Part shown: one piece after another, positions 1-47,155 of the stretch
Layout: every line of letters starts with the position of its first letter
How positions within the stretch are numbered: position 1 is the stretch's first letter
DNA from: Patescibacteria group bacterium
GTDB taxonomy: Bacteria > Patescibacteriota > WWE3 > UBA101185 > 2-01-FULL-41-18
Direction: 5' to 3'
DNA: 47,155 nt
Assembly (NCBI GenBank): GCA_038064575.1
Contig: JBBTST010000019.1
Coordinates: 1 to 47,155 of the forward strand
Notes under the pieces: model-generated
Seen by the model: the letters and a program-made list of their open reading frames with translations, nothing else
Databases searched by the model: none
Told to the model about the DNA's origin: nothing
Made by a program: the position numbers and the translations under genes

Positions 1-242
1 TCCACTAGCATAGTCATTTTCTGCTAGTGGGGAAATTCATTTAGAACTCACAAGCTCGCTTGACCCCGATCGTAAGGGTCGAATCCGTGGTAAAATTGTC
101 CACGGTAACCTCCTGACCGACCTTAATTTTTGCCTTGGTTGAAGCCTTGGCAAGAGTCAGCCATAAGGTCAGTCTATCCCCTAAACCTCAAAAAGTTAAA
201 TACTATGGGGTAATCAGCAGGCAAGACAATTTGGGGCAATTT

Positions 243-251
243 TGCTAATAT
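243..251 (+). promoter_or_regulatory. Extended -10 promoter, probably leaderless, for ftsK
   Basis: TG-c-TAATAT ends 7 nt before the ATG at 259; no Shine-Dalgarno (SD). Confidence 0.5.
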
Positions 252-258
252 TAGGCCA

Positions 259-2493
259 ATGCCTAGAGGAAGACGTAAAACTCACAAAAGAAAACTAAGT
301 AAAGGTGCCTTAAAGTCAATTTTGTCTATTTTTCTTGTAGTTACGGGGCTTTTGAGCCTTGTATCAGTATTTTCCAGCTCTGGGACGCTCCTTTCCGTTG
401 TTAACGAGGCTCAAAACCTTGTTTTTGGCTACGCTGCAATCCTTTTTGCTTTTACCACGTTCTTTGTTGCACTTCTTCTTTTCAGGGAAAGCCTTGAAAT
501 CCCTTTTATCAACATAAGAAGTTTTTTTGGTTTATTAGTCTTTGATTCTTGTTCTTTTGGACTCCTCTCGGCTTTGGAAAAAGTGCTAAAAAGAGGAGAA
601 TTACCCAATGGGTTTGAAAATGGCTACGGGGGCTTTATTGGACTTTCCCTGTTTTCTCTTCTGACGCGAGCGTTAACCTCAATGGGTGCACTAATTGTGC
701 TACTTGCAGGAGTTGCTATTGCTTTTATTTTAATTTTTGATGTATCCATTGATCAGATTTTAAAACTGTTACTTCTTATCTTAGAAAAAGTAAAAGCTTT
801 GAGGCCAACAGTTTCCCTTCCCAAAATGGATTTCAGCTCAACGGGGGGAAGTTCCTACTCTGCCCCATACACTGAGGATGAAGAGGAGCACAGTCAAACT
901 ACTGAAACAGCCTCCAAAAAGAAAGACTCAAAAAAAGAAGCTGTGTTTGAAGTGATTCAGCCTGCGCTTGAGCCTGTTGATACAAAAGCTACCGCCGGTA
1001 AGGTCCTCCATTCTGGAATCTCTACAAAAGGAGTGATTCAATCGGGGCTGCCTTACACTGATAGGGTTTGGGAATATCCTCCAATTGACCTTCTTTCAGA
1101 CTATTCTTCCCAAGCAGATAGGGGAGATGTGACTTTTAGAAAGCAATTAATAGAAAAAACTCTCTCGCGGTTTGGTATCAACGCAAAAGTACTGGAAACA
1201 AATTTTGGCCCTGCTGTTACTCAATACGCTCTTGAAATTAATTCGGTTACAAAAATTGCCAAAGTTACAAATCTGCAAAATGATTTGGCTCTTGCGCTTG
1301 CCTCCCCAACCGGTTCAGTAAGAATTGAGGCGCCAATTCCGGGAAAGTCTTTAATTGGAATTGAAGTGCCAAATATTGCAACAGGAATAGTAAGTTTTAA
1401 AAGCGTAATTACCTCTGACTCCATGAAAGGCTCCAAGTCAAAACTAAGCATAGCTCTGGGACACGATGTTTCAGGAATGCCAAGAGTTGCGGATATTTCC
1501 AAAATGCCCCACCTTTTGATTGCAGGAAGTACAGGTTCGGGCAAATCTGTATTCTTGCATTCAATTCTGTTTTCAATTTTATATAGGTGTTCTCCTGCAG
1601 AATGCAAAATCATTATGGTTGATCCAAAAAGAGTGGAACTTGTTAACTACAATGACATTCCGCATTTACTGATTCCGCCAATAACTGATGCTGAAAAAGC
1701 ACCCAACGCATTTAAATGGGCTGTTGCTGAAATGGAAAGAAGATACAAACTTTTTGAAAATGCAAAGGTGAGAAACATTACCGCTTACAATGAACTTTCA
1801 GGCTTTCAGGCCCTTTCCTACATAGTAATTCTTGTTGATGAACTTGCAGAGCTTATGGCCTTGCAGCCGGGAGAAATGGAAAAATCTATTTGCCGATTGG
1901 CACAGCTTTCAAGAGCCACCGGCATCCATTTAGTACTGGCCACACAGTCTCCAAGAGTGGATGTAATTACAGGACTAATCAAAGCAAACATTCCAACCCG
2001 TGTAGCTTTTAGTGTGTCAAGCCAGGTTGAATCAAGAATTATCATGGATACCGTTGGTGCTGAAAAACTGTTAGGAAAGGGGGATATGCTTTATATTCCG
2101 CCTGAAACTTCAAAGCCTACAAGAATTCAGGGAGTTTTTGTGTCAGATAAAGAAATAGCAAATCTTGTTGGGTTCCTTAAAAACAGTGGCGTCAAACCTG
2201 ATTATAAAGATGATGTTATGAAACCTCAAATTGTGCAAAGAGGTGAGTTTGCAAATTCCACTGATGAGCTTTTTGAAGAAGCGGTAAAAATAATTACCAC
2301 AAGTGATAAAGCCTCAGCGTCTCTTCTTCAAAGGAAACTTTCAATAGGGTATGCAAGAGCTGCCAGGCTCCTAGATGAGCTGGAAGCTAAAGGTATTGTT
2401 GGAGCTTCTGATGGAAGTAAACCCAGAGATGTGTTAATAAGAAATCCAGACATTATTTTATCCCAAGAAGATTCTGCCCCAGAGTCTTTATGA
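259..2493 (+). CDS. ftsK: DNA translocase FtsK/SpoIIIE
   Basis: N-terminal 4TM region; RIEAPIPGKS..GIEVPN; Walker A GSTGSGKS; Walker B ILVDELAELM; C-terminal gamma domain SLLQRKLSIGYARAARLLDELE. Confidence 0.97.
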   Translation: MPRGRRKTHKRKLSKGALKSILSIFLVVTGLLSLVSVFSSSGTLLSVVNEAQNLVFGYAAILFAFTTFFVALLLFRESLEIPFINIRSFFGLLVFDSCSFGLLSALEKVLKRGELPNGFENGYGGFIGLSLFSLLTRALTSMGALIVLLAGVAIAFILIFDVSIDQILKLLLLILEKVKALRPTVSLPKMDFSSTGGSSYSAPYTEDEEEHSQTTETASKKKDSKKEAVFEVIQPALEPVDTKATAGKVLHSGISTKGVIQSGLPYTDRVWEYPPIDLLSDYSSQADRGDVTFRKQLIEKTLSRFGINAKVLETNFGPAVTQYALEINSVTKIAKVTNLQNDLALALASPTGSVRIEAPIPGKSLIGIEVPNIATGIVSFKSVITSDSMKGSKSKLSIALGHDVSGMPRVADISKMPHLLIAGSTGSGKSVFLHSILFSILYRCSPAECKIIMVDPKRVELVNYNDIPHLLIPPITDAEKAPNAFKWAVAEMERRYKLFENAKVRNITAYNELSGFQALSYIVILVDELAELMALQPGEMEKSICRLAQLSRATGIHLVLATQSPRVDVITGLIKANIPTRVAFSVSSQVESRIIMDTVGAEKLLGKGDMLYIPPETSKPTRIQGVFVSDKEIANLVGFLKNSGVKPDYKDDVMKPQIVQRGEFANSTDELFEEAVKIITTSDKASASLLQRKLSIGYARAARLLDELEAKGIVGASDGSKPRDVLIRNPDIILSQEDSAPESL

Positions 2494-3416
2494 CCTTGCA
2501 TGTTATTTCTAAAAAAGTGGGCATTTCTGCAAAAGAGCTTATTGTGCTTTTGCAAGAGCTTTCAGATGAAAAACTTTCTTTCACTGCTTTGGTTTCTAAA
2601 ACCGGGCTGTCTATTGAAACTCTTAAAAAGCTTAAGAAGGAGGCACCTAGTCTTTTTTTACCAATACCTAATTTTTTTGTGCTGAGTCAAAAAGGAAAAG
2701 AGGAGCTTGGAAGAGCAATGAGTGAAAAAGGGGAGTTTAAGGAGGAGTACTCTGAAAAAGTTCTTGGATTTTATAATGAGCTTGAAAAGACAAGGCCTGC
2801 TCCTGAAAGAAGTTTTGATCAGTTCTACTCAACTCCTGAAACCCAAGTTAAGAGGCTTAAGTTTTTTATTGAAAAGGCGGATCTTAAAAACTCCTCCTTT
2901 CTGGTTTTAGGAGATGATGATTTAACGTCAGTATGTTTGGGTATCACAAATTTAGTTCAGCGGTTAGCCGTTTGTGACATAGATCAAAGACAGTTGGATT
3001 TAATATACTCCTTATCTAAAAAGTTTAGATTTGAAGCGGATACGTATCATTTTGATTTTAAAAGACCTATGCTTTCCGAACTCAAAGCAAAGTTTGATGT
3101 GGTTTTTACGGATCCTCCTTATACCAAGGAAGGCTTTAGACTTTTTTTGGATAAAGCGTTTTCAGCTTTAAACAGAACAAATGGCAGGATATATATCTGT
3201 TTTGGAAGTAGTGAGAGATCTCCTGAGAGATATTTGCCTATTCAAGAGGCGATTAATGATTACCGTTTGGTGATTGAGGAAGTTCACAAAAATTTCAATG
3301 CTTACACTGGAGCCGAGTCGGTTGGGAACAGAAGTAGTCTATATGTCTTAAGACCCACGCCTTCCTCAAAATCGGGGAGAAAGGTAAATTTGGAGAGAAT
3401 TTACACATATGAGTAA
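2490..3416 (+). CDS. bpsA: Branched-chain polyamine synthase (BpsA/DUF43, bis-aminopropyl spermidine synthase family)
   Basis: FDQFYSTPET..KR, LGDDDLTS, DIDQR and FDVVFTDPPYT..G..LFL motifs; N-terminal wHTH-like segment; ATGA overlap with ftsK stop. Confidence 0.8.
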   Translation: MTLHVISKKVGISAKELIVLLQELSDEKLSFTALVSKTGLSIETLKKLKKEAPSLFLPIPNFFVLSQKGKEELGRAMSEKGEFKEEYSEKVLGFYNELEKTRPAPERSFDQFYSTPETQVKRLKFFIEKADLKNSSFLVLGDDDLTSVCLGITNLVQRLAVCDIDQRQLDLIYSLSKKFRFEADTYHFDFKRPMLSELKAKFDVVFTDPPYTKEGFRLFLDKAFSALNRTNGRIYICFGSSERSPERYLPIQEAINDYRLVIEEVHKNFNAYTGAESVGNRSSLYVLRPTPSSKSGRKVNLERIYTYE

Positions 3417-4329
3417 TTACCAATCGCACACAAAAATGAAAAATGTGGGTGAAATGCTGAAAAACGCCAGGGAAAAAAAGAATTTAACTTATGCTGAGTG
3501 CTACAAATTTATCAGGGTTCACCCAAAATATTTGGAGGCTTTGGAGGAGGGCAATTACAAGCCTTTTTCCGGAAGCGTTCACATTAAAGGGTTCTTAAAA
3601 AATTACGCAAAATTGCTTGAGCTAAATGTTGATGAAGTTCTGGCTTTTTGGAGGAGAGAATATGATGAATCAAGAGCTGGCAACACCAAAATTATCAGAC
3701 CTCTGGAAGGTCCGCGTTTTTTGGTAACTCCCGCATCAGTTGTGGCCTTTAGTGTGGTGAGCTTGATGGTTCTGTTTTTTTCTTATCTTTTCTACCAATA
3801 CAAATCATTCACCGGTTCTCCTTCTCTTACCATTGATTCCCCAAAAGCAGATACTATGGTTTCAGCAGATGAGGTTGAGGTTTCAGGAAGAACAGACAAG
3901 GATTCTTCAATTCTTTTGAACGGAGAAAAAATACCCGTTAATCCTGATGGGACCTTTGTTACCAGAGTAAATTTACTTGAAGGCCTTAATACCCTTAATT
4001 TTTATGCTGTGAATAAGCTTGGAAAAGAAACTAAATTGACAAGAACCGTGGTTGCCAAGAAAACTGTGGAAAGTGCCTCTGTGCTTGGAAAAAAGACCAT
4101 CAAACTTGAAGTTCTTGCAGGCAACGCCTCAAGCGTACTTTTGGTTTTTGTTGATGAAAAGGAGGCTTTTAACGGAAATATGTTAACAGATTCCTCAAAG
4201 ATTTTTGAAGCCTCAAACTCAGTTAAGATAAGAGCAGAAAATGCCGGGGCTTTAAGTTTAAAATTAAATGGTGTTGATCTTGGAGCCTTTGGAAAAAAAG
4301 GAGAAGTCAAAGAACAAGAGTTTAAATAA
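3409..4329 (+). CDS. rodZ: RodZ-like protein (HTH, TM, Ig-like domain, DUF4115-like C-terminus)
   Basis: GEMLKNAREKK..YLEALEEG..IKGFLKNYAKLL HTH; one TM; Ig-like segment; C-terminal IRAENAGALSLKLNG..LG..GKKGEV; typical position after ftsK. Confidence 0.8.
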   Translation: MSNYQSHTKMKNVGEMLKNAREKKNLTYAECYKFIRVHPKYLEALEEGNYKPFSGSVHIKGFLKNYAKLLELNVDEVLAFWRREYDESRAGNTKIIRPLEGPRFLVTPASVVAFSVVSLMVLFFSYLFYQYKSFTGSPSLTIDSPKADTMVSADEVEVSGRTDKDSSILLNGEKIPVNPDGTFVTRVNLLEGLNTLNFYAVNKLGKETKLTRTVVAKKTVESASVLGKKTIKLEVLAGNASSVLLVFVDEKEAFNGNMLTDSSKIFEASNSVKIRAENAGALSLKLNGVDLGAFGKKGEVKEQEFK

Positions 4330-4349
4330 CACTTGTCACCAGACTTGTA

Positions 4350-4379
4350 TTGACTGCTTAAATAACAGTGTGTGATACT
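4350..4379 (+). promoter_or_regulatory. Sigma70-type promoter for the DUF948/YtxH pair
   Basis: TTGACT, 18-bp spacer, TGt-GATACT; AAGGA SD before ATG 4415. Confidence 0.55.
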
Positions 4380-4414
4380 TGCCTCAGTCTTGTTTTAGAA
4401 AGGATACTGCCCAG

Positions 4415-4681
4415 ATGGATCTACAAGTTTTCCTCCTTGTGATTTTGTCTCTTTTAACTATAAATGCGATTGTTGTAGGCGTTTTTGTTGTTTTATTACT
4501 CAAGGAATTTAGCATAACTCTTAAAAAGATCAACTTAATTGTAGAAGATGTGAGGCTTTTGGCGGGAACTGTTTCCAAGCCCGTTTCTACAATTGCCGAA
4601 TTTGCGGATGGGCTTACTTCGGGATTGAAAGTGTTTGGGTTTTTAAGGTCAATGGGGAGAGGTAGAAAGGAGCGTGATTAA
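4415..4681 (+). CDS. Small membrane protein, DUF948/YtxG-like
   Basis: N-terminal TM then amphipathic helix; directly upstream of a YtxH gene; start moved to the SD-preceded ATG 4415. Confidence 0.6.
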   Translation: MDLQVFLLVILSLLTINAIVVGVFVVLLLKEFSITLKKINLIVEDVRLLAGTVSKPVSTIAEFADGLTSGLKVFGFLRSMGRGRKERD

Positions 4682-4683
4682 CA

Positions 4684-5103
4684 ATGTGTGAAAGAAGAGG
4701 TGGTGGAGATTTTATGTTCGGGGTTTTTTTGGGAGCTTTAGTTGGAGGTGTTTTGGGAGTGCTTTATGCTCCGGAAGAGGGTAAGAAAACCCGTGAAAAA
4801 GCCAAAAAATTTGTTGATGATAACAAGGTAAAGGGCAAAGAGCTTATGGAAGAAGTGTCATTAAAGATAGATGAAGCTAGAGAAAAGGCCATGCCTGTAA
4901 TAGAAGAGCTCAAAGAAAAAATTGGGCCTATCATGGAAAAAATAGACTCGCTTAGTGAGCCTGCCAGAGAAGAAGTTGCAGAGTATGTTGAGGATCTCAA
5001 AGATGAAATAGAGGAAAGGCTTGACGATTCTCAGAAAAAGGAAGACAGCTTTGGTACGGATAATATGAAGAAGCGTTTTTTTAAGGGTGTCAAAAAAAGC
5101 TAA
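4684..5103 (+). CDS. YtxH domain protein
   Basis: FMFGVFLGALVGGVLGVLYAPEEGKKTRE signature followed by charged helices. Confidence 0.85.
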   Translation: MCERRGGGDFMFGVFLGALVGGVLGVLYAPEEGKKTREKAKKFVDDNKVKGKELMEEVSLKIDEAREKAMPVIEELKEKIGPIMEKIDSLSEPAREEVAEYVEDLKDEIEERLDDSQKKEDSFGTDNMKKRFFKGVKKS

Positions 5104-5108
5104 ACTCC

Positions 5109-5117
5109 TGTTATAAT
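5109..5117 (+). promoter_or_regulatory. Extended -10 leaderless promoter
   Basis: TG-t-TATAAT ends 6 nt before ATG 5124. Confidence 0.65.
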
Positions 5118-5123
5118 CTTTCC

Positions 5124-5447
5124 ATGGAGCCTACAATGGGACCCACAGTAGAAAAACCAGCACAAGCTAGTTTTGTAATCTCTGGTTTGCAAGGTTTATT
5201 TGAAGAACATCCTAAAAGTGAAGAAGTGCCCCCGCCAGTTCATCCAGAACTAAGTAAAAGAGCGTTGCCGGAGGAAGTCATTCCTCCCGATCCTTCTGTT
5301 GCTTTGGCTGTTGCTGGGAGTACCCTACCACAAAAAGTAGTTTTGGCTTCTCCTCCCCCAACAATTTTACATCCAACTCCCCAATTTACCCAGGCCTATA
5401 GAGTGGAGGAAGCTTTTGCTAAAGATTGGAAAAAGAGCAAATCTTAA
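5124..5447 (+). CDS. Hypothetical Pro-rich, probably disordered protein
   Basis: 107-aa ORF filling the gap, with its own promoter; no recognised family. Confidence 0.6.
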   Translation: MEPTMGPTVEKPAQASFVISGLQGLFEEHPKSEEVPPPVHPELSKRALPEEVIPPDPSVALAVAGSTLPQKVVLASPPPTILHPTPQFTQAYRVEEAFAKDWKKSKS

Positions 5448-5500
5448 AAAATATCCCTATCAAGTCTTTCTAATTCTGTATAATATAAAGGTCATACAAT

Positions 5501-7870
5501 ATGAATCTGTCCAATGTTAATCTAGCATTTTTAATAGATGGGGTTTTTGTGGTTCTGTATCTTTTTATTCTTGCGGGTGTTTTATACGGTGGGTTTCTAC
5601 TTTTTGCGCGGTATGTGAGATCATCAAAAAAAAAGAAGAACGCCTTAAAGTTAACTTTTTTTCTTGTAAAAATCCCTGAAGCAAATGAAATAGAGATTAA
5701 AGTGGCGGAACAACTCTTTGCCTCCCTTTATTCCATAAAAAGAGGTTTTTTTCATAGTCTGTTTAATGAACAGGAGCATATCTCCTTTGAAATTATAGGT
5801 AAAGATACTGACATCAGCTTTTATGTTGTATGCCCAAATGACATATCTGAGCTTGTAGAGAAGCAAATTAATGCTTCGTACCCTTCGGCTGAGATAGATA
5901 CAGTAGAACCGCCAAAACTTTTTGACAGGGGAGGAAAAGTAGCTTTCACTTCTTTACAGCTTGGAGGTCCCTGTTTTTACCCAATCAGAAATTATGAAGA
6001 CCTGCCTGCCGATGGTATTAGCGGAATTACAAATACAATGAGTAAGCTTTCCGCAAATGAACTTTTAGCTTTACAAATTTTAATAAAGCCTGCTGGACAT
6101 GGGTGGGTATCTGCCGGGCAAAAGTTTGTAAGCGCTTTAAAATATCACAATTCTAACCCTGAAAAAAAACAGATAAATGTGGATCAGACTTTTATGGAGG
6201 GTGTTGAGAAGAAGCTTGCAAGACCGGGCTTTGATGTCCAGTTAAACATAGTTTCTGTTTCAGATGATACTTTTAAGGCTCAAAGCAATTTAAGAAATCT
6301 TGCTGGATCTTTTGAGCAATTTACGGATGTTAAGTACAACCGGTTAAAAAGAAGATCAATCCTTTTTAAAGATAAATTTTTACGCGATTTTGTTTACAGG
6401 CATTTTTCATCAAATATTGTTTTTGTGCCCCTTCTTGAAATGTTTTTATACAGAAATTCAAGCCTTTTAAACTCTACTGAGTTGGCTACAATTTTTCACC
6501 TACCCAATAAGGAAGTTAAAACTCCAAGAATTAATTGGCTAAGATCAAAAAGAGCTCCTGCTCCGCATAATCTTCCAGAAAAGGGATTATATCTTGGGGA
6601 GTGTGCCTATAGAGGCGTAGAAAAAAAGGTGCATGTTATGACAGAGGATAGACGCAGGCATTTTTATATCATTGGTCAAACAGGCACAGGTAAATCAGAA
6701 CTCATGAAATTTATGGCTGTTCAGGATATAAAGGCCGGGCATGGAGTGGGGTTTATTGATCCTCATGGAAGTGCAATTGATGATATCCTGCTTCAAATTC
6801 CCCGTGAAAGGATGGAAGATGTTATCTACTTTAGCGCAGGAGATGAGGAAAGGCCCTTGGGTTTAAATATTTTGGAGGCGGAAACTGAACAGCAAAAACA
6901 CATTTTAGTTAACTCTTTTATAGGACTTTTATACAAGCTTTATGATCCCAACAAACAGGGTATAATGGGACCCTTGCTTGAACGCTCTATCAGAAACGTT
7001 ATGTTGACTGCAATGGAGGAGCAGGGAAATACCATGATTGAAGTTTTAAGGCTTTTAATTGATAAAAACTTTGCCAAATCAAAAATTCCTCTTATCAAAG
7101 ACCCGCTTGTTAAAAAATACTGGACAGATGAAGTAGCAAACACAAGTGAAGCAAGAAAAGGGGAAACTATGGGTTACTTTGTGTCTAAATTTGATAGGTT
7201 TGTTACGGATAGACTGATGAGAAATATTATAGGTCAACCAAAATCGGCCTTTAATTTTAGAAAAGTAATGGATGAAAAAAAGATATTGCTTGTTGACTTG
7301 TCTAAAGGAAAGATTGGAGAAGAAAACTCCAATTTCATAGGTTTAATCATGGTCCCAAGACTGCTTGCCGCAGCGTTGTCCCGTGCTGATGTGTATGGCA
7401 AAGTTGATTATCCTGATTTTTATCTGTATGTTGATGAGTTTCAAAACTTTTCAACTCCTGATATTGCAACAATTTTGTCTGAGGCCAGAAAATATAAGTT
7501 GTGTATGATCATGGCAAATCAGTTTATAGCGCAGTTATCAGATGACATAAAAACAGCGGTATTTGGGAACGTGGGTACTGTCAATGTGTTTAGGGTGGGT
7601 ATGGATGATGCCGAATATCTTGAAAATCAATTTGCCCCTGTTTTTGAAAAAAATGACATTATTAATCTGCCCATAGGCAACTCTTATATCAGACTCTTGA
7701 TCAATGGCCATCCTTCCTCACCTTTTTCTTTGCGTGTTCCCTGGGAAATAATAAAAGATCTGCCTAAAGATAAAGCTTTGGCGGAGGAAATAAAGGAGCA
7801 TTCCAGAATGAAATTTGGAGTTGACAGGCATATTGTGGAGGAGGATATTAATAGGAGAACACAGGGATAA
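5501..7870 (+). CDS. VirD4/TraG/TrwB-like ATPase (CPR type IV secretion-associated, HerA/FtsK superfamily)
   Basis: N-terminal TM; DRRRHFYIIGQTGTGKS Walker A; IDPHG; YLYVDEFQNF Walker B; ILSEARKY..ANQFIAQL; AVFGNVGT. Confidence 0.88.
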   Translation: MNLSNVNLAFLIDGVFVVLYLFILAGVLYGGFLLFARYVRSSKKKKNALKLTFFLVKIPEANEIEIKVAEQLFASLYSIKRGFFHSLFNEQEHISFEIIGKDTDISFYVVCPNDISELVEKQINASYPSAEIDTVEPPKLFDRGGKVAFTSLQLGGPCFYPIRNYEDLPADGISGITNTMSKLSANELLALQILIKPAGHGWVSAGQKFVSALKYHNSNPEKKQINVDQTFMEGVEKKLARPGFDVQLNIVSVSDDTFKAQSNLRNLAGSFEQFTDVKYNRLKRRSILFKDKFLRDFVYRHFSSNIVFVPLLEMFLYRNSSLLNSTELATIFHLPNKEVKTPRINWLRSKRAPAPHNLPEKGLYLGECAYRGVEKKVHVMTEDRRRHFYIIGQTGTGKSELMKFMAVQDIKAGHGVGFIDPHGSAIDDILLQIPRERMEDVIYFSAGDEERPLGLNILEAETEQQKHILVNSFIGLLYKLYDPNKQGIMGPLLERSIRNVMLTAMEEQGNTMIEVLRLLIDKNFAKSKIPLIKDPLVKKYWTDEVANTSEARKGETMGYFVSKFDRFVTDRLMRNIIGQPKSAFNFRKVMDEKKILLVDLSKGKIGEENSNFIGLIMVPRLLAAALSRADVYGKVDYPDFYLYVDEFQNFSTPDIATILSEARKYKLCMIMANQFIAQLSDDIKTAVFGNVGTVNVFRVGMDDAEYLENQFAPVFEKNDIINLPIGNSYIRLLINGHPSSPFSLRVPWEIIKDLPKDKALAEEIKEHSRMKFGVDRHIVEEDINRRTQG

Positions 7871-7876
7871 AATTTT

Positions 7877-9265
7877 ATGCCTAAATCTTCTTACAAACCA
7901 GAAATGGGAGCACCCCCTGAAAAGCCTAGGGACTTTCCGTCCTCAGAAAAAGTCAGATTAGTTTATGAGAATATTGAGCCGGATGATGGAAGGAAGATGG
8001 TTGAAGCAGCAGTAAGGAAGGCACTTGAAAATAATAAGGATGAATCACGTGGAGACCTGACGGTTTTTGAAAGACCTAATGGGATAACATGGAACCATAT
8101 CACTGAAGCTAGAGAGAAAGGTGAACCAGGAGTTTTTCTGAAAATGAAAACAGAGCGGAAAGGACTTTTGTGGAATTCAAGGGAAGTTCCATCCAATGAA
8201 GCGGTGATGATTGTGGATATGAGAAATGGGGAGGAGGGTCAAGACAACGCTACCTTTGCTGCAGTTCATATAAAATTTAAACCTAAAACTAAACCCCCGG
8301 AAATTGAAGGTTTTGGTCTAACTAAGATTCTTGATCAAGCAGATGTTGAGAGTGCCTTGGAAGGTGAGTCAAAGGGTGGTTTGGAGAAACTTAATGCCAG
8401 GTGGCTACGAGGGGAGATTGCCGATGCTAAATATAAAAAAGAATTGCCCACTTGTACCTTAGGACGTACTTTTGCTACTGCAGCGGAGAGGTTGGCGAAT
8501 GCAAAAGTTCCGGGAATTGGTCTTAAACTTAGTACCTCTTTTAATAACTTTGAGGATTATTTTGAACATGGTGAAGAGGAGAGGAGAGCTTACGAGAACA
8601 GGAAGAAAAAGGAAGCTGATACATGGCATGAGGCACAAAGGGCTAAATTGGAGGTTCTTGATGAATTGGGACTTAGCAGGCAAAAGGCCCAAGAAGGCTT
8701 TAAAAGGGAATCTGATCTCTGGTCCAAATGGGTGGATGAGCAAATGCCTGAAAAGATGGGGCGAATGCGCGAACGTGTGAAAGAATTGGGCTTGACCGTG
8801 GCTGATAATCCTGGAGCTTTTGAGGCTTTGATTGAAGCCTATGGGCTTCAGAATTTTACCACTCCGGAACAAGAGATAGGTCAGCTAAAGGGGAATCAGG
8901 CAGTGGTGAGGGATCTTAAGAAACAAGTAGACCTTAGCGCACAGGTACTAGGAGTTATAGAAGAGGATAACACAGCTTTACAGGAACGGGTTGAATTTCT
9001 GACTTCCGATAAAGCTTTGTTGGTTGCTGAAGTGGCCTCTCTTCAAGCCCAAATGGACACCTTTGATGAAACCGTAGAAAAACTTGTGGACCTTTCCGTT
9101 CTGGAGGCTGCTTCTCACGGAGAGACTATGAATAATTTAGCCGATTTGCAAGCAAAATATGATGCTCTGTTGAAATTGAAAGGGAGAATTGAAGCCGTTC
9201 TTAGGCTTGGATTAGAGCCTGGTCAGGAAGACGACGACCTCGTGACAAGTTTAACAGCAACCTAG
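7877..9265 (+). CDS. Hypothetical protein with C-terminal coiled coil
   Basis: 462-aa ORF 6 nt after the ATPase; heptad-like C-terminal third; no recognised family. Confidence 0.7.
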   Translation: MPKSSYKPEMGAPPEKPRDFPSSEKVRLVYENIEPDDGRKMVEAAVRKALENNKDESRGDLTVFERPNGITWNHITEAREKGEPGVFLKMKTERKGLLWNSREVPSNEAVMIVDMRNGEEGQDNATFAAVHIKFKPKTKPPEIEGFGLTKILDQADVESALEGESKGGLEKLNARWLRGEIADAKYKKELPTCTLGRTFATAAERLANAKVPGIGLKLSTSFNNFEDYFEHGEEERRAYENRKKKEADTWHEAQRAKLEVLDELGLSRQKAQEGFKRESDLWSKWVDEQMPEKMGRMRERVKELGLTVADNPGAFEALIEAYGLQNFTTPEQEIGQLKGNQAVVRDLKKQVDLSAQVLGVIEEDNTALQERVEFLTSDKALLVAEVASLQAQMDTFDETVEKLVDLSVLEAASHGETMNNLADLQAKYDALLKLKGRIEAVLRLGLEPGQEDDDLVTSLTAT

Positions 9266-9275
9266 AAAGGATTGT

Positions 9276-9578
9276 ATGAGTGAAGAACTAAAAAAAACAT
9301 ATAAGCATCTTTTGGAGGATTTGGACTTGCCAGAGGAGTTTAAAGAATCTTTATTGGCTTTTGTTGAAACATTTAGAGGAGATAATCTGAAAGAAACCAA
9401 GTTGTTTTTGGCAAATGTTCTAGCTTTAATTTATTCAATGGAGCTTCCACTTATTAAATCAAAAGCTTATGATAATATTGCAATTTCTAAGAAGCGATTG
9501 GATGCCAAATTAAAGGAAATAGATGAGGATCTCGATTTGTTGTTGAAGAATCAAAAGCTCCCATCACCGGCAGTTTGA
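9276..9578 (+). CDS. Hypothetical helical protein
   Basis: 100-aa ORF with AAGGA SD; Leu/Glu/Lys-rich. Confidence 0.6.
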   Translation: MSEELKKTYKHLLEDLDLPEEFKESLLAFVETFRGDNLKETKLFLANVLALIYSMELPLIKSKAYDNIAISKKRLDAKLKEIDEDLDLLLKNQKLPSPAV

Positions 9579-9584
9579 TCCTAC

Positions 9585-9612
9585 TTGATTCTATTTTGCG
9601 CTAATTTATACT
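9585..9612 (+). promoter_or_regulatory. Leaderless promoter of alaS
   Basis: TTGATT, 16-bp spacer, TATACT, 6 nt, ATG. Confidence 0.6.
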
Positions 9613-9618
9613 ATCCCC

Positions 9619-11484
9619 ATGAGTTTAACCTCCTCCACTCTTAGAAAAAAGTTCATCAAGTTTTTTGCTGACCGTGGGCATGTGGAAATTGTAAATTCAT
9701 CACTTGTTCCTGAAGGAGATTCTACAACCCTTTTTACAGGTTCCGGTATGCAGCCCCTTATTCCTTACCTGCTTGGGGAACCGCACCCCCAAGGCAAACG
9801 CCTGGTAAACATTCAGAGAGCTTTTAGAGCTGAAGATTTAGATGAAGTGGGAAACACCCGTTGCCATCACACTTTTTTTGAAATGATGGGCAATTGGTCT
9901 TTAGGAGATTACTTTAAAAAAGAGCAGATCTCCTGGGCTTTTGAGTTTTTTGTGGATGAGTTGGGACTTGATCCCAAAAAACTGTATGTAACTGTTTTTG
10001 AGGGTGAGGGCGTAATTCCAAAAGATAAGGATGCTATAGAACTTTGGAAAGAAACATTTGCTAAACATGGTATTACTGCTAGGGAAGGAGATAAGTTTCT
10101 TGTTGGTAGTGATCCGTATCTTAGAATTTTTGCTTATCCAAGAGGCAAAAACTGGTGGGAGAGAAGCGGGGCAAAAGTAGGGGATCCAGCAGGTCCGGAC
10201 TCCGAAATATTTTATGATACAGGAAAACCTCACAACCCTAAGTTTGGACCGGAGTGTCATGTTAACTGTGACTGTAGACGCTTCATTGAAATCTGTAATA
10301 ACGTTTTTATGCAGTATCAAAAGGAAGCAGATGGGAGCTACAAGCCTCTTAAACACAAAAATGTTGATGTAGGTTATGGCTTTGAAAGAATAATGCTTGT
10401 TGCAAACGGCAAGGAAACTACATTTGAAACGGATTTATTTTATCCGCTCATTCAAAAACTTGAGAAGCTTTCAGGAAAAACATACGCTGAGAGCCCTGAG
10501 CTGGACAAGGCTTTTAAAACCATTGCAGATCATATAAGAGCTTCAGTTATGCTCCTTGGGGATGGAGTGCTTCCTTCAAATAAAGAGCATGGTTATGCGC
10601 TAAGAAGATTAATTAGAAGATCTTTGAGATTTGCAAGAAGACTTGGTATTACTAAAGGCTTTACAAAAGAATTAGCTGAAAGTGTTATAGAAGTAGTTTT
10701 TAAAGATGCCTATCCTCACTTGCACGCAAAAAAGGAACTTGTAATAACAGAACTTGCTTTGGAAGAGGAGCGCTTTGGAAAAGTCTTGGACACGGGGCTT
10801 AAAAAACTTGAACACCTTTTAGCCTTCAAAGGTTTACAGGATGCCACAATTTCAGGTGAGGATGCATTCACGGTTTATGAGACTTATGGCTTTCCGCTTG
10901 AACTAATAATTGATGTTGCCTCTGAAGTTGGAGCAACTGTTGATGTAGAGGCATTTAATAAAGCCTTTGAATTACATAAAGAAAAATCAAAGGGGGCAAG
11001 CTCTGGTAAATTTAAAGGAGGTCTTGAGGGGTCTTCAGATATGCATATTAAGTACCATACTGCCACACATCTTCTTCACCAAGCATTAAGGGATATATTG
11101 GGCAGTCACGTTAAACAAATGGGAAGTAATATTACAACTGAGCGGCTTAGATTTGATTTTTCACATGATCAAAAAGTAAATGTTGAAGAGCTAAGAGCCA
11201 TTGAAGATGCTGTAAATCTTAAAATTAAGGAAGCAGTCCCGATCGCTTATGTTGATTTACCTCTGATTGAGGCGGAAAAAACCAATGCGCTTCATTTTTT
11301 TGGAGAGAAATATGGAGGTACCGTTCGTGTTTACTTTATTGGAGATTCGTTGGAAGATGCGTACTCAAAAGAATTTTGTGGAGGACCTCATGTCAGGAGT
11401 ACTTCCGAACTAGGAGGTTTTAAAATTGTTAAGGAGGAAGCTGTCTCAAAAGGCGTTCGCAGAATTAAAGCGGTTCTTGCTTAA
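9619..11484 (+). CDS. alaS: Alanine--tRNA ligase, short form lacking the C-Ala domain
   Basis: LFTGSGMQP, HHTFFEMMGNWSLGDYFK, editing motifs HTATH and FCGGPH; ends directly after GVRRIKA. Confidence 0.97.
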   Translation: MSLTSSTLRKKFIKFFADRGHVEIVNSSLVPEGDSTTLFTGSGMQPLIPYLLGEPHPQGKRLVNIQRAFRAEDLDEVGNTRCHHTFFEMMGNWSLGDYFKKEQISWAFEFFVDELGLDPKKLYVTVFEGEGVIPKDKDAIELWKETFAKHGITAREGDKFLVGSDPYLRIFAYPRGKNWWERSGAKVGDPAGPDSEIFYDTGKPHNPKFGPECHVNCDCRRFIEICNNVFMQYQKEADGSYKPLKHKNVDVGYGFERIMLVANGKETTFETDLFYPLIQKLEKLSGKTYAESPELDKAFKTIADHIRASVMLLGDGVLPSNKEHGYALRRLIRRSLRFARRLGITKGFTKELAESVIEVVFKDAYPHLHAKKELVITELALEEERFGKVLDTGLKKLEHLLAFKGLQDATISGEDAFTVYETYGFPLELIIDVASEVGATVDVEAFNKAFELHKEKSKGASSGKFKGGLEGSSDMHIKYHTATHLLHQALRDILGSHVKQMGSNITTERLRFDFSHDQKVNVEELRAIEDAVNLKIKEAVPIAYVDLPLIEAEKTNALHFFGEKYGGTVRVYFIGDSLEDAYSKEFCGGPHVRSTSELGGFKIVKEEAVSKGVRRIKAVLA

Positions 11485-11503
11485 AGTTGCCTCCTGTTTC
11501 AGT

Positions 11504-11509
11504 TATAAT
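11504..11509 (+). promoter_or_regulatory. -10 element, leaderless promoter of the FtsA-like operon
   Basis: TATAAT ends 7 nt before ATG 11517. Confidence 0.55.
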
Positions 11510-11516
11510 GGGCTAA

Positions 11517-12728
11517 ATGCTAAAGCTGCCAATAAATTTTTCCAAAGGACCAAGAGAAAAAGAGTTTTTGACTCTTGATATAGGTACAGATTTTGTAAAA
11601 TGCATGATTTTTAGAAAAAATGCGGATGTTGCCCTTAAGCTTACAGGGTGGGCAAAAGTTCCACTTCCAATATTTTCAACAAGAGCAGGTTCCATAGTTG
11701 ATTTTGAAGCTGTGTTTGCTGCTACAAAAGATGCGCTGACAGAAGCCAGAGGCAGGTCCCAGTCAAAAGCTAGGGACGTTGTAATTGGGCTTTCTGGAGA
11801 AGTAACCCATGGGTTAGTAACGAGTGTAAGGTTAACAAGAGCGGACATAGAAACACCAATTACTGAAAAAGAAATGGAGGTAATAATTGGGAAAATCCAG
11901 GAAACAGCTTATGTGGAAGCTGCAAAAGGCATTGTAGAAATGACCGGAAATCCCGACCTTGAAATAGAACTCACTAACTCCTCAATTTCATCGCTTAAAG
12001 TGGATGGAACCTTTGTAAAGGATCCAAGGGGTTTAACAGGAGAAAAGATGGACATAGCTCTTTTCACCGCGTTTTCACCCATTTCACATCTGAAAGTGCT
12101 CCAGAAGCTTGCTTCCTCTCTAAAGCTAAATATCATAACAATTAGTTCTCAAATGTATGCCCTCAGTAAGGTTCTTTCAAGAGATGAGAATTATGCAAAC
12201 GTTGTAATCATTGACGCGGGTGGTGAAACTACGGATGTAGGGATTGTCTTTGGGGGTGGAATAGCCGCAACAAGGACTCTTTCCCTTGGTGGAAGGCATA
12301 TGACAAGAATTCTTGCAGAGACTTTCAATGTAAATATGAGGGAGGCGGAGGAGTTAAAAGTAAGATACACCCTGGCAAATATTTCTCCGGATCAGGCCTT
12401 AATAATAAAAGAATCCCTGGACAAGGTTTTGGCTTTGTGGGTTTCAGGTCTTGAAGTGCTTTTTTCAGATTTTGATGGGATAAGGACTTTTCCTTCTAAA
12501 GTGTACCTGGTTGGAGGAGCCAGCGCCCTAAATGAAGTTTTGGAAGTTTTGAGGAAGGAGCCTTGGACCAAACATATCCCATTTAAGGAACCACCGTCTT
12601 TTGAGAGAGCTTATATGAGTACTTTAAACGGTCTTGTTGATTACAGTTCAAAAACTATTGAGGTGGAAGATATTATGCCAGTCTCACTTGCTGAAGTATA
12701 CCTGGAGATGGAAAGAGGAGGAGTTTGA
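11517..12728 (+). CDS. FtsA-like actin-fold ATPase (not linked to ftsZ)
   Basis: LDIGT, IIDAGGETTD, LGGRHMT, EAEELK and LVGGAS motifs; SHS2-like insert R...ETPITEKEM. Confidence 0.8.
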   Translation: MLKLPINFSKGPREKEFLTLDIGTDFVKCMIFRKNADVALKLTGWAKVPLPIFSTRAGSIVDFEAVFAATKDALTEARGRSQSKARDVVIGLSGEVTHGLVTSVRLTRADIETPITEKEMEVIIGKIQETAYVEAAKGIVEMTGNPDLEIELTNSSISSLKVDGTFVKDPRGLTGEKMDIALFTAFSPISHLKVLQKLASSLKLNIITISSQMYALSKVLSRDENYANVVIIDAGGETTDVGIVFGGGIAATRTLSLGGRHMTRILAETFNVNMREAEELKVRYTLANISPDQALIIKESLDKVLALWVSGLEVLFSDFDGIRTFPSKVYLVGGASALNEVLEVLRKEPWTKHIPFKEPPSFERAYMSTLNGLVDYSSKTIEVEDIMPVSLAEVYLEMERGGV

Positions 12729-12732
12729 GTAT

Positions 12733-14256
12733 ATGGAAAGAATAGAAATTCAAATTACAGATGATGTATTTGATGCCGTGAAAAAAGTAAGGGGAGCAAG
12801 TGATACCCAACTTATTGCGGAGATTTGCGAGAATGCAATTGTTTTTGAAAACGCGCTTAATTTGAAGCTCATTAAGAAAGAGGCAGAAAAATCAGGAAAA
12901 AGCATAGTGTTTGAAACGGAGGACGCGGTAGGAAAAAACTTGATTGCACAAATAGATGGTACAAAAGAAAAGCTTCCGGTTGATGCTTCAGGCTTTATCA
13001 CATCAAAGTTTAAAGTTTCAAGTGAGGTGCCCCTAGAAGTAAAAAAAGAGATGAGTAAACCCTATAGAAAAAGTATCAAGTTGCCAGCCTTTCTATTTGC
13101 AGTTTTTATTGGTGTGCCTTTTACCATTGGAGCCATATTTTTGTTCATTTTATTTTTTGTCTACCCTTCTGCAACTGTCAAGCTTGTGGTTTCTTCCCAA
13201 CCTCTTGTTAAGAGTGTGACTGTTAAAGTTTCAACCGATGCTACCGCTCTTGATATTAACACCAAAGTAATTCCGGGTAAGGCCGTGGATACACTGATTT
13301 CATCAACAAAAGAAAAAGAAACAACAGGAGAAAAGATTATTGGAGAAAAAGCTAAAGGGGAAGTTACAATATCTAATAAAACTGATCAAGAAGAAAAGTT
13401 TAAGAAAGGTAGTACCATCTCCCTTGTTTCAAGTAAAGAGTCTTTGAGGTTTACTCTGGATTCGGACATTAATGTTCCTGCGCAAACCCCCGAAACACTC
13501 ACAGAACCACCAATTTATGGAAAAGCTAATGTAAAGGTTACTGCTGAAGAGATTGGGTCTAAATATAATCTTGATGATGATAAGAACTTTAAAGTTGGTG
13601 GTAAAGATACTGATGACTTTATTGCGGAAAATGACAGCAAGTTTTCCAATGGGTCAAGCAAAAGCGTTAAGGCTGTTTCTCAAGAAGATAAAACCGCCCT
13701 TTCTGAGGAAGCTTTCACTTCCGCTAAAGAATTAGCGCTTGTGCAGTTAAAAGCCTCAGTTGACCCTACCCAAAAAGTTGTTGATGCGTCAGTACTTTAT
13801 AAGAAAGGCGTTGAAACTTTCAGTAAAAATGTGGGTGATGAATCAGATAGACTGTCTATTACTCAGGAAGTCAAAGTTTCCGGAGTATCCTATTCTCAAG
13901 CCCATGTAAATATACTTGTTGAGAACTTATTAAGTGAGCTTATACCCTTGGATTTTGAGCTTTATGGTAAAGATCAGAGTGCAAGTGTGGAATTTTTAAA
14001 TCTTGAAGAAAGCTCAAAAGAGCTCAAAGATGTTAATTTGCAAGTTAAGATAGGGACATATATAGTTCCAAAAATTGATGAAGCTGAAATTGCCAAAAAT
14101 CTTAAGGGGTTAAGTATTGCTAAAGCACAAGATTATTTAACCAATGTAAAAAACACTGAGAACTTTACAATTGAACTAACACCGGAAATAATCAGATTTA
14201 TAAATAGAATGCCTGGAAATACAGACAAAATAGAAGTTAAAGTAGAAAGGAAATAA
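12733..14256 (+). CDS. Bitopic membrane protein with baseplate J/gp47-like extracellular domain
   Basis: N-terminal cytoplasmic domain (NLKLIKKEA); one TM; TTGEK..GEKAKGEVTISN..F..GS and V.VTA..IGSKYNL patterns; start placed at ATG 12733, after the upstream stop. Confidence 0.7.
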   Translation: MERIEIQITDDVFDAVKKVRGASDTQLIAEICENAIVFENALNLKLIKKEAEKSGKSIVFETEDAVGKNLIAQIDGTKEKLPVDASGFITSKFKVSSEVPLEVKKEMSKPYRKSIKLPAFLFAVFIGVPFTIGAIFLFILFFVYPSATVKLVVSSQPLVKSVTVKVSTDATALDINTKVIPGKAVDTLISSTKEKETTGEKIIGEKAKGEVTISNKTDQEEKFKKGSTISLVSSKESLRFTLDSDINVPAQTPETLTEPPIYGKANVKVTAEEIGSKYNLDDDKNFKVGGKDTDDFIAENDSKFSNGSSKSVKAVSQEDKTALSEEAFTSAKELALVQLKASVDPTQKVVDASVLYKKGVETFSKNVGDESDRLSITQEVKVSGVSYSQAHVNILVENLLSELIPLDFELYGKDQSASVEFLNLEESSKELKDVNLQVKIGTYIVPKIDEAEIAKNLKGLSIAKAQDYLTNVKNTENFTIELTPEIIRFINRMPGNTDKIEVKVERK

Positions 14257-14295
14257 CTTGTGGTTTGGAAACAAAACACAGCAAAAAAAGAAAAA

Positions 14296-14703
14296 ATGAA
14301 AGAGCGTGTGTTGGGTATTGATTTTGGAGGAGTGAATATGGGTCTTGCGCTTGGTGTTTCAGGTTTGACAATGCCTCTGCAAATAATCCCGGCAACAAAT
14401 CAAAACACAGCTATAAACGCAATTGCAAGAGTAGTTTATGAAAACAAGATCACAAAAATTATTATTGGGCTTCCGGTGACTGCTGAAGGAAAACTCACTA
14501 CTCAGGCTTTGGAGGTTAAAAAGTTTATTAAGTTACTTAGCGTAAGGATTAAAATCCCAATCGTTTTAGTCAATGAATTTTTATCTACAAGAGAGGCTTT
14601 AACTGAGGCTATAGGTATAGGCTTTTCAAAAAAAAGAAGAAGTAGAATAGACCACTTGTCTGCTGAAGTTGTTTTAAGAAGGTATTTTGAATCCAGTCAT
14701 TAG
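14296..14703 (+). CDS. ruvX: RuvX/YqgF family nuclease
   Basis: VLGIDFG...MGLA, IIIGLP, VNEFLST, IDHLSA motifs. Confidence 0.9.
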   Translation: MKERVLGIDFGGVNMGLALGVSGLTMPLQIIPATNQNTAINAIARVVYENKITKIIIGLPVTAEGKLTTQALEVKKFIKLLSVRIKIPIVLVNEFLSTREALTEAIGIGFSKKRRSRIDHLSAEVVLRRYFESSH

Positions 14704-14751
14704 CAAACAAAGAGCTTGTCTTTTAGTAGTGTTTAGGGTTTAAATAGAGTT

Positions 14752-15003
14752 ATGGAAGAGTTAATGCTTTTAATTGCCGTGGGTTTGTATCTGCTTATTG
14801 GCTTTTGTTATGCAGTTTATGTTGTTTTGGTTGGTGGTGGTGGACTTTTTTCAATTCCTATAAACATGCTTTTTGGACCCATTTATTTTCCTTATGTGGC
14901 TGTTACAACTTTTTTTGAAATTAAAAGGAGTAGAAGAAAATATCTAAAAGACAAAGAAGTCCAGAAACTGGCAGAAAAAAAACAAGATAAAAATCCCCAG
15001 TAA
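14752..15003 (+). CDS. Small membrane protein
   Basis: Two hydrophobic segments and a basic tail. Confidence 0.6.
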   Translation: MEELMLLIAVGLYLLIGFCYAVYVVLVGGGGLFSIPINMLFGPIYFPYVAVTTFFEIKRSRRKYLKDKEVQKLAEKKQDKNPQ

Positions 15004-15021
15004 TTTTCAAATCAATAAGTT

Positions 15022-16200
15022 ATGGATAGAAAAATTTTAACTGTCTCAGAAGTTAATTTTGTTGCTAGGAGAACTCTTGAAGAAATTACCGTGTGGGTGG
15101 AAGGGGAAGTTGATGAGTATGAGCCAAACTATAAATCGGCGGTGTATCTAAAGCTTAAAGATGGGTTTAGTGTGCTGCCAGCCCTTTTTTGGAAGAGCAC
15201 GGATGTTTCTTATTTTCCCAAAAATGGAGATAGAGTAAGAGTGTTTGGAACACTCACAATTTATGAGAAAACAGGAAAATACCAGATGCTGATCTCAAAA
15301 ATTGAAGAAGTAGGTATTGGAGATTTACTTAAAAGAAGAGAAGAGCTTAGGAGAAGGCTACTTGAGGAAGGCTATTTTGATGATTCCATAAAAAGGCAGA
15401 TTCCGGATCTTCCTGTTAGGATAGGTTTGGTAACCTCCAAAAGAGGTGCGGCTATTAAGGATTTTCTCACAAATGTTGTAAAAAATTTTGAAGGCTTGGA
15501 AATAGTCTTTGTTGATAGTTTGGTTCAGGGCGATTCCGCAGCAAAAAGCATATGCCAGGCTTTTGAGGCTCTTGCCAAACATTCTCTTGATGTTGTTGTT
15601 TTAACCAGGGGAGGTGGGGCTATTGAGGATTTGATGTGTTTTAATACTGAGGAAGTAGTCAGGGCTATCAGGGCATGTAAATTTCCGGTAATCTCTGCCG
15701 TAGGGCATGAGGTTGACTACACTCTGTCAGATCTGGCTTCAGATTTAAGAGTCTCCACGCCCACAAAGGCGGCGGAATTCTTGTCCCTAAAATTTCTACA
15801 GTACAAAACTGATCTTGAAAGTTTTTTAGAGAGACTGCATTTTGCTTATCAGAGAATGGAGATGGGTTTTATGCAGGAGCTTGATTTATATGAATCAACT
15901 CTTAAAAGGGCGTATGCCTCTTACCAGAATTTGGATGTGGAGCTTTCATCCATTCGCAAACTCATGCAAACATCAGTGGAACAAATTTTTGAGAAGCAAG
16001 GACTTATTCTTGCTGCGTTGACCCAAAGTCTTAATGCCTTGAGTCCTACAAAGGTGTTGGAAAGGGGATACGGTATTGTATTTACCTCTTCAGGAAACAT
16101 CTTAAAATCTATAAAAAAACTTGCCGTGGATGATAAAGTTTATGTTAAGCTTTCAGATGGGAGTTTTGAATCAAAAATTTTAAAAGTTACAAATGACTGA
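15022..16200 (+). CDS. xseA: Exodeoxyribonuclease VII large subunit
   Basis: TVSEVN..VWVEGEV OB fold; RGGGAIEDL..FN.E; ISAVGHEVD; TPTKAAE; LSP..VLERGY. Confidence 0.96.
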   Translation: MDRKILTVSEVNFVARRTLEEITVWVEGEVDEYEPNYKSAVYLKLKDGFSVLPALFWKSTDVSYFPKNGDRVRVFGTLTIYEKTGKYQMLISKIEEVGIGDLLKRREELRRRLLEEGYFDDSIKRQIPDLPVRIGLVTSKRGAAIKDFLTNVVKNFEGLEIVFVDSLVQGDSAAKSICQAFEALAKHSLDVVVLTRGGGAIEDLMCFNTEEVVRAIRACKFPVISAVGHEVDYTLSDLASDLRVSTPTKAAEFLSLKFLQYKTDLESFLERLHFAYQRMEMGFMQELDLYESTLKRAYASYQNLDVELSSIRKLMQTSVEQIFEKQGLILAALTQSLNALSPTKVLERGYGIVFTSSGNILKSIKKLAVDDKVYVKLSDGSFESKILKVTND

Positions 16201-16417
16201 GGTTATAACGTTTAGTAAAGCCCTTAAAAAATTAAAGGATGTGGTGGAGAAATTAAACAAAGGGGACCTTGAGCTTGAAGAGTCTTTAAGATTGTATGAG
16301 GAAGGGGCAAAACTCCACAAAGAGTGCCTTAAAAAACTCAACCAAACCAAACTTAAATTTAAAGAGATTGATAAAAAAGGAAATGTGATTTCTGATCACT
16401 TGTTAGGCGATTCTTAG
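16193..16417 (+). CDS. xseB: Exodeoxyribonuclease VII small subunit
   Basis: TFSKAL..L..VVEKL..GDLELEESL.LYEEG; overlaps the xseA end. Confidence 0.92.
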   Translation: MTEVITFSKALKKLKDVVEKLNKGDLELEESLRLYEEGAKLHKECLKKLNQTKLKFKEIDKKGNVISDHLLGDS

Positions 16418-16672
16418 GTTTGGAATGTCTGCCTCTTTAAAGAAAAAGACTATTTCCTCAACTCCAGCATGGAACTTTGTAGAGGTAATTTTTTTAACTA
16501 GCTCAAAAAGCTTTCCCTTCTCACCTTCTGCAACTATCTCCAAGACATCACTTTGTGAATTGTTGGTGTAGCCTTGCAAACCTTGTTCAAAAGCCAAATC
16601 TGCCATGAGTTCCCTGGCATATTCCTCATGATTGCCTTTTATTTGAATGTGGATCCTTTTGTTTTGTTTCAT
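16403..16672 (-). CDS. Acylphosphatase-fold protein with degenerate phosphate loop
   Basis: KRIHIQIKG...A.EQGLQGY..N...LEIVAEGEK..L pattern; probable start MKQNK at 16672, though the ORF is open to 16804. Confidence 0.65.
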   Translation of the reverse strand: MKQNKRIHIQIKGNHEEYARELMADLAFEQGLQGYTNNSQSDVLEIVAEGEKGKLFELVKKITSTKFHAGVEEIVFFFKEADIPNLRIA

Positions 16673-16791
16673 AGAGTCTTCATTACTTATCATAAATTCA
16701 CCGGAACAGAAGACTCTAACAGAACTAAATAACATTGTCAAGAGTTTATTTTGAGGTGTGAGTTCTAGAGAATTGTCCTGGTTTGAAAGAG

Positions 16792-18549
16792 CTAAATTCT
16801 CCACCTGCCCTGAAGAATAGCTACCAAATATAATTTTTCTTCAAATCTTTCAAACACTAGCTTGATTGCTCTCCAGTCAATCCCCTGAGAGGCGGGGTCA
16901 AAGCCTGAAAAATAAAATTCTACCGATACAGAATCTTTAAATACATCTTTATAGTTATCTGCTTCATTAATATATCCATAGGTTTTATTAAATGTTATTG
17001 CCTCTGCATCCAGAAAGTTGTGTTCAATGAGTGTCTCAAAGTAATTTTTATAGGTTGTGTATATAGGATCCCCTGTCCCGTCTCCATAACCAATAAGATA
17101 TTCTTTATTGTCACTAAAAGCATTTTCTATGTTCTCTTTCTTAAGAATTAAGGCAGTGTTGGGATCAATCCCATAATACAGATTTAGAAGCACGCCTTTT
17201 TTAGGGTGGACAAGGGTAGAAAGTTTAGTCATGTCTTTTTTGTTCAAAGTTTCAACAACTTCTTTTCCTTTTTGGATTGTTTCTTTTTTGAGCTTTTCAT
17301 CAACTGATTCTCCTTCGGTAGCGCTTTTTCCTACTTTTCTTAGTTTATAAACTACCCCCGCTTTATCATCGCTAATAAATAGTTCTCCAAAGGGACTTAT
17401 CAGCGTGTTTACAGGTCTTCCCCAAACTTCTCCTGTCTCATCAAGCCACCCCGTTACAAAATTTTCTACTCCTGCATCTTTATTTTTAAGATCAAGTTTT
17501 ACTATCTTGTAACCTACAGGCGTTGAACTATTCCAGGAGCCGTGAAGTGTTATATAAGTTTCACTTGATATTTGGGGTTGGGTTATGCCAAGAGGAGCCG
17601 TGTGAGCCGGCAGTTCAAAGAAGGGCGCTTCAGTTTGGTTTTGGCAAAAATCTTTTTTGTTTGGATACTCTGGATTTGGGATTTTATTTCCATAGCAATA
17701 AGGCCAACCGTAGTGTTTTCCTTTCTTTATAATGTTTATTTCTTCAGGAGGGAGGCTGTCTCCAATCAGGTCCCTACCATTATCAACCCCGACTAGACCT
17801 TCTTTATGCAGTTTGAAATCAACTGTGTTTCTAAGCCCTGTTGCAAAGATCTCCTCCCCACTTCCGTCTAAATTGTAAGTTACAATTGATGCTCTTCTAT
17901 TATCGCTTTCTTTACACAAGTTACAGCTTGAGCCTATTGCCACATAAATTTTATTTCCAATAACTCTTACTGTTCTTGTAAAGTGTCCAGCCCCTGAAGG
18001 TAGGTTTTTTATTAAAGTTTCTTTTTTTTCAAACTTCCCGTTTGCATCCGTCTTTCTGTAAACAGAAACCTGATGCTCCTCAGCAACATACAAATCTCCA
18101 AGTACATAATCAATTCCATGCGGATTTCTAAGCCCTTTGTCTATTTCAATAACTTTTGAAATGGCATCTACATCAAACTTTATAAGATAAACAGAACCTG
18201 TTATATCAGTCATAAAAATATCAAATTTGTAATCAAAGACCATGGCTCTTGGCTTTTTGAAGCCTGTAGCAAAAACTTGAGCCTCATAACCCTCCGGAAT
18301 GTTTAGATATCTGTCTTTTGTAAAAACTCCTTTTTTGAATTTTTCTGGGATGAGAAGCTTTGATGGTTTTAAAACTAGTGGTTCTTTTGCTTTGTCTTTT
18401 TGATTTTGGTTTAGGAGATTAAAGTTATTTTTTTCAACGGCCTTTTTGGGAACAACTTTGTTAAGAAAGCTTGTATTCTTACCAATTAAGTAAAAGGTAA
18501 TTAAGCTAAAAGCACTTATGGTCAGAATTATTGCAACCTTTGTTTTCAT
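16792..18549 (-). CDS. PQQ-dependent sugar/sorbosone dehydrogenase family beta-propeller with extra C-terminal domain
   Basis: N-terminal anchor; GSSCNLC, ATGLRN, DNGRD..GD.LPPEEIN, YGWPYC, AHTAPLG, HGSWN, WGRPV, ISDD. Confidence 0.88.
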   Translation of the reverse strand: MKTKVAIILTISAFSLITFYLIGKNTSFLNKVVPKKAVEKNNFNLLNQNQKDKAKEPLVLKPSKLLIPEKFKKGVFTKDRYLNIPEGYEAQVFATGFKKPRAMVFDYKFDIFMTDITGSVYLIKFDVDAISKVIEIDKGLRNPHGIDYVLGDLYVAEEHQVSVYRKTDANGKFEKKETLIKNLPSGAGHFTRTVRVIGNKIYVAIGSSCNLCKESDNRRASIVTYNLDGSGEEIFATGLRNTVDFKLHKEGLVGVDNGRDLIGDSLPPEEINIIKKGKHYGWPYCYGNKIPNPEYPNKKDFCQNQTEAPFFELPAHTAPLGITQPQISSETYITLHGSWNSSTPVGYKIVKLDLKNKDAGVENFVTGWLDETGEVWGRPVNTLISPFGELFISDDKAGVVYKLRKVGKSATEGESVDEKLKKETIQKGKEVVETLNKKDMTKLSTLVHPKKGVLLNLYYGIDPNTALILKKENIENAFSDNKEYLIGYGDGTGDPIYTTYKNYFETLIEHNFLDAEAITFNKTYGYINEADNYKDVFKDSVSVEFYFSGFDPASQGIDWRAIKLVFERFEEKLYLVAILQGRWRI

Positions 18550-18555
18550 ACTATC

Positions 18556-18564
18556 AATTTAGCA
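18556..18564 (-). promoter_or_regulatory. Extended -10 leaderless promoter
   Basis: Minus strand reads TG-c-TAAATT-gatagt-ATG. Confidence 0.55.
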
Positions 18565-18599
18565 TATTTGGTTTGAGGTGTTGAAAAGGCGAGGTAGTG

Positions 18600-18629
18600 G
18601 AAGGGAGAAAAAGTGTGTTTTCTCCCTTC
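18600..18629. repeat. Perfect 12-bp inverted repeat between divergent genes
   Basis: GAAGGGAGAAAA-agtgtg-TTTTCTCCCTTC. Confidence 0.8.
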
Positions 18630-18696
18630 TTTATAGGATTACTCTGTAGAGTCCAAGGTGAGAAAGGCAATGGGGAGGAAGTTATATAATAGTTCT

Positions 18697-19083
18697 ATGG
18701 ATTTGGAGCATGATCTTGCTTCCCTCAACAGGGTAGCGTTTATTTTGGGCAAAATCTCAATGCCTCACATAAAAAAAGAGGCTGTTTATTGTGTTAAATC
18801 AAGAGGGGCAACAACCCGGGCAATAGCCAGAATCTATTCGTTCCCAAGAGTTTGGCAGTTAGCGCTTGGAATCAGTCCAAAATATGTAATTGAAGTAATT
18901 TCTGAAAGGTTTGACAAGCTCAAGCCTGAAGACAAAGACAGAGTTTTGATTCATGAGCTTATGCATATTCCAAAAACTTTTTCAGGGGCTTTAGTACCAC
19001 ACAAATGCTTTGGTAAAAAAAGAATTTGTGCTAAAACTGTTGAAGCACGTTACCAGGAGTTTCTTAAAAACTGTTATGAATAA
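18697..19083 (+). CDS. Putative HExxH metallopeptidase (small zincin-like)
   Basis: SRGATTRAIARI, YVIEVISERFDKL, VLIHELMHIPKTFSGALVPH; TATAAT 6 nt before ATG 18697. Confidence 0.78.
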   Translation: MDLEHDLASLNRVAFILGKISMPHIKKEAVYCVKSRGATTRAIARIYSFPRVWQLALGISPKYVIEVISERFDKLKPEDKDRVLIHELMHIPKTFSGALVPHKCFGKKRICAKTVEARYQEFLKNCYE

Positions 19084-20041
19084 AGTTATTAAAGTTAGTT
19101 CTTTATTATTTATTTTAATTCTATTGGTTACTCTGCTTGGATTTCATCTTATTGCTTTTGCTCTTAACAAAAAAAATGTTGATGGGAACACCTTCAAAAC
19201 CATTGAAATTAAGAAAGGTATGCGTGTCTCTGAAATTGGAAAGTTGCTAAGAGAGGAAAAGCTTATAAATTCGGCAACTTTGTTTAGTCTTTATGTTAGG
19301 TATAAAGGAATTTCTCCTCAAGCGGGTGTTTATCAGATTAAATCAGACCTTTCTTTGGTGGACGTTTCAAATGAGCTTAGATTAGGTGTTGATGATGTGA
19401 AAATTACAATTATTGAGGGTTTAAGATCGGAAGAAATAGCAAAAATTATTAAAAATAAATTGTCCAATTTTAATGATCAAAACTTTTTAATTCAAGTTAG
19501 GGATAATAATCTTGAGGGAAAGCTTTTTCCTGATACCTACCTTTGGCACAAAACTGCTAATGAAAAAGATGTGCTAACAACTCTAGCAGTAACCTTTACA
19601 GAAAAAACTACGCAGCTTTTTAAGGAGAATGAAACCGGTCTTTCTGACAAAGAACTGTTAACTTTGGCATCAATTGTTGAGCGGGAGGAGTGGGATCCAA
19701 AGGAAATGCCTATTGTTGCGGGTATTTTAATTACTCGTCTTAAAAGAGGTGAGCTTTTGGGAGCTGATGCAACAACACAATATGCTTTTGGCAACAGTGA
19801 GGACTTTTGGCCAAAAAATCTTACTCAAGAGCAAATTGATTCAGTAAATCCTTTTAATACCAGAAAAGTTGCGGGCCTTCCTCCCCATCCCATCAGCAAT
19901 CCCGGCCTGTATGCGCTCAAAGCCACACTTAAGTATGAGCAAACTTCATATAACTACTATCTACATGATAAAGAGGGAAAGGTACACTACGCCAGAAATT
20001 ATGATGAGCATCTGATGAACATATCCAAGTACTTAAATTAA
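19076..20041 (+). CDS. mltG: Endolytic transglycosylase MltG (YceG)
   Basis: TM anchor; TIIEG, LEGKLFPDTY, TLASIVERE, L.ADAT..Y, PFNT....GLPP.PISNPG. Confidence 0.93.
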   Translation: MNKVIKVSSLLFILILLVTLLGFHLIAFALNKKNVDGNTFKTIEIKKGMRVSEIGKLLREEKLINSATLFSLYVRYKGISPQAGVYQIKSDLSLVDVSNELRLGVDDVKITIIEGLRSEEIAKIIKNKLSNFNDQNFLIQVRDNNLEGKLFPDTYLWHKTANEKDVLTTLAVTFTEKTTQLFKENETGLSDKELLTLASIVEREEWDPKEMPIVAGILITRLKRGELLGADATTQYAFGNSEDFWPKNLTQEQIDSVNPFNTRKVAGLPPHPISNPGLYALKATLKYEQTSYNYYLHDKEGKVHYARNYDEHLMNISKYLN

Positions 20042-20466
20042 TTGATGCTGTTTTCAGTTACCCTTATTCCGCCTTTTGATAAAACTTCTTCTTTAACAAC
20101 TATTGGGACGCTCATTCTTATGGCCATTGCAATTGCATCGCTTGGTCTTGCATCAATCTCATAAAGTTCGCCGTTATAAGTAACTCTCATATATGAATAA
20201 AAAATATCTTCCTCAAGATTATAAATTACTACATCACAAAGTTTTGCCTGAAAACAGTTCAGTAAACGTTTCATCAGATCATGGGTGTGAGGTCTTGGTA
20301 GAAGCAAATTTTGTTGAGCCAATATTATTGATTCTGCTGAGGAAACGTCTACAGTTATTGGGAGAATTGTATTTGTAGCCTCTTCAAGCAAATATACTGT
20401 TGCTTGTCCTGTTGTTTTATCAGCTTCATTTGAAACAACGGCCTTAAGGCTCAAAATCTTTTCCAT
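20038..20466 (-). CDS. Bifunctional nuclease family protein (DUF151)
   Basis: LPI...AESI, PRPHTHDL, EIDARPSDAIAMA. Confidence 0.92.
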   Translation of the reverse strand: MEKILSLKAVVSNEADKTTGQATVYLLEEATNTILPITVDVSSAESIILAQQNLLLPRPHTHDLMKRLLNCFQAKLCDVVIYNLEEDIFYSYMRVTYNGELYEIDARPSDAIAMAIRMSVPIVVKEEVLSKGGIRVTENSIN

Positions 20467-20596
20467 GTGTAGCTTAAATATAAATAGTTTTTCAGAAAAA
20501 GCAATTTGTACTTGTACTCTCTGAAGCTTTTAGTTACACTTAGCTTCGCGTAAAAGGTCTTGCGATCTTAATTACCAGCTCTTGAGTATCTTGCTG

Positions 20597-20625
20597 TTGA
20601 CATGTTATTTTAGCTGTGATAACTT
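20597..20625 (+). promoter_or_regulatory. rpoBC promoter
   Basis: TTGACA, 17-bp spacer, TAACTT with TG extension. Confidence 0.75.
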
Positions 20626-20655
20626 ACAGAGCACAATTTAATTAGCCTAGAATGG

Positions 20656-20690
20656 TGAACGGGAGCGGTGTGCCCGTTCAAGACTTTTTT
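20656..20690 (+). terminator. Terminator/attenuator-like hairpin in the rpoB leader
   Basis: TGAACGGG/CCCGTTCA stem followed by agac-TTTTTT. Confidence 0.55.
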
Positions 20691-20742
20691 GGATTTATCT
20701 GCCCTGGGGTTTTTGGAGTATAGGTTTTAGGATTTATCTGCC
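20691..20742 (+). repeat. 13-bp direct repeat in the rpoB leader
   Basis: GGATTTATCTGCC at 20691 and 20730. Confidence 0.8.
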
Positions 20743-20752
20743 GTTATTTTCA

Positions 20753-23700
20753 ATGAGAAAGCTTTTTTCAAAGCGAAAATATAGTTTCCCCCTACCTAAT
20801 TTGTCTGATGTTCAGTTAGAGTCTTATGACTGGCTAAAAAAGACCGGACTTTCTGAAGTTTTGAATGATGTTAATCCTATAATGGATTATACAGGGAGAG
20901 GTTGGGAACTTTCTTTTTCTTTACCTAGAATTGACAAGGACAACTCCACTATTGAAGAGGCCTTGGACAAGGGTGTTACTTATGATGCGCCTTGGTATTT
21001 AACTGCAACTTTAACAGACACCCTTACTCAAAAATCAAAAGCCTCAGAGGTTTATATGGGAGACATTCCTCTAATGACTCACTCAGGAACATTTATTATT
21101 AATGGGATTGAGAGGGTTGTTGTAAATCAGTTAACACGCGCGGAAGGCGTGTTTTTTACTTCCGATTTAGATCCTGCTACGGGAAGGATGCTTGCCGGAG
21201 CTAAAATATTGCCCAAAAGCGGTGCCTGGATTGAAATAGAAACTTCAAAAAGCGGTGTAATAAGTGTAAAAATTGATAGAAGAAGAAAAATCACTATAAC
21301 TACCCTGCTTAGAGTTTTTGGTCTTCATACTGATAAAGATATCAAAGCAGCGTTTGAGTCTTCTGATACCAATCCGGAGAAGTCTTTTGTTGATAATACC
21401 CTCTCAAAAGATCCCGCCGCTTCTTTAAATGAAGCGTATATTGAAATATATAGAAAAATGAGACCCGGGGAGCCCCTACTTTTGGAAAACGCCAAGGCTT
21501 TGGTTGAAGCTTTGTTTTTTAATGTCAGAAGGTACAGTCTTGGTAAGGTTGGTCGTTTTAAGCTTAATCAAAAACTCAATCTTAATTTTCCTGATGAGCC
21601 AAAATACAGACTTTTACAGCTTGAGGATTTGATGGCTATAACCAAGAAGATCATTGAACTTAACAATGGTATTGGACAGTTTGATGACATTGATCATCTT
21701 GGAAATAGAAGAATAAGAGGTGTTGGGGAGCTTTTACAAAATCAGATTAGGATTGGGTTTTTGCAACTTGAAAGAAACGTTAAGGAAAGAATGAGCTTGC
21801 AACCAAGAGGTATTCTTCCTGAACCTTCAGTTCTGATTTCAACAAGACCTGTTGCTGCAAGAATCCACAGTTTTTTTGCTTCCGGTCAACTCTCACAGTT
21901 TCAAGATCAGCAAAACCCTTTAACATCTCTGGATCACTTAAGAAGGCTTTCTGTTATGGGTCCCGGAGGGCTTACCAAGGAAAGAGCAAGTCTTCCTGTC
22001 AGAGATGTTCACTATTCTCATTACGGAAGAATTTGTCCCGTTAGAACTCCTGAAGGACCAAATATAGGTCTTATTAACTACATTGCAACCTATGCAAGAG
22101 TTAATGATTACGGATTTTTGGAAGTTCCATACTTCAAGCTTGAGAAAACAGGAGACGGAAAGGTGAGGGTTACTGATACTGTTGAGTATCTTGCAGCGTA
22201 TACGGAGCATGATATGTATATTACGGACTGTTCGGTAACTGTTTCTGAAGATAGGTTGATTCTTGATACTCAAGTGCCGTTAAGATATAGGGGGGAATTT
22301 ATCTTAGGAGATGTTAGTCTTGCACAATATATGGATGTTATACCTCAACAGGTGGTTGGGATATCAGCAGCCTTAATCCCGTTTTTGGCAAATGATGATA
22401 CAACCAGAACTCTTGTTGCTACTCAGCAAACATCTCAAGCTGTACCCTTGGTAAGACCGGAATCTCCTCTTGTTGGAACGGGTTTGGAGGGCTTCATTGC
22501 AGAAAATGCTGGGGCTGCTATTAAGGCTGAAGACGATGGGTTTGTAGAATTTGCAGACGCAACAAAAGTGGTAATTAAGTACAAGAAACTAGGACTTAAA
22601 GATTATAAATTGTTGAAATTTGTAAAATCTAATATGGATACCTGCTATAACCAGAAAGTTGTGGTAAGTGCAGGGGCCTCAGTTAAAAAAGGCGATCTTC
22701 TGTTTGAAGGGCCTTCCAGTGATGGTGGTGACCTTTCAATAGGAACTAATCTTAAAGTAGCTTATATGGTTTGGCGGGGGTATGAATTTGAAGACGGTAT
22801 TGTGATTTCTGATAGGCTTGTAAAGCAGGACCTCCTGTCCTCAATCCACGTTACCGATCACAAAGTATCAGTTCTAGAAACCAAGCTTGGACCTGAAGAA
22901 GTTACTCGAGACATACCGAACGTTTCAGAAGAAGCCTTAAAGAATCTTGATGAGAACGGTATTGTAACAGTTGGTTCTAAAGTTAAGGCAGGGGATATAT
23001 TGGTGGGGAAAGTGGCTCCAAAGGGTGAAACCGATCTTTCTGCGGAGGAAAGGCTGTTAAGAGCTATTTTTGGTGAAAAAGCTAAAGAAGTTAGGGATAA
23101 CTCCCTGATGGTTCCTCATGGGGAACAGGGGGTTGTAATTGGGGTAAAAGAAATTTCAAGAAAAGAAAACAATGAGCTTCCAGCCGGGGTAATTAAAGAA
23201 ATAACCGTTTATATTGCGCAAATTAAAAAAATTGAAGTAGGGGATAAGCTTGCCGGACGACATGGGAATAAAGGCGTAATTTCCAGGATTGTTCCAATGG
23301 AGGATATGCCCCATATGGAAGATGGCACCACAATTGACATTATTTTTTCCTCAGAAGCTGTTTTAAAAAGAATGAATGTTGGACAAATTCTTGAAGCTCA
23401 AGTTGGTGCTGCAGCAAAGAAGCTTAACAGAAAATATGCATTCCCAGTATTTGAAAAAGTACCTTTTGATGAAATAGAAAAAGAGCTCAGAGAAGCAGGT
23501 CTTCCAGTTAGTGGTAAAGCAAAACTGACTGATGGAAGAACAGGAGAATTTTTTGATAATGAGATAGTTGTTGGAGATGCCTATATCTTAAAGCTTATTC
23601 ATATGGCTGAGGATAAAATGCATGCCAGATCCACAGGTCCCTACTCTCTTATTACTCAGCAACCTCTTGGAGGTAAAGCCCAGTTTGGTGGTCAAAGGTT

Positions 23701-24025
23701 TGGGGAAATGGAAGTTTGGGCTCTTGAGTCTTATGGTGCTGCTCACACTCTGCAGGAGATATTGACAATCAAATCAGATGATCTGGTTGGTAGAACTCAA
23801 GCTTTCAGGGCAATTCTGCAAGGTGAAAAGATTCCCGAGGCTGCAATTCCCGAGTCGTTTAAGCTACTTACCAAAGAGCTTAATGGCTTGTGCCTTGCCG
23901 TTGAGCCGGTTGGAGTGCAGAAACTTTCTGTTCCGGATGTTGCTGTACCAGTTGTAGAAATGAAGGGAACTGAAGTATCAACTAAGGATTTGGAAACTCT
24001 TAAAGAGGTTTCAGAGGAGGAGTAA
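20753..24025 (+). CDS. rpoB: RNA polymerase beta subunit
   Basis: GTFIINGIERVVVNQL, DDIDHLGNRR, GDKLAGRHGNKGV, GGQRFGEMEVWALE. Confidence 0.99.
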   Translation: MRKLFSKRKYSFPLPNLSDVQLESYDWLKKTGLSEVLNDVNPIMDYTGRGWELSFSLPRIDKDNSTIEEALDKGVTYDAPWYLTATLTDTLTQKSKASEVYMGDIPLMTHSGTFIINGIERVVVNQLTRAEGVFFTSDLDPATGRMLAGAKILPKSGAWIEIETSKSGVISVKIDRRRKITITTLLRVFGLHTDKDIKAAFESSDTNPEKSFVDNTLSKDPAASLNEAYIEIYRKMRPGEPLLLENAKALVEALFFNVRRYSLGKVGRFKLNQKLNLNFPDEPKYRLLQLEDLMAITKKIIELNNGIGQFDDIDHLGNRRIRGVGELLQNQIRIGFLQLERNVKERMSLQPRGILPEPSVLISTRPVAARIHSFFASGQLSQFQDQQNPLTSLDHLRRLSVMGPGGLTKERASLPVRDVHYSHYGRICPVRTPEGPNIGLINYIATYARVNDYGFLEVPYFKLEKTGDGKVRVTDTVEYLAAYTEHDMYITDCSVTVSEDRLILDTQVPLRYRGEFILGDVSLAQYMDVIPQQVVGISAALIPFLANDDTTRTLVATQQTSQAVPLVRPESPLVGTGLEGFIAENAGAAIKAEDDGFVEFADATKVVIKYKKLGLKDYKLLKFVKSNMDTCYNQKVVVSAGASVKKGDLLFEGPSSDGGDLSIGTNLKVAYMVWRGYEFEDGIVISDRLVKQDLLSSIHVTDHKVSVLETKLGPEEVTRDIPNVSEEALKNLDENGIVTVGSKVKAGDILVGKVAPKGETDLSAEERLLRAIFGEKAKEVRDNSLMVPHGEQGVVIGVKEISRKENNELPAGVIKEITVYIAQIKKIEVGDKLAGRHGNKGVISRIVPMEDMPHMEDGTTIDIIFSSEAVLKRMNVGQILEAQVGAAAKKLNRKYAFPVFEKVPFDEIEKELREAGLPVSGKAKLTDGRTGEFFDNEIVVGDAYILKLIHMAEDKMHARSTGPYSLITQQPLGGKAQFGGQRFGEMEVWALESYGAAHTLQEILTIKSDDLVGRTQAFRAILQGEKIPEAAIPESFKLLTKELNGLCLAVEPVGVQKLSVPDVAVPVVEMKGTEVSTKDLETLKEVSEEE

Positions 24026-24028
24026 TTT

Positions 24029-27000
24029 ATGGAAGAACTCGTAAGATTTAAAGATTTTGATGCAATTAAAATATATTTAGCCTCTATGGAGGATATATTG
24101 GCTTGGTCCAAGGGAGAAGTTACAAAACCTGAAACCATAAACTACAGAACCTTTAAGGCTGAAAAAGACGGGCTTTTTGACGAAAGGATTTTTGGTCCTA
24201 TCAAAGATTATGAGTGTTACTGTGGAAAATATAAAAGAATAAGATATAAAGGTGTAATTTGCGATAAATGCGGAGTTGAAGTTACCCACTCCAGAGTTAG
24301 AAGAGAAAGAATGGGGCATATTAAACTTTCCGCCCCTGTAGCCCATGTTTGGTTTTTCAAAAGCATTCCCTCAAAGATGGCTATTTTACTTGATATGACG
24401 CCAAGATCTTTGGAAGGCGTAGTGTATTTTTCTTCTTATATAGTCAAAGAAATTAATAATGATAAAAAGGTTGAAGTGCTCTCTTCCATTGAGAAAGACT
24501 TGCTAAAAGCAAAAGAGGATATAAATAGTCAGGTTGAGAATGATATTAAAACTTTAGAAAAGGAAACGGAAGAAAAAATAAAAGTTCTTAATGGCAAGGA
24601 ATCCAATCATAAAGAATTTGCAGCAGAAGAGTTAAGGCTTAAGATGAGAGAAGCTTCCAACAAACTGAGAGATCAAGCTGTGGTCAAACAAGATAAAATT
24701 GAGAAGGACTTTAAGGCACTGGAAAGAAAGATAGATGGGCTTGAAAGACTTTCTATAATAGATGAAGCCGAGTACGTTACCATTTATGATTATGTTAACA
24801 AATTTTGCAAGATGGGCATTGGCGCCGAATCAATTCTTGAAATACTTGAAGAAGTGGATCTTACTAACCTTGCTTTCACCCTAAAAGAAGAGATGAGAAA
24901 GTCCAAAGGTCAGAAGTTTGTAAAACTCTCAAAAAGATTAAGAGTTGTTGAGGGCTTTAGAAGAGGCAAAATAGATCCAAGAAGAATGATTCTTGGTGTT
25001 GTTCCTGTAATACCTCCTGATTTAAGACCTATGGTTCAGTTGGAGGGTGGTAGGTTTGCTACATCTGATTTAAACGACTTATATAGAAGAGTTATAAATA
25101 GGAACAACAGGTTAAGTAAACTTTTAGAGCTTGGGGCACCTGAAGTTATTGTGAGGAATGAAAAAAGAATGCTTCAAGAGTCCGTTGATGCTCTTTTGGA
25201 TTCTTCAAAGCAGAGACAAACACCAAGAAACCTAAGAGGAAAGCAACAACTCAAGTCGCTTTCTGACATGCTTAAGGGTAAGCAGGGTAGATTTAGACAG
25301 AATTTACTAGGAAAGAGGGTGGACTATTCAGGTCGATCCGTAATTGTAAACGGGCCGGAGCTTAATCTTGATGAAGTAGGACTTCCTAAGGAGATGGCTC
25401 TTGAGCTTTTCAAGCCCTTTGTTTTAAGGGAGGTTCTGTCAAGAGGCTTTGCCCCAAATGTCAAAAGTGCAAGATTTTTTGTGGATTCTAGAAGTGCGGA
25501 AGTTTGGGATATTCTTGAGGAGGTAATTAAGGGACATCCGATTCTTTTGAACAGAGCCCCAACACTATGGAGACTTGGTATCCAGGCATTCTATCCCAAA
25601 CTTGTTGAAGGTAACGCCATTTCTTTGCACCTTTGTGTTTGTGCCGGGTACAACGCGGATTTTGACGGGGATCAAATGGCTGTTCATGTACCTTTGTCAG
25701 AAGAAGCTGTTAGAGAGGCAAGAGAGGTTATGATCTCCACTAACAATTTACTAAAACCTTCAGATGGAACTCTAATATCGGGGCCGGCAAGAACAATGCT
25801 TCTTGGTACCTATTACTTAACCGCAATTGATGAAAGAATTCCTGAATATAATTCTATCTTCTCTTCAAGGGAGGAAGCGCTTCTTGCCCTTGGAAACTCG
25901 GTTATAAAGCTAAGACAAAAGATTAGAGCCTCACACAACGGGGAAATACTTGAGACATGTGTTGGAAGATTTATTTTCAATGATATTCTTCCTTTATCAA
26001 TAGGTTTTGTAAATAGCGCAATTGATAAAAAAACTCTTAACACTATTTTAAATAAGATTCTTGATACAGAACCAAATGCCGTTTTGGTCAAGTTTATTGA
26101 CGCTGTTAAATCTTTAGGATTAGAGTATGGAACATTATCCGGTATATCTGTTGCTCTTTCAGATTGTTTTGTTCCTGAAGAGCGGGTGAGTTATATAGAT
26201 GAGGGTAGGAAGCAGGTGGCTGATGTTGAAAGAAATTATAAGAGGGGTCTTATTACAAGAAATGAAGCCAGAAGACTTATTGAGAGCATTTGGATTAAAA
26301 CAACAGCTGTAATAGATGAGCTTGCCTGGAACAAACTGGAAAAAGAAAGCCCTGTGAAAATTTTAATAGGTTCGGGGGCAAGTAAGGCATCAAGAGATCA
26401 GCTTAAACAGATTGCAGGTATGGTTGGACTTAAGAACGATCCTACTGGGAAGACAGTTGAACTTCCCATTATAGGCAATTATAAAGAGGGACTCACCGGG
26501 GTTGAATATTTTGCATCTTCCAGAGGGGCAAGGAAAGGTCTTGCAGACAGAGCCTTAAAAACCGCAGATTCCGGATATTTAACAAGAAGACTTGTAGATG
26601 TTGCTCAGGACGTGATTGTTAGAACTGAGGATTGTGCAACTTCAAATCATAGGGTGATAAAAGCTTCTGATAAGACTATGCTGACAACCTTTTCTGATAA
26701 AATTGCTGGAAGATATGCAGGAAGAACTATACTCCATCAAGATAAAATGTTAGTTGAGAAAGATGAGCTTATTACCACACCTAAAGCAAAAGAGATTGAA
26801 AAGCTTGGCGTTATGGAGGTTGCAATAAGGTCTATTCTTACCTGTGAAGCAAGACATGGGGTTTGTGCAAAGTGTTATGGTATTGACCTCATGGATAGGG
26901 AAGTTGCAGAAGTTGGAACAGCCGTTGGCGTTGCTGCAGCACAGTCTATTGGGGAGCCTGGTACTCAGCTTACTATGAGGACTTTCCACTCGGGAGGTAT

Positions 27001-27718
27001 AGCAGGTAAGGATATAACCATGGGCCTTCCAAGAGTTGAAGAGCTTTTTGAGGCAAGGACGCCCAAAGATTTTTCTATCATGAGTGAGATTACAGGTAAA
27101 GTAAGAGTAGATACTGTAGACGGGCAGAGATCTGTTACGGTAGTGGGTGATAAAACAAGTGAAGTGCCGGAAGTTACTTATAAAGTAGATACCGTTTCTG
27201 AAATTTTGGTCAAAGATGGAGATATAGTTTCCGCGGGTGAGCCTTTGACTTCAGGTCATTTGGATCTGTCAGATTTATTAAGAACGGTTGGTGTTGCCAC
27301 CACCCAAAAATATATAATCGATGAAGTTCAAAAAGTCTACTCTTCTCAGGGCGTCACCATTAATGATAAACATTTGGAAGTGATTGTAAGACAGATGTTT
27401 AATAGGGTTAAAATTGACACGGTGGGTGATACTTCTTTCCTGTCAGGGGAGATAGTAACCAAATACACTTTCCAGGAGGAAAATAGAAAAGTTTTGTCTG
27501 AGGGCGGAGAGCCCGCTACTGGAGAGCTTACTCTGCTTGGTATTACAAGGGCTTCTCTTGAGACGGAAAGCTTTTTAGCAGCCGCTTCTTTTATTCAGAC
27601 CAGTCAGGTTTTGACTGATGCAGCATCATGTGGGAAAGTAGACAAACTCCTTGGCTTGAAAGAAAACGTAATTGTTGGTAGGCTCATACCTACTGGTGAA
27701 AGGGCCAGACTGGAATAG
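24029..27718 (+). CDS. rpoC: RNA polymerase beta-prime subunit
   Basis: Zn ribbon, [35 protein letters not shown]. Confidence 0.99.
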
Positions 27719-27722
27719 AAGT

Positions 27723-28139
27723 ATGCCAACTATTAGTCAGCTTTTAAGAAAAGGCAGAAAGTCAAAAATAAAAAAAGAAACAACTGTAGCCTTATCTGAG
27801 GTTTACTCCACTATAGATAGAAAAGTAAAAAAGGCTTATTCCCCGTTTAAAAGAGGGGTTTGTCTTTCTGTTATGACTAGAACTCCCAGAAAACCAAACT
27901 CGGCTCTTAGAAAAGTTGCAAGAGTTAGACTTTCAAATAGAAGAGAGGTCACAGCCTATATACCGGGAGAAGGGCATACTTTGCAGGAACATTCGGTAGT
28001 TTTAATAAAATCAGGAAAGATTCAGGATTTGCCGGGAGTTAAATATACTATAGTTAGGGGTAAATTTGATTTACAGGGAGTTGTAAACAGGAAAACTTCC
28101 AAGTCTTTGTATGGGGCAAAAAAAACAATTAAGAAGTAA
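27723..28139 (+). CDS. rpsL: 30S ribosomal protein uS12
   Basis: [32 protein letters not shown]. Confidence 0.98.
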
Positions 28140-28141
28140 CT

Positions 28142-28606
28142 ATGAGAGGTGCAAAAGTTAAAAAAAGAATAGCTCAGCCGGATGCTGTTTTTAAATCAAG
28201 GCTAGTTTCTAGACTGGTTAATAATCTGATGGTCCATGGAAAAAAATCAACTTCCGAGAAGATAGTATATGGTGCTATTGATGCTTTAAGTGAAGACAAA
28301 AAGGAAGCGATCAAAATTTTTGAGGATGCGCTTAGAAACATTATGCCCCGCCAGGAGGTTCGTTCAAAAAGAGTGGGGGGCGCAACCTACCAGGTACCCT
28401 ACCCAGTGAGACATGATAGAGCGGAAGCATTGGCTATCAGGTGGTTGATTTTGGCTACAAGAGCAAAAAAAGGTAAGCCTGTGGCAGAAAAACTTGCCAC
28501 GGAGCTTAAAGATGCCTCTTCAAATCAGGGGGCTGCCATCAAAAAAAGAGACGATGTCCATAGAATGGCAGATGCAAACAGAGCTTTCAGCCATTTTAGA
28601 TTTTAA
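28142..28606 (+). CDS. rpsG: 30S ribosomal protein uS7
   Basis: RVGGATYQVP, HRMADANRAFSH. Confidence 0.98.
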   Translation: MRGAKVKKRIAQPDAVFKSRLVSRLVNNLMVHGKKSTSEKIVYGAIDALSEDKKEAIKIFEDALRNIMPRQEVRSKRVGGATYQVPYPVRHDRAEALAIRWLILATRAKKGKPVAEKLATELKDASSNQGAAIKKRDDVHRMADANRAFSHFRF

Positions 28607-28953
28607 TCGTTTCTGATTACCTCTTCTTTTAACTCAATTTTTTTCAAATTATAGCCTTCAGCAATTCTTTGTTTTATCTGTTGGATAGCATCACTGTCAG
28701 GTTTTTTACAAGTAAGTATATCTATTATCATAAAGTTTTTTTCAGGCCATGTATGAATAGCAATATGCGACTCTGAAAGCAGAGCGTAAGTAGTTACCCC
28801 GTGTGGTAGAAAATAATTGCTACTACTTTCTAAAATAGTGGTTTTCAGGGCCTTTGAGATAACTTGGCAAAGGACATGAATTTTGTGGGAATCGTCAAGA
28901 TTATTTGAGGATTTTGTAGTGATGTTGAACAAGAAGTGATACGCAATTTCCAT
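28603..28953 (-). CDS. speD: Pyruvoyl-dependent S-adenosylmethionine decarboxylase proenzyme (SpeD family)
   Basis: F.PHGVT...LLSESHIAIHTWPE....IDILTC with the ES self-cleavage site; TAAACT 7 nt upstream of ATG. Confidence 0.88.
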   Translation of the reverse strand: MEIAYHFLFNITTKSSNNLDDSHKIHVLCQVISKALKTTILESSSNYFLPHGVTTYALLSESHIAIHTWPEKNFMIIDILTCKKPDSDAIQQIKQRIAEGYNLKKIELKEEVIRND

Positions 28954-29027
28954 GAGTCTTAGTTTAAGTTAAATGTTACTTTGGCACAAATTAATGCTAG
29001 GCCGTGATTTTTTAACCTTAATTATGT

Positions 29028-29056
29028 TTGACATGCGTGCTTAATGTGTTTACTCT
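29028..29056 (+). promoter_or_regulatory. Leaderless sigma70 promoter
   Basis: TTGACA, 17-bp spacer, TACTCT, 6 nt, ATG 29063. Confidence 0.75.
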
Positions 29057-29062
29057 AATGGT

Positions 29063-30055
29063 ATGTTTAGGAATGCTGCCCTGACTTTTGTACTTTTGCT
29101 AGTTACATTTGTTGTTGTGTCTTTTGGAATCTTTAAACTTTTTAGTTCTGGTTTTTTTCCGTTCAATAAAGTTATCCAAAAACCTCTTTCCAAAGAGAGT
29201 ATGTCTAGTAAAGAGACTTATACCCACCTTGGAAAGACTCTTGAGGGCTATCCATATACTTCTTACAAAAAAGTATCTGAGCAGAAAAAAAAAGTACTTG
29301 AGTCAGAAGTTAAAAAAACTGCTTCTGGGGAATGGGAGACGGTTTTTGATGAATATGGCTTTATCCTATCAGTTTTAACTCCTGATTTTGGGCTTGTGGA
29401 TAAGAGTACTAGTTATGAGGAACCTGTTACTCAGGCTGAGCTTAGAAAAGTAGAGCAGTTTATTCTTGAAAACAGCCGGTATTTTGGTATTGAATCTACT
29501 TCTTCAGTTAAATTTAATAAAGCGCTTATTCCATATAGTACCGTAAGCCATATTGCAAGCCAAAATAAGGAAAGTGTAGTCTTTGAGAAAGGCGCGGTTA
29601 TAAGTTCTCCTGATTTTGGGAAGCATGGAGCAATCTTCATAGAAAGAAGTATGAGAGAACTTGGACAGGGTGCAGAATTAGATATTTATGGACATTATTG
29701 GCCGGAGGTTAGTCTTCCAGAAAACCCTCTTATCTCAGAAGAACAGTTAAGAAATGAATTTGTTGGTAAAGACTATAGACATATTGAATATATCCTTTGT
29801 GATTCGTCAGTTGACAGTTCCAAAGATCAAGTTCGCTTTGGAGTTCCTTCAGGTTGTTCTGAAGAAAAAGAACTTATACAAAAGATAGCAGATAAGGATT
29901 TGGAGGTTTTACTAAAAACATTCTTTTATGAAAACCTGGCAAAAAATCAAGTTGAAGTTAGGCTTGCGTATGAAGTAAAACTGACTGTGTCCCCTGGTTT
30001 TGTAAAGGTAATTGATGCAGTTACGGGAGAACTCCTTAGTAGTAGGCAACTCTGA
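29063..30055 (+). CDS. Membrane-anchored/secreted protein ending in a PepSY-like (M4/M36 propeptide) motif, no catalytic domain
   Basis: N-terminal TM; QFILENSRYFGI, P.ISEEQ, RLAYEV...VIDAVTGELL. Confidence 0.6.
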   Translation: MFRNAALTFVLLLVTFVVVSFGIFKLFSSGFFPFNKVIQKPLSKESMSSKETYTHLGKTLEGYPYTSYKKVSEQKKKVLESEVKKTASGEWETVFDEYGFILSVLTPDFGLVDKSTSYEEPVTQAELRKVEQFILENSRYFGIESTSSVKFNKALIPYSTVSHIASQNKESVVFEKGAVISSPDFGKHGAIFIERSMRELGQGAELDIYGHYWPEVSLPENPLISEEQLRNEFVGKDYRHIEYILCDSSVDSSKDQVRFGVPSGCSEEKELIQKIADKDLEVLLKTFFYENLAKNQVEVRLAYEVKLTVSPGFVKVIDAVTGELLSSRQL

Positions 30056-30062
30056 GATTGTG

Positions 30063-32030
30063 ATGACATCTTTAACGCACTTAAAAGTAAATAGGTTTAT
30101 ACTGCTTACTAATTTTGGTCTTACCATTTTATTTGCTGTTGGTCTTTTGGCTTTTTCAGTCGGGACATCAAATGCTGCAACGTCAAGCTCCTGTGAGCTT
30201 TCCACAACTTGCGGAGGTTCCCTTTGCAATCCCAATAATCCTTCTGAGATTTGTTGTTGCTGCGACCTGTGTGAAAAAGTTGATTTATCCATTTGTCCCG
30301 TTGATAAATACCCCAACTGCAAAAACTTAACAGGCCAAACTAAAGTTTATCCCGGTAAGGCCTACCAATATACCGCTTTCTATGAAGACTATAACGGTCC
30401 TGTAACTAAGGAAGGTTTAGTCGTTTATGGAAACAGTTGTTCAGATATCAAAACAGCGCTTTCTTATACTGGGGGACCAGGTAGTCGTACTTTTGAGTGG
30501 GTGCCACCGGCCCAGGGAAACTATTCTATGTATTGTCTTGCATGGAATGGGAATGACTCGGTTTGTAAAGGCGATTGTGTAGAGGGTCCTCCCCAATTTT
30601 CCTGTATTGGCCCAGCCAGTAAATTAGCCATATGTACACTTCCGGAAATAGTGACTGGTTTGGTAGCCTTAGATAAAGACTTGTGTGGTAAAACAAACAC
30701 ATCTCTTAGTTGGAACCCTTCAATTGGAGTTGAGAGTTATACTATTTTAATTGATGATACTTCCTCTCCTCCAACAGATTGTTCATCAAATTTTGATCAA
30801 CCGTTTTCAGGAGATACTTGTTATAGGACTAGTGAAACCTCATTGCCCATTTCTTTAGTGGTGGGGAAGACATATAAATCAACTGTTACCCCAAATAACG
30901 CTTGTGGTGTTGGTACTGAATCTGCAGCAACAATCGCCTTAGACAATACACCTTGTGAAAAGTATACACTCTCAACAACCTGTGATGGGACTGAGAATGG
31001 GAGCACTGTCTCAGTGGATTCTGGCAGTACATTTAATCCAAGGTCAACTTATCGGTTGGTAGCTTATCTTGCAGGTACCAATAGTATAGCTTCCACAGCC
31101 AATTCGATCAGTGCAACTGCTGTTAAAGTAACTTTTTTAGGCTGGTCTCCAAAACTTGAACAAAAACACTATGACATAGAGTTAATGCAAGTTTCTCCCT
31201 TCCCTGAAGTTTCTCTTCGAAAATTTTTAGATGTAAATCTTGAGGGGTGTACGGCTTGTGATAAGAAGGCGGTCGATGTTGTCTTTACTGTAGACAGGTC
31301 GGGTAGTATGACCTCTACTTATGAATTTAATGGTGTCTCCAAAACCCAAATAGAATGGGCTAAAGATTCGGCAAGGTCGCTTTTGAGCGCATTTTCACAA
31401 AACCCAAGTTGGGAAGTTGGGAACATAAGGTTTTCAACAATGTCATTTGCGGGGAGTATGGCAGATACAACCGTTCACAACACTCTTTCTTCAGATTACT
31501 CTACTATCTTGTCAGCTATAGATTCCATAAGTTATGGGCAAGGCGGTACCTGTGGGGAGTGTCCTATCATTAAAGCCTACGACCTTTATAACAGCCCTCG
31601 CTCCGATGGGAAACAGGCGACCAAACTGAACATTCTTCTTACGGATGCGCTTTTTAACAGGGATCTGAATGGTGTGAGGGTGCCTGATGCCAAGCAGAAG
31701 GGTATAGATGCAGCTGATGCAGGAAGAAGCAAGGGTATAGCATACTACGTTGCTGCATTCGGTAACAGTTTTAGCGCCCCAACAGCCAAAGCGGTTGCCA
31801 ATGATCCAGACGCCCGCTACTACAGTTATAGAAGGAACATAGGCGAGTGGTCGGAAGGCATGGCCGAGTTTGAGGACGCAATTTGCGAGGATATTTATAT
31901 AACTATTTCCTCAGGCGGTTCGAGCAATTCGGGTCAGTCTGTGAGGGGTGCCTATTCCTCAACGCTTGTGTTTTCATTTTGGGACAAGGTTATGGCACTT
32001 TTTTCAAGAATTATTGGACTCTTTGAATGA
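30063..32030 (+). CDS. Secreted Cys-rich surface protein with FN3-like and vWA domains
   Basis: Signal peptide ending SNA; Cys-rich N-terminus; LSWNPS..VESY FN3-like segment; vWA MIDAS DRSGS..GGT..LLTD; amphipathic C-terminal helix. Confidence 0.78.
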   Translation: MTSLTHLKVNRFILLTNFGLTILFAVGLLAFSVGTSNAATSSSCELSTTCGGSLCNPNNPSEICCCCDLCEKVDLSICPVDKYPNCKNLTGQTKVYPGKAYQYTAFYEDYNGPVTKEGLVVYGNSCSDIKTALSYTGGPGSRTFEWVPPAQGNYSMYCLAWNGNDSVCKGDCVEGPPQFSCIGPASKLAICTLPEIVTGLVALDKDLCGKTNTSLSWNPSIGVESYTILIDDTSSPPTDCSSNFDQPFSGDTCYRTSETSLPISLVVGKTYKSTVTPNNACGVGTESAATIALDNTPCEKYTLSTTCDGTENGSTVSVDSGSTFNPRSTYRLVAYLAGTNSIASTANSISATAVKVTFLGWSPKLEQKHYDIELMQVSPFPEVSLRKFLDVNLEGCTACDKKAVDVVFTVDRSGSMTSTYEFNGVSKTQIEWAKDSARSLLSAFSQNPSWEVGNIRFSTMSFAGSMADTTVHNTLSSDYSTILSAIDSISYGQGGTCGECPIIKAYDLYNSPRSDGKQATKLNILLTDALFNRDLNGVRVPDAKQKGIDAADAGRSKGIAYYVAAFGNSFSAPTAKAVANDPDARYYSYRRNIGEWSEGMAEFEDAICEDIYITISSGGSSNSGQSVRGAYSSTLVFSFWDKVMALFSRIIGLFE

Positions 32031-32046
32031 GTAGTTAAGTCCGTGG

Positions 32047-32075
32047 TTGACACAAAAGAGCTTTATTGATAGAGT
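32047..32075 (+). promoter_or_regulatory. Dedicated fusA promoter
   Basis: TTGACA, 17-bp spacer, TAGAGT with TG extension. Confidence 0.7.
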
Positions 32076-32139
32076 ATCCACTGCTTAAAACTAGGTTTTT
32101 GAAGTCTTTCCTGTATTAGGAATTTTTTAATAAAAAGCT

Positions 32140-34221
32140 ATGGCTCAAACATCTGATAAGAAGTACCCTCTTGAGAAAATAAGAAATATTGGAATTATTG
32201 CTCATATTGATGCGGGAAAAACCACCACAACCGAATCGGTCCTTTTTTATACGCATAAAATTCATAAGATAGGTGAGGTTCATACAGGGGATACAACCAT
32301 GGATTGGATGCCTCAGGAAAGAGAAAGAGGCATAACTATAACTTCAGCCGCCACAACATGCTTTTGGAAGGACATTAGAATAAATATAATTGATACTCCG
32401 GGGCACGTTGACTTCACGGCAGAAGTTGAAAGATCCCTCAGGGTTTTGGATGGCGCTGTTGTTGTGTTTGACGGAAAAATGGGTGTTGAGCCTCAATCTG
32501 AAACAGTTTGGAGGCAGGCGGATAAATATCATGTTCCCAGAATTTGTTTTATAAATAAAATCAATCAGATAGGAGGAGATTTTTATAAGTCTTTAGGTTC
32601 TATTCATGAAAGACTTGGTAAAAACGCAACCCCAATTCACATTCCAATAGGTTATGAAAAAGATATAGTGGGAGTCATAGACCTTGTTGAGATGAAGGCT
32701 TACACTTATAAGGATTTTCATCAGGACAAGCTTGAGGAAGCTGAAATTCCGGAGGAATTATTAGAAAAAGCCAAACATTACAGAAGTATCCTTGTTGAAA
32801 AAGTGGTTGAACATGATGACAAATTAATGGAAAAGTTCTTGTCTGGGGAAGACCTTTCCTTGGAAGAGCTCAAGTTTGCAGTTAGAAAAGCTACACTTTC
32901 CGGCAGGTTTTTCCCAATTACTGGAGGAGATGGCAGGGGCGTTATGGTTACGGCAATACTAGAGGCTGTTAGAGAGTATTTGCCAACTCCTCTTGACAGA
33001 GCTTTGTTAGAGGCTGAGGATCTGGATGGAAATAGAGTTGGTTTGATGACTCCAGACACAGAAACTAAGACCACAGCACTCGCTTTTAAAATTCAAACTG
33101 ACCCATTTATTGGAAGACTTACCTTTGTTCGTGTCTATACAGGTGCTTTAAAAAACGGAACTTATATTTTGAATTCTTCTAAAAACAGTAAAGAAAGATT
33201 GTCAAGGCTTGTACTGATGCATGCCAATCAGAGAGAAGAGGTTACTGAGCTCTTGGCCGGTGAGATTGGAGCTGCGGTTGGGCTTAAGGATACCAGTACC
33301 GGAGATACACTTTGTATGGAGGATACTCCTTTAATTTTGGAAAATATTAAGTTTCCTGATCCTGTCATCTCCCTTGTCATAGAGCCAAAAACAAAAGTTG
33401 ATAGAGATAAGCTTGGCGAGGCTCTTAAAAAACTTTCTGAAGAAGACCCTACGTTTAAGCTTAGTAGTAACTCAGAAACAGGTCAGACTTTAATTTCTGG
33501 TATGGGAGAGCTGCACCTTGAAATTAAAGTTGATAGGCTTAAGCGTGAATTTGGTGTTGAGGTTAATACTGGAAAGCCTCAGGTTGCCTATAGAGAAACA
33601 ATTAGAACTTCTGTTGAGCAGGAAGGAAAGTATATCAAGCAATCAGGAGGTAGGGGTCAGTATGGGCATGTCAACATTAAGCTTGATCCACTTGGAAGAG
33701 GTGAAGGCTACAAATTTATCAATAAGGTAGTAGGAGGCTCTATCCCAAAGGAGTACCATCCGGCTGTTGAGAAAGGTATAAAAGAGGCGTTGGAGTCAGG
33801 AGTTGTGGCGGGATATCCCGTTGTTGATGTTTCAGTCACTTTGTATGATGGATCCTTCCATGAAGTTGACTCCTCTGAAATCGCTTTTAAGATGGCCTCA
33901 ATAGAGGCTTTTAAGGATGGTATGAGGAGAGCGCACCCTGTGCTTTTGGAGCCTGTTATGAAAGTGGAAGTTATAGCAACTGAAGAGTTTATGGGGGATA
34001 TTATTGGAAACCTGTCTTCGCGCCGAGGTCGCATAGAAGGAACCGAAATGCGGGGAAACGCAAAAGTTATTTCTGCGCTTGTACCTTTATCTGAAATGTT
34101 TGGCTACGCAACAGATTTAAGAGGCATGACTCAAGGGCGAGCAAACTTTGTGATGGAACCAAGCCACTATGAGGAAGTTCCCAATAACGTTGTAGAACAG
34201 ATAAAGAGTAAAAAATCCTAG
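32140..34221 (+). CDS. fusA: Elongation factor G
   Basis: [36 protein letters not shown]; located between rpsG and tuf. Confidence 0.98.
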
Positions 34222-34254
34222 AGTAATAACAGCGTGTGTTATAACTTTAATAGT

Positions 34255-34494
34255 ATGAAAAACCCGGAAATAAATGATGTTAAGTTAGACCTTGAAGAGG
34301 TTTTAGGTGATGAAGATCGGCTGAAGACTATCTTTGAAGATTTAGACAATCTGCCAAGCTCTGTGAAAGAAAAGGTACTCAGGGATATTACCTTAACTCA
34401 GGATCATCCCCAGCTTGCAGTGTATGCTAGAGAGTTCTTACAAAAATATAGTGATTTTAAAGAGAAAAAAGGAGGAGACTCAGCTTCTTTTTAG
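34255..34494 (+). CDS. Small acidic hypothetical protein
   Basis: ATG 34255 with TAACTT 7 nt upstream; its tail runs into a DHHA1 remnant. Confidence 0.5.
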   Translation: MKNPEINDVKLDLEEVLGDEDRLKTIFEDLDNLPSSVKEKVLRDITLTQDHPQLAVYAREFLQKYSDFKEKKGGDSASF

Positions 34495-34642
34495 GTCGCA
34501 CGCATTAAATTTTGACGTTTGCGAATTTGCCAAAAAGTTTGATGGTGATGGGCATAAAGTAGCAGCTGGCACAAGGCTTTCCAGCTCGAAAAGTGTGGAG
34601 GAGGGGGGTGAGCTAGTGCTTACTAAATCGAATCTTAATTAA
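34456..34642 (+). pseudogene. Frameshifted DHHA1 domain remnant (NrnA-like C-terminus)
   Basis: FKEKKGGDSASF in one frame joins RSHALNFDV..FAKKFDGDGHKVAAG in the +1 frame across the T run 34488-34492. Confidence 0.65.
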
Positions 34643-35093
34643 GCTAAGCAATGTGCTCTTTGAGGTATAAGAGTGATGTTTCTCAATTTTTTTAAAACAG
34701 TAATTAGATGAAGTAACTCGTGGCATAAGTAAACTATCGAATAGTTCTTCCGGTCTTGGCTGTGTTCCCAGCAAATTAAATTACTGTCCATTAACGTATA
34801 CATCAAAATAAGCCTGTTTATTAACAGGTTCTCTTATTGTTTACAAAGGGGTTTATTTAATAGTAAATTGTTTTCATCTATGGGAAAGGCTGAAAAACTT
34901 GAAACAGGCGTTTTTAGTGGTTTTCTTTCAGACCTGCCGCAAATCCCGTCATCATCTATTAATCCCCTTGCATTTTTGTTAAAATTTTGGCAAACTGTCT
35001 TGCGTCATAAGTATAAATTTGATTTTTTACTTTAGCGACTAGATAAAGGGCAGGACGCGCCTCGTTATTTGTCTCTAAAGGGAAAAGGAATAA

Positions 35094-36272
35094 ATGGCGG
35101 AATATATTAGAAACAAACCCCACGTAAATATTGGAACCATGGGTCACGTTGACCACGGTAAGACCACTCTTACAGCAGCTATTACCAAGGTGCTAGCCAG
35201 CAAAGGCAAGGCCGAGTTTAGAGCTTACGATACAATCGACAAAGCCCCCGAAGAAAAAGCAAGAGGGATTACCATTAATATTACGCACGTAGAGTATGAG
35301 ACCGATGCCAGACACTATGCCCATATAGACATGCCTGGTCACAAAGATTACATAAAAAACATGATCACAGGTGCCGCTCAAACAGACGGCGCTATTCTTG
35401 TTGTGTCGGCCCCAGATGGTCCTATGCCTCAAACAAGAGAGCACATCCTTCTTGCGCGTCAGGTAAACGTCCCAGCACTGGTAGTTTTTATGAATAAGTG
35501 CGATATGGTCCAAGACAAGGAGCTTATTGACCTTGTTGAGGTTGAGATCAGAGAGCTTTTGACCAAGTACGGTTACAAGGGAGACGATGTGCCTGTAATT
35601 AAAGGTTCAGCAACTAAAGCTTTGGAAGGCGACGCCGATTCAATAAAGGCAATAGAGGACTTGATGGTTGCGGTTGACTCTTATATTCCAACCCCGGTTA
35701 GAGATCTTGAAAAGCCCTTTTTGATGCCAATCGAGGATGTGTTTTCAATTAAGGGAAGAGGTACAGTTGCAACCGGAAAGATTGATAGAGGAGTTGTGAA
35801 AATTGGAGAGGAAATAGAGATTGTTGGAATTAAAGATACACAAAAGACTGTAGTTACCGGAATTGAAATGTTTCACAAGCAAATGCAGGAAGGTCAGGCC
35901 GGAGATAACGCTGGTGTACTTTTGAGGGGTGTTGAGAGAGAGCAGATAGAAAGAGGTCAGGTTTTAGCAAAACCGGGGTCCATTAAGCCTCATAGCGAAT
36001 TTGAGGGTCAAATCTATGTTCTTTCAAAAGAGGAAAATGGCAGACACACGCCGTTCTTTTCAGGCTACAGACCTCAGTTTTATGTAAGAACTACAGACGT
36101 AACTGGTGAAGTAACTCTGCCTGCTGGAACAGAAATGGTTATGCCTGGTGATGATGTTAAGGTAACTGTCAAGCTTATAACTCCAATTGCTTTGGAAGAG
36201 GGGTCAAAATTTGCAATTAGAGAAGGCGGAAGTACGGTTGGAGCAGGAGTAATTACTAAAATTATTGCCTAA
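35094..36272 (+). CDS. tuf: Elongation factor Tu
   Basis: [33 protein letters not shown]; AAGGA SD. Confidence 0.99.
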
Positions 36273-36283
36273 AGAATGTATCT

Positions 36284-36592
36284 ATGAAGGGTGTGAGAAT
36301 TAGGATAAAACTTAAAGCGTATGATAGCAGGATTATTGATCAATCTGCATCTAGGATTGTTGATACTGCTGTGAGAACAGGAGCTAAAGTTTCAGGTCCT
36401 ATTCCGCTCCCAACAGACATTGAGCGGTATACTGTTATCAGAGGTCCGCATATTGATAAGAGATCAAGAGAGCAGTTTGAAATAAGAACTCACAAGAGGC
36501 TCATAGATATCATAGAACCAACAGGAACAACAATTGATAGTTTGTCGCATCTTAATTTACCTGCCGGGTGTGGTATAGAGATTAAGATGTAA
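36284..36592 (+). CDS. rpsJ: 30S ribosomal protein uS10
   Basis: [32 protein letters not shown]. Confidence 0.98.
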
Positions 36593-36659
36593 GTAACTGT
36601 ATAACAATGCTAAATCTTAAAAAGTCTTTTTTTTTAAGAATAGGGATTTTTTGATAATA

Positions 36660-36704
36660 TTAGGTGCGTGCTTGATTTGATAAGCGCCTAAACGGCGTTT
36701 TTTT
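36660..36704 (+). promoter_or_regulatory. Candidate attenuator (overlapping terminator/antiterminator) before rplC
   Basis: TTAGGTGC/GCGCCTAA stem overlaps AAGCGCC/GGCGTTT stem plus T7 run. Confidence 0.55.
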
Positions 36705-36709
36705 GTTGT

Positions 36710-37135
36710 ATGAAACTGGAAGCTAAAAAGTTGAATATGTCTCAGATTTTTCTTCCCGATGGCAGAGTAGTTCCCGTAACTATAGTGTTAGTTGAGGGAG
36801 ACTTTTCTGGTGATTTGGAGGGAAAAGAAGTTGTTGTTGTGGGTAAGTCAAAAGGTGCGGGTTTTACAGGAGTTATGAAAAGGCATGGTTTTCATGGAAC
36901 ACAAGCCACTCACGGACAATCGGACAGAGCAAGAGCTCCAGGGGCCTCCAGTTCAGGTACTGATTTGGGAAGAGTTCTTAAAGGTACAAGAAGATCTGGC
37001 AGACACGGAAATAAAAGAGTGACACTTAAGAATTTAAAAATTCATTCTGCAGATAGTCAATCTAAAACGCTTAAAATTTCCGGTCCTCTTCCTGGAGCCA
37101 GAAATTCAAGGATAATTATAGAGGTTTTGGAATAG
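36710..37135 (+). CDS. rplC: 50S ribosomal protein uL3, internally shortened
   Basis: K..MSQIF..DG.VVPVT, SKG.GF.GVMKRH, THG....RAPG, G..PGA; 141 aa. Confidence 0.95.
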   Translation: MKLEAKKLNMSQIFLPDGRVVPVTIVLVEGDFSGDLEGKEVVVVGKSKGAGFTGVMKRHGFHGTQATHGQSDRARAPGASSSGTDLGRVLKGTRRSGRHGNKRVTLKNLKIHSADSQSKTLKISGPLPGARNSRIIIEVLE

Positions 37136-37140
37136 AAAAT

Positions 37141-37779
37141 ATGGAAAAGAAGGAACTTAAAAAAAAATTAAAAGAAACCCCAAAATCTAATACTTCTGAA
37201 GAAAAACTTACAAAAACAGAAAATGTTTTTGATTTTCCGGTGAATAAAGATCTGCTTTCCCTGTATGTAAGAGTTTTTAGGGCAAATGCAAGACAAGGAA
37301 CTTCAAGCACAAAAACAAAAGGTGAAGTGTCAGGAGGTGGTAAAAAACCTTGGAGGCAAAAAGGCACTGGACGTGCAAGGCAGGGGTCTATCAGATCCCC
37401 ACAATGGGTACACGGTGGGATTTCCCATGGGCCAAAGCCTAAGGACTGGTCATTGACTCTAAGCCCAAGATTTAAGAAGGAAAGTCTTAAATCAGCTCTT
37501 GCCCTTAAGTCTTTACAGAAAAATATTAGAATTCTTGAGAGCTTTAATATCAATGAAGGTAAAACAAAAGATTTTATAAAAATACTAAAAGAAAATCAGC
37601 TTACAGGTTCGAGCCTATTTATAACACCCAAATACAATGCAAAATTCTATAAAGCCGGAAGGAATGTGAGAGGTGTGGAAATTGCCTCTTCTGAAACTGT
37701 AAACCCTTATGAAATCTTAAAAGCTAAAACCCTGGTGCTAGTTGCCGACAGTGTTAAGGCCTTGAAAGACAGAATATGA
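37141..37779 (+). CDS. rplD: 50S ribosomal protein uL4
   Basis: EVSGGGKKPWRQKGTGRARQGSIRSP. Confidence 0.98.
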   Translation: MEKKELKKKLKETPKSNTSEEKLTKTENVFDFPVNKDLLSLYVRVFRANARQGTSSTKTKGEVSGGGKKPWRQKGTGRARQGSIRSPQWVHGGISHGPKPKDWSLTLSPRFKKESLKSALALKSLQKNIRILESFNINEGKTKDFIKILKENQLTGSSLFITPKYNAKFYKAGRNVRGVEIASSETVNPYEILKAKTLVLVADSVKALKDRI

Positions 37780-38075
37780 AGTTAGACAAAGTTTTACTAA
37801 AACCAATAATTACAGAAAAATCTGCAGTGTTTGCAAAAGATGCCGTTTTTACTTTTGAGGTGGCTTTAAGGGCTACTAAAAATGCTATTAAAGAGAGTAC
37901 AAAGAAGTTGTTTAACGTTACGCCTTTAAAAGTTAAGACTGTGATAGTACCCGGAAGGATGAAAAGAATTCCCGGAATGAGAAAGTTTATCAAAACTTCA
38001 AAATGGAAAAAAGCATTTATCGCCCTTAAGAAAGGTCAGTCCATAAGTTTATTTGAAATAGGAGAGAAAAAGTAA
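37776..38075 (+). CDS. rplW: 50S ribosomal protein uL23
   Basis: PIITEKS, WKKAFIALKKG; operon position. Confidence 0.96.
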   Translation: MKLDKVLLKPIITEKSAVFAKDAVFTFEVALRATKNAIKESTKKLFNVTPLKVKTVIVPGRMKRIPGMRKFIKTSKWKKAFIALKKGQSISLFEIGEKK

Positions 38076-38076
38076 T

Positions 38077-38901
38077 ATGTTAAGAACTTTTAATCCTACA
38101 AGTGAAGGTCAAAGGGCAAGAAAAAGTTTGTCAACAAGCCATTTGAATAAAAAAAGGCCTGAAAAGGGTCTTACTCTTCATCTCAAAGGAGCAGTTGGTA
38201 GGACTAAAGGTAGAATAACAAGCAGATCAAGACAACAAGGCTCCAAAAAACTTTATAGAATTGTGGATTACAAGAGAGATAAGTTTGGCGTACCTGCTTT
38301 GGTTACAAGCCTTGAGTATGATCCATATAGAGGTCCAAGCATAGCCTTACTTACTTATGCTGATGGTGAAAAGCGCTACATTTTGGCGCCGGAGGGTCTT
38401 AAGGTTGGAGATAGGATTCTATCTGGTATGGGTCTTGAGGCTCTAATTGGTAACGCTATGCCCATAACTGAGATTCCTTTGGCAACTTTCATACATAATG
38501 TAGAAATACATCCAGGCAGAGGAGGTCAAATGGTAAGAGGTGCAGGGCTTTCCGCACAGCTTTTAGCAAAAGAGGGTGATTATGCTATCATTAAGCTCCC
38601 AAGTGGGGAAACCAGGAAGATATTAGCCAGGTGCATGGCTACAATAGGCACTCTCACAAATTTTGAAAAAAGAAAAGTAAATCTTGGTAAAGCGGGTAGG
38701 AACAGGCACAAGGGCAGACGGCCTCACACACGAGGTGTTGCAATGGCAAATCCTCACGATCATCCGCATGCGGGATCTTATAAGACTTCAGGTATTGGTA
38801 TGCCCTCACCAAAATCTCCCTGGGGTTGGAAAACTAAGGGCTACAAAACCAGAAAAAGAAAACACACAAGAAAGTTCATAGTTTCAGGGAAAGGCAAATA
38901 A
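38077..38901 (+). CDS. rplB: 50S ribosomal protein uL2
   Basis: [29 protein letters not shown]. Confidence 0.98.
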
Positions 38902-38902
38902 T

Positions 38903-39172
38903 ATGACCAGATCTCTAAAAAAAGGTCCATATATTAATGAAAAGCTTTTGAATAAGGTAACTAAGATGCGTGATGAAGGTGTAAGAAAACCAATTAAAAC
39001 CTGGGCCAGATCTTCTCAAATAAGTCCTGAGATGGTGGGGTTTACTTTTGAAGTTCACAATGGCAAACAACACCTGCCTGTTTTTGTGGTTGAGGGTATG
39101 GTTGGTCATAGATTTGGAGAGTTTTCTCCAACAAGAACATTTAGAAAGCATTCTTCAAAGAAAGCAAAATAG
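38903..39172 (+). CDS. rpsS: 30S ribosomal protein uS19
   Basis: [24 protein letters not shown]. Confidence 0.98.
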
Positions 39173-39173
39173 T

Positions 39174-39524
39174 ATGGAAAAAGAGGCAGATTTGATTTTT
39201 TCAAAAAGTAAATATGTCAGAGTCTCTCCCAAAAAGACTGCACCCATAATGACACTTGTCAGAGGGAAAAAATATGAGGAGGCTATAAGGATATTGACTT
39301 TTGTAGATGGCAAACCTGCAAAACTTGTGTTAAAAACATTGAAGTCTGCAGGAGCTAATGCCTCCCATAACAATTCCCTAAAAGCGGAAAATCTGTTGGT
39401 GAAAGAGGCTTATGTGGGGGCTGGCCCCCTGCTCAAGAGACAAAGAATTGTTGGAAAGTCCAGAACATCGCCCATTTTAAAAAGGACAAGTCACATAATT
39501 ATTGGTTTAACGGAGGTCAAGTAA
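39174..39524 (+). CDS. rplV: 50S ribosomal protein uL22
   Basis: YVRVSPKK, LKSA.ANA, ILKRTSHI. Confidence 0.96.
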   Translation: MEKEADLIFSKSKYVRVSPKKTAPIMTLVRGKKYEEAIRILTFVDGKPAKLVLKTLKSAGANASHNNSLKAENLLVKEAYVGAGPLLKRQRIVGKSRTSPILKRTSHIIIGLTEVK

Positions 39525-39530
39525 TAGTAT

Positions 39531-40163
39531 ATGGGTCATAAAATACACCCAATTGGTTTGAGAATAGGAATTTCACAGGATTGGAGATCAAGATGGTTTA
39601 GTGATAAAAAATCCTATTCAAAAAATGCTTTGGAAGATTATAACATCAGAAAATATTTGAAAGAGAAGTTAAAGATTGCGGGGCTTAAGGTTATTGAAAT
39701 AGAAAGATCTGTAAATGAACTTAATATTGTTGTAAAAGTTTCAAGGCCGGGTGTTGTTATTGGTAGGGGAGGAGCAGGAGCAGAGCTTCTCAAAGAAGGG
39801 CTTAAGAAATTCTCTTCTTCTAAGCTTCAGTTTTCAGTAGAAGAGGTCAAAACACCGGAGATAGAAGCCCAGATAGTTGCTGATAATATAGCGAGTCAAA
39901 TAGAAAGAAGGTTTCCGTATAAAAGAGCCATAAAAATGGCAATGGAGGCGGCCATGAATAAAGGTGCAAAAGGTATTAAAATCCGCTGTTCAGGACTTTT
40001 AAGCGGGGCTAATACTATTGCACGAACTGAAACAAAGTCAGTTGGTTCTGTGCCTGCTCAAACTCTAAGAGCAGACGTGGATTTTGCTGTTGTTGATTCA
40101 AAGACTATATATGGCACCATAGGTGTAAAAGTATGGATTTACAGGGGGGAAAAGGAAATATAG
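39531..40163 (+). CDS. rpsC: 30S ribosomal protein uS3
   Basis: MGHKIHPIGLRIG, RPGVVIG, TLRADVD, YGTIGVKVWI. Confidence 0.98.
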   Translation: MGHKIHPIGLRIGISQDWRSRWFSDKKSYSKNALEDYNIRKYLKEKLKIAGLKVIEIERSVNELNIVVKVSRPGVVIGRGGAGAELLKEGLKKFSSSKLQFSVEEVKTPEIEAQIVADNIASQIERRFPYKRAIKMAMEAAMNKGAKGIKIRCSGLLSGANTIARTETKSVGSVPAQTLRADVDFAVVDSKTIYGTIGVKVWIYRGEKEI

Positions 40164-40178
40164 TTTGGGAAGGTTTTT

Positions 40179-40592
40179 ATGTTAATGCCTAAGAAAACAA
40201 AATTTAGAAAACAACAAAAAGGGAGAAGAAGAGGTATGGCCTCAAAAGGCACAAACATTGATTTTGGCGAGTTTGGACTTAAAGCAGAAACAAGAGGATA
40301 TGTTACCTCCAGACAAATAGAAGCTGCAAGAAAAGCAATTACTCACTTTACCAAAAGAGGAGGAAAACTTTGGATCAGGATTTTCCCCGCCAAGCCAATT
40401 ACCAAAAAACCGGCTGAAACAAGAATGGGCAGTGGAAAAGGAAATGTAGATCATTATGTCTGTGTGGTCTTGCCTGGAAGAGTTCTTTTTGAAATGAGTG
40501 GTGTTAGTAAGAAGATAGCAGAGGATGCGCTCTTAAGAGCAGCCTACAAGCTTCCTATAAAAACAAGATTTGTGGAGGTGCTGAATGCTTAA
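40179..40592 (+). CDS. rplP: 50S ribosomal protein uL16
   Basis: [27 protein letters not shown]. Confidence 0.98.
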
Positions 40593-40791
40593 TATAACTG
40601 ATTTGAGATCTAAGGAAATAATTGAGCTTAAAGAGGAGCTTAAAAAGCTAGAGAAAGACCTTTCCAGAAGGCAGGAAGAGCTAATGAGTGGGAAAGGGTC
40701 CAAGGTGCATGAACTGAAGACTTTTAAAAAGGATATTGCAAGAATTAACACAGTTTTGTCCGAGAAGGCCATCTTAAAGGAGGTTAAGTAA
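40585..40791 (+). CDS. rpmC: 50S ribosomal protein uL29
   Basis: [14 protein letters not shown]; operon position. Confidence 0.93.
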
Positions 40792-40792
40792 T

Positions 40793-41026
40793 ATGAGTAA
40801 AAAAAGATTCAAGGGTGTAGTTGTTTCAGACAAAATGCAAAAAACAGTGGTGGTTTTGGTAGATGTTCCTAAAACACACCCAATTTACAAAAAAAGCATT
40901 AAAAATTCAATAAGACTTAAAGCGCATAATGAAAAGGGCGCTAAGATGGGTGATTTAGTAGTTATAGAGGAATCAAGGCCAATAAGTAAAAGTAAGAACT
41001 TTATAGTAGTGGAAGTTGCAAAGTAA
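40793..41026 (+). CDS. rpsQ: 30S ribosomal protein uS17
   Basis: GVVVSDKMQKTVVV, HPIYKK, ESRPISKSK. Confidence 0.97.
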   Translation: MSKKRFKGVVVSDKMQKTVVVLVDVPKTHPIYKKSIKNSIRLKAHNEKGAKMGDLVVIEESRPISKSKNFIVVEVAK

Positions 41027-41028
41027 TT

Positions 41029-41397
41029 ATGGTACAGGTAGGAACGCTTTTAAATGTTGCAGATAATAGTGGTGCCAAGAGTCTGAAACTCATTGGTATA
41101 CCGGGAAGTTCAAGAAGAAGGTTTGCATCGCTTGCAAATATTGTTACGTGTGTAGTTAGTGGGGCTTCCACTACAGGGGTTGTAAAAGATCATTCGATTG
41201 TAAAGGCTGTAATAATAAGGGTGAAAAAAGAAGTAAGGAGAAAAGACGGAAGTTATATCAGATTTGATGATAATGCAGCCGTAGTTGTTGATACGGAGGG
41301 TGAACCCAGGGGTACACGTGTTTTTGGACCCGTTGCAAGAGAGCTTAGAGATGTTGGTTATTTGAAGATAGTGTCCCTTGCTCCGGAGGTTTGGTAA
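41029..41397 (+). CDS. rplN: 50S ribosomal protein uL14
   Basis: VADNSGAK, IRFDDNAAV, GTRVFGPVARELR. Confidence 0.98.
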   Translation: MVQVGTLLNVADNSGAKSLKLIGIPGSSRRRFASLANIVTCVVSGASTTGVVKDHSIVKAVIIRVKKEVRRKDGSYIRFDDNAAVVVDTEGEPRGTRVFGPVARELRDVGYLKIVSLAPEVW

Positions 41398-41401
41398 ATT
41401 T

Positions 41402-41707
41402 ATGAAAATAAAAAAAGGCGATCTAGTTAAAGTAATATCTGGAAAGGAAAAGGGTAAAGAAGGCAAAGTTGAATCAGTGTTACTGGAGAAGGATTTGGTT
41501 TTGATTAAGGGGGTAAATGTTGTAAAAAGGCATGTCAAGCCTGGAAGAGTATCTAAAGAGGGGGGAATAATATCAATTGAAAGACCAATCGTTTCCTCAA
41601 GAGTTATGGTTGTGTGTGAAAAGTGCAAAGAACCTACCAGAATCTCTTACAAACTTGTTGATGGCGCCAAATATAGGATATGTAAGAGGTGTGGAAACAG
41701 TTTATGA
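41402..41707 (+). CDS. rplX: 50S ribosomal protein uL24
   Basis: KIKKGD.V.VISGKEKGK.GKV KOW motif; two CxxC pairs. Confidence 0.96.
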   Translation: MKIKKGDLVKVISGKEKGKEGKVESVLLEKDLVLIKGVNVVKRHVKPGRVSKEGGIISIERPIVSSRVMVVCEKCKEPTRISYKLVDGAKYRICKRCGNSL

Positions 41708-42432
41708 CCCAAGTCAATCTTGAGGGTAGAAATGTAGTGTTAGAGGCTCTTCTTAGAGGAAGAAAGATCTTTGAAATTTTTATAGACAAAAATGCAAAGG
41801 GGGGATCCATTGAAAGGATTATTAAAAGCGCAAAAGAAAAGGTAGTTAAAGTAACCCCAGTTGACAGGCCCTTTTTACAAAAGATATCAAAAACAGATTC
41901 TCATCAAGGGATAATTGCACTTAGCGAGCCTATAAAGACTTATTCAGTATCGCAAATTGTGAAGGAGGTTGAAACCCCCTTCATTGTGGTCCTGAAAGAG
42001 GTTTTATATGAACACAATCTTGGCGCTGTTTTAAGATCCGCGGCCGCTGCAGGAGTAGATGCTGTTGTAGTGTCTGGGTCTAAAGATAAGGTTATTAGCC
42101 CTGTAGTTGAAAGAGTTTCAATGGGAGCCAGTAATGCTGTTAAGATTTGTATTGAAGGTATTTCCTCTGCTCTAACTGTTATAAAGAGGGCTGGTATAAA
42201 AGTTGTTGGAGTAGAAGCCTCAGGATCAAAGTTCTACTTTGAAGAGGACATGACTGGGTCACTTTGCTTGTGTTTTGGCGGGGAAGACAACAGCTTAGCT
42301 TTGCCCCAGGTCAAGATTTGCGATATAGTTGTGCGCGTACCCATGGAAAACGCTATACAATCGCTAAATTTGAGCGTTGCGGCCGGGGTGGTTTTATTTG
42401 AAAAAGTTAGACAAGATTTATGCAAGAAATGA
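41704..42432 (+). CDS. rlmB: SPOUT rRNA methyltransferase, RlmB/TrmH family
   Basis: GRNVVLEAL, HQGIIA, HNLGAVLRSA, GGED, VPM...QSLNLSVAAGVVLFE. Confidence 0.88.
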   Translation: MTQVNLEGRNVVLEALLRGRKIFEIFIDKNAKGGSIERIIKSAKEKVVKVTPVDRPFLQKISKTDSHQGIIALSEPIKTYSVSQIVKEVETPFIVVLKEVLYEHNLGAVLRSAAAAGVDAVVVSGSKDKVISPVVERVSMGASNAVKICIEGISSALTVIKRAGIKVVGVEASGSKFYFEEDMTGSLCLCFGGEDNSLALPQVKICDIVVRVPMENAIQSLNLSVAAGVVLFEKVRQDLCKK

Positions 42433-42968
42433 GGTTAAAAGAAAAATACAACCAAATAGTTCCAAAGCTTTCAGAGAAGCTTGGAAAGAAGAATTTACTT
42501 GCTATTCCAAGAATTACTAAAGTAGTAATCAATGCTGGAATTGGCAAGTTTAAAGACGATAAAGGCTTAATAGAGAGCGTTATTAAAGATATTTCTCTGA
42601 TAGCCGGTCAAAAAGCCAATCCAACCAGAGCAAAAAAGGCTATTTCAAATTTCAAGATAAGAGCACACGATGTGGTTGGTGTTTCTGTTACTTTAAGAGG
42701 TCCCAGAATGTGGGCGTTTTTGGATAAGCTTATTAATATAGCTCTTCCAAGAGTAAGAGATTTCAGAGGCGTTAAGAAAACAAGTTTTGATCAAAAGGGA
42801 AGTTACACTCTAGGTTTGAGAGAACACGTTGTTTTTCCTGAAATTAATCCAAACACTGTTGATAAGATTAAAAGTCTTGAAATAACAATAGTTACAACCT
42901 CAAGAAACAAAGAGGAGTCGTTTGTTTTGTTGGAGGCTTTAGGCATGCCTTTTGAAAAAGGAAAGTAG
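42429..42968 (+). CDS. rplE: 50S ribosomal protein uL5
   Basis: [25 protein letters not shown]. Confidence 0.98.
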
Positions 42969-42969
42969 T

Positions 42970-43155
42970 ATGGCAAAAAAATCTTCTATTGAAAAGTCAA
43001 AAAGAAAACCAAAGTTTGAAGTAAGAAGGAGAAACAGATGTAAAATTTGTGGTCGTCCAAGAGGATTTATGAGACGCTTTGGTATGTGCAGAATCTGTTT
43101 TAGAGAACTCGCGTTAAAAGGAGAATTAAGCGGAGTTAGAAAGGCAAGTTGGTAA
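42970..43155 (+). CDS. rpsN: 30S ribosomal protein uS14, Zn-binding type Z
   Basis: [11 protein letters not shown]...CRICFRE; 61 aa. Confidence 0.97.
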
Positions 43156-43156
43156 T

Positions 43157-43549
43157 ATGGATACAATAGGTAATGCTCTGTCTTCAATAAAAAATGCTGC
43201 TATGGCTGGAAGACCTTTTGCAGAGGTATATTATTCTAAAGTTTTGGAAGAAATCCTCAAAGTTATAAAAGAGGCAGGGTTTTTTGATGGAATTAAAGTT
43301 TTTAAACCTGAAGGCAGGACTATTAAAAAGATCCATGTGGATTTGGCTTTTGAAGATGGAACTCCAAAAGTTTCAGATATAAAACGGATATCAAAGCCCG
43401 GAAGGAGAACTTATAAAACGGCTTTAGAGATAAAAAAAGTTATGGGGGGTTATGGGTTAGCTGTTGTGTCTACATCAAGAGGTATAATGAGTGGACATAC
43501 TGCAAAAAAGAAAAAGCTTGGTGGAGAAGTAGTTTGCGAGGTATATTGA
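43157..43549 (+). CDS. rpsH: 30S ribosomal protein uS8
   Basis: RISKPGRR.Y, VSTSRGIM, GGEV. Confidence 0.97.
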   Translation: MDTIGNALSSIKNAAMAGRPFAEVYYSKVLEEILKVIKEAGFFDGIKVFKPEGRTIKKIHVDLAFEDGTPKVSDIKRISKPGRRTYKTALEIKKVMGGYGLAVVSTSRGIMSGHTAKKKKLGGEVVCEVY

Positions 43550-43550
43550 T

Positions 43551-44093
43551 ATGTCAAGAATTGGAAAAATGCCGGTAACAATTCCGGATAAGGTTATGGT
43601 GGAGGTTTCTGATCAGACGGTTAAAGTAAGAGGACCAAAGGGGGAACTAATCAGAACTTTTACTAAAGATGTTGCTGTAACTGTTAAGGATAATACAATT
43701 TTTATTACCCCAAAGTCAGAGGAGGTAAGTGCCTACTGGGGATTAACTAGAGCACTGCTTGCTAACATGGTTCTGGGGGTTAACAAGGGCTTTAAGAAAG
43801 AACTTGAAATTGTGGGAGTTGGCTATAGAGCGTCAAAAAAAGGAAATGATTTAGTGTTTAGTGTGGGCTATTCAAATCCCATTGAGTTCAAGGCGCCTCA
43901 AGGTATTGTTTTAAACGTAGATGAAAATGTCAGAATAGTTGTAGAAGGATGTGACAAGGACCTTGTTGGGCTGACTGCTGCTAAGATTAGGGCAATTAGA
44001 AAACCGGAGCCTTACAAAGGAAAAGGCATTAAATATAAAGATGAGGTTGTAAGAAGGAAAGCCGGAAAGGCAGCCGGAAAAGTAGCTGCTTAG
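43551..44093 (+). CDS. rplF: 50S ribosomal protein uL6
   Basis: MSRIGK, GVGYRA, RKPEPYKGKGI. Confidence 0.98.
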   Translation: MSRIGKMPVTIPDKVMVEVSDQTVKVRGPKGELIRTFTKDVAVTVKDNTIFITPKSEEVSAYWGLTRALLANMVLGVNKGFKKELEIVGVGYRASKKGNDLVFSVGYSNPIEFKAPQGIVLNVDENVRIVVEGCDKDLVGLTAAKIRAIRKPEPYKGKGIKYKDEVVRRKAGKAAGKVAA

Positions 44094-44109
44094 TGAATTT
44101 AAAAAAATT

Positions 44110-44463
44110 ATGAAGGTCAAAATTTATAGTACAAACAAGGCAAAGAGAAGAATCAGGGTGAGAAGCAGAATTGTAGGCAGTGCTTCTAAGCCCAGGCTTA
44201 CTGTATTTAGATCAAATAAATTTATGTATGCCCAAATTGTAGATGATGCGGCTGGAAAAACACTGTTTACAGTTAATGAAAAAGAGCTGGGTAAGGTTGG
44301 AGGTACTAAAGTAGAAAGGGCTCATGCTTTAGGGACTAAGCTTGCCCAAAAAGCAATAGAAAAAGGAATTAAACTTGTAGTTTTTGATAGAGGAAGCTAT
44401 AAGTATCATGGAAGAGTGAAATCGCTTGCTGAAGGTGCAAGGCAAGGAGGGCTAAACTTTTAA
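44110..44463 (+). CDS. rplR: 50S ribosomal protein uL18
   Basis: PRLTVFRSN, VFDRG.YKYHGRV. Confidence 0.97.
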   Translation: MKVKIYSTNKAKRRIRVRSRIVGSASKPRLTVFRSNKFMYAQIVDDAAGKTLFTVNEKELGKVGGTKVERAHALGTKLAQKAIEKGIKLVVFDRGSYKYHGRVKSLAEGARQGGLNF

Positions 44464-44467
44464 TAGT

Positions 44468-44905
44468 ATGGAAAGAACAAAAGAGTTTGAGGAAAAAATA
44501 ATAAAATTGAACAGGGTTTCTAAAAAGACTACCGGGGGCAATGCTATTTCATTTTCCGCTCTTGTGGCTCTTGGCGACAGGAATGGCAGGTTTGGCTTTG
44601 GGCTTGGGAAAGCAAAAGACGTAACTAGTGCAATAGCAAAAGGGGTAAAAGTAGCTCAGAGAAATATGCAGAAGGTATCAATAAAAAATGGAACCATAGC
44701 CCATGAGGTGAGATGTAAAGCCGGAGCAGCAGAAGTTTATTTAAAACCCGCTCCAAAGGGTACAGGGCTTATTGCAGGGGGTGTTGTAAGACAGCTTTTG
44801 GAGCTGGCTGGGGTTAAAAATATCTCTGCCAAGATGTTTGGTTCAAGTAATAAACAGCTTAATCTCCAGGCCACCTCAGAGGCTCTTGCAAAGTTGAAAG
44901 AATAG
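44468..44905 (+). CDS. rpsE: 30S ribosomal protein uS5
   Basis: NRVSK...GG, GLGKA, PA..GTGLIAGG. Confidence 0.97.
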   Translation: MERTKEFEEKIIKLNRVSKKTTGGNAISFSALVALGDRNGRFGFGLGKAKDVTSAIAKGVKVAQRNMQKVSIKNGTIAHEVRCKAGAAEVYLKPAPKGTGLIAGGVVRQLLELAGVKNISAKMFGSSNKQLNLQATSEALAKLKE

Positions 44906-44913
44906 GATAATTT

Positions 44914-45357
44914 ATGGATTTATCTAGTTTGGTTAAATTAAAGGGTAAACAGAGAAAAGCAAAAAGAGTAGGTCGTGGTATTGGTAGTGGAAAAGGTGGA
45001 CATACCTCAGGAAGAGGTCAAAAGGGGCAGAAGTCAAGATCAGGAAACTCCATTCCTTTTGGGTTTGAGGGTGGCCAGGTTCCAATGTATAAAAAAATGC
45101 CAAAGAGAAAAGGATTTGTTAACTCTCATAAAAAAGATATTGTAATTGTGAATTTAGATATTCTGAATATTTTTGAAGAAGGCACTTTAGTTAAACCGGA
45201 GACTCTTTTAAAAAAGAATATTTTAAGATCTCTTCCGGAACATGGAGTGAAGATTCTTGGCACTGGAAAAATAGAAAAAAAACTTACTTTTGAAGGATTT
45301 ATTTATTCTCAAACCGCCCTTGAAAAACTCAAAAAAGCCGGCTGTGAGATTAAGTAA
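44914..45357 (+). CDS. rplO: 50S ribosomal protein uL15
   Basis: RVGRGIGSG, RGQKGQKSR, GFEGGQ. Confidence 0.97.
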   Translation: MDLSSLVKLKGKQRKAKRVGRGIGSGKGGHTSGRGQKGQKSRSGNSIPFGFEGGQVPMYKKMPKRKGFVNSHKKDIVIVNLDILNIFEEGTLVKPETLLKKNILRSLPEHGVKILGTGKIEKKLTFEGFIYSQTALEKLKKAGCEIK

Positions 45358-45369
45358 TTTTTAATTTTA

Positions 45370-46638
45370 ATGTTTGATCTTTTTATATCCGCTTTTAAAC
45401 TCAAAGAAGTCAGGAAAAGAATTTATTTCACTTTTTTTGTAATAGTTGTTTATAGATTTTTATCTCATGTTCCAATGCCCGGAGTTGATCATAATGCACT
45501 GGCAACTCTTTTGAATAACAATACTCTGCTTGGTTTTTTGAATATTTTTAGTGGTGGAGGCTTTAAAAACTTTTCCATAGTAACGCTTGGCGTTGGGCCT
45601 TATATCAGTGCGTCAATAATAATGCAGCTTCTGACCATGGTTTTTCCAAAGCTGGAGGAGCTTTCTAAGGAGGGTGAATACGGAAGAGAAAAGATTAATC
45701 AGTATCAGAGACTTTTGACGGTCCCTTTGTGTATTGTGCAATCGTATTCGGTTTATTTTTTGTTAAAGAGCCAGAACATTATAGGAAACCTATCACCCAT
45801 TTCATTTGCATCTCTTGTTTTGAGCATGACGGCCGGTACTATGCTTCTAATGTGGTTGGGAGAGCTTTTGACAGAGTATGGCGTTGGCAACGGAATTTCT
45901 ATGGTTATCTTCTTTGGAATTGTGGAGTCGTTGCCGGCAACTTTTGGTCAAACATTGCTAACTGCAAATACACAAGGTTATTCAAATCTTATTATAATGA
46001 TAATTGCTGCCATAATTGTAATAGCAGGGGTAGTTTTTATTAATGAAGGTGCCCGCCACATTCCAATAGAATATGCAGCTAAGGCCCGCGGTTCATACAA
46101 GAGAGCCAGTAACTTTTTACCTATAAAGATTAATCAGGCTGGAGTCATACCAATAATATTTGCCGTTTCTATAATACTTGTCCCCTCCTTTGCGGGAAGA
46201 TACCTGATTACACTTCCAAATGAAGTAGTGAGAAATATAGGCTTTTTCTTAAACACAAACTTTACCAGTACAACGCCTCTTTATAATTTAGTATTTTTTG
46301 TTTTGGTTGTTGGCTTTACCTATTTTTATACGGCAATACAATTTAACCCTGAAAAAATTGCGGAAGATATTAAAAAGAGCGGTGGCTTTATTCCGGGGAT
46401 AAGACCGGGTAAACCAACATCTGAGTATCTCAACAGAGTCATTTCCAGGATAACTATTGCTGGGGCGGTCTTTTTAGGACTTATTGCTGTTTTGCCCTCT
46501 CTCATTCAAAGCTTTACCAATGTGACTACACTTACAATTGGAGGAACAAGTCTTTTAATAGTTGTATCAGTAGTATTGGAAACTGTTCGGCAACTTGAAT
46601 CTTTGGTGGAGGTTCAAAGTTATGAATCGTTTTTATAA
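45370..46638 (+). CDS. secY: Preprotein translocase SecY
   Basis: [49 protein letters not shown]. Confidence 0.99.
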
Positions 46639-46709
46639 GTTAATGAGCCCAGGTGTGTAAAAAGCTTGTAAGTGCTGTATTTTAGACGCCTGATCTTGAG
46701 AAAGGTAGT

Positions 46710-46976
46710 ATGCTTGGTAAGTTTAAAGAATTAATGGATCTTAAAAAACACGCTGATGCCATGAAAAAGGAAATGGAAAAGATCATGGTGGAATATGAAG
46801 ATAAAGGCATTAAGCTTTTAATTCGTGGCGATCAACACATTGAAAAAATTGAAATAAACGGTGTAGAGGACAAGAGGTTAAAAGACGTTTTAAACGGCGG
46901 TCTGAAGGAGGTTCAGAAGAAAGTTTCAAAAAAGATGCAGGGGCAGCTTTCAGACTTGGGTATTCCCGGGCTTTAA
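46710..46976 (+). CDS. YbaB/EbfC family nucleoid-associated protein
   Basis: Helix-beta-helix tweezer pattern (..ADAMKKEM...I...GDQHIEKIEI...LN..LKEVQ...M...LG.PG); AAGG SD. Confidence 0.75.
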   Translation: MLGKFKELMDLKKHADAMKKEMEKIMVEYEDKGIKLLIRGDQHIEKIEINGVEDKRLKDVLNGGLKEVQKKVSKKMQGQLSDLGIPGL

Positions 46977-46981
46977 GAGTT

Positions 46982-47025
46982 GCTACTGGAAGCGAGTATC
47001 AGCACCTCCAGTAGCGTTCTTTTCT
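46982..47025 (+). terminator. Intrinsic terminator after the ybaB-like gene
   Basis: GCTACTGGA/TCCAGTAGC stem followed by GTTCTTTTCT. Confidence 0.65.
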
Positions 47026-47155
47026 CACCGGGGCAACGGCAATTGAGTTAAGGCCATAATGACTACTATGACCACAATTGCAAGTACCAAAATCCACAGA
47101 ATCAGCTGAATTCAATACGAATTTCCCCACCCAACCTCTTTTAACATAATTTCTT

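What the first reader, a model, noticed from the sequence alone, without database searches (positions are those of the whole stretch)
2490..3416. Branched-chain polyamine synthase wedged into ftsK-rodZ, with its dcSAM supplier (speD) 25 kb away
Seen: a DUF43/BpsA-like ORF with GDDD and DPPYT motifs overlaps the ftsK stop and the rodZ start; a SpeD with an intact ES cleavage site lies at 28603-28953. Known: BpsA uses decarboxylated SAM to make N4-branched polyamines and is characterised mainly in (hyper)thermophiles; CPR bacteria have minimal biosynthesis. Inference: a two-enzyme module that converts scavenged spermidine into branched polyamines, co-expressed with segregation/shape genes. The product might compact DNA or stabilise ribosomes in ultrasmall cells. 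The N-terminal wHTH raises a DNA- or protein-modifying alternative.
Basis: partly seen in the sequence, partly recalled or inferred. Interest (0 to 1): 0.75.

Follow-up and report, generated by a model that had tools for sequence, protein, structure and literature searches.

The report
Non-thermophile BpsA-like aminopropyltransferase with SpeD
This ultra-small bacterium carries a cousin of the heat-lovers' branched-polyamine enzyme that, across its class, usually comes fused or next to the predicted maker of its aminopropyl donor; it has lost several parts the heat-lovers' enzyme uses, so it likely makes a simple linear polyamine in place of the missing spermidine synthase.

Summary
Observation confirmed; interpretation half right. 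ORF 2490-3416 has the BpsA domain and fold, and 28603-28953 is an intact-looking SpeD. The pairing is real across the class (WWE3). Of 128 genomes, 95 carry the transferase and 83 of those carry SpeD, mostly fused or adjacent. The dcSAM-binding Asp of GDDD is kept in 73 of 73 loci with SpeD beside it. It is lost in 11 of the 12 WWE3 genomes without SpeD (two independent events, one exception). A dcSAM-dependent aminopropyltransferase is therefore likely (about 0.85). It is not thermophile BpsA: it sits outside that clade, has DPPY for DPPE, lacks the Tyr316 loop and keeps one of five C-terminal acids. None of the 128 genomes has SpeE. Best reading (about 0.48): it aminopropylates a scavenged small amine to a linear product such as spermidine. 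Branched product about 0.17; RNA or protein acceptor about 0.2. The ftsK-rodZ position is an insertion seen in this family only, not a functional link. A 2026 review calls bpsA orthologs thermophile-restricted; I found no paper on this branch.

The parts
2490..3416 (+). BpsA-like (PF01861) protein, DPPY branch, 308 aa; likely dcSAM-dependent aminopropyltransferase
2490..2729 (+). N-terminal helical domain (about residues 1-80); no CxxC motif, unlike thermophile BpsA; absent in 208-213 aa relatives
2817..2825 (+). DQF (Asp110-Gln111), shared with thermophile BpsA (Asp126-Gln127)
2910..2921 (+). GDDD 141-144 = Tk-BpsA Gly157-Asp160; Asp159/Asp160 hold the aminopropyl arm of dcSAM in Tk-BpsA
3111..3122 (+). 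DPPY 208-211; Asp225 kept, Glu228 of thermophile BpsA replaced by Tyr
3294..3305 (+). FNAY (Tyr272 = Tyr290), followed by the branch-specific GAESVG; the 18-residue loop with Tyr316 is missing
3399..3413 (+). C-terminal IYTYE: tail Tyr kept, one acid (Glu308) left of the five-acid carrier cluster
28603..28953 (-). speD, class 1b AdoMetDC-like proenzyme, 116 aa; same antisense slot between rpsG and fusA as in relative G001
28768..28773 (-). Glu61-Ser62 self-cleavage (pyruvoyl) site; His67, Glu71 and Cys82 also present
259..2493 (+). ftsK (context only)
3409..4329 (+). rodZ-like gene (context only)

Best explanation
The gene encodes a BpsA-fold protein of a separate DPPY branch that likely takes decarboxylated SAM from the distant SpeD and likely moves its aminopropyl group onto a small scavenged amine, most probably a diamine such as putrescine, to give a linear polyamine such as spermidine in a class where no SpeE was found. 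Steps: (1) SAM would be taken from the host, since no MetK was found; this is inferred. (2) SpeD would self-cleave at Glu61-Ser62 and decarboxylate SAM; the motifs are shown, the activity is inferred. (3) Asp143/Asp144 would hold the aminopropyl arm as Asp159/Asp160 do in Tk-BpsA; the residues are shown, the role is inferred. (4) A smaller, less acidic pocket (no Glu228, no Tyr316 loop) would take a short amine rather than N4 of spermidine; transfer would be direct or through the one carboxylate left at the C-terminus (Glu308); this is inferred. Odds: dcSAM as donor about 0.85; small-amine linear product about 0.48 overall.
For: Fold: BpsA structures Z 26.5-28.6 over residues 82-308, next family METTL5 Z 21. 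Fusion: 12 of 120 listed homologs carry PF02675 plus PF01861. Co-occurrence by Pfam in 61 genomes: SpeD in 49 of 50 with the transferase and in 4 of 11 without. Those 4 are a different type (HTF-x-K/R); of their clusters, one neighbour scores as agmatinase and one as a SpeY-like protein, the context of arginine decarboxylases in PMC10407285. Class-wide: both 83, transferase only 12, SpeD only 6, neither 27 of 128. Asp159 is kept in 73 of 73 distinct loci with fused or adjacent SpeD. It is Tyr/Phe in 10 of 10 genomes of SpeD-less family f156. It is Gly in G466, whose same-genus partner G272 (66% identical) keeps both GDDD and speD at the syntenic spot. Four myxobacterial genomes with GDDD lack class 1 SpeD, but 4 of 4 have class 2 AdoMetDC. 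Precedent: replacing the dcSAM-binding Asp ends spermidine synthase activity and gives weak methyltransferase activity (D103I, PMC3725402). SpeE over its cut-off in 0 of 128 genomes. Relatives occur in small-molecule clusters and in fusions with GT2 and GNAT domains.
Against: No activity is shown for any DPPY member in what I read. G002 (same family, 99% complete) keeps GDDD with no class 1 or class 2 AdoMetDC found (one search had no positive control of its own). The Asp159 losses are only two independent events. A His159 form in other phyla has class 1 SpeD elsewhere in 4 of 5 genomes, so the rule is not general. Only 17 of 95 transferase genomes have an ODC-like or ADC-type gene, so the diamine would have to be imported. 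The one solute-binding-protein hit in G000 resembles sugar binders, below cut-offs. This genome's ODC-like protein has Leu where G002's has Cys in the GxxCDxxD stretch (catalytic role of that Cys recalled). No PF01048 nucleosidase was found to clear MTA. The gene is kept in f156 after SpeD loss, which a pure polyamine role does not explain well. DPPY also fits nucleobase or protein-amine acceptors (PMC11514484).
Confidence: 0.48

Rival explanations
1. It is a dcSAM-dependent aminopropyltransferase whose acceptor is a macromolecule: an exocyclic amine of a tRNA or rRNA base, or a protein lysine or N-terminus. This would be a new modification.
For: DPPY (Tyr in 128 of 134 aligned loci) matches the D/E-P-P-Y/F consensus of N6-adenine methyltransferases and of the eEF1A Lys and release-factor Gln methyltransferases (PMC11514484). 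PF10237 passes its cut-off (28 vs 23.2 bits). The nearest non-BpsA fold is METTL5. Loss of the 18-residue loop would open the site (inferred). The gene is mostly single-copy in 95 of 128 genomes that largely lack polyamine synthesis. It is kept with DPPY and the IYT tail after SpeD and Asp159 are lost, in a family where 7 of 10 have MetK, as if a methyl group could stand in on the same target.
Against: One search for aminopropylation plus RNA modification listed 3 papers, none on such a modification by title or abstract start. There is no consistent link to RNA genes. The basic pI (8.7) is near this proteome's median of 8.2, and myxobacterial members range from 5.1 to 9.7. The EF-P tip residue was Arg in all 14 of 30 loci where the pattern matched, with or without the gene. 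No relative was found in viral contigs. Family members sit in small-molecule clusters.
Confidence: 0.2
2. One reading: it aminopropylates N4 of scavenged spermidine and makes branched polyamines, as BpsA does.
For: Same fold including the C-terminal tail (aligned to Tk residue 351). GDDD, Asp225, Tyr290 and, in this protein, Glu259 are kept. A carboxylate three residues after the tail Tyr is present in 151 of 221 DPPY sequences (85 end exactly there, 66 have Glu/Asp), so a reduced relay is possible.
Against: It is outside the thermophile clade (26 rows, SH-aLRT 94, quick tree). Glu228, Asn292-Trp293, Trp315-Tyr316 and the tail Asp/Glu are near-invariant in 40 sampled thermophile sequences and different or absent in 60 DPPY sequences. 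Acids around the tail Tyr: three or more in 105 of 116 thermophile-type, at most one in 211 of 221 DPPY-type. Glu259 is not conserved across the branch. The review places BCPAs in thermophiles (PMC12979288).
Confidence: 0.17
3. It is a SAM-dependent methyltransferase (or aminocarboxypropyl transferase), or a decaying gene, and the speD 25 kb away does something else, such as arginine or ornithine decarboxylation.
For: DPPY motif and methyltransferase fold; G002 keeps the gene without SpeD; the two genes are unlinked in this family; SpeD homologs in genomes lacking SpeE are often ADC or ODC, also in CPR (PMC10407285); the rpsG-fusA slot holds other genes in G002.
Against: Fusion or adjacency across CPR, Bathyarchaeia and Asgard archaea; Asp159 intact here; this SpeD has WPE like T. 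maritima AdoMetDC and the partner SpeDs (Glu72 in 71 of 72), while 9 of 13 unlinked SpeDs have Lys/Arg there; it is the only SpeD in G000, which has no agmatinase or SpeY-like gene.
Confidence: 0.12

Closest known systems
BpsA, N4-bis(aminopropyl)spermidine synthase (EC 2.5.1.128; T. kodakarensis 5xnc/5xnf/5xnh, T. thermophilus 6j27/6j28, P. furiosus 2qm3; PF01861)
   Same: Fold (Z 26.5-28.6, 25-32% identity over about 220 residues), DQ, GDDD, Asp225, Tyr290, tail Tyr, likely dcSAM use.
   Different: Separate branch; DPPY not DPPE; no Asn-Trp...Trp-Tyr316 loop; one acid instead of the five-acid tail; no CxxC (2 of 70 against 115 of 116); host not known as a thermophile; commonly fused or adjacent to SpeD.
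Class 1b AdoMetDC/SpeD (T. maritima 1vr7/1tlu; TIGR03330) and its neofunctionalised ADC/ODC homologs (PMC10407285)
   Same: Fold (TM 0.8), Ser63/His68/Cys83 equivalents and the WPE motif.
   Different: No SpeE partner in the class; in fused relatives the Glu before the cleavage Ser is always Asn/Gln/Ser/Thr (33 of 33).
Spermidine synthase SpeE and its derivative putrescine N-methyltransferase (PMC3725402)
   Same: Proposed role (dcSAM plus diamine gives a linear polyamine) and the pattern of an Asp swap going with a donor change.
   Different: No GGG(D/E)G motif and no SpeE profile hit; a different Rossmann lineage.
DPPY-type amino-methyltransferases (METTL5, EEF1AKMT1/N6AMT2, PF10237)
   Same: DPPY after strand 4; next-best fold match (Z 21).
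   Different: GDDD at the cofactor loop, BpsA tail and N-terminal domain, and the tie to SpeD.

Membership tests
BpsA (EC 2.5.1.128) | PF01861 domain and BpsA fold | tested here: met
   168 bits vs 27; Z 26.5-28.6
BpsA (EC 2.5.1.128) | GDDD with Asp159/Asp160 | tested here: met
   residues 141-144
BpsA (EC 2.5.1.128) | Acceptor-side Asp225, Glu259, Tyr290 | tested here: met
   Asp208, Glu242, Tyr272; Glu259 is variable across the branch
BpsA (EC 2.5.1.128) | Acceptor-side Tyr316 and its loop; Glu228 (my own diagnostic, not named in the review) | tested here: not met
   18-residue loop absent, Glu replaced by Tyr211
BpsA (EC 2.5.1.128) | C-terminal acidic cluster that carries the aminopropyl group | tested here: not met
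   RIYTYE-stop keeps one of five acids
BpsA (EC 2.5.1.128) | Grouping with thermophile BpsA orthologs | tested here: not met
   26 thermophile-type rows form one side of a branch (SH-aLRT 94, below the tool's starred level; quick tree) without this protein
BpsA (EC 2.5.1.128) | Thermophilic host | tested here: inconclusive
   runs that may be the source are groundwater metagenomes; temperature is not on record
BpsA (EC 2.5.1.128) | N4-aminopropylation of spermidine, ping-pong kinetics | not testable with these tools
   needs an assay
Class 1b AdoMetDC (SpeD) | Ser63, His68, Cys83 equivalents; TIGR03330 cut-off | tested here: met
   Ser62, His67, Cys82; 76.4 vs 75.65 bits
Class 1b AdoMetDC (SpeD) | Diagnostic Pro present and ODC residues (Gln, Thr, Phe, Tyr) absent | tested here: inconclusive
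   positions are given only in a figure I could not see; Pro50 and WPE match T. maritima
Class 1b AdoMetDC (SpeD) | Decarboxylates SAM | not testable with these tools
   needs an assay
SpeE aminopropyltransferases | hhhhGGG(D/E)G motif and SpeE profile match | tested here: not met
   motif (PMC11107197) is not in the sequence; no SpeE hit
DPPY amino-methyltransferases | D/E-P-P-Y/F motif | tested here: met
   DPPY 208-211
DPPY amino-methyltransferases | Methyl transfer from SAM | not testable with these tools
   intact Asp159 and the SpeD link argue against it

The most novel reading that the evidence does not exclude
The DPPY branch plus SpeD puts an aminopropyl group on an RNA base or a protein amine, a new dcSAM-dependent macromolecular modification that is near-core in WWE3. 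The SpeD-less Tyr159 family would be the same enzyme switched back to methylating that target.
Probability: 0.2. Interest if true: 0.85.

Novelty: new variant of a known kind. Interest (0 to 1): 0.56.

Why it matters
A 2026 review (PMC12979288) describes bpsA orthologs as restricted to thermophiles. A sister branch is in 95 of 128 WWE3 genomes but in only 5 of 373 other Patescibacteria sampled, and it also occurs in myxobacteria, Clostridium, Methanococcus, Bathyarchaeia and Asgard archaea, where databases label it a bis-aminopropyl spermidine synthase without a test. WWE3 cells have shed most biosynthesis yet keep this two-enzyme module, so its product probably matters to them. The natural variants (Asp159 with SpeD; Tyr, Phe or Gly without) give a ready experiment on how an aminopropyltransferase and a methyltransferase interconvert. 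If it is a SpeE substitute, it is a second structural route to spermidine-type polyamines.

Tried and rejected
Link to FtsK/RodZ: rejected. EF-P as target: no correlation (the pattern matched 14 of 30 loci). Basic pI as a sign of RNA binding: not distinguishable from the proteome. Phage DNA modification: no relative in viral contigs and one unannotated 4.3-kb record among phages (not opened). The three PF01564 hits in G000 are far below SpeE cut-offs and were not taken as SpeE. Deazaguanine pathway in this genome: no folE, queD, queE, queC or carbamoyltransferase; QueC in 8 of 401 phylum genomes. Promoter and terminator scans were at chance level. A metagenome scan for Clostridium-type neighbourhoods found nothing. 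No RNA holder was listed, so expression is unchecked. The careful tree did not finish; the quick tree was used, and rows L056_x and L034_x are wrongly picked ORFs on long branches. The profile search of 1.84 billion representatives was still queued, so family size is not measured. No complex prediction was obtained, and binding of the two proteins is not claimed. Literature searches that found no paper on this branch or the fusion. The echiguanine search gave listings only and is not used.
Full report
Observation. The 308-aa ORF at 2490-3416 overlaps the ftsK stop by 4 nt and the first ATG of a RodZ-like gene by 8 nt. It matches PF01861 at 168 bits and T. kodakarensis BpsA at E 8e-32. A model (pLDDT 92) matches BpsA structures best: Z 26.5-28.6 over residues 82-308, then METTL5 at Z 21. 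The 116-aa ORF at 28603-28953 (minus strand) passes PF02675 and TIGR03330, folds like T. maritima AdoMetDC and has Ser62, His67 and Cys82, the equivalents of the three processing residues. Contigs from a second study confirm both junctions around the first gene. The genome is 959 kb and 97% complete. The closest named homologs are from candidate division WWE3. Runs that may be its source are groundwater metagenomes.

The two genes are a module. Twelve of 120 listed homologs are transferase-SpeD fusions. With Pfam profiles on 61 genomes (this one and 60 relatives), SpeD is in 49 of 50 that have the transferase and in 4 of 11 that lack it. Those four belong to another SpeD type whose clusters include agmatinase or a SpeY-like gene. 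In 128 genomes of the class, 95 have the transferase and 89 have SpeD: both 83, transferase only 12, SpeD only 6, neither 27. The SpeD profile was built mostly from neighbours of the transferase, so its strong-hit class (79 genomes, all with the transferase) is partly circular. Read by eye from the coordinates, that hit is fused or within 1 kb except in G000, G001 and G137. Kin are not independent. Across the phylum the domain passes its cut-off in 20 of 28 genomes of this class and in 5 of 373 others. Among 80 named loci, adjacency or fusion recurs in other CPR, Bathyarchaeia and Asgard archaea. In G001 speD sits in the same antisense slot after rpsG as here; in G002 that slot holds other genes.

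The donor is likely dcSAM. In Tk-BpsA, Asp159 and Asp160 salt-bridge the aminopropyl arm (PMC12979288 section 9). Asp159 is kept in 73 of 73 distinct loci with SpeD fused (32) or adjacent (41), and changed in 21 of 61 without a near SpeD. All 10 genomes of family f156 lack SpeD and read GDYD or GDFD; 7 of them have MetK, against 2 of the 83 genomes with both genes. G466 reads GDGD and lacks speD between groEL and the transferase, where its congener G272 has speD and GDDD. Four myxobacterial genomes with GDDD have no class 1 SpeD but all four have class 2 AdoMetDC. In plant spermidine synthase the analogous swap D103I ends aminopropyl transfer and gives weak methyl transfer (PMC3725402). Against this: there are only two independent losses; G002 keeps GDDD with no AdoMetDC found; and a His159 form has class 1 SpeD elsewhere in 4 of 5 genomes.

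It is not thermophile BpsA. Only 3 of 120 listed homologs are of the DPPE type. I fetched that type separately and used a Thermococcus stetteri protein as numbering proxy; its tail numbers run two above the review's. The 26 thermophile-type rows form one side of a branch (SH-aLRT 94, quick tree, 85 rows, two of them wrongly picked ORFs), and the window protein groups with its WWE3 relatives outside it. Kept: Asp126-Gln127, GDDD, Asp181, Asp225, Tyr290, the tail Tyr and, in this protein, Glu259. Lost: Glu228 (Tyr in 128 of 134 loci), Asn292-Trp293, the 18-residue loop with Tyr316, the CxxC pair, and four of five tail acids. Around the tail Tyr, 105 of 116 thermophile-type proteins have three or more acids and 211 of 221 DPPY proteins have at most one. 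However, 151 of 221 keep a carboxylate three residues after that Tyr, so a reduced relay is possible. The N-terminal domain is no sign of DNA targeting: thermophile BpsA aligns over the same region (its winged-helix label is recalled), and f156 and G137 lack it.

Acceptor. No genome of 128 has SpeE over its cut-off (4 weak hits), so SpeD has no other known partner. An ODC-like gene is in 8 of 128, and ODC-like or ADC-type genes in 17 of the 95 transferase genomes. G000 has an ODC-like gene with an unusual active-site stretch, and no MetK, agmatinase, SpeY-like gene or MTA nucleosidase was found. SAM and amine would mostly be scavenged. Relatives in other CPR and on Bacillus plasmids sit in clusters with folE, queD, queE, queC, a carbamoyltransferase, glycosyltransferases and a PIG-L deacetylase, and some are fused to GT2 or GNAT domains. 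This fits small-amine chemistry for the branch; G000 has none of the que genes. I therefore rank a linear product from a short amine first (0.48). DPPY is also the motif of adenine, lysine and glutamine methyltransferases (PMC11514484), and the gene survives the loss of SpeD, which keeps an RNA or protein acceptor open (0.2). The pI and EF-P tests gave that idea no support. A branched product gets 0.17 and a non-dcSAM role 0.12.

Neighbourhood. All 3 genomes of this family have ftsK-gene-rodZ. In G043 and G024 ftsK abuts rodZ directly and the transferase lies elsewhere (of 5 genomes searched, 2 had no match and 1 a weak one). Other families place it beside an M23 peptidase, valS, RNase H or uvrD-like genes (the last three labels are read from the sequences). 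The overlap likely brings co-translation with ftsK and rodZ, but no shared function follows.

Literature. Read: PMC12979288 (abstract, passages, sections 3, 9, 16), PMC10407285 (passages, section 7; Fig. 8 not visible), and passages of PMC3725402, PMC11107197, PMC11514484 and PMC3812714. The primary BpsA papers were not read, and no supplements were opened; these may discuss mesophile homologs. Searches listed no paper on this branch or the fusion. Databases already name members bis-aminopropyl spermidine synthase family proteins, and the ESM Atlas has a 298-member fusion cluster dominated by WWE3. Earlier notes of this scan reached a similar view in other genomes; they are not independent support.

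Verdict. A real, class-wide two-enzyme module and a new variant of the BpsA kind, with a likely dcSAM donor and an unknown, probably non-branched product. Interest 0.56.

Noticed in passing
L168-L177 (family f156): Short (about 210 aa) forms with GDYD/GDFD, no N-terminal domain and no SpeD in the genome, kept beside valS in the loci seen: candidate donor-switched (SAM) enzymes.
   Followed up: partly
L049:5974-12907, L050, L051, L077, L038/L185, L054, L070; L191:1348-12279: CPR genomes and Bacillus cereus-group plasmids share a cluster of BpsA-like gene, folE-queD-queE-queC, carbamoyltransferase and GT2, with speD, PIG-L deacetylase, DegT, APH-like kinase, a KsgA-like gene or ABC transporters in some: a possible undescribed 7-deazaguanine glycoside pathway.
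   Followed up: partly
L093, L098, L099, L100, L102, L105, L106, L110, L114, L116: Archaeal SpeDs beside the transferase have Thr at the pyruvoyl Ser (ETH; 10 of 39 adjacent SpeDs): either a ketobutyryl cofactor or poor processing.
   Followed up: no
fused SpeD domains, e.g. L008-L023: All 33 fused SpeD domains replace the Glu before the cleavage Ser with Asn/Gln/Ser/Thr, while keeping Ser63 (33), Glu72 (33) and Cys83 (32).
   Followed up: partly
L123:4753-8000, L160:274-3182: GT2-BpsA fusion followed by an ATP-grasp gene, fused to SpeD in L123, among glycosyltransferases.
   Followed up: no
G000:C14:9436-15169 (L141); L140: PLP-dependent ODC-like gene inside a block of membrane proteins and response regulators in this genome and G002; here it has Leu where G002 has Cys; in G002 it is followed by an NNMT/PNMT-type methyltransferase.
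   Followed up: no
L024-L033, L119: A second SpeD type (DPGG...QESH...HTF) in WWE3, some beside agmatinase or SpeY-like genes: likely arginine decarboxylases of a homospermidine route, present with or without the transferase.
   Followed up: partly
L189, L190: Eukaryote-type class 2 AdoMetDC (PF01536) in 4 of 4 myxobacterial genomes that carry the DPPY protein.
   Followed up: partly
window 28603-32030: The rpsG-fusA interval holds speD, a 330-aa ORF with no Pfam match and a VWA-domain protein; G001 and G002 have other genes there besides or instead of speD: an insertion hot spot in the str operon.
   Followed up: partly
G000:C14:23388-23546; L196-L225: WWE3 EF-P has Arg at the loop tip (K-x-[AG]-R-[GQS]) in all matches seen.
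   Followed up: no

What the first reader, a model, noticed from the sequence alone, without database searches (positions are those of the whole stretch)
32140..32940. EF-G with rewritten guanine-specificity motifs (G4 NKIN, G5 GGDG): possibly not a GTP-specific translocase
Seen: the str-operon fusA keeps G1-G3 ([19 protein letters not shown]), but G4 reads NKINQ (from 32554) instead of NKMDR. G5 reads TGGDGRGV (32920-32943) instead of GSAFKN, and TTERIL is TTESVL. EF-Tu in the same window keeps NKCD and GSA. Known: the G4 Asp reads the guanine edge, and D-to-N at this site switches EF-Tu (D138N) and Ras (D119N) to xanthine nucleotides. Inference: coordinated G4+G5 change suggests altered or relaxed NTP specificity (XTP/ITP/ATP), plausible for a nucleotide-scavenging symbiont. 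From memory, similar motifs occur in other CPR EF-Gs, so this may be lineage-wide.
Basis: partly seen in the sequence, partly recalled or inferred. Interest (0 to 1): 0.8.

Follow-up and report, generated by a model that had tools for sequence, protein, structure and literature searches.

The report
EF-G with relocated guanine-reading aspartate
The only translocation factor (EF-G) of this tiny candidate-phylum bacterium, like that of about a third of its super-phylum, has moved the acidic residue that normally recognises GTP's base to a different loop. Whether it still uses GTP alone is open and can be tested at the bench.

Summary
fusA (32140-34221, +) reads NKIN at G4 and GGDG-R (one residue shorter) at G5. 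G1-G3 are intact, and it is the genome's only EF-G.

It is lineage-wide. In 307 aligned EF-Gs, all 261 rows with G4 Asn that reach G5 carry G-D-x-(deletion)-R, and all 37 rows with G4 Asp carry G[SAT][AS]L. None is mixed. At least 139 of 391 sampled Patescibacteria EF-Gs are of this type. Record titles name mostly Saccharibacteria, plus WWE3, Berkelbacteria, Doudnabacteria and Dojkabacteria.

The two types interleave on the tree of domains II-V. On the G-domain tree they form a single split. In one genus the 5' 1.2 kb of fusA was visibly replaced by recombination, turning a variant gene into a canonical one.

Best reading (about 0.6): the Asp moved from G4 to the G5 Ser position beside it, and EF-G still works with GTP. 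The interchange of the two types within one genus supports functional equivalence.

Rival (about 0.3): relaxed purine specificity, as G5 changes cause in FeoB.

My literature searches found no description of this variant, and the scan had not noted it before. Only binding and hydrolysis assays can decide.

The parts
32140..34221 (+). fusA, elongation factor G, 693 aa, the only EF-G of the genome
   Evidence: ORF. (TIGR00484 equivalog, 1047 bits against a cut-off of 659). (GTP_EFTU, EF-G_D2, EFG_III, EFG_IV, EFG_C). (only one match above the cut-off in the 958,710-bp genome, 96.85% complete).
32200..32226 (+). G1 / P-loop AHIDAGKTT (res 21-29), canonical
   Evidence: Identical in 255 of the 255 variant rows that cover it.
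32236..32238 (+). Ser33 in TTTESVL. Canonical EF-Gs have Arg here (TTER).
   Evidence: Arg in 37 of 37 canonical rows. Variant rows have G 140, S 73, A 27, R 12. Arg is kept in the NKxNL sub-types.
32326..32340 (+). G2 / switch I RGITI (res 63-67), canonical
   Evidence: RGITI in 255 variant rows and RGVTI in 5.
32392..32406 (+). G3 / switch II DTPGH with the catalytic His89, canonical
   Evidence: DTPGH in 265 variant rows.
32476..32481 (+). Lys113-Met114 in the loop after the DG of strand 105-111. A group-specific pair.
   Evidence: K in 266 of 268 variant rows, against S/V (and K in 3) in canonical rows. M in 255 variant rows, against Q/A in canonical rows. Also present in two canonical-Asp genomes, G116 and G033.
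32554..32568 (+). G4 NKINQ. Asn142 replaces the guanine-reading Asp, and Gln143 replaces Lys/Arg.
   Evidence: N in 269 of 269 variant rows against D in 37 of 37 canonical rows. Position 143 is Q 256 / L 11 in variant rows against K 23 / R 12 in canonical rows.
32569..32919 (+). The stretch between G4 and G5, including the G' subdomain. It differs systematically between the two EF-G types and travels with them.
   Evidence: sites 174, 176, 190, 193-195, 198. (sliding windows). (module-only tree: one split, SH-aLRT 99). (recombination tract).
32923..32943 (+). G5 GGDGRGV. Asp264 lies on the canonical Ser, Gly265 on the Ala, one residue is deleted, and Arg266 lies on the Lys.
   Evidence: alignment. 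(GD[GSFYN]-R in 261 of 261 rows). (the loop follows strand 258-262 and precedes helix 270-280; mean pLDDT of residues 261-270 is 86).

Best explanation
This is the cell's single, working, ribosome-dependent translocase. It carries a rewired base-recognition module.

In canonical EF-G the Asp of G4 (NKxD) accepts the N1-H and N2-H of guanine, and the Ser of G5 (SAx) sits beside that Asp. Here the pair Asp(G4)/Ser(G5) has become Asn(G4)/Asp(G5). The G5 loop is one residue shorter, the G5 Lys is now Arg, and the basic residue after the G4 Asp is lost. A new Lys stands in the neighbouring loop (K113).

I infer that the carboxylate now reaches guanine from the G5 side, with Asn142 holding it in place, so that GTP remains the physiological substrate. 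The affinity or purine selectivity may be somewhat different.

Shown: the motifs, their strict coupling, single-copy status, conservation over deep divergence, and exchange of the module by recombination between close relatives. Inferred: the geometry of the Asn-Asp pair and the retention of GTP use.
For: (1) G1, G2 and G3, including the catalytic His, are intact in the window and in every variant row that covers them. All five EF-G domains are present. The protein is the only EF-G in a 96.85%-complete genome.

(2) Co-variation is perfect. G4 Asn goes with G5 GD[GSFYN]-R in 261 of 261 rows, and G4 Asp goes with G[SAT][AS]L in 37 of 37 rows. A further 3 variant rows and 11 canonical rows (the 12th canonical row, L214, ends before G5) fit the same rule. 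N142, D264 and R266 are invariant across variant EF-Gs that are only 57-85% identical to this one.

(3) The new Asp aligns with the G5 Ser. In FeoB crystal structures the G5 residues Ser148 and Asn150 hydrogen-bond the G4 Asp (PMC11406355, passages), so the two positions are neighbours.

(4) In a PDB survey, 20.5% of guanine-binding proteins lack NKxD and use an Asp or Glu from elsewhere for N1/N2 (PMC11594714, passages).

(5) The N and K of G4 and a cationic residue at G5 (Lys to Arg) are retained.

(6) All other GTPases found in the genome keep the Asp, so GTP is in use in this cell. They are EF-Tu NKCD, IF2 NKSD, two EF-G-like GTPases of 618 and 630 aa (assigned by recalled motifs as TypA and LepA) with NKID, and an Obg-like protein with NKCD.

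(7) Within one genus, a variant module was replaced by a canonical one. Flanking DNA is 90.0% identical over 2958 nt, the 5' 1242 nt of fusA are 64.8% identical, and the 3' 859 nt are 87.2% identical. No sampled genome holds both types. This argues that the two types do the same job with the same ribosome and nucleotide pool.
Against: No structure coordinates or ligand modelling were available, so the Asn-Asp geometry is inferred from alignment only.

An engineered Asp-to-Asn change at this G4 position abolishes GDP/GTP binding and switches Ypt1 to xanthine nucleotides (PMC2120555, abstract).

G5 changes in FeoB create ATP/GTP promiscuity (PMC11406355), so a changed selectivity is a live possibility.

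The G5 backbone that normally donates an NH to O6 is altered (Ala to Gly, plus a deletion).

The new K113 could pair with D264 and keep it away from the base. Interchange within a genus would also be tolerated if the variant were merely promiscuous.
Confidence: 0.6

Rival explanations
1. Relaxed or changed nucleotide specificity. The Asn(G4)/Asp(G5) pocket no longer discriminates guanine strictly, and EF-G in these bacteria also (or preferentially) uses ATP, ITP or XTP. This would be the first natural translational GTPase with altered base specificity.
For: The G4 Asp is the main guanine determinant, and an Asp-to-Asn change switches Ypt1 to xanthine nucleotides (PMC2120555, abstract). The same effect in EF-Tu and Ras is recalled, not seen in a call. 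In FeoB, G5 residues next to the G4 Asp decide between GTP-specific and NTP-promiscuous behaviour (PMC11406355). The O6-reading part of G5 is rebuilt (Ala to Gly, one residue deleted). The window's genome shows no guanylate kinase, although NDK is present.
Against: A conserved carboxylate beside the base edge suits guanine's N1-H/N2-H donors better than xanthine's O2 or adenine's N1 (inference). Guanylate kinase does not track the EF-G type. Canonical families f2 (0 of 13), f29 (3 of 20) and f14 (4 of 23) mostly lack it, while variant family f17 (8 of 11) has it. The two types replace each other within a genus. All other GTPases found in the cell are canonical.
Confidence: 0.3
2. The variant gene is a paralogue, a decaying copy or an assembly artefact, and a canonical EF-G does the real work.
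For: None found.
Against: There is a single EF-G above the TIGR00484 cut-off in the genome. In the phylum sample, 387 of 391 genomes with a match have exactly one, and none has both types. The frame is intact, and the new residues are invariant in 261 sequences.
Confidence: 0.02
3. Evolutionary rival for the patchy distribution: the variant or the canonical pocket arose repeatedly in place by convergent mutation or reversion, rather than being moved between lineages as a module.
For: AU tests on G-domain columns alone could not reject two specific species-like placements: p 0.39, and p 0.41 and 0.126.
Against: The change is complex and includes the same one-residue deletion. The G-domain and module-only trees put all variant rows on one side of a single branch (SH-aLRT 97 and 99). 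Domains II-V need 17 changes, at least 7 of them forced, and reject variant monophyly (delta lnL 645, p-AU 1e-7). In genus g55 the DNA shows a sharp-edged tract of 64.8% identity between flanks of 90.0% and 87.2%.
Confidence: 0.15

Closest known systems
Canonical bacterial EF-G (EFG I; TIGR00484; e.g. Thermus thermophilus EF-G, PDB 1DAR)
   Same: Same five-domain architecture. The alignment is full-length (residues 8-688, E 5e-269) and Foldseek reports 51-59% identity to T. thermophilus EF-G chains. G1-G3 are identical. The gene sits in the rpsL-rpsG ... fusA-tuf context and is single-copy.
   Different: G4 reads NKxN instead of NKxD. G5 reads GDx-R, one residue shorter, instead of G[SAT][AS]L[K..]. 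It has K113-M114. Most members lack the Arg of TTER. The G' subdomain is distinct. Margus et al. 2011 report NKxD and gSAx conserved even in the divergent EFG II subfamily (PMC3150367, passage).
Engineered NKxD Asp-to-Asn 'XTP-switch' GTPases (Ypt1 D124N; EF-Tu D138N and Ras D119N recalled)
   Same: The same residue change at the same G4 position.
   Different: Those are single laboratory mutations without a compensating carboxylate, and they lose GDP/GTP binding (PMC2120555, abstract). Here the change is natural, fixed, and always paired with a new Asp in G5.
NTP-promiscuous class of FeoB N-domains (Vibrio cholerae NFeoB)
   Same: A natural split of one G-protein family into two classes that differ in G5 residues contacting the G4 Asp. 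G4 and G5 act in concert (PMC11406355).
   Different: FeoB keeps the G4 Asp. Its promiscuity is shown by assays, whereas nothing has been measured for this EF-G. FeoB is not a translation factor.
Guanine-binding proteins of the 'D/E plus' pattern (no NKxD; Asp or Glu supplied from elsewhere)
   Same: The carboxylate that reads N1/N2 is not in an NKxD motif (PMC11594714).
   Different: Those are other folds or families. Here the rest of NKx- is retained and the carboxylate has moved only to the adjoining loop.
EFG II / EF-G2 paralogues
   Same: Divergent G domains within the EF-G family.
   Different: EFG II proteins are second copies, often lack the catalytic His, have a relaxed RGITI, and keep NKxD and gSAx (PMC3150367; earlier scan notes). 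This protein is the sole copy, with His and RGITI intact. It scores 558 bits against the EF-G2 model NF009377, whose cut-off is 890.

Membership tests
EF-G (TIGR00484 equivalog, EFG I) | Full-length match above the curated cut-off | tested here: met
   1047.1 bits against a cut-off of 659.4, covering residues 7-692.
EF-G (TIGR00484 equivalog, EFG I) | Five-domain architecture (G with G', II, III, IV, V) | tested here: met
   Pfam GTP_EFTU 12-282, EF-G_D2 312-392, EFG_III 405-479, EFG_IV 480-598, EFG_C 601-687. The AF2 model matches EF-G structures.
EF-G (TIGR00484 equivalog, EFG I) | G1 (P-loop), G2 (RGITI) and G3 (DxPGH) motifs | tested here: met
   [14 protein letters not shown] and DTPGH are all present.
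EF-G (TIGR00484 equivalog, EFG I) | G4 NKxD with the guanine-reading Asp | tested here: not met
   The motif reads NKIN, and Asn142 aligns with the Asp of NKMD.
EF-G (TIGR00484 equivalog, EFG I) | G5 gSAx | tested here: not met
   The motif reads GGDG-R with a one-residue deletion.
EF-G (TIGR00484 equivalog, EFG I) | Ribosome-stimulated GTP hydrolysis, translocation and recycling | not testable with these tools
   This needs purified protein and ribosomes. Being the only EF-G of the genome implies that it does translocate.
XTP-specific D-to-N GTPase mutants | Asp-to-Asn change in NKxD as the only change near the base edge | tested here: not met
   The Asn is present, but it is always accompanied by a new Asp at G5: 261 of 261 rows.
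XTP-specific D-to-N GTPase mutants | Preference for xanthine over guanine nucleotides | not testable with these tools
   No assay or ligand modelling was available.
NTP-promiscuous G proteins (FeoB type) | Hydrolysis of ATP as well as GTP | not testable with these tools
   Only the sequence analogy is available: G5 residues next to the G4 specificity residue.
EFG II / EF-G2 | A second copy beside a canonical EF-G, catalytic His often replaced, RGITI relaxed | tested here: not met
   The protein is single-copy, with His89 and RGITI present. It scores 557.9 bits against NF009377, whose cut-off is 890.

The most novel reading that the evidence does not exclude
In at least a third of Patescibacteria, including most or all sampled Saccharibacteria, ribosomal translocation is driven by an EF-G whose rebuilt base pocket accepts purine nucleotides other than GTP (ATP, ITP or XTP). 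That would make it the first natural translational 'GTPase' with altered nucleotide specificity. The pocket type would be a transferable cassette that lineages gain and lose by recombination inside fusA.
Probability: 0.25. Interest if true: 0.9.

Novelty: new variant of a known kind. Interest (0 to 1): 0.68.

Why it matters
The NKxD aspartate is textbook-invariant in translational GTPases. It is reported as conserved even in the divergent EFG II paralogues (PMC3150367). Finding it replaced in the sole EF-G of a large share of a bacterial super-phylum has three consequences.

1. It provides a natural experiment on how guanine specificity can be rebuilt from a different loop.
2. It raises a directly testable question: does translocation in these ultra-small symbionts remain strictly GTP-dependent?
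3. It shows that a ~1.2-kb piece of an essential, universally conserved 'marker' gene is exchanged between lineages. This matters for the use of fusA in phylogenomics, and for understanding why the G4 and G5 states never separate.

The titles of the genome records name Saccharibacteria, among them a complete genome titled Candidatus Minimicrobia vallesae. I recall, without a call, that some Saccharibacteria are grown in co-culture. If so, the biochemistry is feasible.

Tried and rejected
**Second canonical fusA.** I searched with the protein and with the TIGR00484 family. No second copy turned up.

**Link to nucleotide salvage.** The own genome has no Guanylate_kin and no RelA_SpoT match, and it has NDK. 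Across 401 genomes, guanylate kinase (168 of 401) does not follow the EF-G type at family level. I rejected it as an explanation.

**Structure.** The AF2 model has mean pLDDT 81.7. No coordinates reach the script box, so no distance between N142, D264 and K113 could be measured. Foldseek only confirmed the EF-G fold. I did not use complex prediction, because a ligand cannot be the scored partner.

**Phylogenetic tests of module transfer.** AU tests on G-domain columns alone did not reject two specific alternative placements. Whole-topology cross-tests rejected strongly, but such tests can be inflated by many small differences. The DNA comparison within genus g55 was what settled one case.

**Occurrence outside Patescibacteria.** Five hits carry proteobacterial titles: L049, L089, L093, L135 and L153. 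The three I checked singly (L049, L089, L093) are 60-64% identical to this EF-G. L135 and L153 nest inside CPR variant clades. I read all five as mislabelled or misbinned.

**Literature.** Searches found no description of this variant. Term searches inside PMC12172202 (none of six terms) and PMC4342817 (five of six terms absent, only 'EF-G' found) showed no mention of it. The supplementary alignments of the EF-G surveys (PMC4342817, PMC3150367) could hold such sequences without comment.

**Earlier scan notes** held nothing on this motif.

Full report
**Observation.** The ORF at 32140-34221 (+) encodes a 693-aa protein.
- It is EF-G by the NCBIfam equivalog TIGR00484 (1047 bits, cut-off 659) and by Pfam architecture.
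- It aligns over residues 8-688 with Thermus thermophilus EF-G (E 5e-269), and Foldseek gives 51-59% identity to T. thermophilus EF-G chains.
- G1 (AHIDAGKTT, 21-29), G2 (RGITI, 63-67) and G3 (DTPGH, 85-89) are canonical.
- G4 reads N139-K140-I141-N142-Q143, where Thermus has NKMDK.
- G5 reads G262-G263-D264-G265-R266, where Thermus has G-S-A-L-K. There is one residue less, so Asp lies on the Ser, Gly on the Ala and Arg on the Lys.

EF-Tu downstream keeps NKCD and GSAT. One correction: two extra genes sit between rpsG and fusA.

**Only copy.** A protein search and a family search of the window's own assembly found one EF-G. The assembly has 958,710 bp in 20 contigs and is 96.85% complete. The other G-domain matches are frames of 618, 630, 392 and 497 aa. 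A motif scan of all ORFs reads their G4 as VVNKID, VINKID, FMNKCD (EF-Tu) and ALNKSD, and finds an Obg-like VVNKCD. I assign the names TypA, LepA and IF2 from recalled motifs. EF-G is the only one without the Asp.

**Lineage-wide and strictly coupled.**
- Of the 120 closest proteins in the 5.8-billion-protein collection (all at least 64% identical), 111 have G4 Asn with G5 GDx-R. The other 9 have G4 Asp with a canonical G5.
- I combined these with 187 loci from genome searches, giving 307 rows. Every one of the 261 Asn rows that reach G5 has G-D-[G/S/F/Y/N]-(deletion)-R. Eight Asn rows end before G5, and one row lacks the G4 part. Every one of the 37 Asp rows has G[SAT][AS]L[KASGR].
- This set is not a random sample. 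118 loci were picked by a G4 pattern, so the count tests G5 given G4.
- Fifteen further genomes that my DNA patterns had not classified fall cleanly into 12 canonical (one of them ends before G5) and 3 variant.
- N142, D264 and R266 are invariant among variant EF-Gs that are 57-85% identical to this one. G1-G3 are intact in all rows that cover them.

**Other group-specific sites** cluster around the pocket:
- I141 and Q/L143, where canonical EF-Gs have K/R at 143.
- K113-M114, where canonical EF-Gs have S/V then Q/A.
- G262 and positions 265-269.
- Loss of the Arg of TTER in the NKINQ sub-types, but not in the NKxNL sub-types.
- Several G' positions.

**Distribution.** In an even sample of 401 genomes of the phylum, 391 have an EF-G G-domain match. 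Of these, 387 have exactly one.
- A DNA pattern for F-x-N-K-x-N-x-x-G-[GA] hits 145 genomes. Reading the listed rows, 15 of those genomes have only chance hits, which leaves about 130.
- Sequences add five genomes of family f3 (AINKINQ, GGDF-R), one of f10 and three of f22. The total is at least 139 of 391.
- The Asp pattern hits 242 genomes.
- No genome shows both types.
By title, 84 are Saccharibacteria or Saccharimonadales relatives, including a complete genome titled Candidatus Minimicrobia vallesae. The rest include WWE3, Berkelbacteria, Doudnabacteria, Dojkabacteria and 'Patescibacteria group'.
- Five stretches carry proteobacterial titles. Three of them (L049, L089, L093) are 60-64% identical to this EF-G, and the other two (L135, L153) nest inside CPR variant clades. 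I take all five for misbinned or mislabelled.
- One unpublished genome (G154) is among the counted genomes. No claim depends on it.

**Patchiness and module exchange.** The types are interleaved in taxonomy. In the window's own order, family f2 has 2 variant and 11 canonical genomes. Sequences were checked for 2 variant and 9 canonical of these.

I built trees of 95 representatives with the trait columns masked.

| Region of the alignment | Changes of type needed | Support or test |
|---|---|---|
| Full length | 4 | f2 canonical clade nested among variant rows, 100 |
| Domains II-V (291-688) | 17, at least 7 forced | rejects variant monophyly, delta lnL 645, p-AU 1e-7 |
| G domain (8-290) | 1 | SH-aLRT 97 |
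| G4-G'-G5 segment (117-300) | 1 | SH-aLRT 99 |

Each partition rejects the other's best topology (delta lnL 1303 and 1443). Against this, AU tests on the short G-domain alignment did not reject two specific species-like placements: p 0.39, and p 0.41 and 0.126.

The clearest evidence is at DNA level within genus g55. Percent identity by segment:

| Pair | Upstream 2958 nt | fusA 5' 1242 nt | fusA 3' 859 nt |
|---|---|---|---|
| G037 (variant) vs G202 (canonical) | 90.0 | 64.8 | 87.2 |
| G150 (variant) vs G037 | 76.8 | 78.6 | 83.4 |

- Within the 5' tract, G037 and G202 are only 55.4% identical over a 592-nt stretch of the G202 locus (3364-3955) that spans G4 to beyond G5.
- The G150-G037 pair shows no dip.
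- So G202 acquired a canonical 5' tract by recombination.
- Because G4 and G5 lie 122 codons apart with G' between them, one tract moves both. This explains why mixed states are not seen.

**Mechanism.** The roles of the G4 Asp (N1/N2), the G5 backbone NH (O6) and the G4/G5 Lys (stacking) are established (PMC11594714, passages). That survey also found that a fifth of guanine-binding proteins use an Asp or Glu from outside NKxD. In FeoB structures, G5 side chains hydrogen-bond the G4 Asp and tune GTP-only against NTP-promiscuous behaviour (PMC11406355, passages).

The change here is Asp/Ser to Asn/Asp at two neighbouring positions, with charge re-balancing around them. I therefore read it as a relocation of the guanine-reading carboxylate, with GTP use retained (confidence about 0.6). 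Supporting points:
- The rest of the pocket is kept.
- All other GTPases found in the cell are canonical.
- The two types are interchangeable in near-identical genomic backgrounds.

The rival, relaxed or altered purine specificity (about 0.3), rests on two things: the known effect of single Asp-to-Asn mutations (Ypt1 D124N; PMC2120555, abstract), and the FeoB precedent. Guanylate kinase presence does not correlate with EF-G type, so a link to nucleotide scavenging finds no support. The geometry therefore remains inferred.

**Novelty.** Full-text searches found no description of this variant. I also read passages in three EF-G/trGTPase surveys. Margus et al. 2011 state that NKxD and gSAx are conserved even in EFG II. 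The scan's earlier notes do not mention the variant.

I file it as a new variant of a known kind: a true EF-G by every test except its two base-recognition motifs.

Noticed in passing
window 29063-32030: Two co-oriented genes are inserted between rpsG (28142-28606) and fusA. One is a 330-aa protein with no Pfam match and a hydrophobic N-terminus. The other is a 672-aa Cys-rich protein with a VWA domain (residues 422-606). The canonical str operon is therefore interrupted here.
   Followed up: partly
window 34222-35093: An 870-nt spacer lies between fusA and tuf. It holds only an 86-aa ORF (34234-34494) with no Pfam match. Earlier scan notes describe variable inserts at this junction in other CPR genomes.
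   Followed up: no
G000 whole genome (C18:8658-9188 for NDK): No Guanylate_kin (PF00625) and no RelA_SpoT (PF04607) match in the 96.85%-complete genome. NDK is present, but it matches in two pieces within one 201-aa frame. How GDP and GTP are supplied is unclear.
   Followed up: partly
L207 (G116:C1:325393-326244) and L208 (G033:C63:15878-16735): Two EF-Gs keep the canonical G4 Asp and a G[ST]SLKNKG G5. They already carry the variant-type K113-M114, and they lack the basic residue after the Asp (NKLDN, NKMDG). They may be intermediates or sister forms of the variant.
   Followed up: no
L049, L089, L093, L135, L153: Contigs of MAGs titled Bordetella sp., Methylococcaceae or Gammaproteobacteria carry CPR-type variant EF-G genes. 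These are probably mislabelled or misbinned records in the species-representative collection.
   Followed up: partly
G204:C4:3707-3735 and G204:C122:1122-1150: One sampled genome (94% complete, 3% contamination) has two different canonical EF-G-type G4 sites on separate contigs. This is either a true second EF-G or contamination.
   Followed up: no
G020:C9:3704, G048:C91:1440, G119:C168:482: Family f27 genomes, all with variant EF-G, share an extra F-[IV]-N-K-[CY]-D-x-x-G-A site on another contig. It belongs to an unidentified GTPase.
   Followed up: no
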